Positions 1 through 64,000 of a DNA stretch of 64,000 nt are shown here, piece after piece (the first letter of the stretch is position 1; each line of letters starts with the position of its first letter). The notes under the pieces were generated by a model that searched no databases, was not told the origin of the DNA, and was given only the letters and a program-made list of their open reading frames with translations. This stretch comes from an uncultured Acidobacteriota bacterium (lineage in GTDB: Bacteria; Acidobacteriota; UBA6911): positions 32,001 to 96,000 of the forward strand of contig CAWEJX010000009.1 in assembly GCA_963809485.1 (NCBI GenBank), in the 5' to 3' direction. The position numbers and the translations under genes were made by a program.

Positions 1-464
1 ATATAGAAATAGCAGGAATAGTTGACCTTTCTGACCTTGTCGCCCAGAAACATTTCAGCATCCGCATCGAATTCGAGAAAATTTTTGCCATCGCCCCCGA
101 TGAGGAATATCCACTGGTCATGAGTGTGTGAATGAGTATCGCCGCCCAATGTTTCAGGCCTTTCAATATAGGCAAACCCAATCGCCAGGCTGGATCCCGG
201 AACGTCTTTGGCACCCCACGCCGTAATCATGGGGGCCGTAATCGAGGCGTGCATTGATTTCCACGGCTTAAATTCAACGACGTTGGGTTCCCTCAGGACA
301 TTTGCAAGTTTGCTCATGTCAAAGGATTCGTAGGTTGGCTTCTGAGGACCCATCATTGCTGAGGCATTCAATGCGGATAAGACACTGGCAAAAGCCACTC
401 CGGCGGCTCCAGCCGATACATCCTGAAAGAAATTCCGTCGGTCCGTTCGCTTCTTATAGGTCAT
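1..464 (-). CDS. Tat-exported cupin-like protein, 3' end runs off the window; not in ORF track
   Basis: Manual translation from ATG at 464 (RBS GGGGAG): MTYKKRTDRRNFFQDVSAGAAGVAFASVLSA...THSHTHDQWIFLIGGDGKNFLEFDADAEMFLG; twin-Arg leader and HxH cupin motif; paralog of 6866-7378 and 53908-54624. Confidence 0.85.
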   Translation of the reverse strand, partial: MTYKKRTDRRNFFQDVSAGAAGVAFASVLSALNASAMMGPQKPTYESFDMSKLANVLREPNVVEFKPWKSMHASITAPMITAWGAKDVPGSSLAIGFAYIERPETLGGDTHSHTHDQWIFLIGGDGKNFLEFDADAEMFLGDKVRKVNYSCYFY

Positions 465-726
465 CTGTTTTCTCCCCTGAAGAATTGTTGCCCGATTCAT
501 GAAAGATGCTGCGCAGAATCATTGGGCCAGTTTCAGGCACCCATGCTCCTGAGATAACTTCTTTCAATGGTTTTGATTGCCTGGTCACAGAAGGCCTATT
601 ATAGGGGGTGGGTGCGGATGACGAAAGCTAAATAAGCAAAAAAATGGGGCCGTGTCTCCACGGTCCACGTCGGACGTCCCCAATGCGAAGTGCATGAGAA
701 CACCGATGATTCAGCGGCGGCTGCCT

Positions 727-1725
727 CTATTTTTCGCGAATATCGGGCTGCTGGGAAGCGCCGGATGCAGGTTTTGCCTCCGGTGCCGGATCCGCGCTTC
801 CCTCGGTCTCTTTCTCCAAGACCTCGGGCTTCGCGATCTTTTGCATGGTTTCCACACTAAACAGTTCGAACTCCGAATATAGATGCGTATTACGGAGAAC
901 TTTGCCTTCCCATTGGAGGGTAACAATCGCCTGCTTCGGCAACCAGAATTTTTGTGCCGACCGATTCAGCCGGACCTCGTCGAACTCTATCTCCGTCCTT
1001 TGTTTTTCCAGCCGGATGAGGGGGAGAGGCTCCAGAAGGTCTGAGACAATGCGCACAATTTGATTCGTCTCCGCGTCAATCCATGCCATCCCCTGTTTGA
1101 ATATCGTGCCTGTGTTTTGCCGGAGCCTATAGGTTCCAAAAAGCCGGGATTGCGCGGGAATTTGCGCATAACCTACTACAAGGGTATCGCGGCTTCCCAG
1201 TTTCTGACGCCCGAGCAGCCGGAAGGAACTTCCCTTTTGATGGGCCGGGTGGAATATCAATGGAGCCGAAATGAATCCTGAGGTCAGCATGTAGCCTTCC
1301 TTCGAGCCCGGCGGCGAAATCTCGCGTCCCTTGGCATCCGATCGATATTCGATGAAGGATGGCCCCCATTTTTCGGTCGTGGCTATGCCCAGATAGAGAC
1401 ACTTGAATCTCAGGCTCGAACGGACCTCCCCTTCATGATTTAACTTCTGCAGAAGAACATTCTCCACGACAGAAATATTAAGAAGGTCGGCGAAAAGCCT
1501 GGAGACATTCTTCCCTCCGGCAGTGAGGATTTGACTGAGCGGCGCCTGGTCGTCGGACGGTTCAAAGCCCGGCAGATTCTTCGGTGCCTGGTGAATGTAA
1601 TCGATGGATTGTTCGTCCTGGTCTTCAGCCCATGGATTTGTGTTGGCGACCTCAGGGATGACCGGAATCGCCGGAAGCAAGATAAATAACGCACAGCAGA
1701 GAATGAGTCCGTATCCATATCTCAT
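727..1725 (-). CDS. Secreted hypothetical protein, beta-rich, lipoprotein-sorting-like
   Basis: 332-aa ORF, hydrophobic N-terminal signal, AWIDAET..IVRI and FWLP motifs. Confidence 0.7.
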   Translation of the reverse strand: MRYGYGLILCCALFILLPAIPVIPEVANTNPWAEDQDEQSIDYIHQAPKNLPGFEPSDDQAPLSQILTAGGKNVSRLFADLLNISVVENVLLQKLNHEGEVRSSLRFKCLYLGIATTEKWGPSFIEYRSDAKGREISPPGSKEGYMLTSGFISAPLIFHPAHQKGSSFRLLGRQKLGSRDTLVVGYAQIPAQSRLFGTYRLRQNTGTIFKQGMAWIDAETNQIVRIVSDLLEPLPLIRLEKQRTEIEFDEVRLNRSAQKFWLPKQAIVTLQWEGKVLRNTHLYSEFELFSVETMQKIAKPEVLEKETEGSADPAPEAKPASGASQQPDIREK

Positions 1726-2063
1726 GATGGACGCCTTTTATCTCAAAAGTATCGAGAGGACAGGCCCCCGAAGCCCCGCTTCATCCGGTTATAACAACCT
1801 AACCTTTGAATGCTGCCGGAATACCTGGAAAAATCCTGGTTTAATACTGTGCAGCTTCAGCACCAGGGCGCACGCTTAACCTTATGTCGCCAAAAGCGAA
1901 GAGTTTTAAAGATCTCCAGGTCAGGTACAGATTCCGGATTTTCCTGGGAACGTGATTTGTATATCGGATCCAAAGTTTATTCCCAACCGGAGCCGCAATC
2001 AACATTGGCAATGTTTATGAGTAATTCAACCACCAGCTGCGAAGGCGGCAATCACCGATGTAT

Positions 2064-3020
2064 TTATTTGCGGAGCTGCTTGAGCACCTCTTTTGCGCGG
2101 GGGGTCATCGGGCTCTCCGGATTTTCTTTCAGGTAGGTTTCAAGTTCCAGAATGGCCTTGGAAACCTCTCCAGCATTGCTATAAAGATCGGCGAGCAGAA
2201 GGCGGACCTTGGGCGAGGCGTTTTTGCGCTCCAGGGCCAGCCTGCCCATGGCGATGCCTTTCTCCCATTGGCCCATCTTGCCGTAGCACATGCCCAGTTC
2301 GTAGGGCCACTGCCAGCTTTCCGGATCCTCCCGGAAGGGTTTGAGCAGCAGACGCTCGGCCTCTTCGTAATGCTGCCGGAAGATCAAAAGCTCAGAGAGC
2401 GGGTAATAGGGGTCAAAGAATCCTGGATTGATTTCGATGGCCTTGCGCAGTGAAGATTCCCCGTCCGAGGCATTGCCCGTTTTGAGATGGGCCATTCCGA
2501 GCATGTAATAGGCTTCGTAGTAGTTTGGAAAAGCATCGATGGCTTTCTGGAAATGGCGGAGGCTTCCCCTGGGATCATTCTTGCTTCCCATCAGATCCAG
2601 GCCGGTTTTGAACTCCCTGCGGGCCGCCTCCGGGATGGCCAATAAGCGTGCCGAAATCACTCCACCGGGCGGCTCATCTTTGGCCGGCATTCTCTTCATG
2701 CGCACCCAGATTGTCGGAGCTTCCATGGATAAGCGGCTGCGGTCGACCGATTCCTCGTACGGTTGATATCCATTCTTGGTTGCGCGCAACAGAAACAGGT
2801 TCTGTTCGACACGCCGGAACTCCACACTGCCGGTGTTGTTTGTAAAAGCCATTTGGGCGATCGTATCCGGGAAGATCACAATCTCAACCCGAGCTTGTTC
2901 CAGCTCCGATCCTGTGTCCTGGTCCGAAATGCGAACTATCAGGTCTTGGGCACACGCAATGCCGGAAAGGCCCAGCAATCCAAACCAGAAAATTGCGGCA
3001 CGCAGGATTTTTGTGGGCAT
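2064..3020 (-). CDS. Secreted protein with carboxypeptidase-regulatory-like domain and TPR repeats
   Basis: Signal peptide, beta-sandwich N-terminus (ATKNGYQPY), TPR repeats (EAYYMLGMAH, AIEINP); start uncertain (3020 or 3074). Confidence 0.8.
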   Translation of the reverse strand: MPTKILRAAIFWFGLLGLSGIACAQDLIVRISDQDTGSELEQARVEIVIFPDTIAQMAFTNNTGSVEFRRVEQNLFLLRATKNGYQPYEESVDRSRLSMEAPTIWVRMKRMPAKDEPPGGVISARLLAIPEAARREFKTGLDLMGSKNDPRGSLRHFQKAIDAFPNYYEAYYMLGMAHLKTGNASDGESSLRKAIEINPGFFDPYYPLSELLIFRQHYEEAERLLLKPFREDPESWQWPYELGMCYGKMGQWEKGIAMGRLALERKNASPKVRLLLADLYSNAGEVSKAILELETYLKENPESPMTPRAKEVLKQLRK

Positions 3021-3119
3021 CGGGCCGGTTCGCAATATGCGGCATCCATCAAAAACAGCTCCCATATGCTTCACCCGTCCACACAGTGGATTTGAACTAT
3101 ATTATTTGCCCTGATCCCG

Positions 3120-3250
3120 TTTTTCGTCAAGGCAGCCCGGAGAGCATCTGTAAAAGGGCCGGATCGCGACAGAAAAAAAGGTGGTTTCATGCGCGATAGG
3201 TGTCTTTAAAGCCTTTTGAACAGCAGAATGTCGAATGATGAAGATCCATA
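3120..3250 (+). repeat. Dispersed composite repeat copy 1 (degenerate)
   Basis: AAAGGGCCGGATCGCGAC..GTGGTTTC..TCTTTAAAGCCTTTTGAACAGCAGAATGTCGAATGATGAA, aligns by eye with 28029, 53583 and 62581. Confidence 0.6.
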
Positions 3251-3322
3251 CGGCAGTGCCTTTTTGCGGCGTTCCTCGGCGACTGTCCGCGCATGTCAGC
3301 GTAAATGGATCCATGAAGCCTG

Positions 3323-4726
3323 CTACGTCACGATTTCCAATTCCCTCCGTCTAGTCAACTCCCGTTCATTCTCCAGCACCTTCCGGCGATCCAGAGGATA
3401 AAGGAAAAGAGAAATTCCTTTGCCCACCGCAAGGAATGCCGGGATGACCGAGAACATCAGTAGTATTCCCCACAGAGATTTTTCCGGCTGCGGCTGATTG
3501 GCCACAAAGCCGAACCAACTCAGCAGCCGTCCGCCCAGGAGGCCGGCAATCATGGTTCCGGTTTTGAGGGCAAACAAGGAAGCGGAATGGATGAGTCCGG
3601 TGGATCGCCGCCCAAACAGGACCTGGCCGTAATCTGCCACATCCCCGTACATCGACCACACCAGCGCCGAGGTCGGGCCTATCATGAACGAGCCCACCGC
3701 ATTGATGGCCAGCATTAAGCCGTACATGTGGACGGGAATGAAGTAGAACGAAAACCAGCAGACGGCTGTTCCCATCGTCAGAAATACCGACAGGTGCTTC
3801 TTGTCGAGAAACCGTATCAGGAATCCGACACACAATACTCCGAGCATCATCATGAACCGGCCCAGACTCAGGAAAAGCGATGTACGGTCCATCCCCAGGA
3901 AAATCGCCTCGTTGCCTGCCCTGACCACGTACTTAAAAAAATGCAAGGTAACCGAATCGCGCATGGCGATGAACGTAGTGGAAAAAATCGAAGCAAAGAA
4001 CAGTATTATCCATGGACGATTTTGTATCAATTCCTTGAGTTCTTCTTTAATATTTTGCCGCTGCCCCGCCGGAGGCTGGACGCGCTCCTTTGTCGTAAGG
4101 AACGTAATCCAGAAGAGTATTACGGACGCCAGCGCAAACAAACCCATGGTGTACTGAAATCCCCGCAGCTCGTTCCCGGCGCCCAGCTTTTCCACCAGGG
4201 CGCGAACAAACATCGATATCAGCAGCCCTCCTCCGTAGGCGCCCACGAAGCGGAAATGCGAAGCGATGGTCCGGGCATAGGACGACGGACTCAAGACTCC
4301 CATCAGGGACGAATAGGGGACATTGATGGCGGTATACGCCATCATCATCATCGTGTAGGTGAAGTAGGCGTAAACGATCCTGGAGGTGCCCTCCAGGTCG
4401 GGATTGGCAAAAATCAGGTAGCCGAATACCCCATATGGGACTGCCATCCAGAGCAGGTACGGCCGGTATTTGCCCCACCTCGTTTTCGTCCGGTCGCAAA
4501 TGATGCCCATGATGGGATCATTGATCGCGTCCCAAAGGCGCGTAAGGAAGAACATTGTTCCTGCAACGGCTGCGTCGATTCCGAAAACGTCCGTGTAGTA
4601 GTAGAGCAGGAAGATATTGAAGGTTTGGAAAAAGAAGTTTGAGGCCGTGTCGCCGAGTCCGAATCCTACGTTTTCAAGGAACGACAGCCTCCGGTGCGGG
4701 CCGGATTTACCGGGATTTTCGGGCAT
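3323..4726 (-). CDS. MFS glycoside-pentoside-hexuronide (GPH):cation symporter
   Basis: GLGDTASN, WDAINDPIMG, RTKTRWGKYRPY motifs; about 12 TM segments. Confidence 0.92.
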   Translation of the reverse strand: MPENPGKSGPHRRLSFLENVGFGLGDTASNFFFQTFNIFLLYYYTDVFGIDAAVAGTMFFLTRLWDAINDPIMGIICDRTKTRWGKYRPYLLWMAVPYGVFGYLIFANPDLEGTSRIVYAYFTYTMMMMAYTAINVPYSSLMGVLSPSSYARTIASHFRFVGAYGGGLLISMFVRALVEKLGAGNELRGFQYTMGLFALASVILFWITFLTTKERVQPPAGQRQNIKEELKELIQNRPWIILFFASIFSTTFIAMRDSVTLHFFKYVVRAGNEAIFLGMDRTSLFLSLGRFMMMLGVLCVGFLIRFLDKKHLSVFLTMGTAVCWFSFYFIPVHMYGLMLAINAVGSFMIGPTSALVWSMYGDVADYGQVLFGRRSTGLIHSASLFALKTGTMIAGLLGGRLLSWFGFVANQPQPEKSLWGILLMFSVIPAFLAVGKGISLFLYPLDRRKVLENERELTRRRELEIVT

Positions 4727-4862
4727 GCAGGCACTCCGCCATTCAGGCTCGAGACAACAAGCGGATATTGAAAGAGCGCGATCCTACTATCGCATGAACA
4801 GAGCGTCAACGGATGCAAGGGTCCACCAGAGAACCCGGAGCTTTTTGTCAACCGGCAGCTGC

Positions 4863-6197
4863 CTACAATTGCTTTAGCAATTGCTGGGCCGCGATATGAA
4901 TGGGGTCCCACGCCGGGCTGAAAGGAGGCGCATAGGCAAAATCCAGATAGGCGATCTCATCAAGCCGCATACCGGTCCAGAGGGCGCAGGAAAGGGTATT
5001 GATCCTTTCTACGGCGCCTCTGGCGCCGACAGCCTGGGCCCCCAGGAGCATCCCTGTCGCCCGGTCGGCCACCATCTTGATGCCCAGCCTTTTTTCCCCG
5101 GGAAACGAACGGGCGATCGCGTCTCCCCAGATAATCGTGCTCACGGGGTGGTATCCGCATTCCTTCGCTTCGCGTTCATCGATGCCGACGGCAGCCACTC
5201 CGAGGTCGAATACCTTAAAGGACTGCGCACCCACGACTCCCGGGAATATCATGGATCCGCCCCCTACATTGATCCCTGCCACGCGTCCCTGCTTATTGGC
5301 GACATCTCCCAGGGGGATGTGCGTCCACTGCCTGCTCACGCGATGGTACACCTCGCAGCAGTCCCCCACCGCGTATATGTTTTCATCCGAAGTTTTCTGG
5401 GAAAAATTAACCAGGATTGCCCCTGATTTGCCCATCCGCAGGCCGGCGTCGACTGCCAGTTTGGTATTCGGTCTGATACCGATGGCGATGAGAACCAGAT
5501 CCGCCTCCATGAAACCGTTGTTTGTATTCAGGCGAAGACGGTAGTCCTTAGCTGCCTCAATCGAAGACATGCCCGTATTGGGAGAGAAGCCCACCTCGTG
5601 GCGGACCATCTCTTCATGAATTATTTTTGAAAACTCGGGGTCCCATCTCCTCGCGGGGCGCCCAGCAAGATCCATGACCTCCGTGGCGACATTCAGGCCT
5701 CTCAATGCCTCGCACATCTCGAGCCCGATGAAACCGGCCCCGACGATCAGCGCCTTCCTGCATTGCTTTTCCCTTAAATAGTTCTTGATAGCAATGGCAT
5801 CGGGAAGCGTTTTGAGCACAAAAACACCTTCCATTCCCACGCCGGGAACAATCGGGACAAATGCGGTCGTTCCCGTTCCCAGAACAAGGCTGTCGTAAGG
5901 TACCATGGCTCCATCGGACAGCCGCACGGCTTGTTTCTCCCTGTCGACCTCTTCGGCCCGGACGTCCAGCCGCACGTCCACCCCTGTTTCCCTGAATTTT
6001 TCAGGCGTCCTTGCGATAAGATTTTTGGAATCTTTTATTACATCACCGATGTAATAGGGCATGGGTCAAGCCGCGGTGGATACATTTTTCCCCTGCTCTA
6101 TCATTATTACCGAAAGGGCCGGGTTGCGCCGTTTCGCTTCAGCCGCAACCGAAGCCCCGCCGGCGCCGCCTCCGATGATGACAAGATTCCCGCTCAT
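4863..6197 (-). CDS. CoA-disulfide reductase/NADH oxidase family flavoprotein, probable selenoprotein (Sec44, TGA at 6066-6068)
   Basis: ORFs 6066..6260 and 4863..6062 share a frame and are separated only by TGA-CCC, giving STAA-U-PMPYYIG; GGGAGG FAD motif, GAGFIGLE, AVGDC, YAPPFSP; RBS AGGAGG before ATG 6197; 444 aa if read through. Confidence 0.9.
6036..6056 (-). promoter_or_regulatory. Bacterial SECIS-like hairpin
   Basis: TATTACATC-GGT-GATGTAATA, perfect 9-bp stem starting 9 nt after the UGA, loop begins with G. Confidence 0.75.
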
Positions 6198-6242
6198 GGC
6201 AGCCTCCTGGTTTCCGGATCCTCCAGCAATTCCATAATAACA

Positions 6243-6299
6243 GTCAAGCCCCTCCGGCAAAGCCGGAGGCTTGAAAGATTGGAACCGCTCAAAGCGGTT
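6243..6299 (-). mobile_element. IS200/IS605-like end remnant, no transposase
   Basis: Minus strand AACCGCTTTGAGCGGTT..AAGCCTCCGGCTTTGCCGGAGG..TTGAC, a double hairpin resembling IS200 right ends. Confidence 0.55.
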
Positions 6300-6337
6300 G
6301 GCGGAGTTACGCTGGTCTTGAACGCTGACTTACGCGG

Positions 6338-6516
6338 GCAAAAGCCGATGAGGCGCTTCCGATCCCCGCAGGGGCCAGCGCTCCGCGCTGGACAGTTTTC
6401 TGCGGCGGCACTGTGGCAAACGCCCGGTTTCTCGTAACCTCCATCTCCTTGCCGCACGGCGCTTGCCACAGTGCCGCCGCAGAAAACTCCATCGGAAGCG
6501 CCTCATCGGCTTTTGC
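6338..6516. repeat. Nested perfect inverted repeats (MITE/REP-like)
   Basis: 26-bp IR 6338-6363/6491-6516 and 26-bp IR 6394-6419/6463-6488. Confidence 0.85.
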
Positions 6517-6865
6517 TCGCCGACCCTCGCCGAACGAATCGGCGTTTGTCAGCCCTTTTGTCAGCGTATCTCAGCGTTTCAAAATACGGAGCTGTCAAAC
6601 TCAATAAGTCCCCCGGCAGAGCCGGGCGTTTACCAATAAAATCACCGACCCGGGCTGTTCTCGCATCCATTGGCCGGCGTTCACCCATTTTTTTATCAGC
6701 GCATTTCAACACTCTTTGAGCCGATGGTTCCATAGCACGACTATGACATGAACACGCCCTGCCGCGCAATGCAAGCAGACGTTTGTGTGAGACCTCCGGA
6801 TGCTTTATGATGAAGGCCAGTTATTTGCCGCAAACGCTCCAAATCATCCGGGGAGGTTAGTCGAA

Positions 6866-7378
6866 ATGGCCGAATCAAAATTTGAAAAATATGTAGTAAG
6901 GAAACCGGCGGTCGTCGTCCGCGTTGGGGACGACTATATCGATCAGATCCCGAAAACCGATGAAATCCCCGCACTCAACGCTGTGAATACCGGTCCGAGA
7001 GTAATTTTCTCCAACGACCTCATCGCCAACGCGAAAACAAAAGTCGAATACGGCTATATTACGGGAGACACATCCGTCGGAAACGGCGAAGATTTCGTGC
7101 CTCACAAACATGACTACGAAGAAATTTTTCTTTTCCTGGGCACCGATCCGAAAGACACGGGGAAGCTGGGAGCCGAAGTCGAGTTCTGGCTGGGGGAAGG
7201 CAAGGACCTTGAAAAGGTGGTTTTTACCACTTCATCCGCCGTATATGTGGCTCCCGGGGTGGCCCATTTCCCGCAAATATGGAAAAACGTGAAGCGCCCG
7301 GTGATGACGATGGTAATCATGCCGACGACGGGTGAGCGCCACCTGGAGCCGGTACCTATGAAAGATCGTAAAACATAA
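6866..7378 (+). CDS. Cupin-like protein, cytoplasmic paralog
   Basis: RBS GGAGG; PHKHDYEEIFLFLGTDP..LGAEVEFWLG..YVAPGVAHFP. Confidence 0.85.
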   Translation: MAESKFEKYVVRKPAVVVRVGDDYIDQIPKTDEIPALNAVNTGPRVIFSNDLIANAKTKVEYGYITGDTSVGNGEDFVPHKHDYEEIFLFLGTDPKDTGKLGAEVEFWLGEGKDLEKVVFTTSSAVYVAPGVAHFPQIWKNVKRPVMTMVIMPTTGERHLEPVPMKDRKT

Positions 7379-7406
7379 GCCGCATCCACCCATATCGAGG
7401 TGATCG

Positions 7407-8276
7407 ATGAGCCAGAACTGGCAGAGTCCCGTGGAAACCAGGATTGTCCCAAATGAAACCATTCCTGCGCAGCTGTTCGCGTGCTTCGCGGACGTCAGTC
7501 CGGAGGCCGGAGCAGCACTGAACCGTTTTTATGAAACCGGCGCAAATCTCCCTAAAGACATGTCGGACCTGCACCGGCAGCATTTGCTGCACAACCACAG
7601 CCTGGGTGAGAGCGGATCTATATGGGAAGGAGGACCTTCGGCGGGCTTTAATAGGGCCCTCTGGATCTATTCGACACCGGATCTGGAATCCGCAAAACAA
7701 CGGTTCCGCGACGATCCCTTTTACAGGGCAGGCATTCTCAAAAATGACTGGTGGATGGGATGGTCGGTCCACACCCCCTACTGGAAGACAAGCCAGGCAA
7801 TGCGGGATGGTATCGAGGGGCTCATGCGAGGCATCGGCGCGTTGCCGTCCTACCCGCCGGGCGTTAATCCGGCGGTTTCATTAATAACCGTCGAGGTCGT
7901 AACCCCGCCGAAGCTTTTCGTATCCCTTGCCAGGGCGGAGGCCACGCGCCTTAAGAAGATCGAGGACGACGACAAAGCCAGAAGGCCGATACCATCATTC
8001 CTGGTGCAGCACGCTTTCAACCGGCTTGGCCCGGGGGGCACTACGTCCATGGGGTATGACTGGGAAAGCGGGCCGTCCGCCGATTCGCTTTACGATCTGA
8101 CGATTTTTTCGGTCGGCTCAATCGAGATGGCCCGGCAGCTGCGGGAAAATGACCCCTTCACGCAGAACGGCCTGTTTTATGATCCGGACTATTTCGAGTG
8201 GTTCATTCACACGCCCTTGAGAAAGGCATCTCCGGGTCGGCGTGAACTGCTGCAGCGCCTGCTCCGGCAGTCTTGA
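7407..8276 (+). CDS. Tandem YciI-like domain protein
   Basis: Internal duplication: GPSA..FRDDPFYRAGI..W..HTP and GPSA..RENDPFTQNGL..W..HTP. Confidence 0.65.
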   Translation: MSQNWQSPVETRIVPNETIPAQLFACFADVSPEAGAALNRFYETGANLPKDMSDLHRQHLLHNHSLGESGSIWEGGPSAGFNRALWIYSTPDLESAKQRFRDDPFYRAGILKNDWWMGWSVHTPYWKTSQAMRDGIEGLMRGIGALPSYPPGVNPAVSLITVEVVTPPKLFVSLARAEATRLKKIEDDDKARRPIPSFLVQHAFNRLGPGGTTSMGYDWESGPSADSLYDLTIFSVGSIEMARQLRENDPFTQNGLFYDPDYFEWFIHTPLRKASPGRRELLQRLLRQS

Positions 8277-8378
8277 AGTGCTCGGGTCCCTGATTCCCAG
8301 CGGCACCGGTTAAAACCCTCGGGTAAAGCAGAGAAACTGCTGATTTGACCTCAAACCCTCGATGACTCCAGGGAGAGG

Positions 8379-10439
8379 CTAAATGGCTCTGGCGACGCGA
8401 TAGGCGTTTCCTATGGCGTTCATGATGTAGCCGGGCTCCTTGTCATCGATTCCGATGAGATAAGCTTCGGGGACTTTTCCCTTAATGGCGCTCAAAAGCT
8501 CCGTTTTGAGCCTCGGGTTTGTGGCCGCTATAATTGTATCGGCCTCAAGGAGACGCCGCTTCCCTTCTTTGGTGGTGACGGCCAGTCCCTGGTCGGTGAT
8601 TTCCGCATACCGGACTTCAGGCATCGTGATTACCTTTTGCATCAAGGGGAATCTCATCAGCGGATCACCACCCAATATTTTTCCCTCGTCCACCAATGTG
8701 ACTTCCCTGCAGCGCCCGGCCAGGAAGTCAGCCAGACCGCAGCCCTCTATGGTTCCGCCGATGATGACAACCCTCTTCCCGACGGAATCCCAATATTTGT
8801 TCATGCCTCTCATGATCCCGGGCTCGACCAGCTCAAGATCATCCTTCATTTTCAGGTAGAGCTCCTCGATGCCGACTACGTTGCTTCCGTTTATTCCAGG
8901 TATCTCCGGATGGACCGGTATTCTTCCCGTAGCCAGTATGACCGCGTCCGGATTTAATTCCCCGATGGCGGATTGATGGAACTCTTTTCCCAGGTTGATG
9001 CGGACTCCGAGTTTCGTAATCTGGTTTTTGAGATAATCAGCCAGTATCGTCACGTCGCAGTCGACGTCCAGCCCTCTCACCACGGCAACCCAGGGCAGGA
9101 GGCCTCCTAACCGGTTCTCTTTCTCATAGAGAATGACTTCGTGGCCACGGATCGCCGCCACTCGCGCCGCTTCCATTCCCGCGGGCCCGCCGCCCACCAC
9201 CACAATTTTCTTTTTCCTCGGCGCAGGCGGGATTGCATAAGTTTCATCGCTGCCCAAAGCAGCATTCACTCTGCACCGAATTGGCACAAACTCGCCCCGT
9301 AGGATATTGAGGAACAGGGCCCTGGAACAGTCACCGCAGTCGGGGCAATAGGCAACATCCTCAACCCTGCCTGCGGCCAGCTTGTGGGCGATTTCGGGGT
9401 CCGCCATGAGGCCTTTGCACATGCCGATAAAGTCCGCCTTGCCCTCCCGCAGAACCTGTTCCCCCACTACGGGGTCCAGTCCCCCTACAGTAATGACGGG
9501 TATAGAGACTACCTTTTTCACTGCGGCAGCCAGGGGCGCCATTGCTCCCTTTCCCCCATGGCTCCAGTCGAGCTCCTTCGGCAGCGGTTTGGTATTCTCG
9601 GAATGATAGATCCCTTTGGGAGAAGCGTCGATGCTGTCAAAACCATGATAGCCGAAGGCTCTCACATGGATGGCATCCACTCCGGCATTCTGCAGTATCG
9701 CGGCGAAGCCCTGGGCTTCGCCAATGGTTATGCCGTTTTCGATGTGGAGCTCCAGTCCGTTAATCAGCGTTGTGACCGGGTAGTCCGGTCCGAGACGTTT
9801 TTTGATTTCGCGTATGATTTCAACCAGAAACCTGGCCCGATTTTCAAGGTTTGGGCAACCGTATTTGTCCTGACGTTTGTTCCAGGCACGGGACAGGAAG
9901 CTGTTGATCAGGTGCATTCGGGCGGCATTAACCTCGACCCCGTCGAATCCGGCCTGCCGGGCCCGCACGGCCGCACCGGCGAACTTGTCCACGAGATCCT
10001 CAATCTCCGCAATTGTCAGCTCTCTGGGGATCATGGACGCCATTAATTCGGATCTTTCTTTTTCAGTAAGGCTGGAAGAGGAAATTGTCTGCAGGCCCTT
10101 TTCAAGCATCGCCTGAGGACCGGCATGGAACAGCTGCATAAATGCGGGGCAGTCATGCCGGTGAATTGCGTCGGCTATTTCTTTGAATGCCGGAATATTC
10201 GTGTCATCCACGAGGTGTCTGCGGGTGATGGGTATGGTAACGCCCCTGGGGTATTCAACCGCAACGTCCCCCCAGATAATCAGGCCTGCACCGCCGCGGG
10301 CAATGGACTCGAGAAAGGCCCTGTTTATGCTGCCGATATCTTCCGCTCCGCCGCAGGTTTTGACGATCCGGTTTTTGGTCCGCACTTTCCCTATCTGGCC
10401 TGGCTCCAGCATTTTTTCGAATTTGACTGTTCCGTTCAT
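8379..10439 (-). CDS. NADH:flavin oxidoreductase (OYE/2,4-dienoyl-CoA reductase/BaiCD-like)
   Basis: KNRIVK, QLFHAG, AGFDGVE, NKRQDKYG..ENRARF, CPDCGDC..C, GGGPAGMEAA. Confidence 0.92.
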   Translation of the reverse strand: MNGTVKFEKMLEPGQIGKVRTKNRIVKTCGGAEDIGSINRAFLESIARGGAGLIIWGDVAVEYPRGVTIPITRRHLVDDTNIPAFKEIADAIHRHDCPAFMQLFHAGPQAMLEKGLQTISSSSLTEKERSELMASMIPRELTIAEIEDLVDKFAGAAVRARQAGFDGVEVNAARMHLINSFLSRAWNKRQDKYGCPNLENRARFLVEIIREIKKRLGPDYPVTTLINGLELHIENGITIGEAQGFAAILQNAGVDAIHVRAFGYHGFDSIDASPKGIYHSENTKPLPKELDWSHGGKGAMAPLAAAVKKVVSIPVITVGGLDPVVGEQVLREGKADFIGMCKGLMADPEIAHKLAAGRVEDVAYCPDCGDCSRALFLNILRGEFVPIRCRVNAALGSDETYAIPPAPRKKKIVVVGGGPAGMEAARVAAIRGHEVILYEKENRLGGLLPWVAVVRGLDVDCDVTILADYLKNQITKLGVRINLGKEFHQSAIGELNPDAVILATGRIPVHPEIPGINGSNVVGIEELYLKMKDDLELVEPGIMRGMNKYWDSVGKRVVIIGGTIEGCGLADFLAGRCREVTLVDEGKILGGDPLMRFPLMQKVITMPEVRYAEITDQGLAVTTKEGKRRLLEADTIIAATNPRLKTELLSAIKGKVPEAYLIGIDDKEPGYIMNAIGNAYRVARAI

Positions 10440-10862
10440 TGGAAGATCTCCTCATGGTTGGTGCATCGTCTGCGTAGGCGAGCCTGACAGTGCAGCCGGG
10501 CGTGTCATGCTATTTGCTTTTGTCGGTCGGATGATTCTAACATTCTCCGCTTGCCCCCGGACAAACGTTTTACCCCAATGCAGTCAGTCCGGATCTATCA
10601 CGGGTTTTCCGCCGGCACCCCCCATCCCGGCATTTACCGTCATGTTGCGGACCTCAAGCCGCAGACCGCCATGTGCCACCTGGGGCCTGAAATGATAGGA
10701 TTCGTAACTCCCCCGCCGCGTGTTTCCCTGAGGCATGAGAGCTATCTCCATGCGCCGATTCGCTTCAATCCGAATTTGCACTGGCTTTGGGCGCGCATTG
10801 AGTGGAAAATCTGCTTTCCTTTGAACGCCGTCACCGGAAGGCCAGACCGGAGAATCGATATT

Positions 10863-11786
10863 ATGCATTATGCTCTGATACAGGACGTCTTCGTCAACAA
10901 TCTCCTCCCCGTCCTCCTGTGTGCCGCGGCCGGATTCGTGTTGGGCCGGACTTTGCATCCTGACATCAAGACGGCGTCCTGGATGGCCTTCTACATCTTC
11001 AGCCCATGCCTGGTCTTCGTGTCTCTGGTGCAGGTGAAAACATCCGGAGCCGAGTTTGCCGGGCTCGCGCTTTTTACCCTTGCGGTGAGCATCATTATCG
11101 GGGGATTGGCTTATCTGACCGGCCGATCCCTGAGAGCCGACCGGCACCTGATCGCCAGCATGGTGGTGGCGTCCATGTTCGTCAACAGCGGGAACTATGG
11201 CCTTGCGGCAACCAAGTTCGCCTTTGGCGAGGAAGCATTGGCAAAAGCTTTGGTTTGCTTCGTCTTCGGAACAGTAGTCGTATACACGCTGGGGGTATTG
11301 GTTGCCTCGATGGGAAAGCTCTCGGCGGGCCAGGCGGTGCGCCGCTTGCTGATGGTTCCCGCCATCTACGGCCTGGTTGCGGCTGGATTAGTCCGCCAGA
11401 TGGATTGGCAAATGCCTTTGTTCCTGGATCGATCGGTTTCCCTGCTCGGCGACGCATCCATCCCGCTCATGCTGGTCCTTTTGGGGCTTCAGATTGCGGA
11501 AGCCCGGGTATGGCCCCGGGACAGGATGGTGCTGATCGGGGCTTCGGCATTCCTGCAGCTTGTCGTGACCCCATTCATTGCGCTGCTTGTAGCGCACTGG
11601 CTGGGATTAGCGGGAACGGCGCGCCAGGCCGGTGTCCTGCAGGCATCCATGCCCGCGGCGGTTGTAACCACCGTCCTTGCCGTTCAGTATGACCTGGATC
11701 AAAGGCTCGTAAGCGGCGTCGTCGTCCTGACAACGATCCTGAGCCCGCTGACGCTGACTCCGCTGATTGCCTATCTGCTTAGCTGA
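10863..11786 (+). CDS. AEC (auxin efflux carrier) family transporter
   Basis: FYIFSPCLVF, NSGNYG, IPLMLVLLG, ASMPAAV; about 10 TM segments. Confidence 0.88.
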   Translation: MHYALIQDVFVNNLLPVLLCAAAGFVLGRTLHPDIKTASWMAFYIFSPCLVFVSLVQVKTSGAEFAGLALFTLAVSIIIGGLAYLTGRSLRADRHLIASMVVASMFVNSGNYGLAATKFAFGEEALAKALVCFVFGTVVVYTLGVLVASMGKLSAGQAVRRLLMVPAIYGLVAAGLVRQMDWQMPLFLDRSVSLLGDASIPLMLVLLGLQIAEARVWPRDRMVLIGASAFLQLVVTPFIALLVAHWLGLAGTARQAGVLQASMPAAVVTTVLAVQYDLDQRLVSGVVVLTTILSPLTLTPLIAYLLS

Positions 11787-12297
11787 TCCGCGGCTTCATG
11801 AGCTCCATGATTATGGGTCACCGACCCTCATTCTGATTTTTTTATCAGCATTCATCAGCGCTTATGTCAGCGTAGGTCAGCGTTACCGGATCAGGGAGCC
11901 TTCCTGTCCTCTACCGGAGCAATGGCTGCATTTTGATGCAGTCATTATCTTATCGCTCCATTCCGGTCGTGATTCCTCGCAGCAGATGGACAGAGTCCTT
12001 ATCTACGGCTTCTTTGCGTTTTGCAAAGAAGTTTTTCTTCCCTTTTGGAATCAAGCACTTTTGCGCTTCCATTTGGAAGCTGAACGCTGAAAGCTGATAG
12101 CGCGCGGCCATCGCCAATGTCGGATATTTTGGCTGCGGCCCCGGGCAGCGCCAGGCTGAAATCTCCCGGAAAAGACATCCAATTTGCACGCTTGTTTAAA
12201 CGCTGCAAAAAATTGAACGTCGCTATATGGTATTTTTCTGTTACACTTAAGGTTTGGAAGGCCGATTTGTCGGCAGAAGCGTTAATAGGCGGCGATT

Positions 12298-13842
12298 ATG
12301 ACCTTTATGCAGAGGATCGTGGATTTCTTTACACGGAAATCAACCGTCTCAAAAGGCGGCGGCGAGCAGGCCATCATCAAGCAGAGGGCCGGCGGCAAAC
12401 TGACCGCACGGGAGCGGATCGCTGCTCTGCTGGATGAGGGTTCCTTCCATGAGTACGACCTGTTCGTCGAACACAACTGTCAGGATTTCGGCATGGACGG
12501 CAAGGAGCTTGCCGCTGACGGTGTCATTACCGGCTCGGGAACTATCGACGGCCGCCCGATCTGCATCTATGCGCAGGACTTCACCGTGGCCGGCGGTTCC
12601 CTTGGCCTGATGCACGCCCGCAAAATCACCAAGGTGCTGGATCACGCAATAAAGATGGGCATCCCCATTATCGGCATCAACGACTCCGGGGGCGCACGGA
12701 TCCAGGAAGGCGTCAACTCGCTGGCCGGCTACGGCGAGATTTTCTACCGCAACACCCTGGCTTCCGGCGTCGTACCCCAGATCTCCGTAGTTCTCGGGCC
12801 ATGCGCCGGCGGTGCCGTCTATTCACCGGCGCTGACCGACTTCGTTTTCGTCGTGAATCAAATTTCCAAAATGTTCATCACCGGGCCGGAAGTCGTCAAG
12901 ACGGTGCTCGGCGAGGAAATCTCGATGGAAGAGCTCGGCGGGGCGCGTGTCCAGGCCGAGACGGCGGGCAATGCCCACTTTTTTGCCAACAGCGAGCAAG
13001 AGTGCTTTGAACAGATCCGCAAACTGATCAGCTTCCTGCCCGACAGCAACAGGCAGAAGGCAGGGACCATCGAGCCGAAGAAGCCCAAGCCGTCCTACAG
13101 GATAGAGCACCTGATTCCCAAGGACTCCAAAATCCCGTTCGACGTGCGCGACATTGTGCGCGCGTTGGTCGACGACTCGGAGTTTTTCGAGGTTCAGGAA
13201 CTGTTCGCCACCAATGCGGTTATCGGCTTCAGCCGGATCAACGGGGAAACCGTCGGCATCATCGGCAACCAGGCAATGGTGCTCGCCGGGGTTCTGGATA
13301 TCGACGCCTCAGACAAAATCGCCCGCTTCGTCCGGTTCTGCGACAGTTTCAACATTCCTCTGGTCACCCTGGTCGACATCCCCGGCTATCTCCCGGGCTC
13401 CGACCAGGAACATAACGGCGTAATCCGCCACGGCGCCAAGGTTCTTTATGCCTACAGCGAAGCGACCGTGCCGAAGATTACGGTGATTTTGCGCAAGGCA
13501 TACGGCGGCGGTTACATCGCCATGTGCTCCCTTCACCTTCGAGCCGACTTCGTCTTCGCATGGCCCACGGCCGAAATTGCCGTAATGGGGCCCGAAGGAG
13601 CCGCAAACATCATCTTCCGCAACGAAATCATGTCGGCGGAAAATCCCGAGGAAATGCGCAAAATCAAGGTCAAAGAATACACCGACAAGTTCGCCAATCC
13701 CTATGTCGCGGCTTCCAGCGGTTATGTGGATGCGGTCATCACCCCGGAAGAGACACGCGCCTATGTTGCCCATGCACTGAAAATAGCACACAATAAAGGC
13801 GTATCGCTGCCGGCCAGGAAACATGGCATCCCGCCGTTCTAA
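12298..13842 (+). CDS. Acyl-CoA carboxylase beta / methylmalonyl-CoA decarboxylase alpha (carboxyltransferase)
   Basis: GKLTARERI, DFTVAGGSLG, DSGGARIQEG, GPCAGGAVYSPA, RKAYGG, KHGIPPF. Confidence 0.95.
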   Translation: MTFMQRIVDFFTRKSTVSKGGGEQAIIKQRAGGKLTARERIAALLDEGSFHEYDLFVEHNCQDFGMDGKELAADGVITGSGTIDGRPICIYAQDFTVAGGSLGLMHARKITKVLDHAIKMGIPIIGINDSGGARIQEGVNSLAGYGEIFYRNTLASGVVPQISVVLGPCAGGAVYSPALTDFVFVVNQISKMFITGPEVVKTVLGEEISMEELGGARVQAETAGNAHFFANSEQECFEQIRKLISFLPDSNRQKAGTIEPKKPKPSYRIEHLIPKDSKIPFDVRDIVRALVDDSEFFEVQELFATNAVIGFSRINGETVGIIGNQAMVLAGVLDIDASDKIARFVRFCDSFNIPLVTLVDIPGYLPGSDQEHNGVIRHGAKVLYAYSEATVPKITVILRKAYGGGYIAMCSLHLRADFVFAWPTAEIAVMGPEGAANIIFRNEIMSAENPEEMRKIKVKEYTDKFANPYVAASSGYVDAVITPEETRAYVAHALKIAHNKGVSLPARKHGIPPF

Positions 13843-13863
13843 GTTTTAGACAGGAGACCCACG

Positions 13864-14181
13864 GTGAGCGAGCAGGAAAAATTCGACCGGATCGAACTGG
13901 AAAACGGTGTCTTCGAAACGCGGCTGACCAAAAAGTTTGCCCTTCGCAAACCCTATGAGAGAATGGATCCGCGCGTCATCAAGGCGGTTATTCCCGGCGT
14001 CGTGGCCGAAATCGATACCAGGGTCGGAAAAACGGTCAGGCAGGGCGACACAATGATGATCCTCGAGGCCATGAAAATGCTCAACAGGATCAAGGCGCCG
14101 CAGGATGGAACCGTCAAAGTCATCCGCGTAGCTGCGGGCGAAAAGGTGGCCAAAGGCCAGGTTCTAATGGAACTTGAATAG
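13864..14181 (+). CDS. Biotin carboxyl carrier protein
   Basis: EAMKM biotinylation motif; GTG start with RBS AGGAG. Confidence 0.92.
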   Translation: MSEQEKFDRIELENGVFETRLTKKFALRKPYERMDPRVIKAVIPGVVAEIDTRVGKTVRQGDTMMILEAMKMLNRIKAPQDGTVKVIRVAAGEKVAKGQVLMELE

Positions 14182-14259
14182 TCCTCCGGACGCCCAAAAC
14201 CGAGCCGCAATAAGCGGCTCATCCAATCTATCGCGCAGCTTCCCGCCTGGATTTTTTTG

Positions 14260-15630
14260 TCAGCGTTCCCCGGCGCATTCTTCAGCGTGCGTCCGCGCTA
14301 CCAGGGCGCGAACCTTTTTCCTGATCCGGGAGCCCAGAAGAATTCCCGCGACCACCAGCCCGGCCAGGAAACCATACCAGATGCCTTCCGCTCCCATTTT
14401 AAGGGTGAAAGCACAAAAGTAGCTGACAGACAGGCCGACAACCAGGTACGAGAATCCCGCAATGGCCATGGGGGCTCTGACATCGGCAAATCCGCGCAAT
14501 ATGCCCAGGCAGACCACCTGGAGACCGTCGAACAACTGGAACAATGCGGCGATCACCAGTAGCGAAGCCGACATATGAATCACGCGCGCATCATTCGTGA
14601 AAATATGGGGCAACTGATGACGGAATATCAGGAATCCCAAACCGCAGAGTCCCATATAGGTCAGCACCAGGTGCATGGCTGAAAAGGAAATCCGCTCCAT
14701 ACTCTCGAAATTGCGTGTCCCCAATTGAAAGCTCACGCGGATAGTCGTTGCCATGGCCACTCCGTTGGCAACCATGAAGGTGAAGCTGGCCAGTCCCATG
14801 GCCACCTGATGCGACGCGAGGGGAACGTCGCCCAGCCAGCCCATCATCACGGCGCTGAGAGTAAAAGCTGAGACCTCCAGCACCAGTTGCCCCGAGATGG
14901 GCAGCCCCACGCTGAAAATCTTCCGGATCTGATTCGAGGAAGCCTGAACGGTGCGCATCAATACGAAATAATGCCTGATGGACCCGAGGTGCATGAATCC
15001 GGCATATAGCAGCAACGGCATGGCGATTCGCGAGATGAGCGTTGCATATCCGGCTCCCAGCAAGCCCAGTTTCGGAAAACCCATTTTCCCGAATATCAGT
15101 ATATAGTTCAGAACAACATTGAGCAGGTTCGACAGGATTGTGGCCACCATGGCCATAAGCGTATTGCCCAATCCCTCGCCGATCTGCTTCAACAGCGCAA
15201 AAAAAAGAAATGGGATAATGGACACGACAAGGGTGAGGTAATAGGGGATCGCCAGACGGGCCACCTCCTCAGGTTGACCCATGTGAGGCATGAGCCAGAC
15301 CAGCGACCACGAAACGAGCGTGATGACCGGAAGCAGCAATGCCGACAGGGCAAAACCGCTTTTCATGACAGTGGCCACCAGCTGATCGTCGTTGGCGCCG
15401 CGGGCGTGTGCGGTCAGGGGAGTTACACCCAGGAAGAGGCCCAATCCGAACAGCATGATCACGATATAGACGCTGTTGGCAAACGATGCGGCCGCCAGCT
15501 CCGCTGTCCCGACACGGCCGACCATGGCATTGTCGACCAGCTGCACGGTCATTTGCCCCGCCTGGGTCAACACCAAAGGGATCGCCAGATTCAGGAGCCG
15601 AATGTAATGGGGTATGTATTTATGAACCAT
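14260..15630 (-). CDS. MATE family efflux transporter (NorM-like)
   Basis: DNAMVGRVG, NYILIFGKMGFPKLGLLGAG, FQLFDGLQ. Confidence 0.93.
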   Translation of the reverse strand: MVHKYIPHYIRLLNLAIPLVLTQAGQMTVQLVDNAMVGRVGTAELAAASFANSVYIVIMLFGLGLFLGVTPLTAHARGANDDQLVATVMKSGFALSALLLPVITLVSWSLVWLMPHMGQPEEVARLAIPYYLTLVVSIIPFLFFALLKQIGEGLGNTLMAMVATILSNLLNVVLNYILIFGKMGFPKLGLLGAGYATLISRIAMPLLLYAGFMHLGSIRHYFVLMRTVQASSNQIRKIFSVGLPISGQLVLEVSAFTLSAVMMGWLGDVPLASHQVAMGLASFTFMVANGVAMATTIRVSFQLGTRNFESMERISFSAMHLVLTYMGLCGLGFLIFRHQLPHIFTNDARVIHMSASLLVIAALFQLFDGLQVVCLGILRGFADVRAPMAIAGFSYLVVGLSVSYFCAFTLKMGAEGIWYGFLAGLVVAGILLGSRIRKKVRALVARTHAEECAGER

Positions 15631-16021
15631 AAGAGGCCAGGCTTCGGAGCGTCACCCGGAGCAAATGAAACATTTCAACAATCCTTGAGGCCGGAGGCTC
15701 GATTGCGAACCGCCCACACCATGCCGATGATCGGCACCGGCCTGAACCGCTGACAGTCGATTGCGGCAGCCGATGAATTTCGCCTCGAGGTTCATCTTTC
15801 GTCAGCGCCTCGATCTGCGCAAGTCGGCATTCGTTGATCCTGAAACTGTCAGACTCCGCAAATCCCGCGGCAAAGTCAGGCAATTTCCGATGCATTTATC
15901 TAACGGATCCCCGAATGTGTCACGGGAAAAAAATTGTCCCGCGGCAAACCGGCCACTCGATCCCGCTTTGTCCTTGACTCGCCCCTTTTTTCATACAAAA
16001 TCAAGCAAAGGGAGAAAATAC

Positions 16022-17893
16022 ATGTATTCCGGTGGCTATGCAGGCAAAATACTCAGGATTAACCTGACCAACAAAACGTCGAAAGAGGAGCCGCTGCAGG
16101 AACAATTGGCCCGGGACTTCATTGGCGGCGCCGGTTTTGCCATTAAATATCTCTTCGACGAGGTAAAAGCCGGGACCGACCCTCTCTGTCCCGACAACAA
16201 ACTCATCTTCGCCTGCGGTCCTTTCACGGGGGCCGGGGTGCCTTGCTCGAGCAGGATGTCGGTTGCGGGAAAGTCGCCCCTCACCGGCGCTGTCGGCCTG
16301 GCCTTGTCCGGCGGACACTTCCCCGTCGAAATGAAATATGCCGGGTGGGACGTAATCATTATAGAAGGCAAGGCGGACAAACCCACCTATGTGGCGATTA
16401 CGGGGAATGCCGTAAGGTTCCGTGACGCTGCCCGAAGCTGGGGAACCCTCACCTTTGACTGCCAGCAAATCATCAAGGATGAGCTGCAGGACCAGAACGT
16501 GCGGGTCTGCTGCATCGGTCCCGCCGGCGAGCGCTTGTGCCGAATCGCCGGCATCATCAACGAACGCCGGGCGCTCGGCCGCAAGGGTTTGGGCGCCGTC
16601 ATGGGATCCAAGAACCTGAAGGCCATCGCTGTCCGGGGAGTGGAACCCATTCCTATCGCTTCGGAGGAAAAGTACAGGAAGTCCCGCGCCGCCCTGCTCA
16701 AGGCCTTCAAAGAGAGCCCTGTCCTCTATCCCGAATTCGCGCAGCATGGCACCCCTATGGTGGTGGAAGTGACAAGCGCCATGGGCATCCTGCCCGCGAA
16801 GAACTGGACGGCAACGGGCCAGTTCGTTCCCGAGGGGCTCGGTCTTGAATCGCAAACGACGCGGAAGATCGGCAAGGAACACTGTCATGACTGTCCGGTC
16901 GGCTGCAGCCAGATGAAAATGGCAAAGAGAGGCGATTACGCCGGCATCCTTTCGGAAGGCCCGGACTTCGAAACGGTTTACGCTTTCGGAAGCAACAACG
17001 GCATCGACGATATCGATAGCGTCATCGCGGCCGACCGGCTCGCCGACGAACTGGGCCTCGATAGTGTTTCTTCGGGAGTCACTATCGGTTTTGCCATGGA
17101 GTGTTTTGAGAAGGGCATTCTCACGCTCAAGGACACGGACGGCATCGATTTGCGCTTCGGAAACGACGCAGCCATGATAAAAGTCCTGCGCAAGATGGCT
17201 TTCCGCGACGGCATCGGCGATCTCCTCGCAGACGGAAGCCTGGCTGCAGCGAAGAAAATCGGCAGGGGGACGGAAAAGTTCGCTATCCAGGTCAAGGGGC
17301 TCGAGCTCGCCGGATATGACGTACGGGGTGCAAAAGCCCACGGCCTGAACTATGCCACTGCCTATACCGGCGCGGACCATTGCAAAGGCTATGCCTTCCA
17401 GGAGATCTTCGGCTTGCCCGTACCCCATCAGGTAGACCGCCTTGCCATTGAGGGCAAGGGCAAGCTCACGATGTGGAATCAGGACATCCAGGCAGTCACC
17501 TGTGACTGCGCCCCCATGTGCAAATTCCTTCTCGATATGGCTATCCCGCAGATTGCCTGTCAGAACACGGCGGATCTCATGGAGGCGATTACGGGGCTGC
17601 CCTTTACTCCCGAAGAAGTGATGAAGGTGGGTGAAAGGCTCACGAACGTGGCGAAAGCCTTCAACGTCCGGGAGGGCTTCACGCGCGCCGATGATACTTT
17701 GCCGGAAAGGCTGATGACGGAACCTCTGAAAGCAGGCGCCTCCAAGGGACAGCTGATCAGCAGGAAAGACCTCGATACGATGCTTGATGAATACTATTCC
17801 GAGCGGGGATGGGATGTGAAAACAGGGATGCCCACACGCGCAAAGCTCGCAGAGCTGGGGCTGGGATATATCGCGGACGCGCTGAATTTATAG
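16022..17893 (+). CDS. Aldehyde ferredoxin oxidoreductase (W/Mo AOR family)
   Basis: GYAGKILRINL, KSPLTG, IGPAGE, GRKGLGAVMGSKNLKA, CHDCPVGC, DELGLD. Confidence 0.95.
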   Translation: MYSGGYAGKILRINLTNKTSKEEPLQEQLARDFIGGAGFAIKYLFDEVKAGTDPLCPDNKLIFACGPFTGAGVPCSSRMSVAGKSPLTGAVGLALSGGHFPVEMKYAGWDVIIIEGKADKPTYVAITGNAVRFRDAARSWGTLTFDCQQIIKDELQDQNVRVCCIGPAGERLCRIAGIINERRALGRKGLGAVMGSKNLKAIAVRGVEPIPIASEEKYRKSRAALLKAFKESPVLYPEFAQHGTPMVVEVTSAMGILPAKNWTATGQFVPEGLGLESQTTRKIGKEHCHDCPVGCSQMKMAKRGDYAGILSEGPDFETVYAFGSNNGIDDIDSVIAADRLADELGLDSVSSGVTIGFAMECFEKGILTLKDTDGIDLRFGNDAAMIKVLRKMAFRDGIGDLLADGSLAAAKKIGRGTEKFAIQVKGLELAGYDVRGAKAHGLNYATAYTGADHCKGYAFQEIFGLPVPHQVDRLAIEGKGKLTMWNQDIQAVTCDCAPMCKFLLDMAIPQIACQNTADLMEAITGLPFTPEEVMKVGERLTNVAKAFNVREGFTRADDTLPERLMTEPLKAGASKGQLISRKDLDTMLDEYYSERGWDVKTGMPTRAKLAELGLGYIADALNL

Positions 17894-17905
17894 GTTTGGA
17901 TCTTC

Positions 17906-18193
17906 ATGAAGATTACGCTCCAAACTGTTATGGGACTCAAGCAGGTCGTCGGCCAGAGGCTGATGGAGATTGACCTTCCCCAGGGATCGACGGTTGACGA
18001 CTTCGTTGCATTAATGAAAGAAAGGTGGGGGGACAAGCTCTCCCCTCATTTTATTGACCCCCACAGCGGCAGCGTTCATCCCCACGTGCGCATCATGGTC
18101 AACGGCCAGACGATTCAATTTCTCAAGGGAATGCAGACCATGCTGAATGACGGGGATGAGGTGGTGATCCTGCCGCTGGTCTCCGGCGGATAA
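17906..18193 (+). CDS. MoaD/ThiS ubiquitin-like sulfur carrier
   Basis: C-terminal VSGG, IMVNG; directly follows AOR. Confidence 0.9.
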   Translation: MKITLQTVMGLKQVVGQRLMEIDLPQGSTVDDFVALMKERWGDKLSPHFIDPHSGSVHPHVRIMVNGQTIQFLKGMQTMLNDGDEVVILPLVSGG

Positions 18194-18310
18194 ATCCAAA
18201 GCTCTGAAAAAGACGCCACGGATTGCGCGGAATCAAAAGAATAAATCCTGTGGAATTGGTGGTTTTTTGCATTTGCGCACCTGAAACTTGATTGGAGCGA
18301 ATTATTGGAT

Positions 18311-18748
18311 ATGGCAAATGTGGAATTGGTGGCTACCTACTCGACCCTGGCGGGATCGGCCTGTCCTCACTCGGCTCAGGAATACAGCTCTTTTGATTTC
18401 AAGGACAGGGTGGAGGCTGCGGCCAAAGCCGGATTCAAAGGCTTCGGCATCAAGGAGGTCGACCTCGCGCACATACTCGAGAGCCGCAGTCTTAAAGAGA
18501 TGAAGCGGATTCTCGACGATAATGGCATGAAGCATGTCGAACTGGAATTCATCACCGACTGGTTCATGGACGGCGAAGGGGAATTCGATGTAAAGGGTTT
18601 CATTGATTGCATGCTGAAGGCCGGCTATCAAGGGCCCTGGGGAATTGAAGTCCTGAGCCAGGACATCCGGTCCTTGCCCCTGGATGTGCTGGCGACGCGT
18701 GCATTCAACACGACTATGGCCCAGTTCCCGGGCGTCGAAAGGAGATGA
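18311..18748 (+). pseudogene. Sugar-phosphate isomerase/epimerase (xylose-isomerase-like TIM barrel) with apparent in-frame internal deletion
   Basis: N-terminal RVEAAAKAGFKGFG..VELEF joined directly to C-terminal GEGEFD..AGYQGPWGIEVLS; about half the normal family length. Confidence 0.65.
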
Positions 18749-18752
18749 TGTC

Positions 18753-19718
18753 TTGGACCTCAGCCCAAAAACACTGATCGACCTCTATACGACCATGCTG
18801 AAAATCCGGCGTTTCGAGGAGCGGGTGGTCCGGGAGGTCTACGCCGGAAACGTCCCCGGCTTTGTGCATTCCTATATTGGCGAAGAAGCCATCGCCGCCG
18901 GAGTCTGCGTCCACCTGGGCAAAGAGGACCGCATCGTCAGCCATCACCGCGGCCACGGCCACTGCATCGCCAAAGGTGCGGACATAAAGAGGATGATGGC
19001 CGAAATCTATGGGAAAAAAACCGGATACTGCAAGGGCAAAGGCGGTTCCATGCATATAGCCGATTTCAGCATCGGCATGCTTGGAGCGGATGGCATCGTG
19101 GGAGCCGGGCTGCCCATCGCCACCGGCGCGGCTCTCGCAGCTCAGCTTGAAGGCAAAGGGAAAATTGCAGTCATCTTTTTTGGCGACGGGGCGTGCCAGG
19201 AAGGCGAATTTCACGAAGCGCTGAACCTGGCTTCCATCTGGAAACTGCCGTTGCTCTTCGTCTGTGAAAACAACCACTACGGGGTGAACACTTCCGCGCA
19301 GTATTCGCTGGGCGCCGGAGAGATCACACGGATGCCGGAAGCCTATCACATCGCCAGCAAAGCGATTTATGGGAATGATGTCGAGCTCGTCTACCGGACG
19401 GCAAAAGAGGCCATCTCAAGGTTGAGAGAAGGCAAAGGTCCCATTTTCCTGGAATGCCAAACCTACCGCTGGCATAAGCATTATCTTTCGGAGGCGCTGG
19501 AGGACTTGCGGCCCACAGAGGAGCTCGAGGCGTGGAAGAAAAAGTGCCCCGTGGCTGCTTTTGAACGCAGTCTGCTGGAACGGGGAGTTCTGACGCCTGC
19601 AAAGATCAAAGCCATCAACAGAAGGATCATGGCGCAGGTTGAGGAAGCGCACGACTTCGCCCTTGCAAGTCCCTATCCCCAACCGCAGGACGCCCTGGCA
19701 GATATTTATTCGCTGTGA
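18753..19718 (+). CDS. TPP-dependent dehydrogenase E1 alpha (acetoin/pyruvate type)
   Basis: PGFVHSYIGEEA, HRGHGH, GKGGSMH, GDGA..ENN; TTG start after AAAGGAG. Confidence 0.93.
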   Translation: MDLSPKTLIDLYTTMLKIRRFEERVVREVYAGNVPGFVHSYIGEEAIAAGVCVHLGKEDRIVSHHRGHGHCIAKGADIKRMMAEIYGKKTGYCKGKGGSMHIADFSIGMLGADGIVGAGLPIATGAALAAQLEGKGKIAVIFFGDGACQEGEFHEALNLASIWKLPLLFVCENNHYGVNTSAQYSLGAGEITRMPEAYHIASKAIYGNDVELVYRTAKEAISRLREGKGPIFLECQTYRWHKHYLSEALEDLRPTEELEAWKKKCPVAAFERSLLERGVLTPAKIKAINRRIMAQVEEAHDFALASPYPQPQDALADIYSL

Positions 19719-19734
19719 ATCGATGAGGCACGCA

Positions 19735-20688
19735 ATGCGAGAAATCACATACGAACAGGCGGCTAACGAAGCCATTGAGGAGGAATTCCGCAGAAACCCG
19801 CGAACGATCCATCTATCGACCGACCTGGCCGCCGATTTACAGAAAGAGTTCGGGGCGGATCGAATAAGGGTTACACCCATAGCAGAGAACAATTTCGTGG
19901 GAGCGGCGATCGGGCTGGCAGGTTCCGGCTTTCGTACGGTATGCAACCTGCGCATGGCCACTTTCGGTTTCGTGGCCATGGACCAGATGATGAATCATGC
20001 TGCCAAAATCACCTATATGTTCGGCGGCCAGGCCAAATTCCCTATTTTGATCCGGATGACCGTAGGCGCAGGTTTCTCCGGCGCCGCCGAGCACTCCATC
20101 AGCCCCTATTCCATGTTCATGAATGTGCCGGGGCTGAAAATCCTTCTGCCCACAACTCCCTACGATGTGAAGGGCCTGCTCAAGACCGCGCTGAGGGACA
20201 ATAATCCGGTGATCTCGTTCGAGAATTTCCTCATCGGCAAAGTCAAAGGCGAAGTGCCGGAAGACGAGTACCTGGTGCCGCTGGGTAAGGCCTGCGTGCG
20301 CAGGAAGGGCTCGGACGTGACCGTGGTGGCCCTGGCCAGAATGGTTTACGAGGCCCTGCAGGCTGCTGAAGAACTGTCGAAGGAAGGCATTTCGGTGGAA
20401 GTTGTCGATCCCAGAACGCTGGTCCCGCTGGACGGAGAAACAATCATCAAGTCCGTCAGGAAGACCGGACGCCTGGTGGTTGTGGATGAAGCCTGTCAGA
20501 CCTGCGGCGCTGCAGCGGAGATTATGGCTCTGGCAACGTCCGACAAAGGCGCTTTTAAAAAGCTGAAGTCTGCGCCGGCCAGAGTATGCGGGCTGGACAT
20601 CCCGATCCCCTTCAGCCCGCCAATGGAAAAATTCGCCATTCCGGACAAGGCAAAAGTCATCAAGGCCATCAGAGCGGCGCTGCGCTAG
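19735..20688 (+). CDS. TPP-dependent dehydrogenase E1 beta
   Basis: TPIAE, DQMMNHAAK, AEHS, VPGLKI, DPRTLVPLD, KTGRLVVVDE. Confidence 0.93.
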   Translation: MREITYEQAANEAIEEEFRRNPRTIHLSTDLAADLQKEFGADRIRVTPIAENNFVGAAIGLAGSGFRTVCNLRMATFGFVAMDQMMNHAAKITYMFGGQAKFPILIRMTVGAGFSGAAEHSISPYSMFMNVPGLKILLPTTPYDVKGLLKTALRDNNPVISFENFLIGKVKGEVPEDEYLVPLGKACVRRKGSDVTVVALARMVYEALQAAEELSKEGISVEVVDPRTLVPLDGETIIKSVRKTGRLVVVDEACQTCGAAAEIMALATSDKGAFKKLKSAPARVCGLDIPIPFSPPMEKFAIPDKAKVIKAIRAALR

Positions 20689-20896
20689 GAGCGGCTGCGG
20701 ATTTTGCGGCGTGGCCGGGTGGCCGCGATCCGATGGATGCCGGTTCGCAAAGCGTCCGCGCCGTGACCTGGGAAAAAAAATTGGTCCGAAAATGGCGGGA
20801 AGCCGCATTTGTGTGCCACAGAAATCCTTTTTGCCGAAGTGGACGAACGGCAGAAGACCGATCCCAATCCCTGTCAAAAAAAGGAGAAGAGGACTT

Positions 20897-22087
20897 ATGG
20901 CCAAAGCATTGGAAGGTGTCAGGGTTTTGGATTTTACACAGTATTTGTCCGGTCCTCATTGCACGTCGGTGCTGAGCGAACTCGGCGCCGAGGTCCTAAA
21001 GATAGAAATGCCGGGCAAGGGCGAACCCGAGCGGCTTGCCATGCCCATGACGCCCAAACGGGAATCGTATCAGTTTCTTTCCTATAACCGGGGCAAGAAA
21101 AGCATCACCCTGAACCTTAAGAGTTCGAAAGGGCTGGAGATTGCCAGGAAACTGGCAGGCAAGGTGGATGTCCTGGTCGAGAACTTTGCCCCCGGCGGGA
21201 TGCAACGGCTGGGCCTGAGCTACGAAGAAGTGAGCAAAATCAACCCTCGGATCATTTACGCCTCCATTTCAGGCTTCGGGCAGACCGGCCCACGCCGCAA
21301 CGACGTCAGCTATGATGTGGTCGCACAGGCAATGGGAGGGCTGATGAGCGTCACCGGCTATGCCGGAGGCGAACCGCTGAAGGCGGGCATCTCGCTCGGC
21401 GACTACATGGGGGGATATAACGGCGTCATCGGCATCCTGGCGGCCCTGTATTACCGGACGCTAACGGGTGAGGGACAGTCCATTGACATTTCCATGCAGG
21501 ACGGCATCTGGGCAATGGTTTTCCCCGACCGCGCCAACTACTTTGACACTCGCATCGTCCCCGGGAGAATCGGCAACAAGCTCAGCAGTTCCGCTCCCTT
21601 CGGCGCCTACAATGCCAGGGACGGGCATGTGGTGATTTGCACGATCACGGACCCTCAATGGCAAAAGGTCCTCCAGGCGATGGGGCGGGAGGACCTGAGC
21701 GGCGAGCCGCGTTTTGCCACGCGTGAGAGCCGGACCCAAAATATGGAAGAAGTGGACGGCCTGGTCCAGGCGTGGTGCAGGGAAAGGACAGTCGAGGAGG
21801 TCCTGGCAATCCTCAAGAAATACGGGGTGCCCTGTTCCCCTCTGCCCACTTTTGACCAGGTCGCCGGCGATCCCCAATTGTTGAGTAGAGATATGATTGT
21901 CGAGGTTGAACAGCCCGTTTCGGGAAAGGTAAAGCTCAGCGGTTCGGTCTACAAGATGTCCAAAACGCCAGGCGACCGAAGGAAGCGCATTCCTGCCGTG
22001 GGGGAGCACAACGAGGAAATTTACGGCGGGCTCCTGGGGATCGATGAGCAGGAGATTCAGAGGCTCAGGCAGGAGGGCGTCTTCTAG
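20897..22087 (+). CDS. CaiB/BaiF (family III) CoA-transferase
   Basis: LEGVRVLDF..GP, NRGKKSI, VENFAPG, SGFGQTGP, catalytic YD. Confidence 0.95.
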   Translation: MAKALEGVRVLDFTQYLSGPHCTSVLSELGAEVLKIEMPGKGEPERLAMPMTPKRESYQFLSYNRGKKSITLNLKSSKGLEIARKLAGKVDVLVENFAPGGMQRLGLSYEEVSKINPRIIYASISGFGQTGPRRNDVSYDVVAQAMGGLMSVTGYAGGEPLKAGISLGDYMGGYNGVIGILAALYYRTLTGEGQSIDISMQDGIWAMVFPDRANYFDTRIVPGRIGNKLSSSAPFGAYNARDGHVVICTITDPQWQKVLQAMGREDLSGEPRFATRESRTQNMEEVDGLVQAWCRERTVEEVLAILKKYGVPCSPLPTFDQVAGDPQLLSRDMIVEVEQPVSGKVKLSGSVYKMSKTPGDRRKRIPAVGEHNEEIYGGLLGIDEQEIQRLRQEGVF

Positions 22088-22108
22088 ATGCGCTCTGCCA
22101 TTTTATTG

Positions 22109-22137
22109 TTTACAAAATTTGCGGTTCGATCTAGAAT
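22109..22137 (+). promoter_or_regulatory. Putative sigma70 promoter
   Basis: TTTACA-N17-TAGAAT upstream of the nitroreductase. Confidence 0.5.
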
Positions 22138-22247
22138 GTCAGTTTTTTCAAGTGATGCAATGTTTGGATTTGTCCCGCAATGACATTACCGGCTCTTCCA
22201 ACAAAGCCAGCACTTAATTATTTCTAAAAGTTTGGAGGAAAATCTGT

Positions 22248-22910
22248 ATGCCAGAATTTCTGGATGTGCTTACATCGAGAAAGAGTATCCGAAGATACAA
22301 ATCCGACCCGATATCGGACGAGATGCTCGACAAGATCCTGGAGGCGGCCCGGTGGGCGCCCACGGGTGAGAACTATCAACCGTGGAGGTTTATCGTTGTC
22401 CGGGACCAGGAGACGAGGAACAAGATCGGCGATCTGTCCCGGCAGGGGAGCGGATCGCGCATGACCGCCTGGTACTGCCTCAATGAGCTGCAACAGAGAT
22501 TTGAGGGGATCGAAGACCCCGTCAAGAGGGCTGAAGTATTGGAGTTTATGTACTCCGGCAGAGTGTCGGAATTCTGCAAGCAGGCGCCGGTGGTCATTGC
22601 CGTGATCGGGGATCTGCGGGTGGGAAGTGTCGATGTCCCTTACGACCTCTGCGCCGCCATCGAGAATATGCTCCTGCAGGCCCATTCCATGGGACTCGGC
22701 GCATGCTGGGTACACGGACCGGTGGCCAGTACGAGAGATGCCAAACGATTCAAAGAAATATTGGGAATTCCGACCGGCATGGGAGACTATAAAGTCGTTT
22801 CTTTCCTCGCCTTCGGGTATCCCAAAGAACAGCGCAAGCATCCAAGGCCCAAACTGCCGCTCAAGGAAATGGTGTACTGGGAAAAATTTGGAAATAAGGA
22901 GAGGATCTAA
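22248..22910 (+). CDS. Nitroreductase family protein
   Basis: RKSIRRY, AARWAPTGENYQPWRF, ENMLLQAHSMGLGACW. Confidence 0.92.
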   Translation: MPEFLDVLTSRKSIRRYKSDPISDEMLDKILEAARWAPTGENYQPWRFIVVRDQETRNKIGDLSRQGSGSRMTAWYCLNELQQRFEGIEDPVKRAEVLEFMYSGRVSEFCKQAPVVIAVIGDLRVGSVDVPYDLCAAIENMLLQAHSMGLGACWVHGPVASTRDAKRFKEILGIPTGMGDYKVVSFLAFGYPKEQRKHPRPKLPLKEMVYWEKFGNKERI

Positions 22911-23461
22911 TGGATAGCATAAAATACTGCAACGAGTTGCTTTCGAGACTGGAAACTCTCGCCTATCATGAACTCTCCGGAATGATCCACTGGAAATGTG
23001 AGTATGTCGGAGTCGACTTCATTCGCGCCAAGCAGATCGAGGGGAAAAATGTAAACGAAATCGTCACGAGCTGCTGCAAAGCGATCACCGAAGGCGGAAT
23101 CGCCAATCAAATTACCCATAAAGTGGGTCCGGATGGGGTGATGCTCAAACTGAAGATCAAGGGTTGCATCCATCATCCCAAGGAAGTCCAGACGAGGGCG
23201 GAAGGCATCGCGCCTTATCTCTGTCCGGTGGCCAACATGGTCCTGGACCAGATCCACGAAAAGCTGAAATACACCACGAGCTATTTAACAAAACTCGCTA
23301 TCGACAGCGACAATAAGCAGTGTCTCGTGTATATGGCGCTTTACGAGACCGCAAGCAAGATCGGTCAGGTTTCCGATTGGCTCGCGGACGATGAAGATGC
23401 GGATTTCGTGAAGAACCAGCCTTCGCAGATCCTGGCCGCAGCCGACAAAAAAAAGGAATAG
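22910..23461 (+). CDS. Hypothetical Cys-rich protein, possibly V4R-like ligand-binding fold
   Basis: TAATG coupling to the nitroreductase, RBS GAGG; GCIH..YLCP..C. Confidence 0.7.
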   Translation: MDSIKYCNELLSRLETLAYHELSGMIHWKCEYVGVDFIRAKQIEGKNVNEIVTSCCKAITEGGIANQITHKVGPDGVMLKLKIKGCIHHPKEVQTRAEGIAPYLCPVANMVLDQIHEKLKYTTSYLTKLAIDSDNKQCLVYMALYETASKIGQVSDWLADDEDADFVKNQPSQILAAADKKKE

Positions 23462-23499
23462 CTGCATTTTCCCGTTGGCGATCCCGGTTTTTATTCGAA

Positions 23500-23547
23500 G
23501 CCGCGCAACTGGAGTTTATAGCCCCTATTGCGCGGCCTTTTTGTTTT
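23500..23547 (+). terminator. Putative intrinsic terminator
   Basis: GCCGCGCAA..TTGCGCGGC followed by a T-tract; loop is long. Confidence 0.5.
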
Positions 23548-23718
23548 GCCCTCGTGCAACCTAAGCTGCAGTTTCGTATGATACTTCAAAAATCCGGCAG
23601 GCTGCCAGGCGCCCGAATCCCTATTGCATGGCACGGACGGTTGTTGTATCTATACGTATGAAAAAAACCGGCCGGTTATTGACGTTTAATAAGCAAAGAA
23701 ATAAAACGGAGGATATCA

Positions 23719-23904
23719 ATGAAAAAACCCGAGATGCCCTGTGCAATGCATGATGAACATCTGTGTTATCTGGTAAATATGGGCTATGTTGAGAATAGTT
23801 TAGGCGACTATAAAGCGCTGGTGAAGGATGCAAAGTTCGTATGCAAGAAATGCGGACGGAGCGCAAATTCGGAAGAAAACCTCTGCCGGCCCGTAAAAAT
23901 CTAG
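23719..23904 (+). CDS. Small Cys/His-rich protein, putative metal-binding
   Basis: RBS GGAGG; C..H..HLC..CKKCGR..LC.P; 61 aa. Confidence 0.75.
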   Translation: MKKPEMPCAMHDEHLCYLVNMGYVENSLGDYKALVKDAKFVCKKCGRSANSEENLCRPVKI

Positions 23905-24206
23905 CGTGCTGTGTCCTGCAGACAGGCATACAAGAATTCGCATGAAATAACCTCAAAAATCATATTTCCTTAAACATGCAGGCGCCCACAGGCTCCTGCC
24001 ATTAAGACGCACCCTGCCTGTTGGGGCGTCTTCGTTGGCGCGATGCCCGGCCGGCCTCGATTTCAGGTTCTGCGCTCCGTCCCCGGAGCATGTCAGGTTT
24101 GAGTCTTCAGGGCACTATCCGGCGAAAGCATGGACTCTCGCGGGTTGCGCTTTGCGCCGGGCATTCTCTCCTGCGCAATTCGGTGCGGTGGAATACCTCT
24201 CCGCGC

Positions 24207-24965
24207 CTATCCCATATACATGCGCCCGGGATCGATCACTTCCCGGATTACGCGGAGCTGCTCCCCTGTCGGCGGTTCCGTTACGGAAAACTCCTGCGGG
24301 ATGAGCGGGCGGAAGCCCATGGTCGAGAGGACATCCTCGAGTGTGTTCCCGGGATGGATGGAAAGCAGCATCATCTGCTTCGTTTCCGGATGGAATCCGA
24401 AGATCGCCTTATCGGTGATCACGCGGCTTGGACCGCCGATCAGCCCGGCCTTGCGCCGGCTGTCACCGCCGTCGAGATACCCGGGGCTGGTGACAAAAGA
24501 AATCGTTTCCCGGAATTTGCCTTCCTCCTGGCGCATGATCAGAATGGTTTTCTTCGCGCAAGAGGCAATATCGTTGGCGCCGCCGCTGCCGATCATATGG
24601 CGGAATTTCCCCTTCGGATCGCCCACGAGCGTCGTATTCAGGTTGCCGAACCGATCCGCTTCGAGCCCTCCCAGAAACCCGACATCGACCCTGCCGCGAT
24701 GAAGAACGGTTCCCAGTATGTCGATGAAGCTGCTTAGTACTTTGGCCCGGTACCACACCCTGGGATCGGCAAGCCCCACACCCGTATGAATCGGTTCGGG
24801 ATCGATCACTCCCAGCTCAAACAGGATGGTCATGTTGGGAGCATGGCTTTTTTTCGCCAGGAAAGCCGCCACCATCGGAAGCCCGATCCCAACGGCGACA
24901 ACATGGCCATCTTGCAGTTCACGGGCTCCCGAAACTGCCATTAACTCCGTTGGAGTAAAGTCCAT
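24207..24965 (-). CDS. CoA-transferase subunit B (GctB/PcaJ-like)
   Basis: VGIGLP, catalytic FELG, DRFGNLNT, GSGGANDI, FVTSPG. Confidence 0.92.
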   Translation of the reverse strand: MDFTPTELMAVSGARELQDGHVVAVGIGLPMVAAFLAKKSHAPNMTILFELGVIDPEPIHTGVGLADPRVWYRAKVLSSFIDILGTVLHRGRVDVGFLGGLEADRFGNLNTTLVGDPKGKFRHMIGSGGANDIASCAKKTILIMRQEEGKFRETISFVTSPGYLDGGDSRRKAGLIGGPSRVITDKAIFGFHPETKQMMLLSIHPGNTLEDVLSTMGFRPLIPQEFSVTEPPTGEQLRVIREVIDPGRMYMG

Positions 24966-24975
24966 ATCGTTCCCC

Positions 24976-25875
24976 CTAATATCCCAGTATGGGATCGGCC
25001 CGAAGACTCCTGAGATGGCGGAGGCCTCCGACAAGATTGAGATATTCCCAGTGGTCCTTCACACCATAGACATATTTGTCCAGGTATGCCTTCCACAAAT
25101 CGGATTTCCTGGCAGCCTCGACGTACCTGCGGATCTCGTCGGCGTCGTAGTCGTACTCATGATATAAGGAAGTGGGATGAGCCCCGAAAGGCAATTCCAC
25201 GACATGAGAGACAAGGAGATTGGGAATCACGCACCGTTCGGGTTCCCCGCGAATGATGTCCGTCGGCACCACATGCTCGGCAATAACGATGGCGCGAGTG
25301 CTGGCTTTCACCTGCTCCGGCGAATCCCATTTCGGACCCATAATCCAGGCGTTTCCCTCTTCGTCACAAGTCTGGACCTGTACCACCGCCACATCCGGAA
25401 GCAAAGGCTTCAACACAAGCCACCGGTCGCCGGAAAAAGGATCATGGATAAAGGCAATATCGGATCCCGTTTGCTCCTGAATCCGGCTCAGCAGGCCGGA
25501 CCCGCATAGCGACCGTATGGGAATGAAGGGAAGCCCAAGCGAGCCGGCCAGATAGCGGAAAGCAATCGACAGGCTGCTGTATTCTTCAGCCTGGATCGAG
25601 CCGTTATCGATGCCCGCGTTTATGCACCCAAGCCTGCCGAAACGGTCGAGAGACCCTCCCCCGTAAATCACCCGCTCGACCGAACCTCCTCCGGCCAGAA
25701 GATCCGTGTCCATAGCCCCGACGCACTGCGATATCGTCAGCTTTTTGATTCCCTGGCGAAGGACCTCACGGGCAAAGGCCATGGCGCATCGCGTAATTGC
25801 GAAACCCGATAGTGCCACATGGGACCCCGAGGGGATTGAGGCGACGGCCTCGCTCAGGCTGGATAATTTGTTCAT
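24976..25875 (-). CDS. CoA-transferase subunit A (GctA-like)
   Basis: SLSEAV, AGSLGLPF, DEEGNA, PFGAHP. Confidence 0.9.
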   Translation of the reverse strand: MNKLSSLSEAVASIPSGSHVALSGFAITRCAMAFAREVLRQGIKKLTISQCVGAMDTDLLAGGGSVERVIYGGGSLDRFGRLGCINAGIDNGSIQAEEYSSLSIAFRYLAGSLGLPFIPIRSLCGSGLLSRIQEQTGSDIAFIHDPFSGDRWLVLKPLLPDVAVVQVQTCDEEGNAWIMGPKWDSPEQVKASTRAIVIAEHVVPTDIIRGEPERCVIPNLLVSHVVELPFGAHPTSLYHEYDYDADEIRRYVEAARKSDLWKAYLDKYVYGVKDHWEYLNLVGGLRHLRSLRADPILGY

Positions 25876-26237
25876 GACGTGCTCCTATGCGTCCGGCCCA
25901 CGGGCGGGTGCAGGATTATTAGATATGCGCTCCGGCCCCTTCCCCGGTTTGGGCCTGTAGCGGCTCGCCTGAAAATGCGCCATACGTTTTTGCACGAAGC
26001 ATTTGCAGCTCAATTCTATCGAGCTTTGCGCGGCAGCCGCTGGAAAATGCCCCAGATTCATGGTTAGACGATACATCAAAAATGCAGCGGCCGGCTCCTG
26101 AAAATTGCCTCTTTCGACCGCCGTGCGGGTTTGCCATGTGCATCCTCGGCCGCGGGTGCAAACTACCTGCGGCAAAACCAGGTGACAGCCACCGAAGATT
26201 CGCGATATCTTTTCAGGCTATGAACGCATCCACAGAT

Positions 26238-27953
26238 ATGAATAAAAGAAAGATACTCAGCGAAGTCGCCCTGGGACAGATTGCGCCCGATACGGTCATC
26301 CGGAACGGCATGCTGTTCAACGCCTTTACGGGAGAATTTATTGAGCGGCAATCCGTCTGGGTGAAGGATGGGATGATCGCATACGCGGGGATGGACAGCG
26401 ACCCTCTCATTTCAGAAGGGACCCGGATCCTCGACGCGGACGGCCAGGTGCTGCTGCCCGGCCTGATTGAAGGCCACACACACGTCTTAAGCAGCCGCTA
26501 CAGCCTGGAGGAGTTCATCCGTTATGCAATCCCCTGCGGCGTGACCACCGTGGTAACGGAAGCCCTGGAATACCTGGTAATCGTCGGGAAGGACGGGCTG
26601 GATTACGTGCTGAGGGGATTGAAGCATCAGCCGATCCGCATTTATTGCACATTGCCTCCCTTATGCGGCCTTACGCCGTCGGAAGAAATTCATGCTCTGG
26701 CCGATGCCGATGTCCTGCCGTTTCTGGAGGACCCTTCTTGCCTGGGAGTCGGGGAAATCTATTGGAGCAATCTGCTGCTGGAGGGGGCCCAGGGAGAACG
26801 CTGCCGGAAACTTGCGGCGCTCGCGCTGGAAAAAGGCAAAACCGTTGAAGGACATACGGCGGGCGCCTCGGGAAAGAAGCTTCAGGCTTACACCTGTTTC
26901 GGCATCTCCTCCTGCCATGAGCCCATCGCCGAAGAAGATGTGCTGGAAAGACTGCGGCTCGGCTATTGGGTGATGATCCGCGAGGGGTATGTCAGAAAAG
27001 AGCTGGAAGGCGTCAAAGGAATTTTCAAAAGGGATATCGATTTCCGAAGACTGTCGCTTGTCACCGACGGCGTCGATCCCTCGGGATTTCTCGAAAACGG
27101 CTATCTGGATGCCGCGGTCAAAAAAGCGATGGAACTCGGGGCGCCGCCGCAGATCGCCTATCAAATGGTTACACTGAATGCGGCCGAGCATTTTCATCTC
27201 GACCCGCTGATCGGATCCCTTGCTCCCGGGAAGATGGCCGACATCGTGATCATCCCTGCACCCGAGGACTTCGCGCCGCAATGGGTGATGTGCAACGGAA
27301 GGGTCGTGTTTGACGGCGGGAAACGGCTTGCGGAACCCGAAAAGATCTACTTTCCGGAACATATGTACCATACGGTCCGGGTGGGGAAATACGGTCTGCC
27401 GCGCCTTCCGGAAAAAGGCAGAGTAAGGGCCATGGACCTGGTAACCCGGCTCGTGACCCGCGAAGAGATCGTGGATCTTGACAATCCCCGGGAGGCCGGG
27501 AATTTGAATCTGATTTTTGCATTGGATCGTCTGGGAAGCGGGAAAGGGTTCATGGGCTACCTGAAGGGATTCGGCCTCAGGCAGGGCGCCTACGGAACAA
27601 CCATGGCCTGGGACACGAGGGACATGATTATGGTGGGATGCGAGGATGCCTCCATGCTCACTGTGATTGAGCGGCTCAGGGAAATCGGGGGCGGCGGTGT
27701 TTTTGCCATTGGCGGGGAAATTGTTGCCGAATTCCCTGCCCCCATCTGCGGCGTATCGTCTCCGAAACCGATGGCAACTATCCGGCAGGAAACCCGGAAG
27801 CTCGATGAGGTGCTGAGAGAGCATGGCGTCCCCTGGGAGACTCCCATACTGACGGTAGATACCTTTACGACCGGGGCCATCCCCCATTTCCGCATCAATC
27901 ACAACGGATATGTAAGATTGAAAGACAGGAAGGTACTGCCCGTCGGCATTTAG
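26238..27953 (+). CDS. ade: Adenine deaminase family amidohydrolase
   Basis: PGLIEGHTH, GHTAG, SCHE, MIREG, VTDG, TLNAAEHF..GSLAPGKMAD, plus C-terminal Ade domain. Confidence 0.85.
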   Translation: MNKRKILSEVALGQIAPDTVIRNGMLFNAFTGEFIERQSVWVKDGMIAYAGMDSDPLISEGTRILDADGQVLLPGLIEGHTHVLSSRYSLEEFIRYAIPCGVTTVVTEALEYLVIVGKDGLDYVLRGLKHQPIRIYCTLPPLCGLTPSEEIHALADADVLPFLEDPSCLGVGEIYWSNLLLEGAQGERCRKLAALALEKGKTVEGHTAGASGKKLQAYTCFGISSCHEPIAEEDVLERLRLGYWVMIREGYVRKELEGVKGIFKRDIDFRRLSLVTDGVDPSGFLENGYLDAAVKKAMELGAPPQIAYQMVTLNAAEHFHLDPLIGSLAPGKMADIVIIPAPEDFAPQWVMCNGRVVFDGGKRLAEPEKIYFPEHMYHTVRVGKYGLPRLPEKGRVRAMDLVTRLVTREEIVDLDNPREAGNLNLIFALDRLGSGKGFMGYLKGFGLRQGAYGTTMAWDTRDMIMVGCEDASMLTVIERLREIGGGGVFAIGGEIVAEFPAPICGVSSPKPMATIRQETRKLDEVLREHGVPWETPILTVDTFTTGAIPHFRINHNGYVRLKDRKVLPVGI

Positions 27954-28028
27954 AGGCGGCATGCCGCGGCTGGCGAATGGGCGACCCCCGCATGCTATTC
28001 ATAATATTCATAGCGCACAGTAAGCAGG

Positions 28029-28211
28029 CTGCGGCAGATCCGGAGGCTTTATGGGTGCTGGCCCCTCAAAGGGGCGTTATCACAACCGATAAAAATAAAA
28101 GTGGTTTCACGGGCCATAGATATCTTACAAGCTTTTTGGGACCGCAGAATGTCGAATAACGAATGATGAATCTCGAAGTGTGGCGATAGCTTCTGCGGCT
28201 CGATATTCGAA
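28029..28211 (+). repeat. Dispersed composite repeat copy 2
   Basis: CGGCAGATCCGGAGGCTTTAT..GCCCCTCAAAGGGGC..GTGGTTTC..ATATCTTACAAGCTTTTTG..CGCAGAATGTCGAA..TTCTGCGG and TCGATAT heptamers. Confidence 0.75.
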
Positions 28212-28449
28212 ATTCGACACTCGATATTCCAGTGTTTATCCTCTTGGTTTTACCGGACCCGGGAATAAAAAAATCCAGGATTTGTCAAACTCGTACTGCC
28301 TCCCCGGCATATCCGTGGGATCTCCCAACGCATTATTAGGCGGGATAGCTCCCGCTGGAGAGTCCTATTCCAAGGCATAATCCGGCCTGGGTTTTTTGCT
28401 GCGACAGCTCATCGCACGGCCTTGATCCGCGGTCCAGGGCCGTGGCGCT

Positions 28450-29556
28450 TCAAAACCCAAGGTCGTGGCCGGTGATGTTGAGCTCGGTGCGCAGAGTGCG
28501 CAAAGCTCTCTGAAGATTGGGCCCGATTTTCACACCGTCCCGCATCACCTGCAGCTCGTTGTAGTAGGCCTTTTCCCCTGCCGTATAAATTTTCATTTCC
28601 ACGGAGCCTTTGCCATATCGGCGCAACTCGCGCAGAATGCTTCCGGCCGTTTTACGGAAACGCTCCAGGGGAACGAACTTTTCAATATTAATCGCCATGA
28701 AGAAATGCCCGATGCGCGAAGGATGCGGATTCCCGGCATGATCCCTGTCATGCAGCTCGGAAAGAAACGCCCCGTCCTGGAGAGCCGCGCAAAGAATCTC
28801 GACTACCGTCGCCAGACCGTAGCCTTTATGCCCTCCCATCAGTTCCCCGATGCCGCCGAGCGGCAGCAGCGCGGCTTTGCCCTTGTTCATTTCCTCGATC
28901 AGCTCGTTGCTTTCGGTCGCCAGCGTTCCGTCCGGTTTGATGACCCACCCTTCCGGGATGGGCCTGCCCGTGCGCTCCGCAATTTCGATTTTGCCGCGCG
29001 GGGCAATGGAAGTGGCGGCATCGAAGTTGAACGGGAACTCCTCGTCCGTCGGAGCACTGAATGCGATCGGATTGGTGCCCAGCAACGGCTTCACCCCGAA
29101 GGTCGGCGCGATGGACGGGTGTGCGTTGGTGAAACTCATCCCGATCATCCCTTCCCTGGCGGCCATCCGCGTGTAATAGCCAGCAATCCCGAAATGACTC
29201 GAGTTTCGGACGGCGACGGCTCCCAGTCCGTTTACATGGGCCTTGTCGATTGCGATCTTCATTGCATGGTAGCCCACTACCATCCCCATGCCGTTGGCCC
29301 CGTCCATAACGGCGGTCGTGGGAGACTCCTGCGCGAGAGTCCAGCAGGTGGTGGGTTGCTGCAACCCTGCTTTGATGCGCTGATAATACATCTTGAGATG
29401 GGCGAGACCGTGCGATCGCACTCCGTAAATGTCGGATGCAAGGATCACATCCGCGGTGATTTCCGCATCGGCGCGCGGCACCCCCATTTTGAGAAGCGCG
29501 TCGATCGCAAAATCGGTCAGCTGTTTCACCGGCACATACACGCCAGCATCTGCCAT
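28450..29556 (-). CDS. Ldh_2 (malate/L-lactate dehydrogenase type 2) family oxidoreductase
   Basis: GVRSHG, RNSSHFG, LGTNPIA, FDAATS, GHKGYGL. Confidence 0.93.
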   Translation of the reverse strand: MADAGVYVPVKQLTDFAIDALLKMGVPRADAEITADVILASDIYGVRSHGLAHLKMYYQRIKAGLQQPTTCWTLAQESPTTAVMDGANGMGMVVGYHAMKIAIDKAHVNGLGAVAVRNSSHFGIAGYYTRMAAREGMIGMSFTNAHPSIAPTFGVKPLLGTNPIAFSAPTDEEFPFNFDAATSIAPRGKIEIAERTGRPIPEGWVIKPDGTLATESNELIEEMNKGKAALLPLGGIGELMGGHKGYGLATVVEILCAALQDGAFLSELHDRDHAGNPHPSRIGHFFMAINIEKFVPLERFRKTAGSILRELRRYGKGSVEMKIYTAGEKAYYNELQVMRDGVKIGPNLQRALRTLRTELNITGHDLGF

Positions 29557-29591
29557 AATCGTCACTCCATGGATTGAAGCTTTTTGTCGCC

Positions 29592-30974
29592 TTAGTCTTT
29601 AAACATTTTGCCCGGGTTCAGGATATTCATCGGGTCCAGCGCCTGCTTGATGCGGCGCTGCACATCCACCGATACCGGCCCGAGCGCCTGCTCAAAATAC
29701 GGACGTTTGAGGACGCCGACTCCGTGCTCACCCGAAAGAGTCCCGCCCAGGGCGAGCGCGGCGCCGAAGATCTCTTTCACCATCTGCTCGACCTTCTCCC
29801 ATTCTTCGGGCCTGCGTTTGTCAAACAGGATGTTCGGATGTAGATTCCCATCTCCGGCGTGGCCGAAAATCACGATCGGCAGGCCGTATTTGGCGCTGAT
29901 CGCCCGCAAACGCTGAACGACCTCGGGGATGGCGCTCCGGGGCACCGTTATGTCTTCTCCCAGCTTGTTCGGCGCCTTGCGCGCCAGCGAGGGGGAAATG
30001 GAGCGGCGCGCTTTCCACAGCCCGGCTCGTTCCGCCTCGGTGGCTGCAACCTTGACCGACCTGGCTCCGGTTTCCCTGCAGATACGGCCGGCGGCTTCAA
30101 TTTCGCGTTGAACGGTCTGCTCGTCCGAGCCGTCCGTTTCGATGATGAGCGACGCTTCCACGTCCGTCGGCAGCCCGAGGTGCATCGCCTCCTCGATGCA
30201 GGCGATCGCGGTCTGATCCATCAATTCCAGGGAAGCCGGCACAATGCCTTCCGCGAGGATTGCATTGACCGAGCGCGAAGCATTGGCGAGGGAAGCGAAT
30301 TCGGCCAGCGCGGTTTTTGTGTAACGCGGCCGCGCGACGAGTCTCAGGAGCGCCTCGGTGATCAGCCCGAGCGTCCCTTCGGATGACGTAAATAGCCCGT
30401 TCAGGTTGTAGCCGGTTACATCCTTGATCGGCTTGCCTCCGGTCCTGAGGATCCTGCCGTCGGCGAGCACGACGGTCAGGCCGAGGACATAATTCCCTGT
30501 GACGCCATATTTCAGGCAACGCGGCCCGCCCGCATTGCAGGCGATATTGCCCCCGATCGTGGAATGCCGGATGCTGGAAGGATCGGGCGGATAAAAAAGC
30601 CCGAGTTTCTCCACCTCGACCTGAAGGTCTGCCGTGACCACACCGGCCTGAGCCCGCACGACCGAGTTTTTCATGTCGATCTCGAGAATGCGGTTCATGC
30701 GGGAAAAGGATACGACAATTCCGCCGCTTTGAACCGGGATGGACCCCGCTGCCAGCCCGGATCCCATACCGCGCGCAACCAGTGGAATTTTCGCCGCCGC
30801 GGCTATCCGGACTACTGCAGCGGTCTGCTCCGTCGTCTGCGGCAAAACGACGACCTCGGGCGTGCCTTCGGCGAAAGTACCGTCATAGCTGTAAACGGCC
30901 AGGTCCTCCGCTGTGCAAAGCACGCCGTCCTTTCCCGCGGCCCGCATAAGATCTTCAAGGATTCTATTTTCCAT
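29592..30974 (-). CDS. glcD: FAD-linked 2-hydroxyacid dehydrogenase, GlcD-like
   Basis: RGMGSGLAAG, FYPPDPSS, NAGGPRCLKYGVT, GHAGDGNLH, SGEHGVG, LNPGK. Confidence 0.9.
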   Translation of the reverse strand: MENRILEDLMRAAGKDGVLCTAEDLAVYSYDGTFAEGTPEVVVLPQTTEQTAAVVRIAAAAKIPLVARGMGSGLAAGSIPVQSGGIVVSFSRMNRILEIDMKNSVVRAQAGVVTADLQVEVEKLGLFYPPDPSSIRHSTIGGNIACNAGGPRCLKYGVTGNYVLGLTVVLADGRILRTGGKPIKDVTGYNLNGLFTSSEGTLGLITEALLRLVARPRYTKTALAEFASLANASRSVNAILAEGIVPASLELMDQTAIACIEEAMHLGLPTDVEASLIIETDGSDEQTVQREIEAAGRICRETGARSVKVAATEAERAGLWKARRSISPSLARKAPNKLGEDITVPRSAIPEVVQRLRAISAKYGLPIVIFGHAGDGNLHPNILFDKRRPEEWEKVEQMVKEIFGAALALGGTLSGEHGVGVLKRPYFEQALGPVSVDVQRRIKQALDPMNILNPGKMFKD

Positions 30975-32235
30975 CGGCGCCCCCGTAAGCTTCATCCAGC
31001 AAAGTCACCGGGTGCACCACGCGCACGGGCAACCCGCGCCTTTTCAGTCCCGTATTGAGCTGCATCTGGCAGCCCGGGCATCCGGAAGCGAGGATGCGCG
31101 CCTCTGTTTGGGCGACGTTGTCGATTTTCCGGCCCAGGACCCTGGTGGATGTTTCGTAATGAGTGATAAGCTGGCTCCCTGCCGAGCCGCAGCACCAGTC
31201 CGCTTCCGGCAGTTCGACAAATTCCAGACCGTCGATCATCGACAGGAGCTTCCTCGGCTCTTTCCACACCTGCTGCCCGCGTCGAAGATGGCACGGATCA
31301 TGATAGGTGACCCTGGCCTCGATGCGACGGGGAGGCTTGCGCAGCGGGATCTGCGAAAGGAATTCGCTGATGTCCCGCACCTTCCGGCTAAAAGCTTCGG
31401 CACGAGCAGCCCATTCCGGATCCTCCTTCAGGAGCGAACCGTATTCCTTCAGCGTGGAACCGCAGGTTGCGCAATCGGTGACGACATAATCCACGTTGCA
31501 CCGCTCGAAGACCTCTATGTTGTGCCGAGCCTGGCTTTCTACGAGATCCATGCGTCCGTATCCCTTGGCAGGCATGCCGCAGCATTCGATCTCCCTGGGA
31601 GTGATCACGGTGCACCCGTTGCGGGCCAGCACGCGCAGCGTGGCGGCGCTTTGGTCCGCGAACAGGAGGCTTTGCGCGCAGCCGAGAAAAAAACCGACCC
31701 GGTAGCGAGTCTCGCCGAAGGCTTCCGTTTTTTCGGGAAGGATGCGCCGCAGCGGACGTTGAGGAATGCGCGGGAGCATCGCTTCGAGATCGCGGATGCG
31801 CGAGGGCAGGAGCCGGTTTAGTCCCAGCATATAGAAGAGACGACGGATCCCAAGTTTCTCGTATAGACGAAGCGGCAATGTGGCGGCCTCCATGCGTCCT
31901 GCATGCGAGATCAGGCCGCCGAACAGCCACTGTTTCCACTTCGCGGGGCGGATCTGCTCCTGTACGTGGCGCATTGACAGCGCAAGGTCCGCCGGGTGAA
32001 TCCCGACCGGGCAAAGATCGTTGCACGCCATGCAGGCAAAACAGCCGTACATCTGCTCAATGAGGTTCGGGCTGAGTTCCAGTTCACCTTCAAGGCCCTT
32101 GCGGGTGAGCGCCACGCGGCCGCGCGGCGATGCGGTTTCCTTCAGATACTCGCGATAGGTCGGGCAGACCGCCAGGCACAATCCGCATCGAATACAACTG
32201 TGATAAGAAGACTCCTCAGGCTTTTTCAGTTCCAA
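30964..32235 (-). CDS. glcF: Fe-S subunit, GlcF-like (4Fe-4S dicluster plus two CCG domains)
   Basis: CIRCGLCLAVCPTY, SPRGR, CFACMACNDLCP, CCG twice, YHDPCHL, CPGCQMQL. Confidence 0.9.
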   Translation of the reverse strand: MELKKPEESSYHSCIRCGLCLAVCPTYREYLKETASPRGRVALTRKGLEGELELSPNLIEQMYGCFACMACNDLCPVGIHPADLALSMRHVQEQIRPAKWKQWLFGGLISHAGRMEAATLPLRLYEKLGIRRLFYMLGLNRLLPSRIRDLEAMLPRIPQRPLRRILPEKTEAFGETRYRVGFFLGCAQSLLFADQSAATLRVLARNGCTVITPREIECCGMPAKGYGRMDLVESQARHNIEVFERCNVDYVVTDCATCGSTLKEYGSLLKEDPEWAARAEAFSRKVRDISEFLSQIPLRKPPRRIEARVTYHDPCHLRRGQQVWKEPRKLLSMIDGLEFVELPEADWCCGSAGSQLITHYETSTRVLGRKIDNVAQTEARILASGCPGCQMQLNTGLKRRGLPVRVVHPVTLLDEAYGGADGK

Positions 32236-32251
32236 AACCAAACTCCAATAA

Positions 32252-32290
32252 GTTTCACATAACGAAACTCTGTTTCGTACAGCAGAATAG
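32252..32290. promoter_or_regulatory. Putative IclR operator pair between glcF and ldh
   Basis: GTTTCACATAACGAAAC palindrome plus TTTCGTACAGCAGAATA, similar to 35973-36011. Confidence 0.55.
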
Positions 32291-32505
32291 CTTGTTTTGT
32301 CCGAGTTGTCAATCCGGGCAACTGCGAAAATAGTCTGCAATTGCTTGAATATTGCGATTTAATTGAAATAGAATAGGAATGCGTAAGGGCAATTTTTGAA
32401 ACTCATTTCCATAGGTTGGAACCGGCAAGAAATCAGTGCATTTAGAGTGCTTTTCGCGAAGCCATAAGAAGGTTCTGGAGAGTCTGACTGGAACGAAGGA
32501 GGAGT

Positions 32506-33588
32506 ATGAGCAGAGGCCTTGTCAAGTACGAAGAGCTGTTGTCCTACACCAAGAGGATCCTGAAAAAGCTGGGATATCCCGACAAGCAGGCGGACGTTAC
32601 TGCGTGGATTCTTGCGGAGGCGGATGCGCGCGGCGTTAATTCCCACGGAGTCGGGCGGCTGGAATTCTATGAGTCCAATATCAAGAGTGGCTTCAACTTC
32701 CCGGAGGTGGAACCTGAGATTGTCCACGAAACGCCTCTGTCTCTAGTCGTCGATGGACACAATGGCGTCGGCTCATATATCGCTCAATTCACCATGGAGC
32801 GTGTCGTCGAAAAAGCGAAGAAATCGGGAGCCGGTTTCGGTGCGGTCCGCAACTCCAACCATTTTGGAATGGCGGCGCTCTGGGCGGAAATGGCGCTGGC
32901 GGAAGGTTTCATAGGAATGTCTTTCTGCAACACGCGCATATGCTCCATTGTCACCTATGGGAAGGACCGCATTCTGGGCACGAATCCTTTGTGCTTCGCT
33001 TTCCCGTCCTCGGGCAAGGTCCCCTTTGTACTGGATATGGCAACGACCACGGTCGCCCATGGAAAGATCGAAGTCTATGAGCGCCTCAATAAAGCCATGC
33101 CGCTCGGCTGGGTGGTCGACGAGAACGGGATGGACACCACGGATGTGCATGCCTTCCAGAAAATTTATCGCGAGAAGAAAACCGGCGGGCATCTGTTCCT
33201 GGGCGGTGCCGGCGAAGAGCTCGGCGGGCACAAGGGCTACGGGCTCGGACTGTTCGTGGATATCCTGTGCGCCGGGATGTCGATGGGAGCCTGGAGCCGC
33301 GACACTTTCGTTAAAAACGGCGGCGCCAGAGTCGCGCACTTCTTCGGGGCCATGCGCACCGACCTTTTCGGGAAACCGTCGGAAATCGAGGCCCATGTCG
33401 AATCGATCCTGCAGGGAGTGCGTGAAAGCGCCAAAGCGGAAGACCACGACAGGATTTACATCCACGGGGAAAAAGAGATCGAGAGGCGGGCAAAGTCCAT
33501 GAAGGAAGGAGTCCTGCTGGACGACGGCGAATGGAAGATGCTCGACGAGTACGCCGAAAAGTTCGGCCTCGAAAAACTGTGTCCCTAG
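32506..33588 (+). CDS. Ldh_2 family oxidoreductase, second paralog
   Basis: RGVNSHG, RNSNHFG, LGTNPL, LDMATT, GHKGYGL. Confidence 0.93.
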   Translation: MSRGLVKYEELLSYTKRILKKLGYPDKQADVTAWILAEADARGVNSHGVGRLEFYESNIKSGFNFPEVEPEIVHETPLSLVVDGHNGVGSYIAQFTMERVVEKAKKSGAGFGAVRNSNHFGMAALWAEMALAEGFIGMSFCNTRICSIVTYGKDRILGTNPLCFAFPSSGKVPFVLDMATTTVAHGKIEVYERLNKAMPLGWVVDENGMDTTDVHAFQKIYREKKTGGHLFLGGAGEELGGHKGYGLGLFVDILCAGMSMGAWSRDTFVKNGGARVAHFFGAMRTDLFGKPSEIEAHVESILQGVRESAKAEDHDRIYIHGEKEIERRAKSMKEGVLLDDGEWKMLDEYAEKFGLEKLCP

Positions 33589-33614
33589 CGATACCGGGGT
33601 TTTGGGTTCTCAAG

Positions 33615-33652
33615 GGTTGAGCGTTGAACGTTCGAACGTTCAACGTTCAACC
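33615..33652. repeat. Palindromic heptamer array between convergent genes
   Basis: GGTTGAGCGTTGAACGTTCGAACGTTCAACGTTCAACC. Confidence 0.7.
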
Positions 33653-33655
33653 TGA

Positions 33656-34642
33656 TTATCCCCATCTCCGCGCATCCAGTATTGCCTTTACGATGCCGTC
33701 TTCGTGACGTTCGAACATCTCAAAAGCTTTTGCCGCTTCCCGGATGGGCAGCCGGTGAGTCACAAGCCTCGACAGCTCTTCCGCATTCTCCAGGAAAAGG
33801 TCGCGCGCTCTTTCAAGATAGACTTTCCAGTCCGGGGTGACGGTCGCCATGAGCTGTGCGTTTTTGCGGAAAAAGACCTCATATTCCAGGGCATACACAT
33901 CCTGGTCGGGGACTCCAAAAGCGACTACGGTTCCGTATTTTCCCACCAGCATGAGGCAGTCGTTGACCGTCTCCATTTGATGCCCTGCAGCCTCGATGCA
34001 GATGTCCGGGAAGATCCACTGGTCCGGATTCAGCCGCGCCTCGTGGACCATTTCAATTCCGCGCCTGCAGAGCGTCCGCGCCGCGCCCAGGGATTCGGCC
34101 ATACGGCAGCGTCCCGGCACAGGATCGATGCCGACTACGGGGCTGGCGCCCGCCCGCCTCAGCAGCCAGCAGAACAGCAATCCTATGGAACCCAATCCGA
34201 GCACCGCAACCGGTCTTGCCCGCAGGTCCCCCAGACGGTCCACGGCGTTCATGACGGTCGAGAGCGGCTGCATGATGCAGGCCGCGCCCGGATCCCCGAT
34301 ATCGGCGCCGAGTGCCGTAGTCCTGGAGATGCGGGCGAGGAAATATTCCGCGAGTCCCTGGTCTCCGTCCGGTATGGCAAGAACCCTGTCTCCGGCTTGA
34401 AAAAGGTCCGAAGCGCTTTCCACCACTTCGCCGACGCATTCATGGATCGGGGCTCCGGGAGCCAGAGGATAGGATTTGAGGCGTTTGCTGCCGGTGAAAA
34501 ACGGGATATCGCTGCCGCACATCGATACAAAGGCAGTCCGCACCAGGATGCAGTCGTGCGCGCCGGACGGCAGCTTGGGGATGGGGACTTCTATCAAATC
34601 AAACGACCGGGGATGCGTGACCTGCAAAGCTTTCATGCGCAT
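33656..34642 (-). CDS. Zinc-binding (MDR) dehydrogenase without the structural Zn loop
   Basis: CGSD, HECVG, GLGSIG, LVTHR. Confidence 0.88.
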   Translation of the reverse strand: MRMKALQVTHPRSFDLIEVPIPKLPSGAHDCILVRTAFVSMCGSDIPFFTGSKRLKSYPLAPGAPIHECVGEVVESASDLFQAGDRVLAIPDGDQGLAEYFLARISRTTALGADIGDPGAACIMQPLSTVMNAVDRLGDLRARPVAVLGLGSIGLLFCWLLRRAGASPVVGIDPVPGRCRMAESLGAARTLCRRGIEMVHEARLNPDQWIFPDICIEAAGHQMETVNDCLMLVGKYGTVVAFGVPDQDVYALEYEVFFRKNAQLMATVTPDWKVYLERARDLFLENAEELSRLVTHRLPIREAAKAFEMFERHEDGIVKAILDARRWG

Positions 34643-34644
34643 GG

Positions 34645-35934
34645 CTATTTCCCCTGGACGACAGGCAGAGTCAAAAGCGCGTGCGGCACGATGAGAACAT
34701 CACAGGACGCTCCCACTTTTGCAGCCGCCATCCGGACAGCTTCGTCCATGGTCGCGGCAGGAGTCATTTTGCATGCGGCGACGATCTCGGGGCAATCGCT
34801 TCCCACGATAATTACGTGGGACTTTTCCAGGACTTTCGCCATCACGAATGCCCGCTGCTGCCCCGGCGGGAATCCGTTCCGGCGCCCGTCATCCAGGATG
34901 AAGGGAATGTCCGGAGCATCCCGCATCGCCGACAGGAAACGCTGTTCGCCCACGCCGCTGCCCGCTCCCTCTTCACAACGGGCCGGAATAATAAAAAAGC
35001 CGCCGGGCCGCACGACGCACGTCGGGGCGAAAAAAAGATAGGAAGGCGCGCGGCTTGCCTGGTACAGGTTGCAGTCCTTGGGAAATCCCACTCCGCCGAT
35101 TGCAATATCGTATTGATGGGGGATCGGAACTTCATACACCGAGCGCGCAAATGCGACCAGGTCCTGGAATGCCTCCTCGGGATGCCCCGCCGTCACGCGC
35201 AGCAGGCGCTTATCCTCATCAAGGACCACATTGAGGATAAAACGGAGGCCCTCGCGCCGCGCCGCTTCCGTGACGGCCTCGTGAAATGGATTCCCCTCGA
35301 TCTGTCCCAGACGCGTGCCCGGGTGATCCACGAAAGCAGGGCCGTGAGTGTGGGCAATCAGCGCTTCGCCCGCGGCTCCGACCGCCAGGGTCTTCCGTCC
35401 CCCCGAATAGCCGCCGTACTGATGGGGCTCGACGATGCCGGTGGCAATGACCAGGTCGGATTCGACAACTGCCCTGTGCGCAGAAACGGGAACACCGCCC
35501 TCGGTGATCCCGAGGTCGACAAGAGCGGCCGTGTTCTGGGGCTCATTGTCGATGACCCGGAAGCGGGCCACGATATCAGCACCAAGCTTTGCGACCTTCT
35601 CTTCATGGGTTGAAGGCCGGTGCATGCCGATGCCGCACAACAGGGTGATATCTTCGTCGCGCACGCCGGCCTGCTCCAACTCCGACAGCAGGGGAGGCAC
35701 GAGCAGCTGGTCCGGGCAGGAGCGCGTGATGTCCGTAAAAACGATACAGGCGCGCATGCCCGGACGCGCCATCTCGCTGAGAGGCGGCGTACCGAGCGGA
35801 TGAGCCAGGGCAGCCGCCACCGCTGCCTTTTCATCCCCAACAGGGCGGAATGGCTTCGAAACCGCCTGAGTAACTCTCATCGCAGGCGGGAGGGAGAATT
35901 GAATTGTCCCTTTACCATAAGGCACTGTGTACAT
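34645..35934 (-). CDS. larA: LarA-family nickel-pincer racemase/epimerase
   Basis: DITR, GIGMHR, EPHQYGGYSGGRK, THG, GNPFH, NLYQ, CEEGAG. Confidence 0.88.
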   Translation of the reverse strand: MYTVPYGKGTIQFSLPPAMRVTQAVSKPFRPVGDEKAAVAAALAHPLGTPPLSEMARPGMRACIVFTDITRSCPDQLLVPPLLSELEQAGVRDEDITLLCGIGMHRPSTHEEKVAKLGADIVARFRVIDNEPQNTAALVDLGITEGGVPVSAHRAVVESDLVIATGIVEPHQYGGYSGGRKTLAVGAAGEALIAHTHGPAFVDHPGTRLGQIEGNPFHEAVTEAARREGLRFILNVVLDEDKRLLRVTAGHPEEAFQDLVAFARSVYEVPIPHQYDIAIGGVGFPKDCNLYQASRAPSYLFFAPTCVVRPGGFFIIPARCEEGAGSGVGEQRFLSAMRDAPDIPFILDDGRRNGFPPGQQRAFVMAKVLEKSHVIIVGSDCPEIVAACKMTPAATMDEAVRMAAAKVGASCDVLIVPHALLTLPVVQGK

Positions 35935-35972
35935 TTAAAGCTCCTTTTATTTATGAGCGGCAGTCGGTCACA

Positions 35973-36011
35973 GTTCCATGATACGAAATCTGATTCCGCA
36001 CAGCAGAATAG
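35973..36011. promoter_or_regulatory. Putative IclR operator pair upstream of larA
   Basis: GTTCCATGATACGAAAT plus ATTCCGCACAGCAGAATA. Confidence 0.55.
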
Positions 36012-36142
36012 ATCCCATTTTCACGCTTGTCAAGCCTCTCTCCGCCAATCCAATCATGCCTTAAAATTCTTGGATTCACAACACTTCGGCCGCCGCAAAA
36101 CTGCAACCGGATGCTTCTAATTATTCCGATCTACGAAAATCA

Positions 36143-36196
36143 TTGACATAGAGTGGAATCTGAATTACTATGAAACACGATTCCGCATAATGGAAC
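36143..36196 (+). promoter_or_regulatory. Sigma70 promoter with adjacent operator palindrome
   Basis: TTGACA(36143)-N17-TACTAT(36166); TTCCGCATAATGGAA at 36181-36195. Confidence 0.7.
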
Positions 36197-36213
36197 AAAT
36201 TGGAGGGTTTCTG

Positions 36214-36576
36214 ATGAGCAAAGTGCCATTTGTCAGGGCAGCCGATGTGGAAGGCGAGTTTCGGACTCCGCCTCGGACATCAAAACTTTTGCTGGCTCCC
36301 AAGTTCGGTGGAGTCACCAACGTCTCAATGGGCATGAACATCACTGAGGTCGGAAGCATGATCCCCGACCATGCCCACGACAAATCCGAAGAGGTTTTGT
36401 TTTTAATCAGCGGGCGTGCGCGGATTGTTATTGAGGGAGAGGGCTCATGGGAAATCGGCCCGGAGACCGCCTTCTACTCGCCGCTCGGAAAGAAACACAG
36501 GGTGGAAAACATCGGCGATGAACCGCTCAGGATCGTCTGGTGTTACTGCCCACCGTTGCCGTCTCATTGCAGCTAA
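36214..36576 (+). CDS. Cupin_2 domain protein
   Basis: PDHAH..SEEVLFLISG..KHRVENIGDEPL. Confidence 0.88.
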   Translation: MSKVPFVRAADVEGEFRTPPRTSKLLLAPKFGGVTNVSMGMNITEVGSMIPDHAHDKSEEVLFLISGRARIVIEGEGSWEIGPETAFYSPLGKKHRVENIGDEPLRIVWCYCPPLPSHCS

Positions 36577-36606
36577 TTTCTGTAATTTTCCAAGGAGATG
36601 TTTGCC

Positions 36607-37524
36607 ATGATTTTTGATGCAACACGCAAGGCCATGAAAAGGCTTGGGCTCCCGGAAGGCGACGCCTTCGACATGCCCACTTCAACCAAAAGATTCCCCG
36701 ACGGTGCAGCCTTCCGCATTGAATGCCCGACGGTCAATTCTGCGGAAACCGTTGCCGCCCTTCTGGACACCGCCACGAAGACCGGAGTCACCATCAACCG
36801 CATCACCGAAACCTTCGGCATGTTCCGCCACACAGCCGCCGAGATCAAGCAGTACTGCAAACTATGCAATGAGTATGGCTGCGAGCTTCTGCTCTCTACC
36901 GGTCCGCGCGCTACCTATGATACCGGCGCAACGGTTCTGTCTCCCCAGGGCGTAAGAGTCAGCTATCGTCTTCGCGGCATGGAACAACTCCTGCGCGCCA
37001 TCGAAGACATCAAGCGCGGATATGAGCTCGGTTGCCGTGGTTTCCTGATCTATGACGAAGGCATGCTATGGGTGTGCAACGAGATGCGCAAGAATGGCGA
37101 CCTCCCGAAAGAGATCGTTTTCAAGGTCTCCGCTCATCTAGGCCACTGCAACCCCGCTTCCATCAAGCTCCTGGCCGACCTCGGCGCCGACAGCATCAAC
37201 CCGATCCGCGATCTGCAGATCCCGATGCATGCAGCCCTGCGCCAGACGATCGACACGCCACTGGATGTCCACACCGACAATCCTCCGGGATCCGGCGGAT
37301 TCATCCGCGTGTACGAAGCTCCCGAGATCGTTCGTGTGGCAGCTCCTGTGCACTGCAAGACCGGCAACTCCGTCATCGGCGGCCATGGCGAAATGACCAC
37401 TGCTGCCGAGGGAAAGAGAATGGCGGAACAGGCAACCATCGTTGTCGAAATGATCAACAGATTCGCTCCGGAATTGAAGCAGTCCGGCAAGCGTACCAAA
37501 GACATGCGTATCCCTGTTGTCTAA
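36607..37524 (+). CDS. Uncharacterised TIM-barrel protein (peptidase U32-like clan)
   Basis: RFPDGAAFRIE, GCRGFLIYDEG, FKVSA, GADSINP, PLDVH; RBS AAGGAG. Confidence 0.7.
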   Translation: MIFDATRKAMKRLGLPEGDAFDMPTSTKRFPDGAAFRIECPTVNSAETVAALLDTATKTGVTINRITETFGMFRHTAAEIKQYCKLCNEYGCELLLSTGPRATYDTGATVLSPQGVRVSYRLRGMEQLLRAIEDIKRGYELGCRGFLIYDEGMLWVCNEMRKNGDLPKEIVFKVSAHLGHCNPASIKLLADLGADSINPIRDLQIPMHAALRQTIDTPLDVHTDNPPGSGGFIRVYEAPEIVRVAAPVHCKTGNSVIGGHGEMTTAAEGKRMAEQATIVVEMINRFAPELKQSGKRTKDMRIPVV

Positions 37525-37573
37525 ATCCGAAATTTCTTCCGCGGGCAAAATTCCCCGCAGTTGAGGAGGAATC

Positions 37574-38536
37574 ATGGGAAATTGGGAACTGCCGCCGAAG
37601 GGTGGACTCATGGAGACCCCCGGCGTGTATCTCCAGACCATGAACATGACGCAAATCAATGAGCGGCTCAAGAAAAACGACCTGATCCTTATCCCGGTCG
37701 GAAGCACGGAGTGTCACGGGGCCGCTCAGCCTCTGGGCGAGGACACCTTTCTTGTAACACGCATGGCCGAACAGGTCGCGCAAAAGATGGGGTGCACGAT
37801 TGCCATGCCGGTTTGGTACGGTTCGCATCCGTATAACCATCTGGGCATGCCGGGAACAGTCGTGGTCCCGGAAGAGACATTTCTGGCCAATCTGCGAGCC
37901 ATCATTGCTGGCTTGTGGAATATGGGCTTCCGCAAGCAGATTTTCCTGAACGGCCATGGCCAGGAAGAAGTCATCCCCCTCGCGCTTCACCAGTGGGCAA
38001 AGAAGTACCAGGTGCCGTGCATGCTGATTTCGCTGCACTGGCCGACAGTGATTCACGACTATCTCAAGGACAAGGCTCACGGAGGCATATTCGATACGCG
38101 GTTCCAGCATGCGGACGAAGCGGAAGCCTCCTATTCTCTGGCGCTTTTCCCCGAATTCTGTGACATGAAGCTGGCTGTGGACAACAAGCCGGAGGGTTTC
38201 CTCCCTCCGGGTCACGTGGACGGGGGGGGAGAGGTGTATCATTCCCCGATCAAAGGGCATGAACATGTTGGATTGAGCGGCACAGAGGTCCTGGTCTATC
38301 CCGAAGGCGTGATCGGGAGTCCGACGCGCGCCAGCGCGGAAAAGGCTGTGAAGGGCCTGGACGTGCTGCTTGATTATATGTGCAAGCTGATCGACGACAT
38401 CATGACGCGCTTCCCTGCCGGGCAGCTTCCGCCGGCTTCGAAGACAACCATGCGCGATCCCGCAGAGATCGAAGCGCTGCTGAAGGGCCCCTTGAAGGGC
38501 GGCAAGCATCTGTACACGATCGCATACCCACCCTAA
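37574..38536 (+). CDS. iolN: Creatininase family, 3-dehydro-scyllo-inosose hydrolase-like
   Basis: GVYLQTM, PVGSTECHG, GEDTFLVTRMAEQVA, GFRKQIFLNGHGQE, HADEAE, YPEGVIG; recalled similarity to Thermotoga IolN. Confidence 0.8.
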   Translation: MGNWELPPKGGLMETPGVYLQTMNMTQINERLKKNDLILIPVGSTECHGAAQPLGEDTFLVTRMAEQVAQKMGCTIAMPVWYGSHPYNHLGMPGTVVVPEETFLANLRAIIAGLWNMGFRKQIFLNGHGQEEVIPLALHQWAKKYQVPCMLISLHWPTVIHDYLKDKAHGGIFDTRFQHADEAEASYSLALFPEFCDMKLAVDNKPEGFLPPGHVDGGGEVYHSPIKGHEHVGLSGTEVLVYPEGVIGSPTRASAEKAVKGLDVLLDYMCKLIDDIMTRFPAGQLPPASKTTMRDPAEIEALLKGPLKGGKHLYTIAYPP

Positions 38537-38560
38537 AAGTCCTTAATTGTCAAACCCAGC

Positions 38561-38601
38561 AGGGGGGAGCCGTTTCCATGCGATCGGCGCCCCCCCTTTT
38601 T
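38561..38601 (+). terminator. Intrinsic terminator after iolN
   Basis: AGGGGGGAGCCG..CGGCGCCCCCCCTTTT. Confidence 0.6.
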
Positions 38602-38661
38602 AAAAGCGGGATTCGTCAGGACGGCTGTAATTTAGCCATCCACCCTAAGGGAGGATCTGCA

Positions 38662-39447
38662 TTGTCTCAATCCGTACGCGCCGTCGAGAGGGCACTGGAT
38701 ATCCTGCTGTGTTTCACCCATGAAGAGCCCACCCGCTCACTGACGCAGATCGCCGAATCCATCCACATGTCCAAGACGACGGTACACCGTCTGCTGGCGA
38801 CGCTTGAAAACAAGCGTTTCATCACCCGGGACAAAGCCACAGGCCTCTACCGCCTCGGTTTCCGCTTCATCGAAATGGCATCGCTCGTCCTGCAGGACGT
38901 CGATCTTCACCGCTGGGCCAAACCTTACCTGCAGCGTCTTTCGGCGGAGTATGGCGAGACGGTCGACCTGTCGATCCTGGACGGGGCCCATGTCATCTAT
39001 CTCGATGTCATCGAAAGTCCGCAGCGCGTCAAGCTGGCGGCTGCAGTCGGACAGAGGCTGCCTGCGCTCTACACAGCCTCGGGCAAGGCCCTGCTGGCAT
39101 ATCTGCCGGAAGATCTGGCCAAAAAGATAATCGCCGAGAATCTGTCGGAAGCCTCCAAAAACACCCCGATTTCGGAAATATTGGCTGATCTGCGCACAAC
39201 CGCCGAACGGGGCTATTCGATAGCGGAACAGGAATATGAGGACGCCATCAACGCCGTAGCCGCGCCCATTTTTGGAGAGGAGAGACAGCCGCTCGCCTCG
39301 ATCGCCATCGTCGGTCCGTCGTTCCGGCTCACCCGGGACCGTCTCCCGGCGATGGGAGAATCGCTCCGACAGATGACCCAGACGATCTCCAGCGAAATCG
39401 GGCTCGTGGCCCTATCCGCAATCGTCAGCAAAACACATACCCGCTAA
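38662..39447 (+). CDS. IclR family transcriptional regulator
   Basis: VRAVERALDIL, SKTTVHRLLATL, GETVDL, TASGKALLA, AVAAPIF. Confidence 0.95.
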   Translation: MSQSVRAVERALDILLCFTHEEPTRSLTQIAESIHMSKTTVHRLLATLENKRFITRDKATGLYRLGFRFIEMASLVLQDVDLHRWAKPYLQRLSAEYGETVDLSILDGAHVIYLDVIESPQRVKLAAAVGQRLPALYTASGKALLAYLPEDLAKKIIAENLSEASKNTPISEILADLRTTAERGYSIAEQEYEDAINAVAAPIFGEERQPLASIAIVGPSFRLTRDRLPAMGESLRQMTQTISSEIGLVALSAIVSKTHTR

Positions 39448-39479
39448 GGGACAGTTCCCGGACTTCCCGGAAAAAAAAT

Positions 39480-39519
39480 GCCACGGATACACCGGTTCAG
39501 GAACCGGTGTATCCGTGGC
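39480..39519. terminator. Perfect hairpin, probable bidirectional terminator
   Basis: GCCACGGATACACCGGTTC-AG-GAACCGGTGTATCCGTGGC, with an A-tract on the left and T-rich sequence on the right, between convergent genes. Confidence 0.75.
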
Positions 39520-39544
39520 GTCTTTATTTTGATGCCATACGAAA

Positions 39545-39769
39545 TTAGCCGCCGGAAACGTAGGGGAAAAAGCATAGCCTGGAGTCAACCTGCACGGGAT
39601 CATCCAGTTCGCTTTGCACGTTGTCCACGGTGACCAGGCCAATTTCCTCAGGGTCCAGCCCAAGAGCGTTCGCGATATCGCGGACTGCGGCTCTGCCTTG
39701 TATTTCGAAGGTCAGCCTCCGGGGCTTGCCCGGAAGCAGCTGGCCGAAAATTTCGATATCGACTGCCAA
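39545..39769 (-). CDS. MoaD/ThiS family protein
   Basis: C-terminal VSGG, downstream of the second AOR. Confidence 0.85.
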   Translation of the reverse strand: MAVDIEIFGQLLPGKPRRLTFEIQGRAAVRDIANALGLDPEEIGLVTVDNVQSELDDPVQVDSRLCFFPYVSGG

Positions 39770-39777
39770 GGGTGCTC

Positions 39778-41490
39778 CTATAGGGTATCGAAAATCGAGT
39801 CCAGATCGGAATCCGGCACGTCAAAGACCGCGTTATGGGGCGGCAAAGGTTCTTCGCGCATGTACTCGGGAATTCTGTAATCGGCCTGGGTGATGCCTGC
39901 CCTGCGGTTGAATTCGAGTTCGGTGCGAAGCACATCGCGGTTAAATTTATCGTAATCCTCCAGTTTCCATCCCCAGCCGTAAATCCCGTTGATCATATCG
40001 ATCATGAGCTGAGGGTTGGCGATGATGGGAGGACGGGCGAAAAGGCACAGCCCCGTGCTGTCGAGCATCGCGGCGATGATCTGCAACCGCAGCGACAGCG
40101 CTTTCTGCCCCTCGACACCGAGCGGATTGACTTCTTTGCGCGCGCCGAAGGCGTTCCCTGCCGTGTGATCGGCTCCCTGTGGCGAAGTGGCATAGGTGAC
40201 GCCGTTGCCTTTGAGGGTGCGCGGATCATAGCCCGGCATTGCCTGTCCGAGCGCGGTAGGAACGCGCCGTATGCCCAGCACACGCCCCGTCGTCACGGCG
40301 CCGCATCCGATCATGCGCCCGATGACGGTCCCTTCGCCCACCTGTTTCAATAGTCCTATGATTCCGTCGAAATCGCCGAACTTCGCCAGGCCGGCTTCGA
40401 TCGCCACTCCCAGCGCCGCCCCGGTCTCGATTGTGTCGAGGCCGAAATCGTTGCACATGTAGTTGATCGCAGCGACATCGTCGAGCTTTCCCAGTCCGAG
40501 GTTGGAACCGACAAGCGCGATGGTTTCATATTGAACCGTGCCGACAACCGGCTTTCCGGATTCATCGACGAAGAGATTCCGGCACGCGATCACGCAGCCC
40601 GGCATGCAGCGAGTCCCCACCTTGCCTTCACGCGCCAGCATCAGTTCGCGCAGTTTCTCGCCGCGCAAATCGGCCGACTGCTCGAAGGTCCCCTCCGAGA
40701 AATTTCGCGTTGGCAGCGATCCCATCTCGTTGACGGCGCCGACGATCGATGCCGTGCCGTACAGATGCTGCGATCCCTTGGTCCCCAGCTTTGGATCGGT
40801 AATCAGCTTCTGTGCAAAGGCCTTTGCCGCTGTGCGGAAAAGCTGTTCGTCGTGCATTTTGACCGCTCTGCCGAGCGGTTTGCGAATAACGACGGCTTTG
40901 AGCCCTTTGCTCCCCATCACCGCTCCGAGGCCTCCGCGCGCAGCGTGATTGCTTCGCTGATCGCGATCGCCCGTCGTTGCGATTCCTGCGCCCGTCATCA
41001 GCTGCTCTCCCGCCTTCCCAATGCTCAGGACGGAGGAATCGGCGCCGAAACGCTCCTGGAGGCGGTCTCCCGTTGCGTAGGTGCCCAATCCCACCAGGTC
41101 ATCGGCAGGAATCAGTCCGGCTGAGTCCCCGTCAATCACGAGCACGTGAAATTGTTTCGGCTTCCCCTGATCCTCAATGACGACCGCCTTAATCGCCAGT
41201 TTACCGAGCGCATCGCCGGCAGTGCCTCCTGCATTGGCTTCCTTGGCACCGCGAGTCAAAGGGCTTTTAGCCCCCACCGACAGCCTGCCGGCAGTTGCAA
41301 CGGCAGCTCCTCCGAGCAATCCGGGCGTAAAAATCAGTTTGTTGTGCGGTCCAAGCGCATCGCAGGCTGGCGGAATTTCGTGGAGCAGGAGCCTGGCGAT
41401 GAGAGCTCTGCCTCCAAGTTGTTCATATTCCTCGGGAACGGGTTCCCATCGAACTGCAGACTCCTTTACGTTGACGCGCAATATTTTCAC
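39778..41490 (-). CDS. Aldehyde ferredoxin oxidoreductase, second subfamily
   Basis: KSPLTRGAKEANAGG, RGGLGAVMGSKGLKA, CMPGCVIAC, NDFGLDTI, GADHTAG; GTG start with RBS AGGAGG. Confidence 0.93.
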   Translation of the reverse strand: MKILRVNVKESAVRWEPVPEEYEQLGGRALIARLLLHEIPPACDALGPHNKLIFTPGLLGGAAVATAGRLSVGAKSPLTRGAKEANAGGTAGDALGKLAIKAVVIEDQGKPKQFHVLVIDGDSAGLIPADDLVGLGTYATGDRLQERFGADSSVLSIGKAGEQLMTGAGIATTGDRDQRSNHAARGGLGAVMGSKGLKAVVIRKPLGRAVKMHDEQLFRTAAKAFAQKLITDPKLGTKGSQHLYGTASIVGAVNEMGSLPTRNFSEGTFEQSADLRGEKLRELMLAREGKVGTRCMPGCVIACRNLFVDESGKPVVGTVQYETIALVGSNLGLGKLDDVAAINYMCNDFGLDTIETGAALGVAIEAGLAKFGDFDGIIGLLKQVGEGTVIGRMIGCGAVTTGRVLGIRRVPTALGQAMPGYDPRTLKGNGVTYATSPQGADHTAGNAFGARKEVNPLGVEGQKALSLRLQIIAAMLDSTGLCLFARPPIIANPQLMIDMINGIYGWGWKLEDYDKFNRDVLRTELEFNRRAGITQADYRIPEYMREEPLPPHNAVFDVPDSDLDSIFDTL

Positions 41491-42033
41491 GGGCGACCTC
41501 CTAAAAAACATGCAAAAACCATATTAATGCCGTTTCCGCCCTGCGTCAATGATTTTCATTCTGCGGAAACAGATAAAATTGGATGTCCTGCGAATAATTT
41601 AGGCCCACCCGGATCTCCTGCTGCTCGAGCCTGGCTGCAAACTGCTTAAAACAGGATCGCCAGCAACGCACGGGCTTTTGCCTCCTTATATATGATTATT
41701 GTAATGTCGGTGTTAGTCATCGCTATTTCAGCGTGTTTCAGCGTTCCCCGACCCCGGAGCGGTCCAACTCTGTGAGTGTCTCCCGGCAAAGCCTGAGAGT
41801 TGCCGATACATCAGAATTCGCATCCGGCATGGAGACAAATATGGTACAAAGGTATTTCGCAAGCAGGCTGATTAGTCCCCCGCGTTGGAAGACTCGTTGC
41901 ATGGATAACGGCACGCAGGGGGATTTGTATGCCACATAGGGTATTATCAAGTGGACTCAGAAACCTGCCATGCGGACGGATGGGCATAAAACAAACCGGG
42001 TGCTTTCTTTTTATGGAGTAAGGGAGAAGTTCG

Positions 42034-43659
42034 ATGATTGAAACAGAAATGGCCGATGCATCAAAATCTGGCGGATCCAAAGTAATCAGCTGCCGAACAG
42101 GCAGCGGCTCTGATTCAGGATGGCGTCACCATCAGTTCGCCCATTATCGGTTTGGCCGGTTGGCCCGAAGAGATCGGGCGGGCGATCGCGAAGCGATATG
42201 AGGAAACGGGACATCCGAAGGGACTCACGCTGGTTTGCGGATCCGCGATGGGCAACCACAAGGACAAAGGGCCTCATGTGATCGGCCTCGAAGGATTGAT
42301 CACAAAGTACATCGGAGCTCATACCCACGGATCTCCAAACATCGGAGCGCTCATCCAGAACAACAAGATGCTCGCCTATTGTTTCCCCCAGGGAGTGGTC
42401 GTGCAGCTCTACAGGGAAATCGCCGCAAAACGCGCGGGAATGCTCACCAAAGTCGGACTCGGAACATTCGTCGATCCCCGCATTGAAGGCGGCAAGATGA
42501 ACGATCTGACCCGGAAGGCGCCCGACCTGAACGAAGTCGTGACCTTCGGCGGCGAGGAATATCTGTGGTATAAGCCGTTTCCCATCCACGTCGGCCTGAT
42601 CCGCGGGACAAAGGCCGATGAACGGGGCAATATCTCCATGGAAAAAGAGGGCGCCAATCTTGAAGCCCTTCAGGTGGCCCAGGCAGCCAGAAACTCCGGA
42701 GGCATCATCATTGCCCAGGTGGAATATCTGGCGAAGGCCGGCACGCTCCATGCCAAGTCGATCCAGGTGCCGGGCGTTCTCGTCGATTATGTCGTCGTTG
42801 CCAAGAATCCCCAGGAATTCCACATGCAGAGCGAAGGCATTTACTATCAGCCTGCATTCAGCGGAGATGTCGTCATGCCTCTCGGCGCCCTCCCGAAGCT
42901 TCCATTCGACGACAGACTGTTCATCCTGCGCCGCGCCACGCTGGAGCTTACGGAAAAATCCGTGGTCAACCTGGGCATCGGAATACCCGACAGGCTGGCA
43001 ACCGTCGCGGCGCATGAAGGCGTGACGGACATGCTGACGCTCACGACCGAGGTCGGCGGCGTGGGCGGCGTACCCGCCGGCTGGCCCAATTTCGGGATGA
43101 CCTACAACGCCGAAGCCTTCGTTTGTCACCCGAACATGTTCGACTGGTATGACGGCGGCGGTATCGACCTGGCTTTCCTGGGAATGGGAGAAGTCGACAA
43201 GTTCGGCAACGTGAACGTGAGCAAGTTCAATGGCCGGCCCATCGGATGCGGCGGATTTATCAACATCACGACGTCCTCGAAAAAGGTCGTCTTTTGCGGC
43301 ACTTTTACAACCGGCGGCCTCAAAGTAACCGCCGAGGATGGGAAAGGTAAAAATCCTGCAGGAAGGCAATCACAAAAAATTTCTCGACCATGTCGAACAG
43401 ATCACATTCAGCGGCAAGTATGCGGCCAAAGCCCAACAAGCCCATCCTCTATGTCACTGAACGCGCAGTCTTCAGACTGATCGACGGAGAGGTTACGCTG
43501 ATCGAGATCGCTCCGGGCATCGATCTGGAGAAGGATATCCTGGCGCATATGGACTTCAAGCCCCGCATTGCTCCCGATCTCAAGCTGATGCCGGAAGAGA
43601 TCTTTTATCCGACATGGGGCAAGCTGAAACAGCATATCGAAGCGAAGAGGAATCAATAG
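42034..43659 (+). CDS. Acyl-CoA:acetate/propionate CoA-transferase (Pct/YdiF-like) with three +1 frameshifts
   Basis: FPQG, VGLGTFVDPR, ADERGN, VNLGIGIP, TTEVG, GNVNVS, YVTERAVF; removing single bases near 42091, 43346 and 43433 restores a 540-aa ORF. Confidence 0.85.
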
Positions 43660-43703
43660 TCCCCGAGTCTTCCAAAAACCCGATCAGACCGGCCCATGCC
43701 AAG

Positions 43704-43750
43704 AAAGGCATCCCCGGCGTCCCGTTAGCCGGGGATGCCTTTTTGCTTTT
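43704..43750 (+). terminator. Intrinsic terminator
   Basis: AAAGGCATCCCCGGC..GCCGGGGATGCCTTT followed by Ts. Confidence 0.85.
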
Positions 43751-43836
43751 ACCGCGCGACTCCACAGTTGCGGTATCGTGTAAAGCAACTGGGTCGGTAG
43801 CGATTTAATAATTCCTATCCGCATGAATGGCAGCCT

Positions 43837-44601
43837 ATGACGGATCCGACACTGCGCTTTTCCAGCCGGGTTGAAAACTACGTCCAGTACCGTCCGCGAT
43901 ATCCGAGGGAAGTGATTGAGACCCTCCAAGAGGAGCGTGCGCTTAATGCTTCCTCGATAGTCGCCGATATCGGTTCCGGAGCCGGCGCCCTGACAGAACT
44001 TTTCCTTCAAAACGGGAACCGTGTATATGCCGTCGAGCCCAATCGGGAAATGCGAGAAGCTGCCGAGCTCCTCCTGCGGGATCATCCGGGTTTCCGCAGC
44101 GTTGAAGGCAGGGCGGAAGCTACGAACTTGGAACGCCAATGCGTGGATCTTGTCGCGGTAGGTCAGGCGTTCCACTGGTTCGATCCAGGGGAGACGCGCC
44201 GTGAGTTTTTGCGCATTCTCCACCCTCCCGCGTGGGTGATGGTGGTTTGGAATGAGCGGGAATTCCAGACGACACAATTCCTTATCGACTACGATCAGCT
44301 TCTTCAGCGCTATGCGCCGGACTATGCCCGGGTGGCGCATAAACGTGTTTACGATACCGCCCTGTCCGATTTCTTCGGACCCTCCGGCTTTACCTCAAGA
44401 ACGTTCAGATATCGTCAGGTGTTGGATTTTGCAGGTGTCCGGGGACGCATGCTTTCGTCATCCTATACGCCCGAGCCCGGTCATCCCAATCACGAGCCGA
44501 TGATGGCCGAGCTGTCAAGAATCTATAAAACCCATGAAGTAAATGGGCGTGTAACATTCGAGTACATCACCAGGATGTACTACGGCCGGTTGACAGACTA
44601 G
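43837..44601 (+). CDS. Class I SAM-dependent methyltransferase
   Basis: RFSSRVENY..RPRYP, ADIGSGAG, VEPN, QAFHWF. Confidence 0.92.
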   Translation: MTDPTLRFSSRVENYVQYRPRYPREVIETLQEERALNASSIVADIGSGAGALTELFLQNGNRVYAVEPNREMREAAELLLRDHPGFRSVEGRAEATNLERQCVDLVAVGQAFHWFDPGETRREFLRILHPPAWVMVVWNEREFQTTQFLIDYDQLLQRYAPDYARVAHKRVYDTALSDFFGPSGFTSRTFRYRQVLDFAGVRGRMLSSSYTPEPGHPNHEPMMAELSRIYKTHEVNGRVTFEYITRMYYGRLTD

Positions 44602-44773
44602 CCCGCCTTTACCCCGGAAATCCTCTTATGGCTCCGATCCCGGCATGTCCCTCCAAAATGGTTGCAGATCATGGGTCACAGGCTAAAAAGCTGCTCACAG
44701 GGCAAGGGGAGCCAAAGAGAGACGTGGAGAAGATCGACTGCGGGGAAAGGTATCAGGCAAAGAGTGGTGTTGT

Positions 44774-44980
44774 TCAGGCGGTTTCTTCGTACCAGCTGCC
44801 ATACGGCTCGGATTCGAGCTCTGCGAATGACGCAATCCGGGATAGCTCCAATAAAGGATACGGCGGGATGGCATCAAACTGCAGCGACATGCGATGCTCG
44901 CATTCAGAGCAGCCGCGTATAAACAGCCACGCTATCATGAGAAGAAATAGATAAATCCCAAATCCGATAATCCACAACAT
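44774..44980 (-). CDS. Small single-pass membrane hypothetical protein
   Basis: 68 aa, N-terminal TM then CSEC; preceded by a sigma54-type promoter. Confidence 0.45.
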   Translation of the reverse strand: MLWIIGFGIYLFLLMIAWLFIRGCSECEHRMSLQFDAIPPYPLLELSRIASFAELESEPYGSWYEETA

Positions 44981-45054
44981 ATCTGCCCGTCCCTGGAAAA
45001 TTAGGATTGATGACAAATTTCCAACAAGCACTTGCTTTGGATAATGATCATGCA

Positions 45055-45070
45055 AGCAAAATCCGCGCCA
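45055..45070 (-). promoter_or_regulatory. Sigma54 (-24/-12) promoter
   Basis: Minus strand TGGCGC-GGATT-TTGCT. Confidence 0.6.
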
Positions 45071-45532
45071 ACCCGGAACAACTCGACCTGGTGCCATAAC
45101 CCTTTGATAATCATCACTTTATTGAATTTATTGGGCGATGCATCGTTTGTCGCAACCAAAGCCACTTCAGGGCATAAACGGACTGCCACAGGGCAATTAT
45201 TCCACATCTTATTGATAAATAATCATTTATCCCATAGGGGAAAATTTCCCGGATCCCGTTTGTATTTTGCAACCTCAACCGACTCTGCATTGCGGGAAAT
45301 TCCCTGCCCCGCGTCTATCGCAGGGTGTATACTCGGGTTTCGGAGCGCTGCATGCCTTCGGAATCCCGTGCAGCACAAACATTTCACTTGAGGATGCCAG
45401 TCGCAAAGGATTCTGCGCCGGCGGCTGGAAGAGTTGTTTCTAAAGTGCATCACCACGCTGTGAAGTTCTTCCTGATAGATAGGTGTCCGGCGGATGCGGC
45501 CCCGGAGAAGAACTGGTGATGGGAGGTAAATC

Positions 45533-47338
45533 ATGGAAAAGCGCCAAAAGTTCTCCGTCTGGTACGTCCTTCTGGGCATATGGGTGGTGCTGATCGTCCA
45601 GAGTTACATCGCCTCCATGCTCGCAGCCCAAATGATGCCGTACAGCCGTTTCCTGGACCTCCTTAAGAACGGAAAGATTGTCGAGGTAGCTGTTACGGCC
45701 AATCAGATCGAGGGCAAGATGAAAGTGGACGGAGGGGCGCCCGGAGAGACAAAGGCTTTCCACACCGTCCGTGTGGACCCGGAATTGTCCACCCTGCTCG
45801 ACCAGTACAAGGTTGTTTTCAAAGGGGAAATCGAGTCGACGTTTTTGCGCGACATTTTTTCATGGATTTTTCCCCTGCTGCTGTTTGTGGGCATCTGGTA
45901 CTTCTTCATAAAGAGGATGGGAGCCCAACAGGCCGGCTTCATGACGCTCGGCAAAAACAAAGCAAAGATTTATGTACAGGATGAATTGAACGTTACATTC
46001 AAGGACGTTGCCGGCGTGGATGAAGCCGAGCAGGAATTGGTCGAGGTCGTTGAATTCCTGAAATCCCCGGGGAAATTCACGGAACTGGGCGGGAGGATCC
46101 CCAAGGGCATTCTCCTCGTCGGTCCTCCGGGAGCCGGGAAAACCCTCCTGGCTAAAGCTGTGGCTGGGGAGAGCGGCGTCCCCTTCTTCAGTCTGTCCGG
46201 GTCGGAGTTCGTCGAAATGTTCGTGGGTCTTGGGGCGGCCCGCGTGCGCGACCTTTTCGCCCAGGCCAAAGAGAAAGCCCCGTGCATCATATTTATCGAT
46301 GAACTCGATGCCCTGGGAAAGGCCCGGGGAGTTGCTGCCATCGGCGGACACGACGAAAGGGAACAAACCCTCAATCAGCTCCTGGTGGAAATGGACGGCT
46401 TCGATCCGAACGCAGGAGTTATTCTCATGGCTGCAACCAACAGGCCGGAGATTCTGGATCCCGCCCTCCTGAGACCGGGCCGGTTCGATCGCCATGTCCT
46501 CGTAGACCGTCCGGATAAAGCAGGACGGGTGGAAATCCTCAAGGTGCACCTGAAAAAAATAAAAATGGTTTCGGATCTTGACGTGGAGAAGCTCGCCGGC
46601 ATGACATCCGGGATGGTAGGGGCGGACCTTGCCAACCTGGTCAATGAAGCCGCGCTACTTGCCGTCCGGCGGAACAGGAAAGAGGTGGGGATGGCGGACT
46701 TCGAGGAGGCTGTCGAGCGAATCGTGGCAGGGCTCGAAAAGAAGAACCGCCTGATAAATCCGGAGGAGAGGAAAGTCGTTGCGTATCACGAGATGGGCCA
46801 CGCCCTGATAGCCCTCTCTTTGCCCGGCACGGATCCCGTGCAAAAAATTTCCATCATTCCGCGCGGCATTGCGGCTTTGGGCTACACCATGCAGGTCCCG
46901 ACCGAGGATCGCTTCCTGATGAAGAAGACCGAGCTTCTCAACAAGATCGCATCACTGCTGGGAGGCAGGGCTGCGGAGGAGATCATATTCGGGGACATCT
47001 CCACCGGCGCTCATAACGATCTGGCCAGAGCTACAGATATAGCGAAAAGCATGATCAAGGAATACGGCATGAGCGACAAATTAGGTCAGGTGTACTTCTC
47101 CCGGGAAAAGCGCCAGCAGTTTCTCGACCTGGGCGTGCAGGAAACAGCCGATTACAGCAACGCCACGGCAGAGTCCATAGACCGGGAAATCAGCGCAATC
47201 ATCAACAGGGAATATGCCCGGGCGATGGAAATTCTCAAAAGCAGGAAAGGCATCCTCGAAAAAGGGGCTGCCCTGCTACTCGAAAAAGAAAAAATCGAGG
47301 GGCCGGAACTGCAGGCGCTTGTTGCCGCAAACCTGTGA
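45533..47338 (+). CDS. ftsH: ATP-dependent zinc metalloprotease FtsH
   Basis: Two TM segments, [26 protein letters not shown]. Confidence 0.97.
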
Positions 47339-47366
47339 ATGTTCATTCATCCTGGAGCAAACTATC

Positions 47367-47678
47367 ATGAGTTCCAATCCTTTGCAGCGGACATCCGTTA
47401 TTGCCCAACTCCTGAGGCGTCTGAACCTGCGGTACCCGACGCTATTCCTCCTCATGGGCGGTCTGACGCTGATCGATTTCCTGGTGCCCGACTTCATCCC
47501 TTTTGTAGATGAAATCGGGCTCGCGTGTCTCACAATTTTGTTGGGATCATGGAAAGGCCGTAAGGTCCCGCCTCCGAGACGAAGCCTCCTGACACGCGAT
47601 CGCCGGCTCCTGCAAGCTGACCTGAATAACGAATCCCTGGTTTACCGCGACAGGATTCCGATGTTGCTCATCCTCTAA
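47367..47678 (+). CDS. Small membrane protein (DUF6116-like)
   Basis: LRYPTLF..DFLVPDFIPFVDEI motif. Confidence 0.65.
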   Translation: MSSNPLQRTSVIAQLLRRLNLRYPTLFLLMGGLTLIDFLVPDFIPFVDEIGLACLTILLGSWKGRKVPPPRRSLLTRDRRLLQADLNNESLVYRDRIPMLLIL

Positions 47679-48370
47679 GCCTTCACGACTTCTTCGAAAT
47701 CAAAGCGCCCGCGCCGGACTTCCCCGTACTTTTCGAAACTGTCAATCCAGCCCTGAACCCTTTCCTCACCATAGGTTCTTTTGAATGCGGCCACAATTTC
47801 CAGTACCGGGATGTCCGCGTAACTGCCGTAAAACTCCACATATTCCATAAATCTTCTGTTGTCGGGGCTGTAAGGCTGAAAAATCGAGTCTTCCCGGCCG
47901 TTGAAGTCCAGCGGCTTGACCCCGTGCCGCTCGCACAGTTCCCTGTTGAATGCGGGCGTGGCTTTAATCCATTGGCCGTTCAGGAAAAATTCCGTAAAGG
48001 CATGGTAGACGAACAGGTCCGACCCCATGAATTCCAGCAGCTGCCGAGTGGCCAGATGGTTCCGCACCGTAGCGAAACCGATGCGGGACGGGATGCCGAC
48101 GGCTCTTCCGAGGGCGCACAGGAGCGACGCCTTGGGAATGCAGAATCCCCGCTTCCCTTTTAACACATTGCTGGCGCGGTAACGGTCGGAGCTATGGAAT
48201 GGATAGTAAGGGTCATACCAGATGCCGTCCCGTACGGCATAGTAGAGACACATGGCCCAGTCGACGGGATTCAGATCGTCCCCGATCTTCTCCCGGGCGA
48301 AGGCCCGGATTTCCGCATGATCACTGTCGATGATGGCTGTAGGTTCCAGATAGGGTGCCAACAAATCCAT
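47675..48370 (-). CDS. Transglutaminase-like family protein
   Basis: YYAVRDGI.YDPY, GFCIPKA, VRNHL, VYHAF.E, W.KATPAF. Confidence 0.88.
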   Translation of the reverse strand: MDLLAPYLEPTAIIDSDHAEIRAFAREKIGDDLNPVDWAMCLYYAVRDGIWYDPYYPFHSSDRYRASNVLKGKRGFCIPKASLLCALGRAVGIPSRIGFATVRNHLATRQLLEFMGSDLFVYHAFTEFFLNGQWIKATPAFNRELCERHGVKPLDFNGREDSIFQPYSPDNRRFMEYVEFYGSYADIPVLEIVAAFKRTYGEERVQGWIDSFEKYGEVRRGRFDFEEVVKA

Positions 48371-48483
48371 AGTTCCGTTCTCCCTGTATCGCGGGCATTA
48401 TAAACCATTTGCGAACTCCGCCGCTGCCCCGAAAAATCCCGGATTTGAAAATTGGCGTTGCGGGACCCGTTTATTATATAGTT

Positions 48484-50535
48484 ATGGGCATGGATAATGT
48501 TTCGAAGCGTTATCACACGCTGCTCGAAATATCCGAAGCCATCGCTGCCCATTATCAGTTTTCAGATTTTTTTCAGTCTTTGAAAAGCAGCCTTGGGCGG
48601 ATTATTCGCTTTGACAGCTTCGGTATTTCCCTGTATGACCCGGAGCAGCAGACGAGCCGGCTGTACATGCTCGAACCCGACATGCCCGTGGAATTCCCCG
48701 TCGGAAGGATTTTTCGCGCGGATGAAACCCCGAATGCCTCGGTACTCCAAACGCTGCAGCCCTATTACGCCCCGGATGTTGAGCAGGACCATCGCTTTCC
48801 TGAAGTCTCCGGCTCCATGCGGCGCCAGGGAATCAGGAGCTGCTGCGTGCTGCCCCTTCACACGGCCCGGCGCAGGCTGGGAGTCCTGTTTTTCGGGGCT
48901 GCGGTAAAAAATGCTTATCCCAGCGGGGACATCGAGTTCATGCAGGATGCGGCCCGTCAGATCGGCGTGGCGCTGGAAAACCTGCTGAACCACGAAGCTG
49001 CTGCCGCGATGCAGGCAGAACTGGCCAATGAGCGCGACCATCTTCAGCTGCTGCTCGACGTGAGTGATGCGGTGGCTGCCGAACTGGACATCCGGAAGCT
49101 TTTCGTCTCCATCTCGACCTGCCTGAGGAAGCTGCTGAAAGCTGAGTTCGCAAGTCTCACCCTCATCGACGAGGACACAGGGCTCCTGCGGCGCCTGTCG
49201 CTTGATTTTCCGGGCAGCCGGGGCGTATTTGAAGAAAACGCGCTGCTGCCACGCGAAGGGACTCCAGCAGGCGAAGCGTTATCAAAACGGGCTCCGGCTC
49301 TGTGGCTCCGGGAGAAAATGGAAAGCGTCAACCAGCCCTGGGCCAGGAACCTGCTCCGGGAGGGATTGGTCGAGTTCTGCGCAGCCCCTCTTATATCACG
49401 GCAGCGAGAACTCGGCACGCTCAACCTTCTCAGCCGGCGCGAGGGCGCTTTCAGCGAATCCCACATCAAGCTGCTCCTGGAAGTTGCGGCGCATTTCGCG
49501 ATCGCGCTGGACAATGCCCTTGCATACCGCCGCATCGGGGAGCTGAATCAGAAACTGGCCAAGGAAAACCTTTACCTGACGGACGAGATCCGCAGCAATT
49601 ATTTATTCGAAGAAATTATCGGCGAAAGTAAAAGCCTGCAGAAAGCCCTGAAACAGGTTGATCTCGTAGCCCCTTCGGATTCGACGGTGCTGATATGCGG
49701 CGAGACAGGAACCGGCAAGGAACAAATCGCCCGCGCCATCCACAACCTCAGTGAGCGCCGGATGAGCACGTTCGTTAAACTCAACTGCGCAGCCATACCG
49801 ACCGGGCTGCTCGAAAGCGAAATGTTCGGACATGAAAAGGGAGCATTCACGGGCGCCATCGCTCAGCGCATCGGCCGCTTCGAGCTTGCGCATCGCGGCA
49901 CGCTGTTCCTGGATGAAATCGGCGACATCCCGCTCGAGCTCCAGTCAAAACTGTTGCGCGTGCTGCAGGAACAGGAATTCGAGCGGCTGGGGAGCGGAAG
50001 CACCATTCGGGTGGACGTTCGACTTGTCGCCGCTACCAACCGCAATCTTCCGGAAATGGTGGAAAAGGGAGAATTCCGGAATGACCTGTTTTATCGGCTG
50101 AATGTTTTCCCGATTGTTTTGCCGCCGTTGCGGCAGCGCAGCGATGATATTCCGCTGTTGGTCCGGTATTTTGCTCAGCAGGTCGCACGGCGCATGGGAA
50201 AGAAGATCCGCACAATCCCCGCAGAGACCATGGATAAGCTGGTTCGGTATCCCTGGCCGGGAAACGTGCGGGAACTGCAGAATCTGATTGAAAGGGCCGT
50301 AATCCTCTCTCCCGGGGACGTGCTGCAGGTACCGATCACCGAACTGAAAATTCCTTCCACACCAGCCGGGCACCCCGCGCAGACTCTTGAACAGGCCGAG
50401 CGCCTGCACGTCCTTGATGCATTGCGCGAGACCAACTGGGTTGTCAGCGGGCCGCGCGGAGCAGCCGCGCGGCTGGGCTTGAAACGCTCCACCCTTCAAT
50501 CCCGCATGAAAAAGCTTGGCATCCGCAAGGCATAG
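48484..50535 (+). CDS. Sigma54-dependent activator, GAF-GAF-AAA+-HTH (FhlA/HyfR-like)
   Basis: GETGTGKE, GAFTGA, FLDEIG, FYRLNVFP, WPGNVREL, AAARLGLKRSTL. Confidence 0.95.
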   Translation: MGMDNVSKRYHTLLEISEAIAAHYQFSDFFQSLKSSLGRIIRFDSFGISLYDPEQQTSRLYMLEPDMPVEFPVGRIFRADETPNASVLQTLQPYYAPDVEQDHRFPEVSGSMRRQGIRSCCVLPLHTARRRLGVLFFGAAVKNAYPSGDIEFMQDAARQIGVALENLLNHEAAAAMQAELANERDHLQLLLDVSDAVAAELDIRKLFVSISTCLRKLLKAEFASLTLIDEDTGLLRRLSLDFPGSRGVFEENALLPREGTPAGEALSKRAPALWLREKMESVNQPWARNLLREGLVEFCAAPLISRQRELGTLNLLSRREGAFSESHIKLLLEVAAHFAIALDNALAYRRIGELNQKLAKENLYLTDEIRSNYLFEEIIGESKSLQKALKQVDLVAPSDSTVLICGETGTGKEQIARAIHNLSERRMSTFVKLNCAAIPTGLLESEMFGHEKGAFTGAIAQRIGRFELAHRGTLFLDEIGDIPLELQSKLLRVLQEQEFERLGSGSTIRVDVRLVAATNRNLPEMVEKGEFRNDLFYRLNVFPIVLPPLRQRSDDIPLLVRYFAQQVARRMGKKIRTIPAETMDKLVRYPWPGNVRELQNLIERAVILSPGDVLQVPITELKIPSTPAGHPAQTLEQAERLHVLDALRETNWVVSGPRGAAARLGLKRSTLQSRMKKLGIRKA

Positions 50536-50595
50536 ACTCCATCCGCGTAAATCATAGACCCATTTTAACCAGTGCTTCCCCGAATTGCCCGTGAA

Positions 50596-50629
50596 TGCCG
50601 AAAGCCCGGCATATGCCGATATATCGGCA
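50596..50629. promoter_or_regulatory. Tandem palindromic enhancer (UAS)
   Basis: TGCCGAAAGCCCGGCA and TGCCGATATATCGGCA. Confidence 0.7.
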
Positions 50630-50692
50630 CTGAAAAAGCGGCAATCTGTCCCAATAATTCTCTAAGTCATTCTTCTTCAACAGACAAGCAAT

Positions 50693-50708
50693 TGGCACGC
50701 AATTTGCA
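50693..50708 (+). promoter_or_regulatory. Sigma54 promoter
   Basis: TGGCAC-GCAAT-TTGCA consensus match. Confidence 0.85.
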
Positions 50709-50737
50709 ATAGATAAAATCCGTGGGGGACGAACAAA

Positions 50738-51022
50738 ATGCTAAAAATTACCACCATCGATGCAAACGGTACCAGAAAGCTAAAGCTTGAAGGGAAGCTC
50801 AAAGAGGCATGGGTTCTCGAGCTTGAGCAGTGCTGGCGGAGTCTGGATGGGCGAAGGAGGATTGTCGTCGATCTGACGGACGTTGATTTTGTGGACACGG
50901 CCGGCAAATATCTGCTGGCTCTTATGTATGGCCGCGGCGCCCGCTTTGTTGCGGACAGCCCGATGATGAAGCAGTACCTGGCCAAGCTTGTGGCCACTTC
51001 CAAGCACCTGACAAACAATTGA
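50738..51022 (+). CDS. STAS-domain protein
   Basis: LKLEGKL..W..ELEQCW..VDLTDVDFVDTAG. Confidence 0.8.
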   Translation: MLKITTIDANGTRKLKLEGKLKEAWVLELEQCWRSLDGRRRIVVDLTDVDFVDTAGKYLLALMYGRGARFVADSPMMKQYLAKLVATSKHLTNN

Positions 51023-51112
51023 TGTCAGGCTGGCCTCTGGATCAATGAATCTGCGCAATCGAGGCTGCGCTATAGATCCTCTGCTGCGGCTGGATTCCTG
51101 AAAGGTGAAAGA

Positions 51113-51307
51113 ATGATCGGCAAAGAACGATGGGTTGAGATCATGCGGGCAGCGGGCATGGACGATCAGGATATGCACAGCTGGCATGAACAATTTGAAA
51201 AACTCGAACCCGGCGCGCACCAGGAATTTCTCGAATTCCTGGGTATTGAAACCTCCGAAATCAAAAAAATACGCGAATGGAGCCGCGGCGCCGGCCCATC
51301 CCGCTAA
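51113..51307 (+). CDS. C-terminal domain of a MerR-family regulator, HTH absent; possible remnant
   Basis: WVEIMRAAG..MHSWH..FE...P..HQEFLEFLGI. Confidence 0.6.
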   Translation: MIGKERWVEIMRAAGMDDQDMHSWHEQFEKLEPGAHQEFLEFLGIETSEIKKIREWSRGAGPSR

Positions 51308-51600
51308 AAAATCCGGGAAGACGAAATAACCGGCGCGGCCGGCGCCATAATCTTGATGAAGTAAACTTCTGAGCCGGCCGCGCTGCGCATTCCGTGTTCC
51401 TTAAGGACGTAGTCCCCGCTTAGAGACCCCTCCTCCAGGTTTCCCTAAACAAAAAAATTCCTTTCCCCGTCTTCTGGCGTATAGTCGAAGCACTTGGTGA
51501 TTTCATTGGCAATTCGTGCAAAAGACCTGGCCAAGGGGCTTCGCTTCTTGAAATCCCCTCGCGCGCAACCCTTGATGGAATTCGAAGCGCTCAGGGATTT

Positions 51601-51637
51601 GGAACTGGAAACTGGAAACTCTGAACTGGGAACTGAA
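51601..51637. repeat. Heptamer tandem repeat
   Basis: GGAACTGGAAACTGGAAACTCTGAACTGGGAACTGAA. Confidence 0.6.
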
Positions 51638-51739
51638 TTTTCTAAACTATTTCGATACACAATTTTCTGAGTAAGCGCCTATTCTGCTGTAATGACAGAT
51701 TCATTGGGTCCTGCATGTTCGCAAAACGGGAGGGAACAA

Positions 51740-53479
51740 ATGAGCCAAAACTGGCGGGAACTCATCAGTCAACCCAAGCACAACATCAAAACCGAGAAGG
51801 ATGTTTTTGCACCGATGCGGGATGGGACTCGCTTGTGCGTGAATATCTACCGTCCGGAGGCAGCCGGGAGATTTCCTGCGTTACTGGCCATGGGCGGATA
51901 CGGCAAGGAGTTGCAGGAACTTCTGATCCCGCCGCAGCCGCTTCATAAAAGCGCGGTCTGGGATGGGAACATCGAGGCCGGGGATACACCGGACATAGTG
52001 CCCCGCGGATATGTGCATGTGATCGCGGACGCGCGCGGGACGGGCAAATCCGAGGGAGAATTTCCCGGCATGTGGTCTTCGCAGGAAGGCCGGGACGGTC
52101 ACGACCTGGTCGAGTGGATCGCGCAGCAGCCGTGGTGCGACGGGAACGTGGGAATGATCGGCTACTCTTACTATGGCTGCATCCAGCTGAAAGTGGCGAT
52201 TGAACAGCCGCCGCATCTGAAGGCAATTTTCGTTTCCCATCTGGTCAACGATTTCTACCGGGACGGCGTATACGGCGGAGGTGTGCTCGGCCTGTTTTAC
52301 TACGGGATCTGGGACGGCCGGCACGGCACGAGCGGCTTTGCTCCCAAAAACGCTCCCGTACTATCGATGAAGGAATTTTCCGGGGAGGAGTTCGAGCGCA
52401 GGCGCCAGGCGCTGTTGAACGATCCGGATATCCGGCACTATCCCAATATCTACCACTTGTTGAACTACCCCCAAAAGAATCCATGGGTCTTCGACATGCT
52501 CATGCATCCCTTTGACGGCCCCTTCTGGCAGGACCGGTCCATTTATCCTCATTTTGACAAAATCAGGATTCCCGTGTACGTGGTCGGCAAGGCCGCGCAC
52601 GGCGCCGGAGCTTTCTGGGATATTTACAGCGGCATTCAATCGGCCAAGAGACTGCTGGTCAAACCTTTCGGGCCGGAGGAGAGGCCGTGGCGCGAGGATA
52701 CCGAACTCATCATCCGCTGGTACGACCATTGGCTGAAGGGCTTGGACACCGGAATAATGAACGGACCGCCCATTCACATGTTTGTCCAGGGAATCAACCG
52801 GTGGCGCGATGAGACGGAGTGGCCCCTCCCGGGAACCGAGTGGGTAAAATGCTACCTCCGCCGATGGGAGAACCTGTCTTTCGCCCCTGAGCGTTATCAG
52901 CATCACCCGGACTGCTTCCTTCAGCAACCGCTTTACCTGTCCAACAAGCGAGACTCCGTCAAGTATGTCAGCGCACCCATGCCCGAGAACATAACGGTTA
53001 TCGGGCCTTCCGCATTCAACTTTTACGCTTCCATCGACACGGACGATACCAACTGGATCGTCAAATTGAGCGATGTGGCCCCGGGCGGCGCGGAGACGCC
53101 ACTGGCCAAGGGCATCCTGAAAGCCTCGCACCGTGCCCTGGACCGGGAAAAATCGAGGCCCTATGCCCCCTATCACACACACGTCCAATCGGATCCGGTC
53201 GTGCCAGACGAAATCAACGAGTACAATGTAAGTCTGGGCAAGATAACCAATGTCTTCAGGGGGGGCCACCGCATTAAACTCGAAATACTGAGTCTGGAGT
53301 CTCCCAGGGATCCTGAGATGCAGATTCATTATCACCCGACGCTGCCCAGCAGCAGGACCACTCTGCACAAGATTTACCGCAATAAGGAGTACCCTTCGCA
53401 CCTTGTGCTCCCTATCGTGGGCAGGAAGGACAGCGTGATGGAATACCTGAGCGACGAGAATATGGTGGGGGCGCTTTAG
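51740..53479 (+). CDS. CocE/NonD family serine hydrolase
   Basis: MRDGTRL, DARGTGKSEG, WCDGNVGMIGYSYYG, RWYDHWLKG. Confidence 0.93.
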   Translation: MSQNWRELISQPKHNIKTEKDVFAPMRDGTRLCVNIYRPEAAGRFPALLAMGGYGKELQELLIPPQPLHKSAVWDGNIEAGDTPDIVPRGYVHVIADARGTGKSEGEFPGMWSSQEGRDGHDLVEWIAQQPWCDGNVGMIGYSYYGCIQLKVAIEQPPHLKAIFVSHLVNDFYRDGVYGGGVLGLFYYGIWDGRHGTSGFAPKNAPVLSMKEFSGEEFERRRQALLNDPDIRHYPNIYHLLNYPQKNPWVFDMLMHPFDGPFWQDRSIYPHFDKIRIPVYVVGKAAHGAGAFWDIYSGIQSAKRLLVKPFGPEERPWREDTELIIRWYDHWLKGLDTGIMNGPPIHMFVQGINRWRDETEWPLPGTEWVKCYLRRWENLSFAPERYQHHPDCFLQQPLYLSNKRDSVKYVSAPMPENITVIGPSAFNFYASIDTDDTNWIVKLSDVAPGGAETPLAKGILKASHRALDREKSRPYAPYHTHVQSDPVVPDEINEYNVSLGKITNVFRGGHRIKLEILSLESPRDPEMQIHYHPTLPSSRTTLHKIYRNKEYPSHLVLPIVGRKDSVMEYLSDENMVGAL

Positions 53480-53582
53480 GAGATTTGATATGAGGGATTT
53501 CCGGGCGGCCGCCGGGCCGCCCGCCAAAATCCCCGCGATCTCAGATGCGGTTTCCGGCCAGTCCCTGCCAAGGCGTCCGCAT

Positions 53583-53790
53583 CCTCCAGGTAAGCCCTAG
53601 ACACCACGGTTGCGGGCCCCTCGAAGGAGCCCGATCGCTACCTATAAAAGATAGGGGCCGTTTCCAGTGCCCTAAATCCCTTTGCAGCTTTTGGAGGCGC
53701 AGAATATCGAATCACGAATGATGCATTTCGGAATCCCGCCCAAAATTCTGCGGTTCGACATTCGAAATTCTATATCCGGTATTCTGCCGT
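53583..53790 (+). repeat. Dispersed composite repeat copy 3
   Basis: GGCCCCTCGAAGGAGCCCGATCGCTACC..GCTTTTGG..CGCAGAATATCGAA..TTCTGCGGTTCGACATTCGAAATTC. Confidence 0.7.
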
Positions 53791-53907
53791 ACCTATGCTC
53801 CCGGTTGCCGCTATAGCACCGGGAAAAAGGCCTGCTTCCGTATTTGCCAAACAGATCCTGCCTCGCCGGCAGAGTCGGTGAACCTCGCGACGGCTCCGAA
53901 CACCGGA

Positions 53908-54624
53908 TTATTTCGATGGCGGCGGTATCCTCTTGGGCTTGGGTTTTCCCTTTTCCGACGAGCCATCGGAATCGATCCAGATATATTTATTCCTCATGTC
54001 CGCCGGTACCATGTCCTTGAAGGAAGTCTCAACATCCTTGGGCGAATACTGGGCTTCTATAAATATGAAGGGTCGCGTGACCTTCGTGACGGTAAAGGGA
54101 CAATGAATGAACCCGCCGTGGTATGAACACCAGGGACGGCTTCGAAATGACATGCTTTTCCATCTCCGGCCCCATATAGACGAATGTATTCAGCTCCCAG
54201 CTCCTGTGGATGTTCGATATCGGTGCCCAGCGCCACCAAAACCTCCGGATCCCTGTGCTTGTGCGGACCATGCCCAGCTATCTTGGTTGCGGACTCGCCC
54301 ATCAGCATGGCGGAAAAGAAGTGGCATCCCTCGATGATGTCACCGTCGCAAAAGACGAGGAACATATTCTTGGCCGCGCCGATATCCTATTTCCAGTTCC
54401 TCAGGCCTCAGCTCGGTCGTGAAGTATTTTCGATACTTCAGTTCCCCCGCCTGCGGGACAGCGGGCTGGACAAGCGGGCCGGGCGCTGCGATCAACTGGC
54501 CGCTTGGGGGCTGGAGGGCTGCGCTCAAGGCGCCGGCAAACGCTGCGCCGGCCGCGCCGACAGCCACATCCTTGACAAACCCTCTCCGCGATGTGCTTCT
54601 CTTATCAATCCTGATGAGACTCAT
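53908..54624 (-). CDS. Tat-exported cupin-like protein with three +1 frameshifts
   Basis: SRRGFV leader; PHKHRDPEVLVALGTD..ELGAE..YMGPEMEKH..FIPGGFIHCP; removing single bases near 54384, 54188 and 54118 gives 237 aa. Confidence 0.8.
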
Positions 54625-55340
54625 TGATTTTCTCCTTTACCGATGGATACGTGAGTTCCCTTCCTGGTGTTTCGCGCGAATTCCCTGATGATGACGGCAT
54701 GATATCCCATCTTCCCGCGCTATTCACCCATTATCGAATTCCGGGATATACAAAAGCTCGCCTCCTTACAGGATACAGAGAGACCAAAGGCAGTAAGCCG
54801 GGAGGCATCGGTCCGCTTCGGGTGCCCAAACGGAAAGACTCTTCTATGCTTTGAGACTCTTCCACACCTGAGGCTTTCTCCGGCTTTCAAGGCCGGTTTT
54901 GGCTGCCAGGGGCGGCCGCAGGATCGAGCCCGCAGTTTTGCCTGAATCCCGATGGTTTTGCATTGACAACGTTTGCCCGCTAGATTATCAAACTAATACC
55001 CGGCGCCATGCGCCCGGATGGCATGACTCACTGTTCATTTCTGGATTGGCTGGGCTTCTGTTGCGGATCATTGATGATTTTCCCAAATTTCAATCATCAG
55101 GCATTCAATCAGGCAGGCAGTGTTTGGCAGGAGCCCGTGCAGTCGGGAGGCTCGCGGATTGATTAATTCTGCAATCGCCTCGATCCATGAACCGCGCATC
55201 GAGAGCCCCTGCCGGGACAAGGCTCATGGCCTATGCAGCGCTCGGCAGCGGCGCGAGATGGGTCCATCGGGGCCGTCCCATCAATCCCGGATATTTGCCG
55301 GATCCGCCGGCGCAAAGCCCGATCGAGGGAGGCGTAGTCC

Positions 55341-56627
55341 ATGTCCATAGCTATTGTCGGAATGCTGGACGAGAGAGAAGAAGCTCTCGGAATCATCAGA
55401 GATTGCATTGCGCAGCGCGGCCACAAGCCCCTCTTGATGGATATCAGCGTCGGAACTGGCGCCATTGTCCCCTCGCTCCAGGCGGATGTTCGTTGCGATG
55501 AGTTGCTCGAATTGGGCAGAAAAAGCGCAGAGCCGGGTCCAGGGGGCAAAAGCACCGTGACATCTGTCATGGCCCAGGGGCTGGTGGCGAAGATCCTGGA
55601 GCTCCAGAGGTCGGGAGAACTGCAGGGCATCATCGCCATCACCGGGATGACGGGCGCGCTCATATCGCTGACCGCAATGAAAGCATTGCCTTTCGGCGTC
55701 CCCAAGCTTCTCGTATCCGGCGCCACCGCCCAGCCCGCACACGCAAGCCAGTTCGCCGATTATTTTGCGGTCCGCGATATAACGGTAATGAACACCGTGG
55801 TCGACACCGTAGGAATGAATGCGCTGGTCCGGACACTCGCTGTCAACGGAGCCAACGCCATTTCCGGGATGGTGGAAGGGGCCCGGGGCCTCCGGCATGA
55901 GAGCCGGCCCTCCATTGCCATCACCGAATTCGGCTTTTGCGAGAAGGGGGCGCATCACATCCGGGCAATTCTGGAGAAGGAATACGATCTGGTCTCATTT
56001 CATGCAACGGGTCTGGGCGACAAAGCCGTGATGGATCTGTTGCCCCAGGGGATCTTCCAAGCATTTGTCGATCTTGTCCCGGGGGCTTTCAGCGAACACC
56101 TCCTCGGAGGCAACAGAGGCTTCGTGGGACCGAACCGCCTGGATGCGGCTTCCGCTTTGCCTCTGCCTTACATTTTTTGTCCGGGCGGTTTTGACATCAT
56201 AAGCTGCGGGCCCATGGAAAGGAGGGACAGGAATGATCCGCTCTGGACATCGCGCAGGCTTGCGGAGAGAAAACTGTTCGTGCAGGACCCTCCCAGGGTC
56301 CAGGCCAGGATGAATCCCGAAGAAACGGAATATGTAGCCGCAGCCGCCGCAGAAAGGCTGAATCAATACAGCCTCAAGGCAAGGGTCAAGGCCGTAATCC
56401 CGCGCAGAGGCTTTTCCTCCATCAGCATGGAAGGGGGCCCGCTTCACGATCCTGCGGCCGACAGGGTTTTTGCGGCCGCTTTCAAAGAGCATCTGGATCG
56501 CGAAATAGAAATCATTGAAGTGGACTCGGACATAAACAGCCCCGCTTTCGCAGAGGCCGTGGCGGGGGCGTTGGCGCGCGCCATGACAGGAGAAACCGGA
56601 AAGGGAGGTTCATCGCAGCATGGATAA
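55341..56627 (+). CDS. Tm-1-like ATP-binding domain protein (UPF0261), divergent copy
   Basis: IVGMLD, LPFGVPKLLVS, D..GMN, FHATG, PGGFD, DINSPAFA. Confidence 0.88.
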   Translation: MSIAIVGMLDEREEALGIIRDCIAQRGHKPLLMDISVGTGAIVPSLQADVRCDELLELGRKSAEPGPGGKSTVTSVMAQGLVAKILELQRSGELQGIIAITGMTGALISLTAMKALPFGVPKLLVSGATAQPAHASQFADYFAVRDITVMNTVVDTVGMNALVRTLAVNGANAISGMVEGARGLRHESRPSIAITEFGFCEKGAHHIRAILEKEYDLVSFHATGLGDKAVMDLLPQGIFQAFVDLVPGAFSEHLLGGNRGFVGPNRLDAASALPLPYIFCPGGFDIISCGPMERRDRNDPLWTSRRLAERKLFVQDPPRVQARMNPEETEYVAAAAAERLNQYSLKARVKAVIPRRGFSSISMEGGPLHDPAADRVFAAAFKEHLDREIEIIEVDSDINSPAFAEAVAGALARAMTGETGKGGSSQHG

Positions 56628-58356
56628 GATCGAATTCGTCGATCAAACCATCCGGGATGCTCAACAGAGCCTCTGGGGCCTGATGATGCGGACCGACCAC
56701 ATAGTCCCGATTGCGGAAACCATGGGCAAAGTGGGATACCGGGCGATCGCGACCGTCGGTTCCCAGGCGTTCACCGTGCAGGTTCGAAAACACAATGAAG
56801 ATCCGTGGGAGAGGATCCGGACTCTCTCTCAACTTATGCCCCGGACCTGCCTGCGCGGGTCCTACCAGACGGCCAGCCTTTCCGCATTCGACCTCAGCAC
56901 TCCTCGAAATATCATTGTTCTCTGGATAAAGCGGTCCGTGGCCAACGGCATCAGAAGCTTCTGGATCTGCGACTACCAGGAAAACATGGAGAGGTTCCGA
57001 TATTTCGCCCACATAGCCCGGAACGAGGGAGCCGAGATCGTCACGGCGCTGATGTACACGCAAAGCCCGGCCCATACCGATGAGCATTGGGCGCAAAAAG
57101 TCCGGCTGATAGCGGACTCGAAGGACTGCATCGACCGCATCATGATCGAGGACGCCTCCGGCATCCTGACGCCGGAGCGAACGCGCAAGCTGGTCTCCAC
57201 GGTTCAGAAAAATTGCGGCGGCATTCCGCTCGAGTTCCACGGTCACTGCAATTCCGGGCTGGCGCCTCTCTGCTACCTGGAAGCCATTGAATCAGGCGTC
57301 ACGACCGTCCATACCGCGGTTGCGCCTCTTGCCAACGGCACTTCCATGCCTTCGACAGAGAACATATTGAGAAACGCGCGCCGCCTGGGCTATGAATCCG
57401 ATTTGAACGAGGATGCTCTTTCCGCCGTATCCGCCCATTTCAGGGCGATTGCCCAAAAGGAAGGATTGCCCGTCGGCGCGCCCGTGGAATATGACCTCTT
57501 CCATTTTGAGCACCAGGTTCCCGGGGGGATGATGACAAACCTGACGCGGCAGCTCCGGGAGGTGGGAATGGAGCACCGTTTGAGTGAAATCCTTCCCGAG
57601 GTCGCAAAAGTGCGCAAGGAATTCGGATATCCCGTGATGGCGACCCCTTATTCCCAGATCGTCGGATCGCAGGCTGTCGAGAACATTGTCTCGGGCGAAC
57701 GATATAAAAAGATCACGGACGAGACCATTAAATATGCCCTGGGCTACTATGGCCAGCCCGTCGTTCCACTGGATCCGAATCTGATGGACAAAATCCTGAG
57801 CTTGCCCAGGACAAGGGAATTTCAGGACTGGGAGCCGGAAGGGTACCACAAATCCATTGAACAGCTGCGCGAGGAAATCGGGCCCGGGCTTTCCGACGAC
57901 GACCTGCTGCTCCAGGTTCTGATTCCCGGCAAACCGCTTCGGCGCGGCGAGCATAAGGCCCGGGCCCATGCGCCGATCGCGGCCGCTGAAGCAACCGGCG
58001 GATCCCCCATCGGATTCAGGAGCGTTGCGGGGAGGTTCAGCGTGGAGGTGGACGGAGAGATATTCAATGTAAAAATCTCGCCCGTCCCGGAAGAATCCGA
58101 TAAAACCGTTGAAAATGGCCAATCGCGGCCTGCGGAATTGCCCCAAGGATCGGTGGTCTGCGACATCGCGGGACTGGTGCTCTCGATTGAGGTGAAAGTC
58201 GGGGACCGCGTGCATGAGGGAGACCCGGTCGCGGTGATCGAGGCGATGAAAATGAGAAGGCAGATTCACTCGCCCCTCGAAGGGGTGGTCCGCGGTATTT
58301 TGGCAAGAGAGGGCGAAATCGTCGACATCAACGATGTTCTGATGGTGGTATCCTGA
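56620..58356 (+). CDS. PycB/OadA-like carboxyltransferase with biotinyl domain and atypical active site
   Basis: DQTIRDAQQSL, EDPWERIR, FHGHCNSG, HQVPGGM, GYPVMATPYSQIVG, EAMKM. Confidence 0.9.
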   Translation: MDKIEFVDQTIRDAQQSLWGLMMRTDHIVPIAETMGKVGYRAIATVGSQAFTVQVRKHNEDPWERIRTLSQLMPRTCLRGSYQTASLSAFDLSTPRNIIVLWIKRSVANGIRSFWICDYQENMERFRYFAHIARNEGAEIVTALMYTQSPAHTDEHWAQKVRLIADSKDCIDRIMIEDASGILTPERTRKLVSTVQKNCGGIPLEFHGHCNSGLAPLCYLEAIESGVTTVHTAVAPLANGTSMPSTENILRNARRLGYESDLNEDALSAVSAHFRAIAQKEGLPVGAPVEYDLFHFEHQVPGGMMTNLTRQLREVGMEHRLSEILPEVAKVRKEFGYPVMATPYSQIVGSQAVENIVSGERYKKITDETIKYALGYYGQPVVPLDPNLMDKILSLPRTREFQDWEPEGYHKSIEQLREEIGPGLSDDDLLLQVLIPGKPLRRGEHKARAHAPIAAAEATGGSPIGFRSVAGRFSVEVDGEIFNVKISPVPEESDKTVENGQSRPAELPQGSVVCDIAGLVLSIEVKVGDRVHEGDPVAVIEAMKMRRQIHSPLEGVVRGILAREGEIVDINDVLMVVS

Positions 58357-58357
58357 A

Positions 58358-59833
58358 ATGATCAAGAAGATTCTCATAGCCAATCGCGGCGAGATCGCAA
58401 TCCGTGTTATGAGGGCATGCCGCGAAATGGGAATCCCTTCCGTCGCCGTATTTTCGGAAGCGGACAGGGATGCGCTTTTTACCAGGTACGCGGACGAAGC
58501 TTACGGGATCGGCCCGGCGCCGGCATCCCGGAGCTATCTCAATATCCCCAAAATCATCCAAACCGCCAGAGAATGCGGGGCTGATGCAATCCATCCCGGA
58601 TACGGATTCCTGGCGGAAAATCCGGAATTTGCCCTGGCCTGTGAGAAGGAAGGGATCCGCTTTATCGGGCCATCCAGCGGCGTGCTCAGGCTCCTGGGCG
58701 ACAAGCTGGCTGCAAGGCGCGAGATGATTAAGGCAAGCATCCCTGTTGTGCCGGGAACGGTTGAGCGCGTGGAGAACTTCGAGCATGCCCGCAGCGCGGC
58801 CGGAGCCATCGGATATCCCGTGATGATCAAGCCGTCGGGAGGCGGCGGGGGGATCGGGATGACGGTGGTCGGGAACGAAAGCGAGCTGGCGGATGCGCTG
58901 GAATCCGCGAGCGCGATCGCCAGGACGACTTTCGGCCTCGGAGACGTTTACATCGAGAAGTATCTGTTTCACCCGCGCCACATTGAGTTCCAGATACTGG
59001 GGGATTCCGGGGGCCATGTCATCCATCTGGGAGAACGGGAATGCTCCATTCAGCGAAGGCATCAAAAGCTGATCGAGGAATCGCCGTCCACGGCGCTCAC
59101 TCCTGAGCTGCGTGAAGCCATGGGCGCGACCGCGGTGAAAGCCGCCCGGTGTGTCGGGTATGAAGGGGCGGGCACCGTGGAGTTTCTCTTTTCGAATGGA
59201 AGCTTCTATTTCCTCGAAGTGAACGCCAGGGTTCAAGTGGAGCATCCGGTTACGGAGATGGTGACCGGCACGGATATCGTGAAGGAACAGATTCGGATTG
59301 CCGCGGGACTGCCTCTTCGTTACAGGCAGGAGGACGTGAGGATCAGGGGGAGCGCCATCGAGTGCCGTATCAATGCGGAAGATCCGCTGAATGGCTTTGT
59401 CCCGGCACCTGGAAAGATTCAGACCTATCATGCTCCCGGCGGCACAGGCATCCGGGTAGACAGCGGAGTCTGCAGCTCCTGCTCCATCCCGCCTTTCTAC
59501 GATCCGCTGATATCAAAGCTCATCGTCTGGGGCACGGACAGGGATGAGGCGATCGCAAAAATGCAAAGAGCCCTTTACGAATATGTGATCCTCGGAGTCG
59601 CAAGCAACATTCCGTTCCACCAGGCGGTGATGGAGAATCCGCGGTTCAGGGCCGGGGAACTGGAGACTGGATTCATCGACCGGGAAGTTTCACTGAACGC
59701 TGACATAAGACGTATTGTGGAGACTGGAGGGCGATTGCAGGATAGATTTCCCCGCCAGGCTGAAAACAGGAAAAAGGTCGTCGCAATGGCGGTTGCCGCC
59801 GCTTTGTCCGGTGCGCTCGAACCGAGGCAATGA
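58358..59833 (+). CDS. Biotin carboxylase (AccC/PycA)
   Basis: ILIANRGEIA, HPGYGFLAEN, GGGGIGM, RECSIQRRHQK, EVNARVQVEH, RINAED. Confidence 0.96.
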   Translation: MIKKILIANRGEIAIRVMRACREMGIPSVAVFSEADRDALFTRYADEAYGIGPAPASRSYLNIPKIIQTARECGADAIHPGYGFLAENPEFALACEKEGIRFIGPSSGVLRLLGDKLAARREMIKASIPVVPGTVERVENFEHARSAAGAIGYPVMIKPSGGGGGIGMTVVGNESELADALESASAIARTTFGLGDVYIEKYLFHPRHIEFQILGDSGGHVIHLGERECSIQRRHQKLIEESPSTALTPELREAMGATAVKAARCVGYEGAGTVEFLFSNGSFYFLEVNARVQVEHPVTEMVTGTDIVKEQIRIAAGLPLRYRQEDVRIRGSAIECRINAEDPLNGFVPAPGKIQTYHAPGGTGIRVDSGVCSSCSIPPFYDPLISKLIVWGTDRDEAIAKMQRALYEYVILGVASNIPFHQAVMENPRFRAGELETGFIDREVSLNADIRRIVETGGRLQDRFPRQAENRKKVVAMAVAAALSGALEPRQ

Positions 59834-59910
59834 AGCTGCAGCCCTGTCCGGGGCGCCATGGAATCGATCCATCGGAGTTTGATGCCATTCGGAATCTTCG
59901 GAGGTTTTCT

Positions 59911-61143
59911 ATGAGTAGCAAGCCGAAAGTCATGATGATTGTTACGATGGACACCAAAGAGGCTGAGGCCCGCTTTATGCGAAAGTGCCTGGAAGACAAT
60001 GGCCTCGAGGTTTACCACCTCGACGCCAGCATACTCCGGACGATTGATTGCGGGGCTGCCATCACTCCAGATCAGATCGCTGCGGCGGCCGGCAAAACCA
60101 TGCCCGAGGTCCGGGCTCTCAACCACGAAGCCAAATGTCTGGCCATTATGATCGAGGGAGCCATCCCGTGCGCCCAAGAGCTCCACCGGCAGGTCGGGCT
60201 CAGCGGAATCCTTGCTGCGGGAGGTTCGCTGGGGACTGTTCTCGGCTCGGCGGTTATGCGGACATTCCCGTTCGGCCTTCCCAAGATGATGATCTCGACC
60301 ATGGCGTCCGGAAATACACTGCCCTACGTCGGCACCCGCGATATCGTCATGGTTCCCTCGATATGCGACATTGCCGGCTTAAACACCGTGACACGATGCG
60401 TGTTTCAAAATGCGTCTCGCGCCCTCGCCGGAATGGCTCATGGCTACAAGCCTCTTCCGGCTTCCGACAAACCCCTGATCGCGATTTCAACCCTCAGCAC
60501 CACCGAAAAATGCTGCACCGCGATTCGCGAAGCTCTGGAGCAGCGAGGCTTTGAAGTGATGGTCTTCCACACGCAGGGGACCGGCGGCGTCGCCATGGAT
60601 GTAACCGTCCGCGAGCAGGACGTCTCCATCGCCGTGAATCTGTCGCTGATTGAAGTCAGTGACTTTCTGGTCCAGGGCCTGTTCAGCGGAGGCCCCGACA
60701 GGTGCAAGGCATCGCTTGAAAAGGGTATCCCGACGATCTTTGTGCCGGGCAACATCGACTTCATGGTTGCAGGCCCGATTGAAGACGCGAAGGTCCGCTT
60801 TCCCGGCAGGCGTTATCACGTCCACAACGAAGTGCTGACGGCGGTTCGAGCGGAGGCTGGGGAGTTCAAGCGTGTGGCGGATCATATGGCAGGGCTGATC
60901 CGAGAGGCGAAGGGGTCCGTGGCGTTCCTTGTCCCGCTGCTCGGATTTTCCAATCATGACAGTCCGCAAGGCTATTTGTACGATCCGTCCCTTCCTCCTG
61001 TTTTCGCCGAATATATACAGCAGGCAATGCCCGAAGGTGTGCCGATGGTGTTTCTCCCCCATCACATCAACGACAAGCCTTTTGCCGAGGCCATTATTCA
61101 GCAGGTCCTCGCTTTTCAGAAAAACACTGGATCAGCGGGCTGA
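59911..61143 (+). CDS. Tm-1-like ATP-binding domain protein (UPF0261), canonical-looking copy
   Basis: TMDTKEAE, GGSLGT, PFGLPKMMISTMASG, DIAGLN, VFHTQGTGG, HINDKPFA; RBS GGAGG. Confidence 0.92.
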   Translation: MSSKPKVMMIVTMDTKEAEARFMRKCLEDNGLEVYHLDASILRTIDCGAAITPDQIAAAAGKTMPEVRALNHEAKCLAIMIEGAIPCAQELHRQVGLSGILAAGGSLGTVLGSAVMRTFPFGLPKMMISTMASGNTLPYVGTRDIVMVPSICDIAGLNTVTRCVFQNASRALAGMAHGYKPLPASDKPLIAISTLSTTEKCCTAIREALEQRGFEVMVFHTQGTGGVAMDVTVREQDVSIAVNLSLIEVSDFLVQGLFSGGPDRCKASLEKGIPTIFVPGNIDFMVAGPIEDAKVRFPGRRYHVHNEVLTAVRAEAGEFKRVADHMAGLIREAKGSVAFLVPLLGFSNHDSPQGYLYDPSLPPVFAEYIQQAMPEGVPMVFLPHHINDKPFAEAIIQQVLAFQKNTGSAG

Positions 61144-61443
61144 GCTGCATGAAAACATAATCGGATTGCGCGTTTCCGCATTGACGCGACCCATGATGGA
61201 GTTTCGTCTGGCACGACGGTTCCGGCATGCTCCGGCATTACTCGCAGGCTCTTCGCAAGCGTGCGTAAAGGTCGGGAAGTTCCAAAAATTGAGAAGCCCC
61301 TCGCCCATCGTCTTCGTGCAACTATGAGGTTGCAGCGCCATTCGATGAAGGTTTACAATCCGCATCAAGAACGGGGACGTTCATAGATTTCCGAGTGATT
61401 CCCCGTCGCGCAAATAACCTGGAAGCCATCGGAGGAGATTTTT

Positions 61444-62538
61444 ATGGGAAAGATAAGAATTGTCTGCGCCCCTGCATTCCTGCTTTTTGCTGTTGCGGCC
61501 TTTGGCCAGATCAACCAGCCGAACCATCTGCCGTACAAAGACCTTATTTTCGCTCAGCTCGCCACGGGCGGAATCTGGGAAACACAGATAACGGTTACCA
61601 ACCGCGGCACTCAGCCATGGGAGGGAGATTTTCATTTCTATACCGGCGAGGGATCGGCGTGGAATCCCTATGTGAACGGCGTCCAATTGATCGGCGGCAG
61701 CCTCGCGGTAACGCTTAGTCCCAAAAGAACTGCGACCTATAAAATAACCATGCCCGGCTCCGTGATTGTGCCGGGATTCGTGATGGCCATAGCCGACAAC
61801 ACCGATCTGGACAATTTCATTGAAGGCAATTTGACGTGGTTCGTTAAAGACGCAGACAAGGTCACGGATAGTATCGGAGTACTCCCTTCAAATCCCATCA
61901 TGGCAACGACCCTTCCATTTGAGAATTTCAACTCGGTCAGCGTGGCATTCGCCAACACCGATGCTCAGGGACGACCCGCCCATTTGAAATTGAAGCTGTA
62001 TTCGGAATCGGGTAGCCGTGTGGGCGACATTTTTGAGTGGACCCTCGACGCCCGGGAACACCTTCCCCGCTATCTTCGGGAATTATTTACAGGGGTGACG
62101 CTCGGCCGGGGCCGTGTCGATATTTCATCCGATGTCCCCATCAGCGGCGTGGCCCTGATCCAGACAGAATCCCAGTTCGCCTCTCTTCCCTTCAATTCCA
62201 CTGTCCGAACTTATCAGGTCGATGCCTATGGTTCGGAGGTGAACTTCGCGCGGATGACTCTGTGGACCGAGGGCCTTTTCATAAGCGGCTATGTTGCCAT
62301 GGAACGCGAAAGCGTCCTGAGCCTGTTTGCCATAACCGGAAGCATCAAGGACGGGAAAGCGCTGTTGCATTTTGACGGCGACAACGAGACGACAAGCGAC
62401 TATGGCGTCTATGGCTTCATCATTCCTAATGAAGTTTTTGATCCCGACAAAACATCTTTCAGCGGCACGTATTCTGTGGCCATCCCATCCGAGTATGAAT
62501 TCGAAAACGGGTGGTTCGATGCCACTCTGGTTCCGTGA
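61444..62538 (+). CDS. Secreted hypothetical beta-rich protein
   Basis: Signal peptide ending AFG, FAQLATGG.W.T.I..TN motif; RBS GGAGG. Confidence 0.75.
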   Translation: MGKIRIVCAPAFLLFAVAAFGQINQPNHLPYKDLIFAQLATGGIWETQITVTNRGTQPWEGDFHFYTGEGSAWNPYVNGVQLIGGSLAVTLSPKRTATYKITMPGSVIVPGFVMAIADNTDLDNFIEGNLTWFVKDADKVTDSIGVLPSNPIMATTLPFENFNSVSVAFANTDAQGRPAHLKLKLYSESGSRVGDIFEWTLDAREHLPRYLRELFTGVTLGRGRVDISSDVPISGVALIQTESQFASLPFNSTVRTYQVDAYGSEVNFARMTLWTEGLFISGYVAMERESVLSLFAITGSIKDGKALLHFDGDNETTSDYGVYGFIIPNEVFDPDKTSFSGTYSVAIPSEYEFENGWFDATLVP

Positions 62539-62580
62539 CAGATTCTACGGCAGCCTTCCGGCGATGCCGGGAATAGGCAT

Positions 62581-62772
62581 CCTCCGGCAGAGCCGGAAGC
62601 TTTATATTCGCCGGCCTCTCAAATAGGCCTGATCGCAACCCATGAAATATCACGGAAGTTTGGTGCGCCGTGGATATCTTTAAGGCTTTTTGAAACGCAG
62701 AATGTCGAATGAAGAATTTCGAAGTCCTTCTGCAGTTCGATATTCGAAATTCGATATTCGATATTCAGCATT
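62581..62772 (+). repeat. Dispersed composite repeat copy 4
   Basis: CCTCCGGCAGAGCCGGAAGCTTTAT..GGCCTCTCAAATAGGCCTGATCGCAACC..ATATCTTTAAGGCTTTTTG..CGCAGAATGTCGAA and TTCGATA heptamers. Confidence 0.75.
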
Positions 62773-62978
62773 TCGCGTTTCCCGGGTCCCTGGTCGCTGT
62801 CAGAACACCGGAGAAAAGGCATGCTCCGGCATTCCTCAAACGCATGCTTCCTTACCGACAGAGCCGGTGGGGCTCGCATTGGATTCGCATTGCTGAAACT
62901 GGCGTTCACGGTGCAAAGCCGCTATGGGGGTCCGCTTTCCTTATAGGAAACTGCGGCGACTCCGCATACTATGAGTCC

Positions 62979-64000
62979 ATGATTTTTTACGCTGGAACCA
63001 TTTTTGTCAGTGCTTTTCTGCTGTTTCTGGTACAGCCGCTTTTGGCCAAATACATCCTGCCCTGGTTTGGCGGCAGCCCCGGAGTCTGGACAACCTGCCT
63101 GTTGTTTTTCCAGGTTCTGCTGCTGGCCGGGTACGGTTTCGCTCATTTCCTAACCCGAAGATTCCGTCCTCGAATGCAGGCAGGAATCATTGTGGCTCTT
63201 CTGCTGCTTACTCTGGCCTTCCTGCCCATAACCCCATCCAGGACATGGTTGCCGGAAAACATTTCCGCGCCCGCGTGGCACATCCTCAGGCTTCTTGCAG
63301 CAAGCGTCGGCGCATGCTATTTCCTTCTGTCTTCCATGAGCCCTTTGATTCAATCCTGGTTGAGCCGTTCGTTGCCCAACGCTTCCCCCTATCGCCTGTA
63401 TACGCTTTCGAATCTTGGCTCGCTGATGGCCATCGTCAGTTACCCGTTTCTGATCGAGCCCAACCTGGGTCTGGGATTTCAAACAAAGCTCTGGTCGCTT
63501 TCATACGCTTGTTTTGCGGCCCTCTGCATCGGGAGCGCATTCCGGATGTGGAAACTGGGATCCCAATCCGGGGGTTTTCCCATCCCTATGGCCGAAGGAG
63601 ACCAAGCCGATCGGGAGGTTCCCCCTTCCAGAGCAGATCGGTCCCTGTGGCTGATCTTGACCGCCCTCAGTTCGACCATGCTGCTTGCCACGACCAATCA
63701 GATGTGCCTGGATGTAGCGGTGATCCCGCTTTTGTGGCTGCTTCCTATGGCTCTTTACCTGCTCTCGTTCATTCTTTGCTTTGAAAGCGACCGGTGGTAT
63801 TCGCGCACGGGATTCGGCATGGCCCTGGCGGTGGCGCTGGCGCAGAACTGTTTCGTTCTGTATCGAGGCATTTACATAGGGATTCCGGCTCAAATAGCTT
63901 CCTACTGTTTTACTCTTTTCGTCTGCTGCATGGTTTGCCACGGCGAACTGGTGCGTTTGAAACCCCGGCCCCGCCATCTGACGTCCTTCTATCTGATGAT
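62979..64000 (+). CDS. Fused membrane/spermidine-synthase-like protein, N-terminal part; not in ORF track
   Basis: MIFYAGTIFVSAFLLFLVQP..LPWFGGSPGVWTTCLLFFQ..PYRLYTLSNLGS..CHGELVRLKP; frame is consistent to the window edge. Confidence 0.88.
   Translation, partial: MIFYAGTIFVSAFLLFLVQPLLAKYILPWFGGSPGVWTTCLLFFQVLLLAGYGFAHFLTRRFRPRMQAGIIVALLLLTLAFLPITPSRTWLPENISAPAWHILRLLAASVGACYFLLSSMSPLIQSWLSRSLPNASPYRLYTLSNLGSLMAIVSYPFLIEPNLGLGFQTKLWSLSYACFAALCIGSAFRMWKLGSQSGGFPIPMAEGDQADREVPPSRADRSLWLILTALSSTMLLATTNQMCLDVAVIPLLWLLPMALYLLSFILCFESDRWYSRTGFGMALAVALAQNCFVLYRGIYIGIPAQIASYCFTLFVCCMVCHGELVRLKPRPRHLTSFYLM

Follow-up and report, generated by a model that had tools for sequence, protein, structure and literature searches.

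A putative phosphorylation-carboxylation operon for phenolic ketones with a divergent UPF0261 gene in an uncultured Acidobacteriota bacterium

Results

The window, that is, the whole stretch of 64,000 nucleotides analyzed from an uncultured Acidobacteriota bacterium, carries four tightly packed genes, all on the (+) strand. The first, g1 (55341..56627), codes for a divergent UPF0261 paralogue of 428 aa with the N and C domains of the family in Pfam. It is followed by g2 (56620..58356), coding for a PycB-like TIM-barrel carboxyltransferase of 578 aa with a fused C-terminal biotin carrier (Pfam), and g3 (58358..59833), coding for a biotin carboxylase (ATP-grasp) subunit of 491 aa (Pfam and NCBIfam). 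The last, g4 (59911..61143), codes for a MarK-type UPF0261 kinase of 410 aa, as judged by homology to MarK (PDB 9MPY). The ORF calls agreed with the first-pass annotation of this DNA on four linked, co-oriented genes, with an 8-nt overlap between g1 and g2, a 1-nt gap between g2 and g3, and a 77-nt gap between g3 and g4. The g4 frame is open from 59830, and the ATG at 59911, with a GGAGG ribosome binding site ahead of it, is the likely start. The four genes most likely form a single operon. In the source genome (95.7% complete), g1 and g4 are the only UPF0261 genes, and the PEP-hydrolase TIM barrel (PF09370), the usual partner that had been reported missing from the window, was not found across the whole genome either. 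Within the window, no CoA-transferase, thiolase, or aromatic-ring genes adjoin the operon, so its pathway context is drawn from other genomes only.

The proposal that the four genes are a conserved unit was borne out by a survey of 50 related loci. The order g1-g2-g3-g4 was colinear in 28 of them (18 in Acidobacteriota and 10 in Actinomycetota), which are 28 of the 30 loci from these phyla whose contig extends downstream for 4 kb or more. This arrangement is far from chance. Neighbors among the 50 loci included genes for 3-oxoacid CoA-transferase subunits B (10) and A (8), thiolase of the SCP-x type (5), and SDR proteins (11). The thiolase is SCP-x/BbsB-like and is accompanied by DUF35-type partners. 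AcvF/HpeD-type HAD phosphatases and Rhodococcus-type tyrosine phosphatases were absent within 10 kb of all 50 g1 loci, whereas one or the other was present in the four fetched kinase-linked clusters of known type; as the g1 loci are mutually related, this contrast (0/50 vs 4/4) overstates independence.

The g4 protein matched both UPF0261 domains (N domain, 188 bits; C domain, 204 bits), passed the NCBIfam model NF002674 (478, cut-off 335), and aligned over residues 1-397 with residues 1-396 of MarK 9MPY (435.6 bits, E 1.3e-129). Its motifs are TMDTK and GGSLGT, with D14-T15-K16 retained, and the residues of g4 aligned with MarK H219, F283, H304, and H348 are conserved as well. In MarK, these pocket residues contact the phenolic oxygen, the ring (by stacking), and the ketone. 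DTK or DSK and the pocket histidines of MarK are retained throughout the g4 clade. The equivalent of MarK G195 is Ser in the g4 of the window, which counts against a MarK-like reading. In the tree, g4 grouped with MarK-like proteins encoded on plasmids of P. putida and Sphingobium, and it is 55.5% identical to the P. putida plasmid copy of the MarK-type kinase. The earlier statement that UPF0261 proteins have no established function is outdated, as MarK was reported in 2025 to phosphorylate phenolic ketones in an ATP-dependent manner (PMC12624787). According to that report, MarK activity needs K16, and the MarK gene forms an operon with acvCDEF, in which it lies ahead of the genes for AcvCDE, a biotin carboxylase, and for a phosphatase.

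Pfam assigned HMGL-like, PYC_OADA, and Biotin_lipoyl domains to g2, with the biotinylation motif AMKM in the C-terminal carrier domain. In domain layout, g2 resembles PycAB and OadA (HMGL-like TIM barrel, PYC_OADA, and biotinyl domain, the ATP-grasp biotin carboxylase being a separate protein), and both the metal ligands (HxH) and the Thr region of the catalytic loop are retained. However, EDA replaces KDM and RDAQQSLWG replaces the canonical RDAHQS, that is, the carbamylated Lys is Glu and the His is Gln, across the whole g2 clade. Also in contrast to PycAB and OadA, UPF0261 genes always adjoin it. It might be argued that g2 and g3 make up a conventional pyruvate (or 2-oxoglutarate) carboxylase of two subunits, with unrelated UPF0261 flanks, given that g2 passed the domain-level PycB model NF006761 of NCBIfam (419, cut-off 402), g3 passed an AccC/PycA-type equivalog model, and a fused carboxyltransferase-carrier with a separate biotin carboxylase is the layout of PycAB. 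Against this stand not only the replaced residues but also the equivalog-level PycB and OadA models, all far under cut-off for g2 (e.g., 304 vs 734 and 383 vs 756), the tree, in which g2 was separated from canonical PC, OadA, and 5S with support of 1.000, a canonical 5S/OadA-type carboxyltransferase gene with RDAHQS and KDM elsewhere in the genome (contig C8), and the four-gene order kept over two phyla. An ordinary carboxylase is thus very improbable and largely refuted, as the first-pass annotation had anticipated.

The g2 clade was sister to the carboxyltransferases of Rhodococcus and N. resinovorum (support 0.970). In tblastn, g2 shared 35-45% identity with the carboxyltransferases of kinase-linked clusters and 25-31% with OadA and pyruvate carboxylase; its best plasmid match was to a Rhodococcus carboxyltransferase (44.9%), compared with ~31% for OadA. 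The Rhodococcus cluster holds the nearest carboxyltransferase relatives found, has the EDA motif in common with g2, and also contains a thiolase of the type adjoining g1-g4 loci. The RDAHQS His is absent in the kinase-linked carboxyltransferases, including g2, and present in kinase-less relatives. By its motifs and phylogeny, g2 belongs to the Acv/Hpe-type carboxyltransferases, not to pyruvate carboxylase or OadA. AcvE is likewise reported to be PycB-like (bioRxiv 10.1101/2022.04.28.489975). The g3 protein contains Biotin_carb_N, CPSase_L_D2, and Biotin_carb_C, and passed NF006406 (768 bits, cut-off 739). It is not diagnostic, since its identity with two paralogues from the same genome (57-60%) exceeds that with biotin carboxylases from clusters of the Acv/Hpe type (45-50%).

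The g1 protein gave 115 bits for the UPF0261 N domain and 174 bits for the C domain, stayed under the NCBIfam subfamily cut-off (269.5 vs 335), and matched MarK 9MPY with only 120 bits. The motif contrast noted earlier between the two copies is real: g1 has MLDER, in which the ATP motif D-T-K of MarK is changed to D-E-R, and TGMTGA in place of GGSxGT. M8, D10, E11, R12, and E13 were invariant across 20 aligned relatives (64-79% identity), and DER occurred in 35 of 36 g1-clade sequences, the last one having EER. R259, R294, R305, K311, R319, C289, and an insertion are conserved specifically in g1. Compared with the MarK pocket, H304 is replaced by Q, H348 by L or I, and F283 by M or I, and the H219 equivalent is retained. 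The g1 clade is distinct from g4 and MarK in the tree. This pattern of sequence conservation indicates that g1 is under selection, and the suggestion of one canonical and one specialized subunit fits the data, with g1 as the specialized copy.

Complex prediction of g1 with g4, run on our own alignments, gave a score of 0.81 (runs 0.88, 0.81, and 0.76), the best of three controls scoring 0.00; 58 of 80 solved complexes attained the score mark, as did 2 of 110 mismatched pairs. At least 56% of contacts were common to the runs, with partner pLDDT of at least 83. The proteins are predicted to pair via their N-terminal domains, and this pairing may be a mere echo of the solved MarK and Tm-1 homodimers.

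Discussion

Our results suggest that the operon probably encodes a strict-anaerobe-style system in which a phenolic ketone is first phosphorylated and then carboxylated, as a variant of MarK/AcvCDEF and HpeHI/HpeCBAD. The most likely substrates are 4-hydroxyphenyl alkyl ketones, for instance 4-hydroxyacetophenone or acetovanillone; the phenolic ketones in question are compounds from plant material. The earlier idea that the UPF0261 proteins make a substrate other than pyruvate ready for the biotin enzyme is supported and very probably correct. To call the system undescribed was an overstatement, as the Hpe/Acv pathway, in which a kinase, a PycB-like carboxyltransferase, a biotin carboxylase, and a carrier handle phosphorylated hydroxyphenyl ketones, has already been reported (PMC9618137; bioRxiv 10.1101/2022.04.28.489975). 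Judging from close homology and the kept residues, g4 would phosphorylate the phenolic hydroxyl with the gamma-phosphate of ATP. As is known for the family, g3 would then use ATP and bicarbonate to carboxylate biotin on the C-terminal domain of g2. The g2 TIM barrel would pass the carboxyl group to the keto-adjacent methyl carbon of the phosphorylated substrate, yielding a phospho-aroylacetate, as suggested by the clade to which g2 belongs and by the altered residues of its pyruvate site. Finally, the neighborhoods in related genomes suggest that 3-oxoacid CoA-transferase and thiolase would give aroyl-CoA and acetyl-CoA.

MarK-AcvCDEF of Novosphingobium aromaticivorans (Saro_1862-1858), with plasmid copies in Pseudomonas putida YC-AE1 and Sphingobium yanoikuyae YC-JY1, likewise combines a UPF0261 kinase with a biotin carboxylase, a carrier, and a carboxyltransferase that is PycB-like and falls in the same non-canonical clade as g2, and both systems likely perform ATP-dependent phenol phosphorylation followed by biotin-dependent keto-adjacent carboxylation. 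In contrast to MarK-AcvCDEF, the carrier here is fused to the carboxyltransferase, which has EDA instead of KDP, the kinase gene comes last, a divergent second UPF0261 gene heads the operon, and the operon lacks the HAD phosphatase (AcvF) and acetoacetate-CoA ligase. The hosts differ too, being uncultured Acidobacteriota and Actinomycetota here and aerobic Proteobacteria for MarK-AcvCDEF. The same logic, with a kinase acting before a carboxylase that takes only the phosphorylated ketone, as reported for HpeCBA (PMC9618137), and with phosphate removal afterwards, is seen in HpeHI/HpeCBA/HpeD of Rhodococcus rhodochrous GD02 and in XccABC of Aromatoleum aromaticum EbN1. However, their kinase is a two-subunit PEP-synthase-type dikinase yielding AMP, and they have three separate carboxylase subunits, a dedicated phosphatase, and no g1-type protein.

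Another explanation, which we regard as unlikely, is that a small aliphatic ketone (acetone or butanone) or another enolizable compound is carboxylated to a 3-oxoacid, and that the UPF0261 pair either regulates the carboxylase or phosphorylates a non-phenol, e.g., the enol form. ScoAB/PcaIJ-family 3-oxoacid CoA-transferase A/B and thiolase are the commonest neighbors and would fit acetoacetate equally, and the g1 pocket is unlike the aromatic pocket of MarK. Kinase-less carboxyltransferase relatives occur with ScoAB and thiolase on a Cnuibacter plasmid and near an acetoacetate decarboxylase gene on a Burkholderia plasmid, so the wider clade is not limited to phenolic substrates. However, g2 clusters with the kinase-linked enzymes and has lost the RDAHQS His as they have, g4 retains the phenol, ring, and ketone contacts of MarK, the thiolase resembles SCP-x/BbsB and comes with DUF35-type partners, and phenol (pps/ppc) operons house g1 relatives.

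The new part of the phenolic-ketone system proposed here is g1, the specialized copy. Our preferred guess, a tentative one, is that g1 may act on the phosphorylated product by removing or transferring phosphate, which is suggested by the lack of a phosphatase gene together with the altered nucleotide site and the added conserved basic residues. Alternatively, g1 may partner the g4 kinase without catalysis of its own or determine its specificity. In one such form, g1 would be a dead pseudo-kinase serving as scaffold or regulator of g4 in a heterodimer with one active site, and phosphate would be released by an unlinked housekeeping phosphatase or lost at a later step. Consistent with this, both nucleotide-binding motifs of g1 are changed, replacement of K16 by Glu is reported to lower MarK activity ~1600-fold (PMC12624787), the g1-g4 heterodimer is predicted, and a host phosphatase in SYK-6 extracts is described as able to replace AcvF (bioRxiv 10.1101/2022.04.28.489975). 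However, a dead pseudo-kinase seems rather doubtful, as g1 is as conserved across phyla as the surrounding enzymes, its altered positions are fixed and show no decay, the H219-equivalent His is kept, and in some loci g1 occurs where no g4-type partner adjoins.

Relatives of g1 also occur in anaerobic phenol metabolism. In Thauera aromatica and Desulfatiglans anilini, phenol is phosphorylated by PpsABC before carboxylation by Ppc, the same order of steps as proposed here. In the phenol cluster of strict anaerobes, the Ppc alpha, gamma, and delta (phosphatase) subunits are reported to be absent (PMC6114531). The g1 relatives of Thermodesulfobacteriota adjoin genes for PpsA, PpsB, PpsC, PpcB (TIGR02724, 490 vs cut-off 469), and UbiX, and the g1-clade gene lies directly 3' of ppcB. 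A UPF0261 pair would not be needed as kinase in these loci, since they already hold a Pps kinase. Ppc is of the UbiD/prFMN type and carboxylates the ring, whereas biotin-dependent carboxylation of the side-chain methyl group would be expected for the operon described here.

Organization and conservation of the operon

Four genes on the forward strand make up the operon. The first, g1 (55341-56627), codes for a UPF0261 protein with N and C domains, and g2 (56620-58356) codes for a protein with HMGL-like, PYC_OADA, and Biotin_lipoyl domains (Pfam). The third, g3 (58358-59833), codes for a biotin carboxylase according to Pfam and NCBIfam, while g4, whose frame is open from 59830, codes for a second UPF0261 protein with both domains and likely starts at the ATG at 59911, which has GGAGG ahead of it. 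ORF calling reproduced the four-frame layout of the first-pass annotation and its spacing, with an 8-nt overlap between g1 and g2, a 1-nt gap between g2 and g3, and a 77-nt gap between g3 and g4. The genome of the window (6.0 Mb, 21 contigs) contains only two UPF0261 genes, g1 and g4. The PEP-hydrolase-like TIM barrel PF09370, whose adjacent or fused presence defines a Tm-1-like pair, had 0 matches across this 95.7% complete genome, so that the absence of such a partner, which had been claimed for the window, holds genome-wide.

To survey conservation, one-genome-per-species contigs were searched with a profile from 20 g1 relatives, and 233 pattern matches yielded 50 confirmed loci, comprising by record title 23 Acidobacteriota, 11 Actinomycetota, 15 Thermodesulfobacteriota, and 1 unlabelled. 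In 28 of these loci (18 Acidobacteriota and 10 Actinomycetota) the four genes were colinear, so the linkage of UPF0261 genes with this carboxyltransferase that was first noticed in the window is a recurring arrangement. The other six Acidobacteriota and Actinomycetota loci include four ended by contig edges, one g1 fragment (L049), and one variant (L010). In the 16 Thermodesulfobacteriota or unlabelled loci, a g4-like gene lies immediately ahead of g1 in 4 and a second UPF0261 gene lies farther off within the locus in 5, and a g2/g3-type carboxylase was found only in L029, divergently oriented. Further UPF0261 genes were present elsewhere in four of five Thermodesulfobacteriota genomes with a partnerless g1 locus (match counts 2, 6, 1, 5, and 13). 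The operon is rare within its own phylum, occurring in 1 of 400 other sampled genomes. These results indicate that the g1-g4 operon is real, conserved, and specialised.

Some loci depart from this pattern. The Acidobacteriaceae variant (L010 11277-18640, and L011) carries a canonical 5S/OadA-type carboxyltransferase with RDAHQS and KDM in the biotin-carboxylase slot after g1 and g2, followed by an HMG-CoA-synthase-like/DUF35 fusion, a thiolase, and g4; it could be an ATP-independent transcarboxylase version. L049 (10001-10827), on a second contig of the MAG that holds L012, contains a g1 fragment (49% of full length) together with 6% of g2, and seems to represent a degenerate operon copy. The Syntrophorhabdales genome of L034 (G405, 4.4 Mb) has 13 UPF0261 N-domain matches, pointing to a large UPF0261 expansion in an anaerobic aromatic degrader.

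Relationship to the Hpe/Acv carboxylation route

The operon had been proposed as an undescribed carboxylation system built around UPF0261 proteins of no established function. Both statements need revision in light of work on MarK and on the Hpe and Acv systems. MarK (Saro_1862) is a homodimeric UPF0261 kinase that uses ATP, with ADP as the product, to phosphorylate acetovanillone and similar phenolic ketones; D14, T15, and K16 likely form its ATP site, replacing K16 with Glu severely impairs the enzyme, and its gene comes first in the operon, before acvCDEF (Hall et al. 2025, PMC12624787). In the Hpe system, HpeCBA carboxylates only phosphorylated ketones, and the NagD-like HAD enzyme HpeD removes the phosphate from the carboxylated product (PMC9618137). 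The SYK-6 preprint describes the AcvE carboxyltransferase as PycB-like and AcvF as HAD-type (bioRxiv 10.1101/2022.04.28.489975). As annotated, the clusters on Pseudomonas putida and Sphingobium plasmids combine a MarK-like protein, carrier, biotin carboxylase, carboxyltransferase, and HAD protein. A Rhizobium cluster has an AcvAB-like kinase, carrier, biotin carboxylase, carboxyltransferase, HAD protein, and acetoacetate-CoA ligase, and a Rhodococcus cluster has a PPDK-type kinase, carrier, biotin carboxylase, carboxyltransferase, OB-fold protein, thiolase, and tyrosine-phosphatase-type protein.

The aromatic (phenol) kinase gene that is a feature of these clusters is predicted to be present as g4. 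The g4 protein aligned end to end with MarK (9MPY; E 1.3e-129, 435.6 bits), and phylogenetic analysis of 72 UPF0261 sequences from the loci placed it with its orthologues in a single clade that takes in the MarK-like proteins from the marK-acvCDEF-type clusters of the P. putida and Sphingobium plasmids. DTK or DSK is retained throughout this clade, as are the residues equivalent to MarK H219, F283, H304, and H348, while the position of G195 is occupied by G, A, or S (Ser in the g4 of the window). On these sequence criteria, g4 is MarK-type.

The carboxyltransferase points in the same direction. Aligned with PycB (5ks8), OadA (2nx9), and the 5S subunit (1rqb), g2 has RDAQQS in place of RDAHQS and EDA where these three have KDM, and the same substitutions are found in the g2 clade as a whole. 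The KDM lysine is carbamylated and is a metal ligand. The PycAB/OadA active site combines this lysine with RDAHQS, whereas g2 has neither; it retains HxH and the biotinylation motif AMKM. In tblastn comparisons against plasmids, where homologues from the same gene arrangements stood in for AcvE, HpeB, and XccA, the carboxyltransferase domain of g2 was 44.9% identical to the Rhodococcus "carboxyltransferase" and 35-42.5% identical to those of Acv-type and related clusters, versus merely 25-31% to OadA and pyruvate carboxylase. In the carboxyltransferase tree, the PC, OadA, and 5S-type sequences separated with support 1.000, and the carboxyltransferases of Rhodococcus and N. resinovorum formed the sister group of the g2 clade (support 0.970). 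A canonical paralogue with RDAHQS and KDM on another contig of the window's genome (C8) grouped with PC/OadA/5S. The QSLWG signature is common to g2 and the Acv/Hpe-type carboxyltransferases, and the kinase-linked carboxyltransferases, g2 included, lack the RDAHQS histidine, whereas the kinase-less relatives in Burkholderia, Cnuibacter, and Arthrobacter retain both His and Lys. Furthermore, g2 did not reach the equivalog-level PycB/OadA models PRK14041 (304 vs 734), PRK14042 (275 vs 1182), and TIGR01108 (383 vs 756), and the sole model that it passed is the domain-level NF006761 (419 vs 402). The carboxyltransferase had been called atypical at first pass, and its non-canonical clade, its EDA and RDAQQS motifs, and the failed equivalog models bear this out. 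As judged from its sequence, g2 is an Acv/Hpe-type carboxyltransferase and not a pyruvate carboxylase.

The biotin carboxylase and carrier that such a system requires are also encoded, since g3 has all three domains and g2 ends in a Biotin_lipoyl domain with AMKM. The carrier is a separate subunit in Hpe/Acv-type systems, whereas it is fused to g2 in the window. As a marker of system type g3 was uninformative, because it is closer to the paralogues of its own genome (57-60%) than to the Acv/Hpe biotin carboxylases (45-50%); it is a generic, non-diagnostic biotin carboxylase. Taken together, the operon is probably of a kind already known, in which a phenol kinase works with a biotin carboxylase that acts on phosphorylated aryl ketones.

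The kinase-less relatives are found on plasmids of Cnuibacter (L068 7929-14613), Burkholderia (L061), and Arthrobacter (L069), with RDxHQS and KDA retained. They lie with accB, accC, BioY, and 3-oxoacid CoA-transferase A/B plus thiolase genes, or with a nearby acetoacetate decarboxylase gene. These systems are candidates for a biotin-dependent carboxylase acting on non-phosphorylated ketones.

The divergent UPF0261 protein g1

The two-domain UPF0261 architecture is present in g1, and its Pfam scores are weaker than those of g4 (PF06792 115 bits and PF23189 174 bits, vs 188 and 204 for g4). The protein scored under the NCBIfam UPF0261 subfamily cut-off, gave just 120 bits against MarK 9MPY, and fell in a clade apart from that of g4. 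The contrast in N-terminal motifs noted earlier between the two copies was verified by alignment: g1 has MLDER and TGMTGA where g4 has TMDTK and GGSLGT. D-E-R is fixed in 35 of the 36 g1-clade sequences, the remaining one having EER. D-E-R and TGMTGA, both fixed in the clade, stand in place of the MarK-type ATP-site features (D14-T15-K16, of which K16 is needed for activity, and the Gly-rich GGSxG(T/S)). The clade retains the histidine equivalent to MarK H219; H304 is replaced by Q, H348 by L/I, F283 by M/I, and I285 by S. It also has a short insertion near W302 and conserved residues of its own (R259, R294, R305, K311, R319, and C289). By its fold g1 is a UPF0261 member, but it should not be classed as a MarK-type kinase.

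The complex predicted for g4 and g1 scored 0.81 (0.88, 0.81, 0.76), versus 0.00 for the best of three controls, a mark that 58 of 80 solved complexes and 2 of 110 mismatched pairs reach in the benchmark; because MarK and Tm-1 homodimers have been solved and our own alignments were used, this score expresses likeness to a known dimer and is not proof of binding. At least 56% of contacts were common between runs, the partner pLDDT was at least 83, and the modelled interface involves residues about 120-175 of both N domains.

The phosphatase gene is another point of difference. Hpe/Acv-type systems have a HAD phosphatase in the cluster. A phosphatase gene was found in 4/4 kinase-linked clusters of known type, versus 0/50 g1 loci for a dedicated phosphatase of the AcvF/HpeD-type HAD or Rhodococcus tyrosine-phosphatase type (three HAD sequences and one tyrosine phosphatase as tblastn queries, E <= 1e-5, at least 50% coverage). 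The sole match of these queries in the window's genome (26%) was on another contig. In the Thermodesulfobacteriota loci, g1 relatives lie amid genes for PpsA, PpsB, a PpsC-like CBS protein, UbiX, and a PaaK-like ligase of the anaerobic phenol pathway, and beside PpcB (TIGR02724, 490 vs cut-off 469). No HAD-type delta subunit was found among 10 further ORFs, a subset, scanned in these phenol-type loci. The phenol cluster of D. anilini contains ppc-beta alone, with alpha and delta homologues elsewhere and gamma not found (PMC6114531).

The conservation of g1, its predicted pairing with g4, the absence of a phosphatase, and the phenol-cluster patterns suggest that g1 may take over aryl-phosphate handling. 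A more specific model, which we regard as rather improbable, is that g1, as a non-kinase bound to the MarK-type kinase, strips the phosphoryl group from the carboxylated product and hands it to ADP or the next substrate, so that the phosphate is recycled. If so, the activating phosphate would not be spent and one ATP would be saved per turnover in energy-limited anaerobes, and the same device would fill the place of the phosphatase subunit that is "missing" from the phenylphosphate carboxylase of strict anaerobes.

Phenolic ketones are derived from lignin and peat phenolics. To our knowledge, the Hpe/Acv and MarK route for these compounds has been studied in aerobic isolates only, and our results suggest that a compact form of it is present in uncultured Acidobacteriota and Actinomycetota. 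The operon ties this route to the anaerobic phenol pathway via a common, unstudied g1 clade, whose function might account for the ability of strict anaerobes to dispense with phosphatase-type subunits in these carboxylation systems. The UPF0261 family is very large but has, as far as we know, a single characterised enzyme, so the function of g1, once assigned, would be the second UPF0261 activity. Pathways for lignin valorisation could draw on the carboxyltransferase-carrier fusion and on the pair of kinase-like proteins. Literature searches found no prior description of paired or divergent UPF0261 proteins with a carboxylase; the genome lists of marK co-located with acvCDEF in the MarK-paper supplements (Table S2, Datasets S2-S3) may already include operons with two UPF0261 genes (PMC12624787).

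Neighbouring genes and regulatory signals

Neighbouring genes were surveyed with a simple ORF caller, which gave 697 ORFs of 100 aa or more and sometimes picked antisense frames in GC-rich contigs. Among the recurrent neighbours, 3-oxoacid CoA-transferase B was found in 10/50 loci and A in 8/50, an SCP-x-type thiolase in 5/50, and an SDR in 11/50. In the window, no genes for CoA activation or cleavage of the beta-keto acid adjoin the operon. No adjacent gene is of the acetoacetate-CoA ligase type. The flanking genes of the window (EF-G-like, methyltransferase, GGDEF-EAL, GH43, and transketolase) were rejected as pathway members, as were two downstream Pfam-less ORFs, one weakly spermidine-synthase-like by NCBIfam; flanking genes recurred, if at all, only in the closest relative (L003).

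A pair of ORFs of about 110 and 448 aa occurs in 6-7 loci (L026 13586-15310, L005, L008, L010, L028, L029, and L051), adjoined in several by CoA-transferase genes. The pair has no strong Pfam match, and the ESM Atlas places it in its "UGSC family (seleno)protein" clusters; an in-frame TGA may lie behind the split. In L029 (11271-16262), g1 is immediately followed by genes for an isochorismatase-family protein and a three-subunit xanthine-dehydrogenase-family molybdoenzyme. The trio was not counted as evidence because it scored far under the 4-hydroxybenzoyl-CoA reductase cut-off (213 vs 995). Isochorismatase-family genes are present too in L038, L043, and a Sulfitobacter plasmid cluster.

The operon was also used to search sequencing runs; none contained at least half of its sequence words (best share 0.28), and no RNA run was listed. 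Scans for sigma-70 promoters and terminators gave chance-level results. A sigma-54 promoter was sought ahead of g1 because a sigma-54 activator sits 5 kb upstream, and was rejected: the best site ahead of g1, at 55148, has 3 mismatches, and the matches window-wide (86 vs a shuffle mean of 99.8) showed no excess. The sole perfect sigma-54 consensus, TGGCACGCAATTTGCA at 50693-50708 (+), lies before other genes. It lies 158 nt past the stop of the sigma-54 activator, which has two GAF domains (48409-50535), and precedes a small STAS-like ORF (50738-51022) and a CocE/NonD-family hydrolase (51692-53479).
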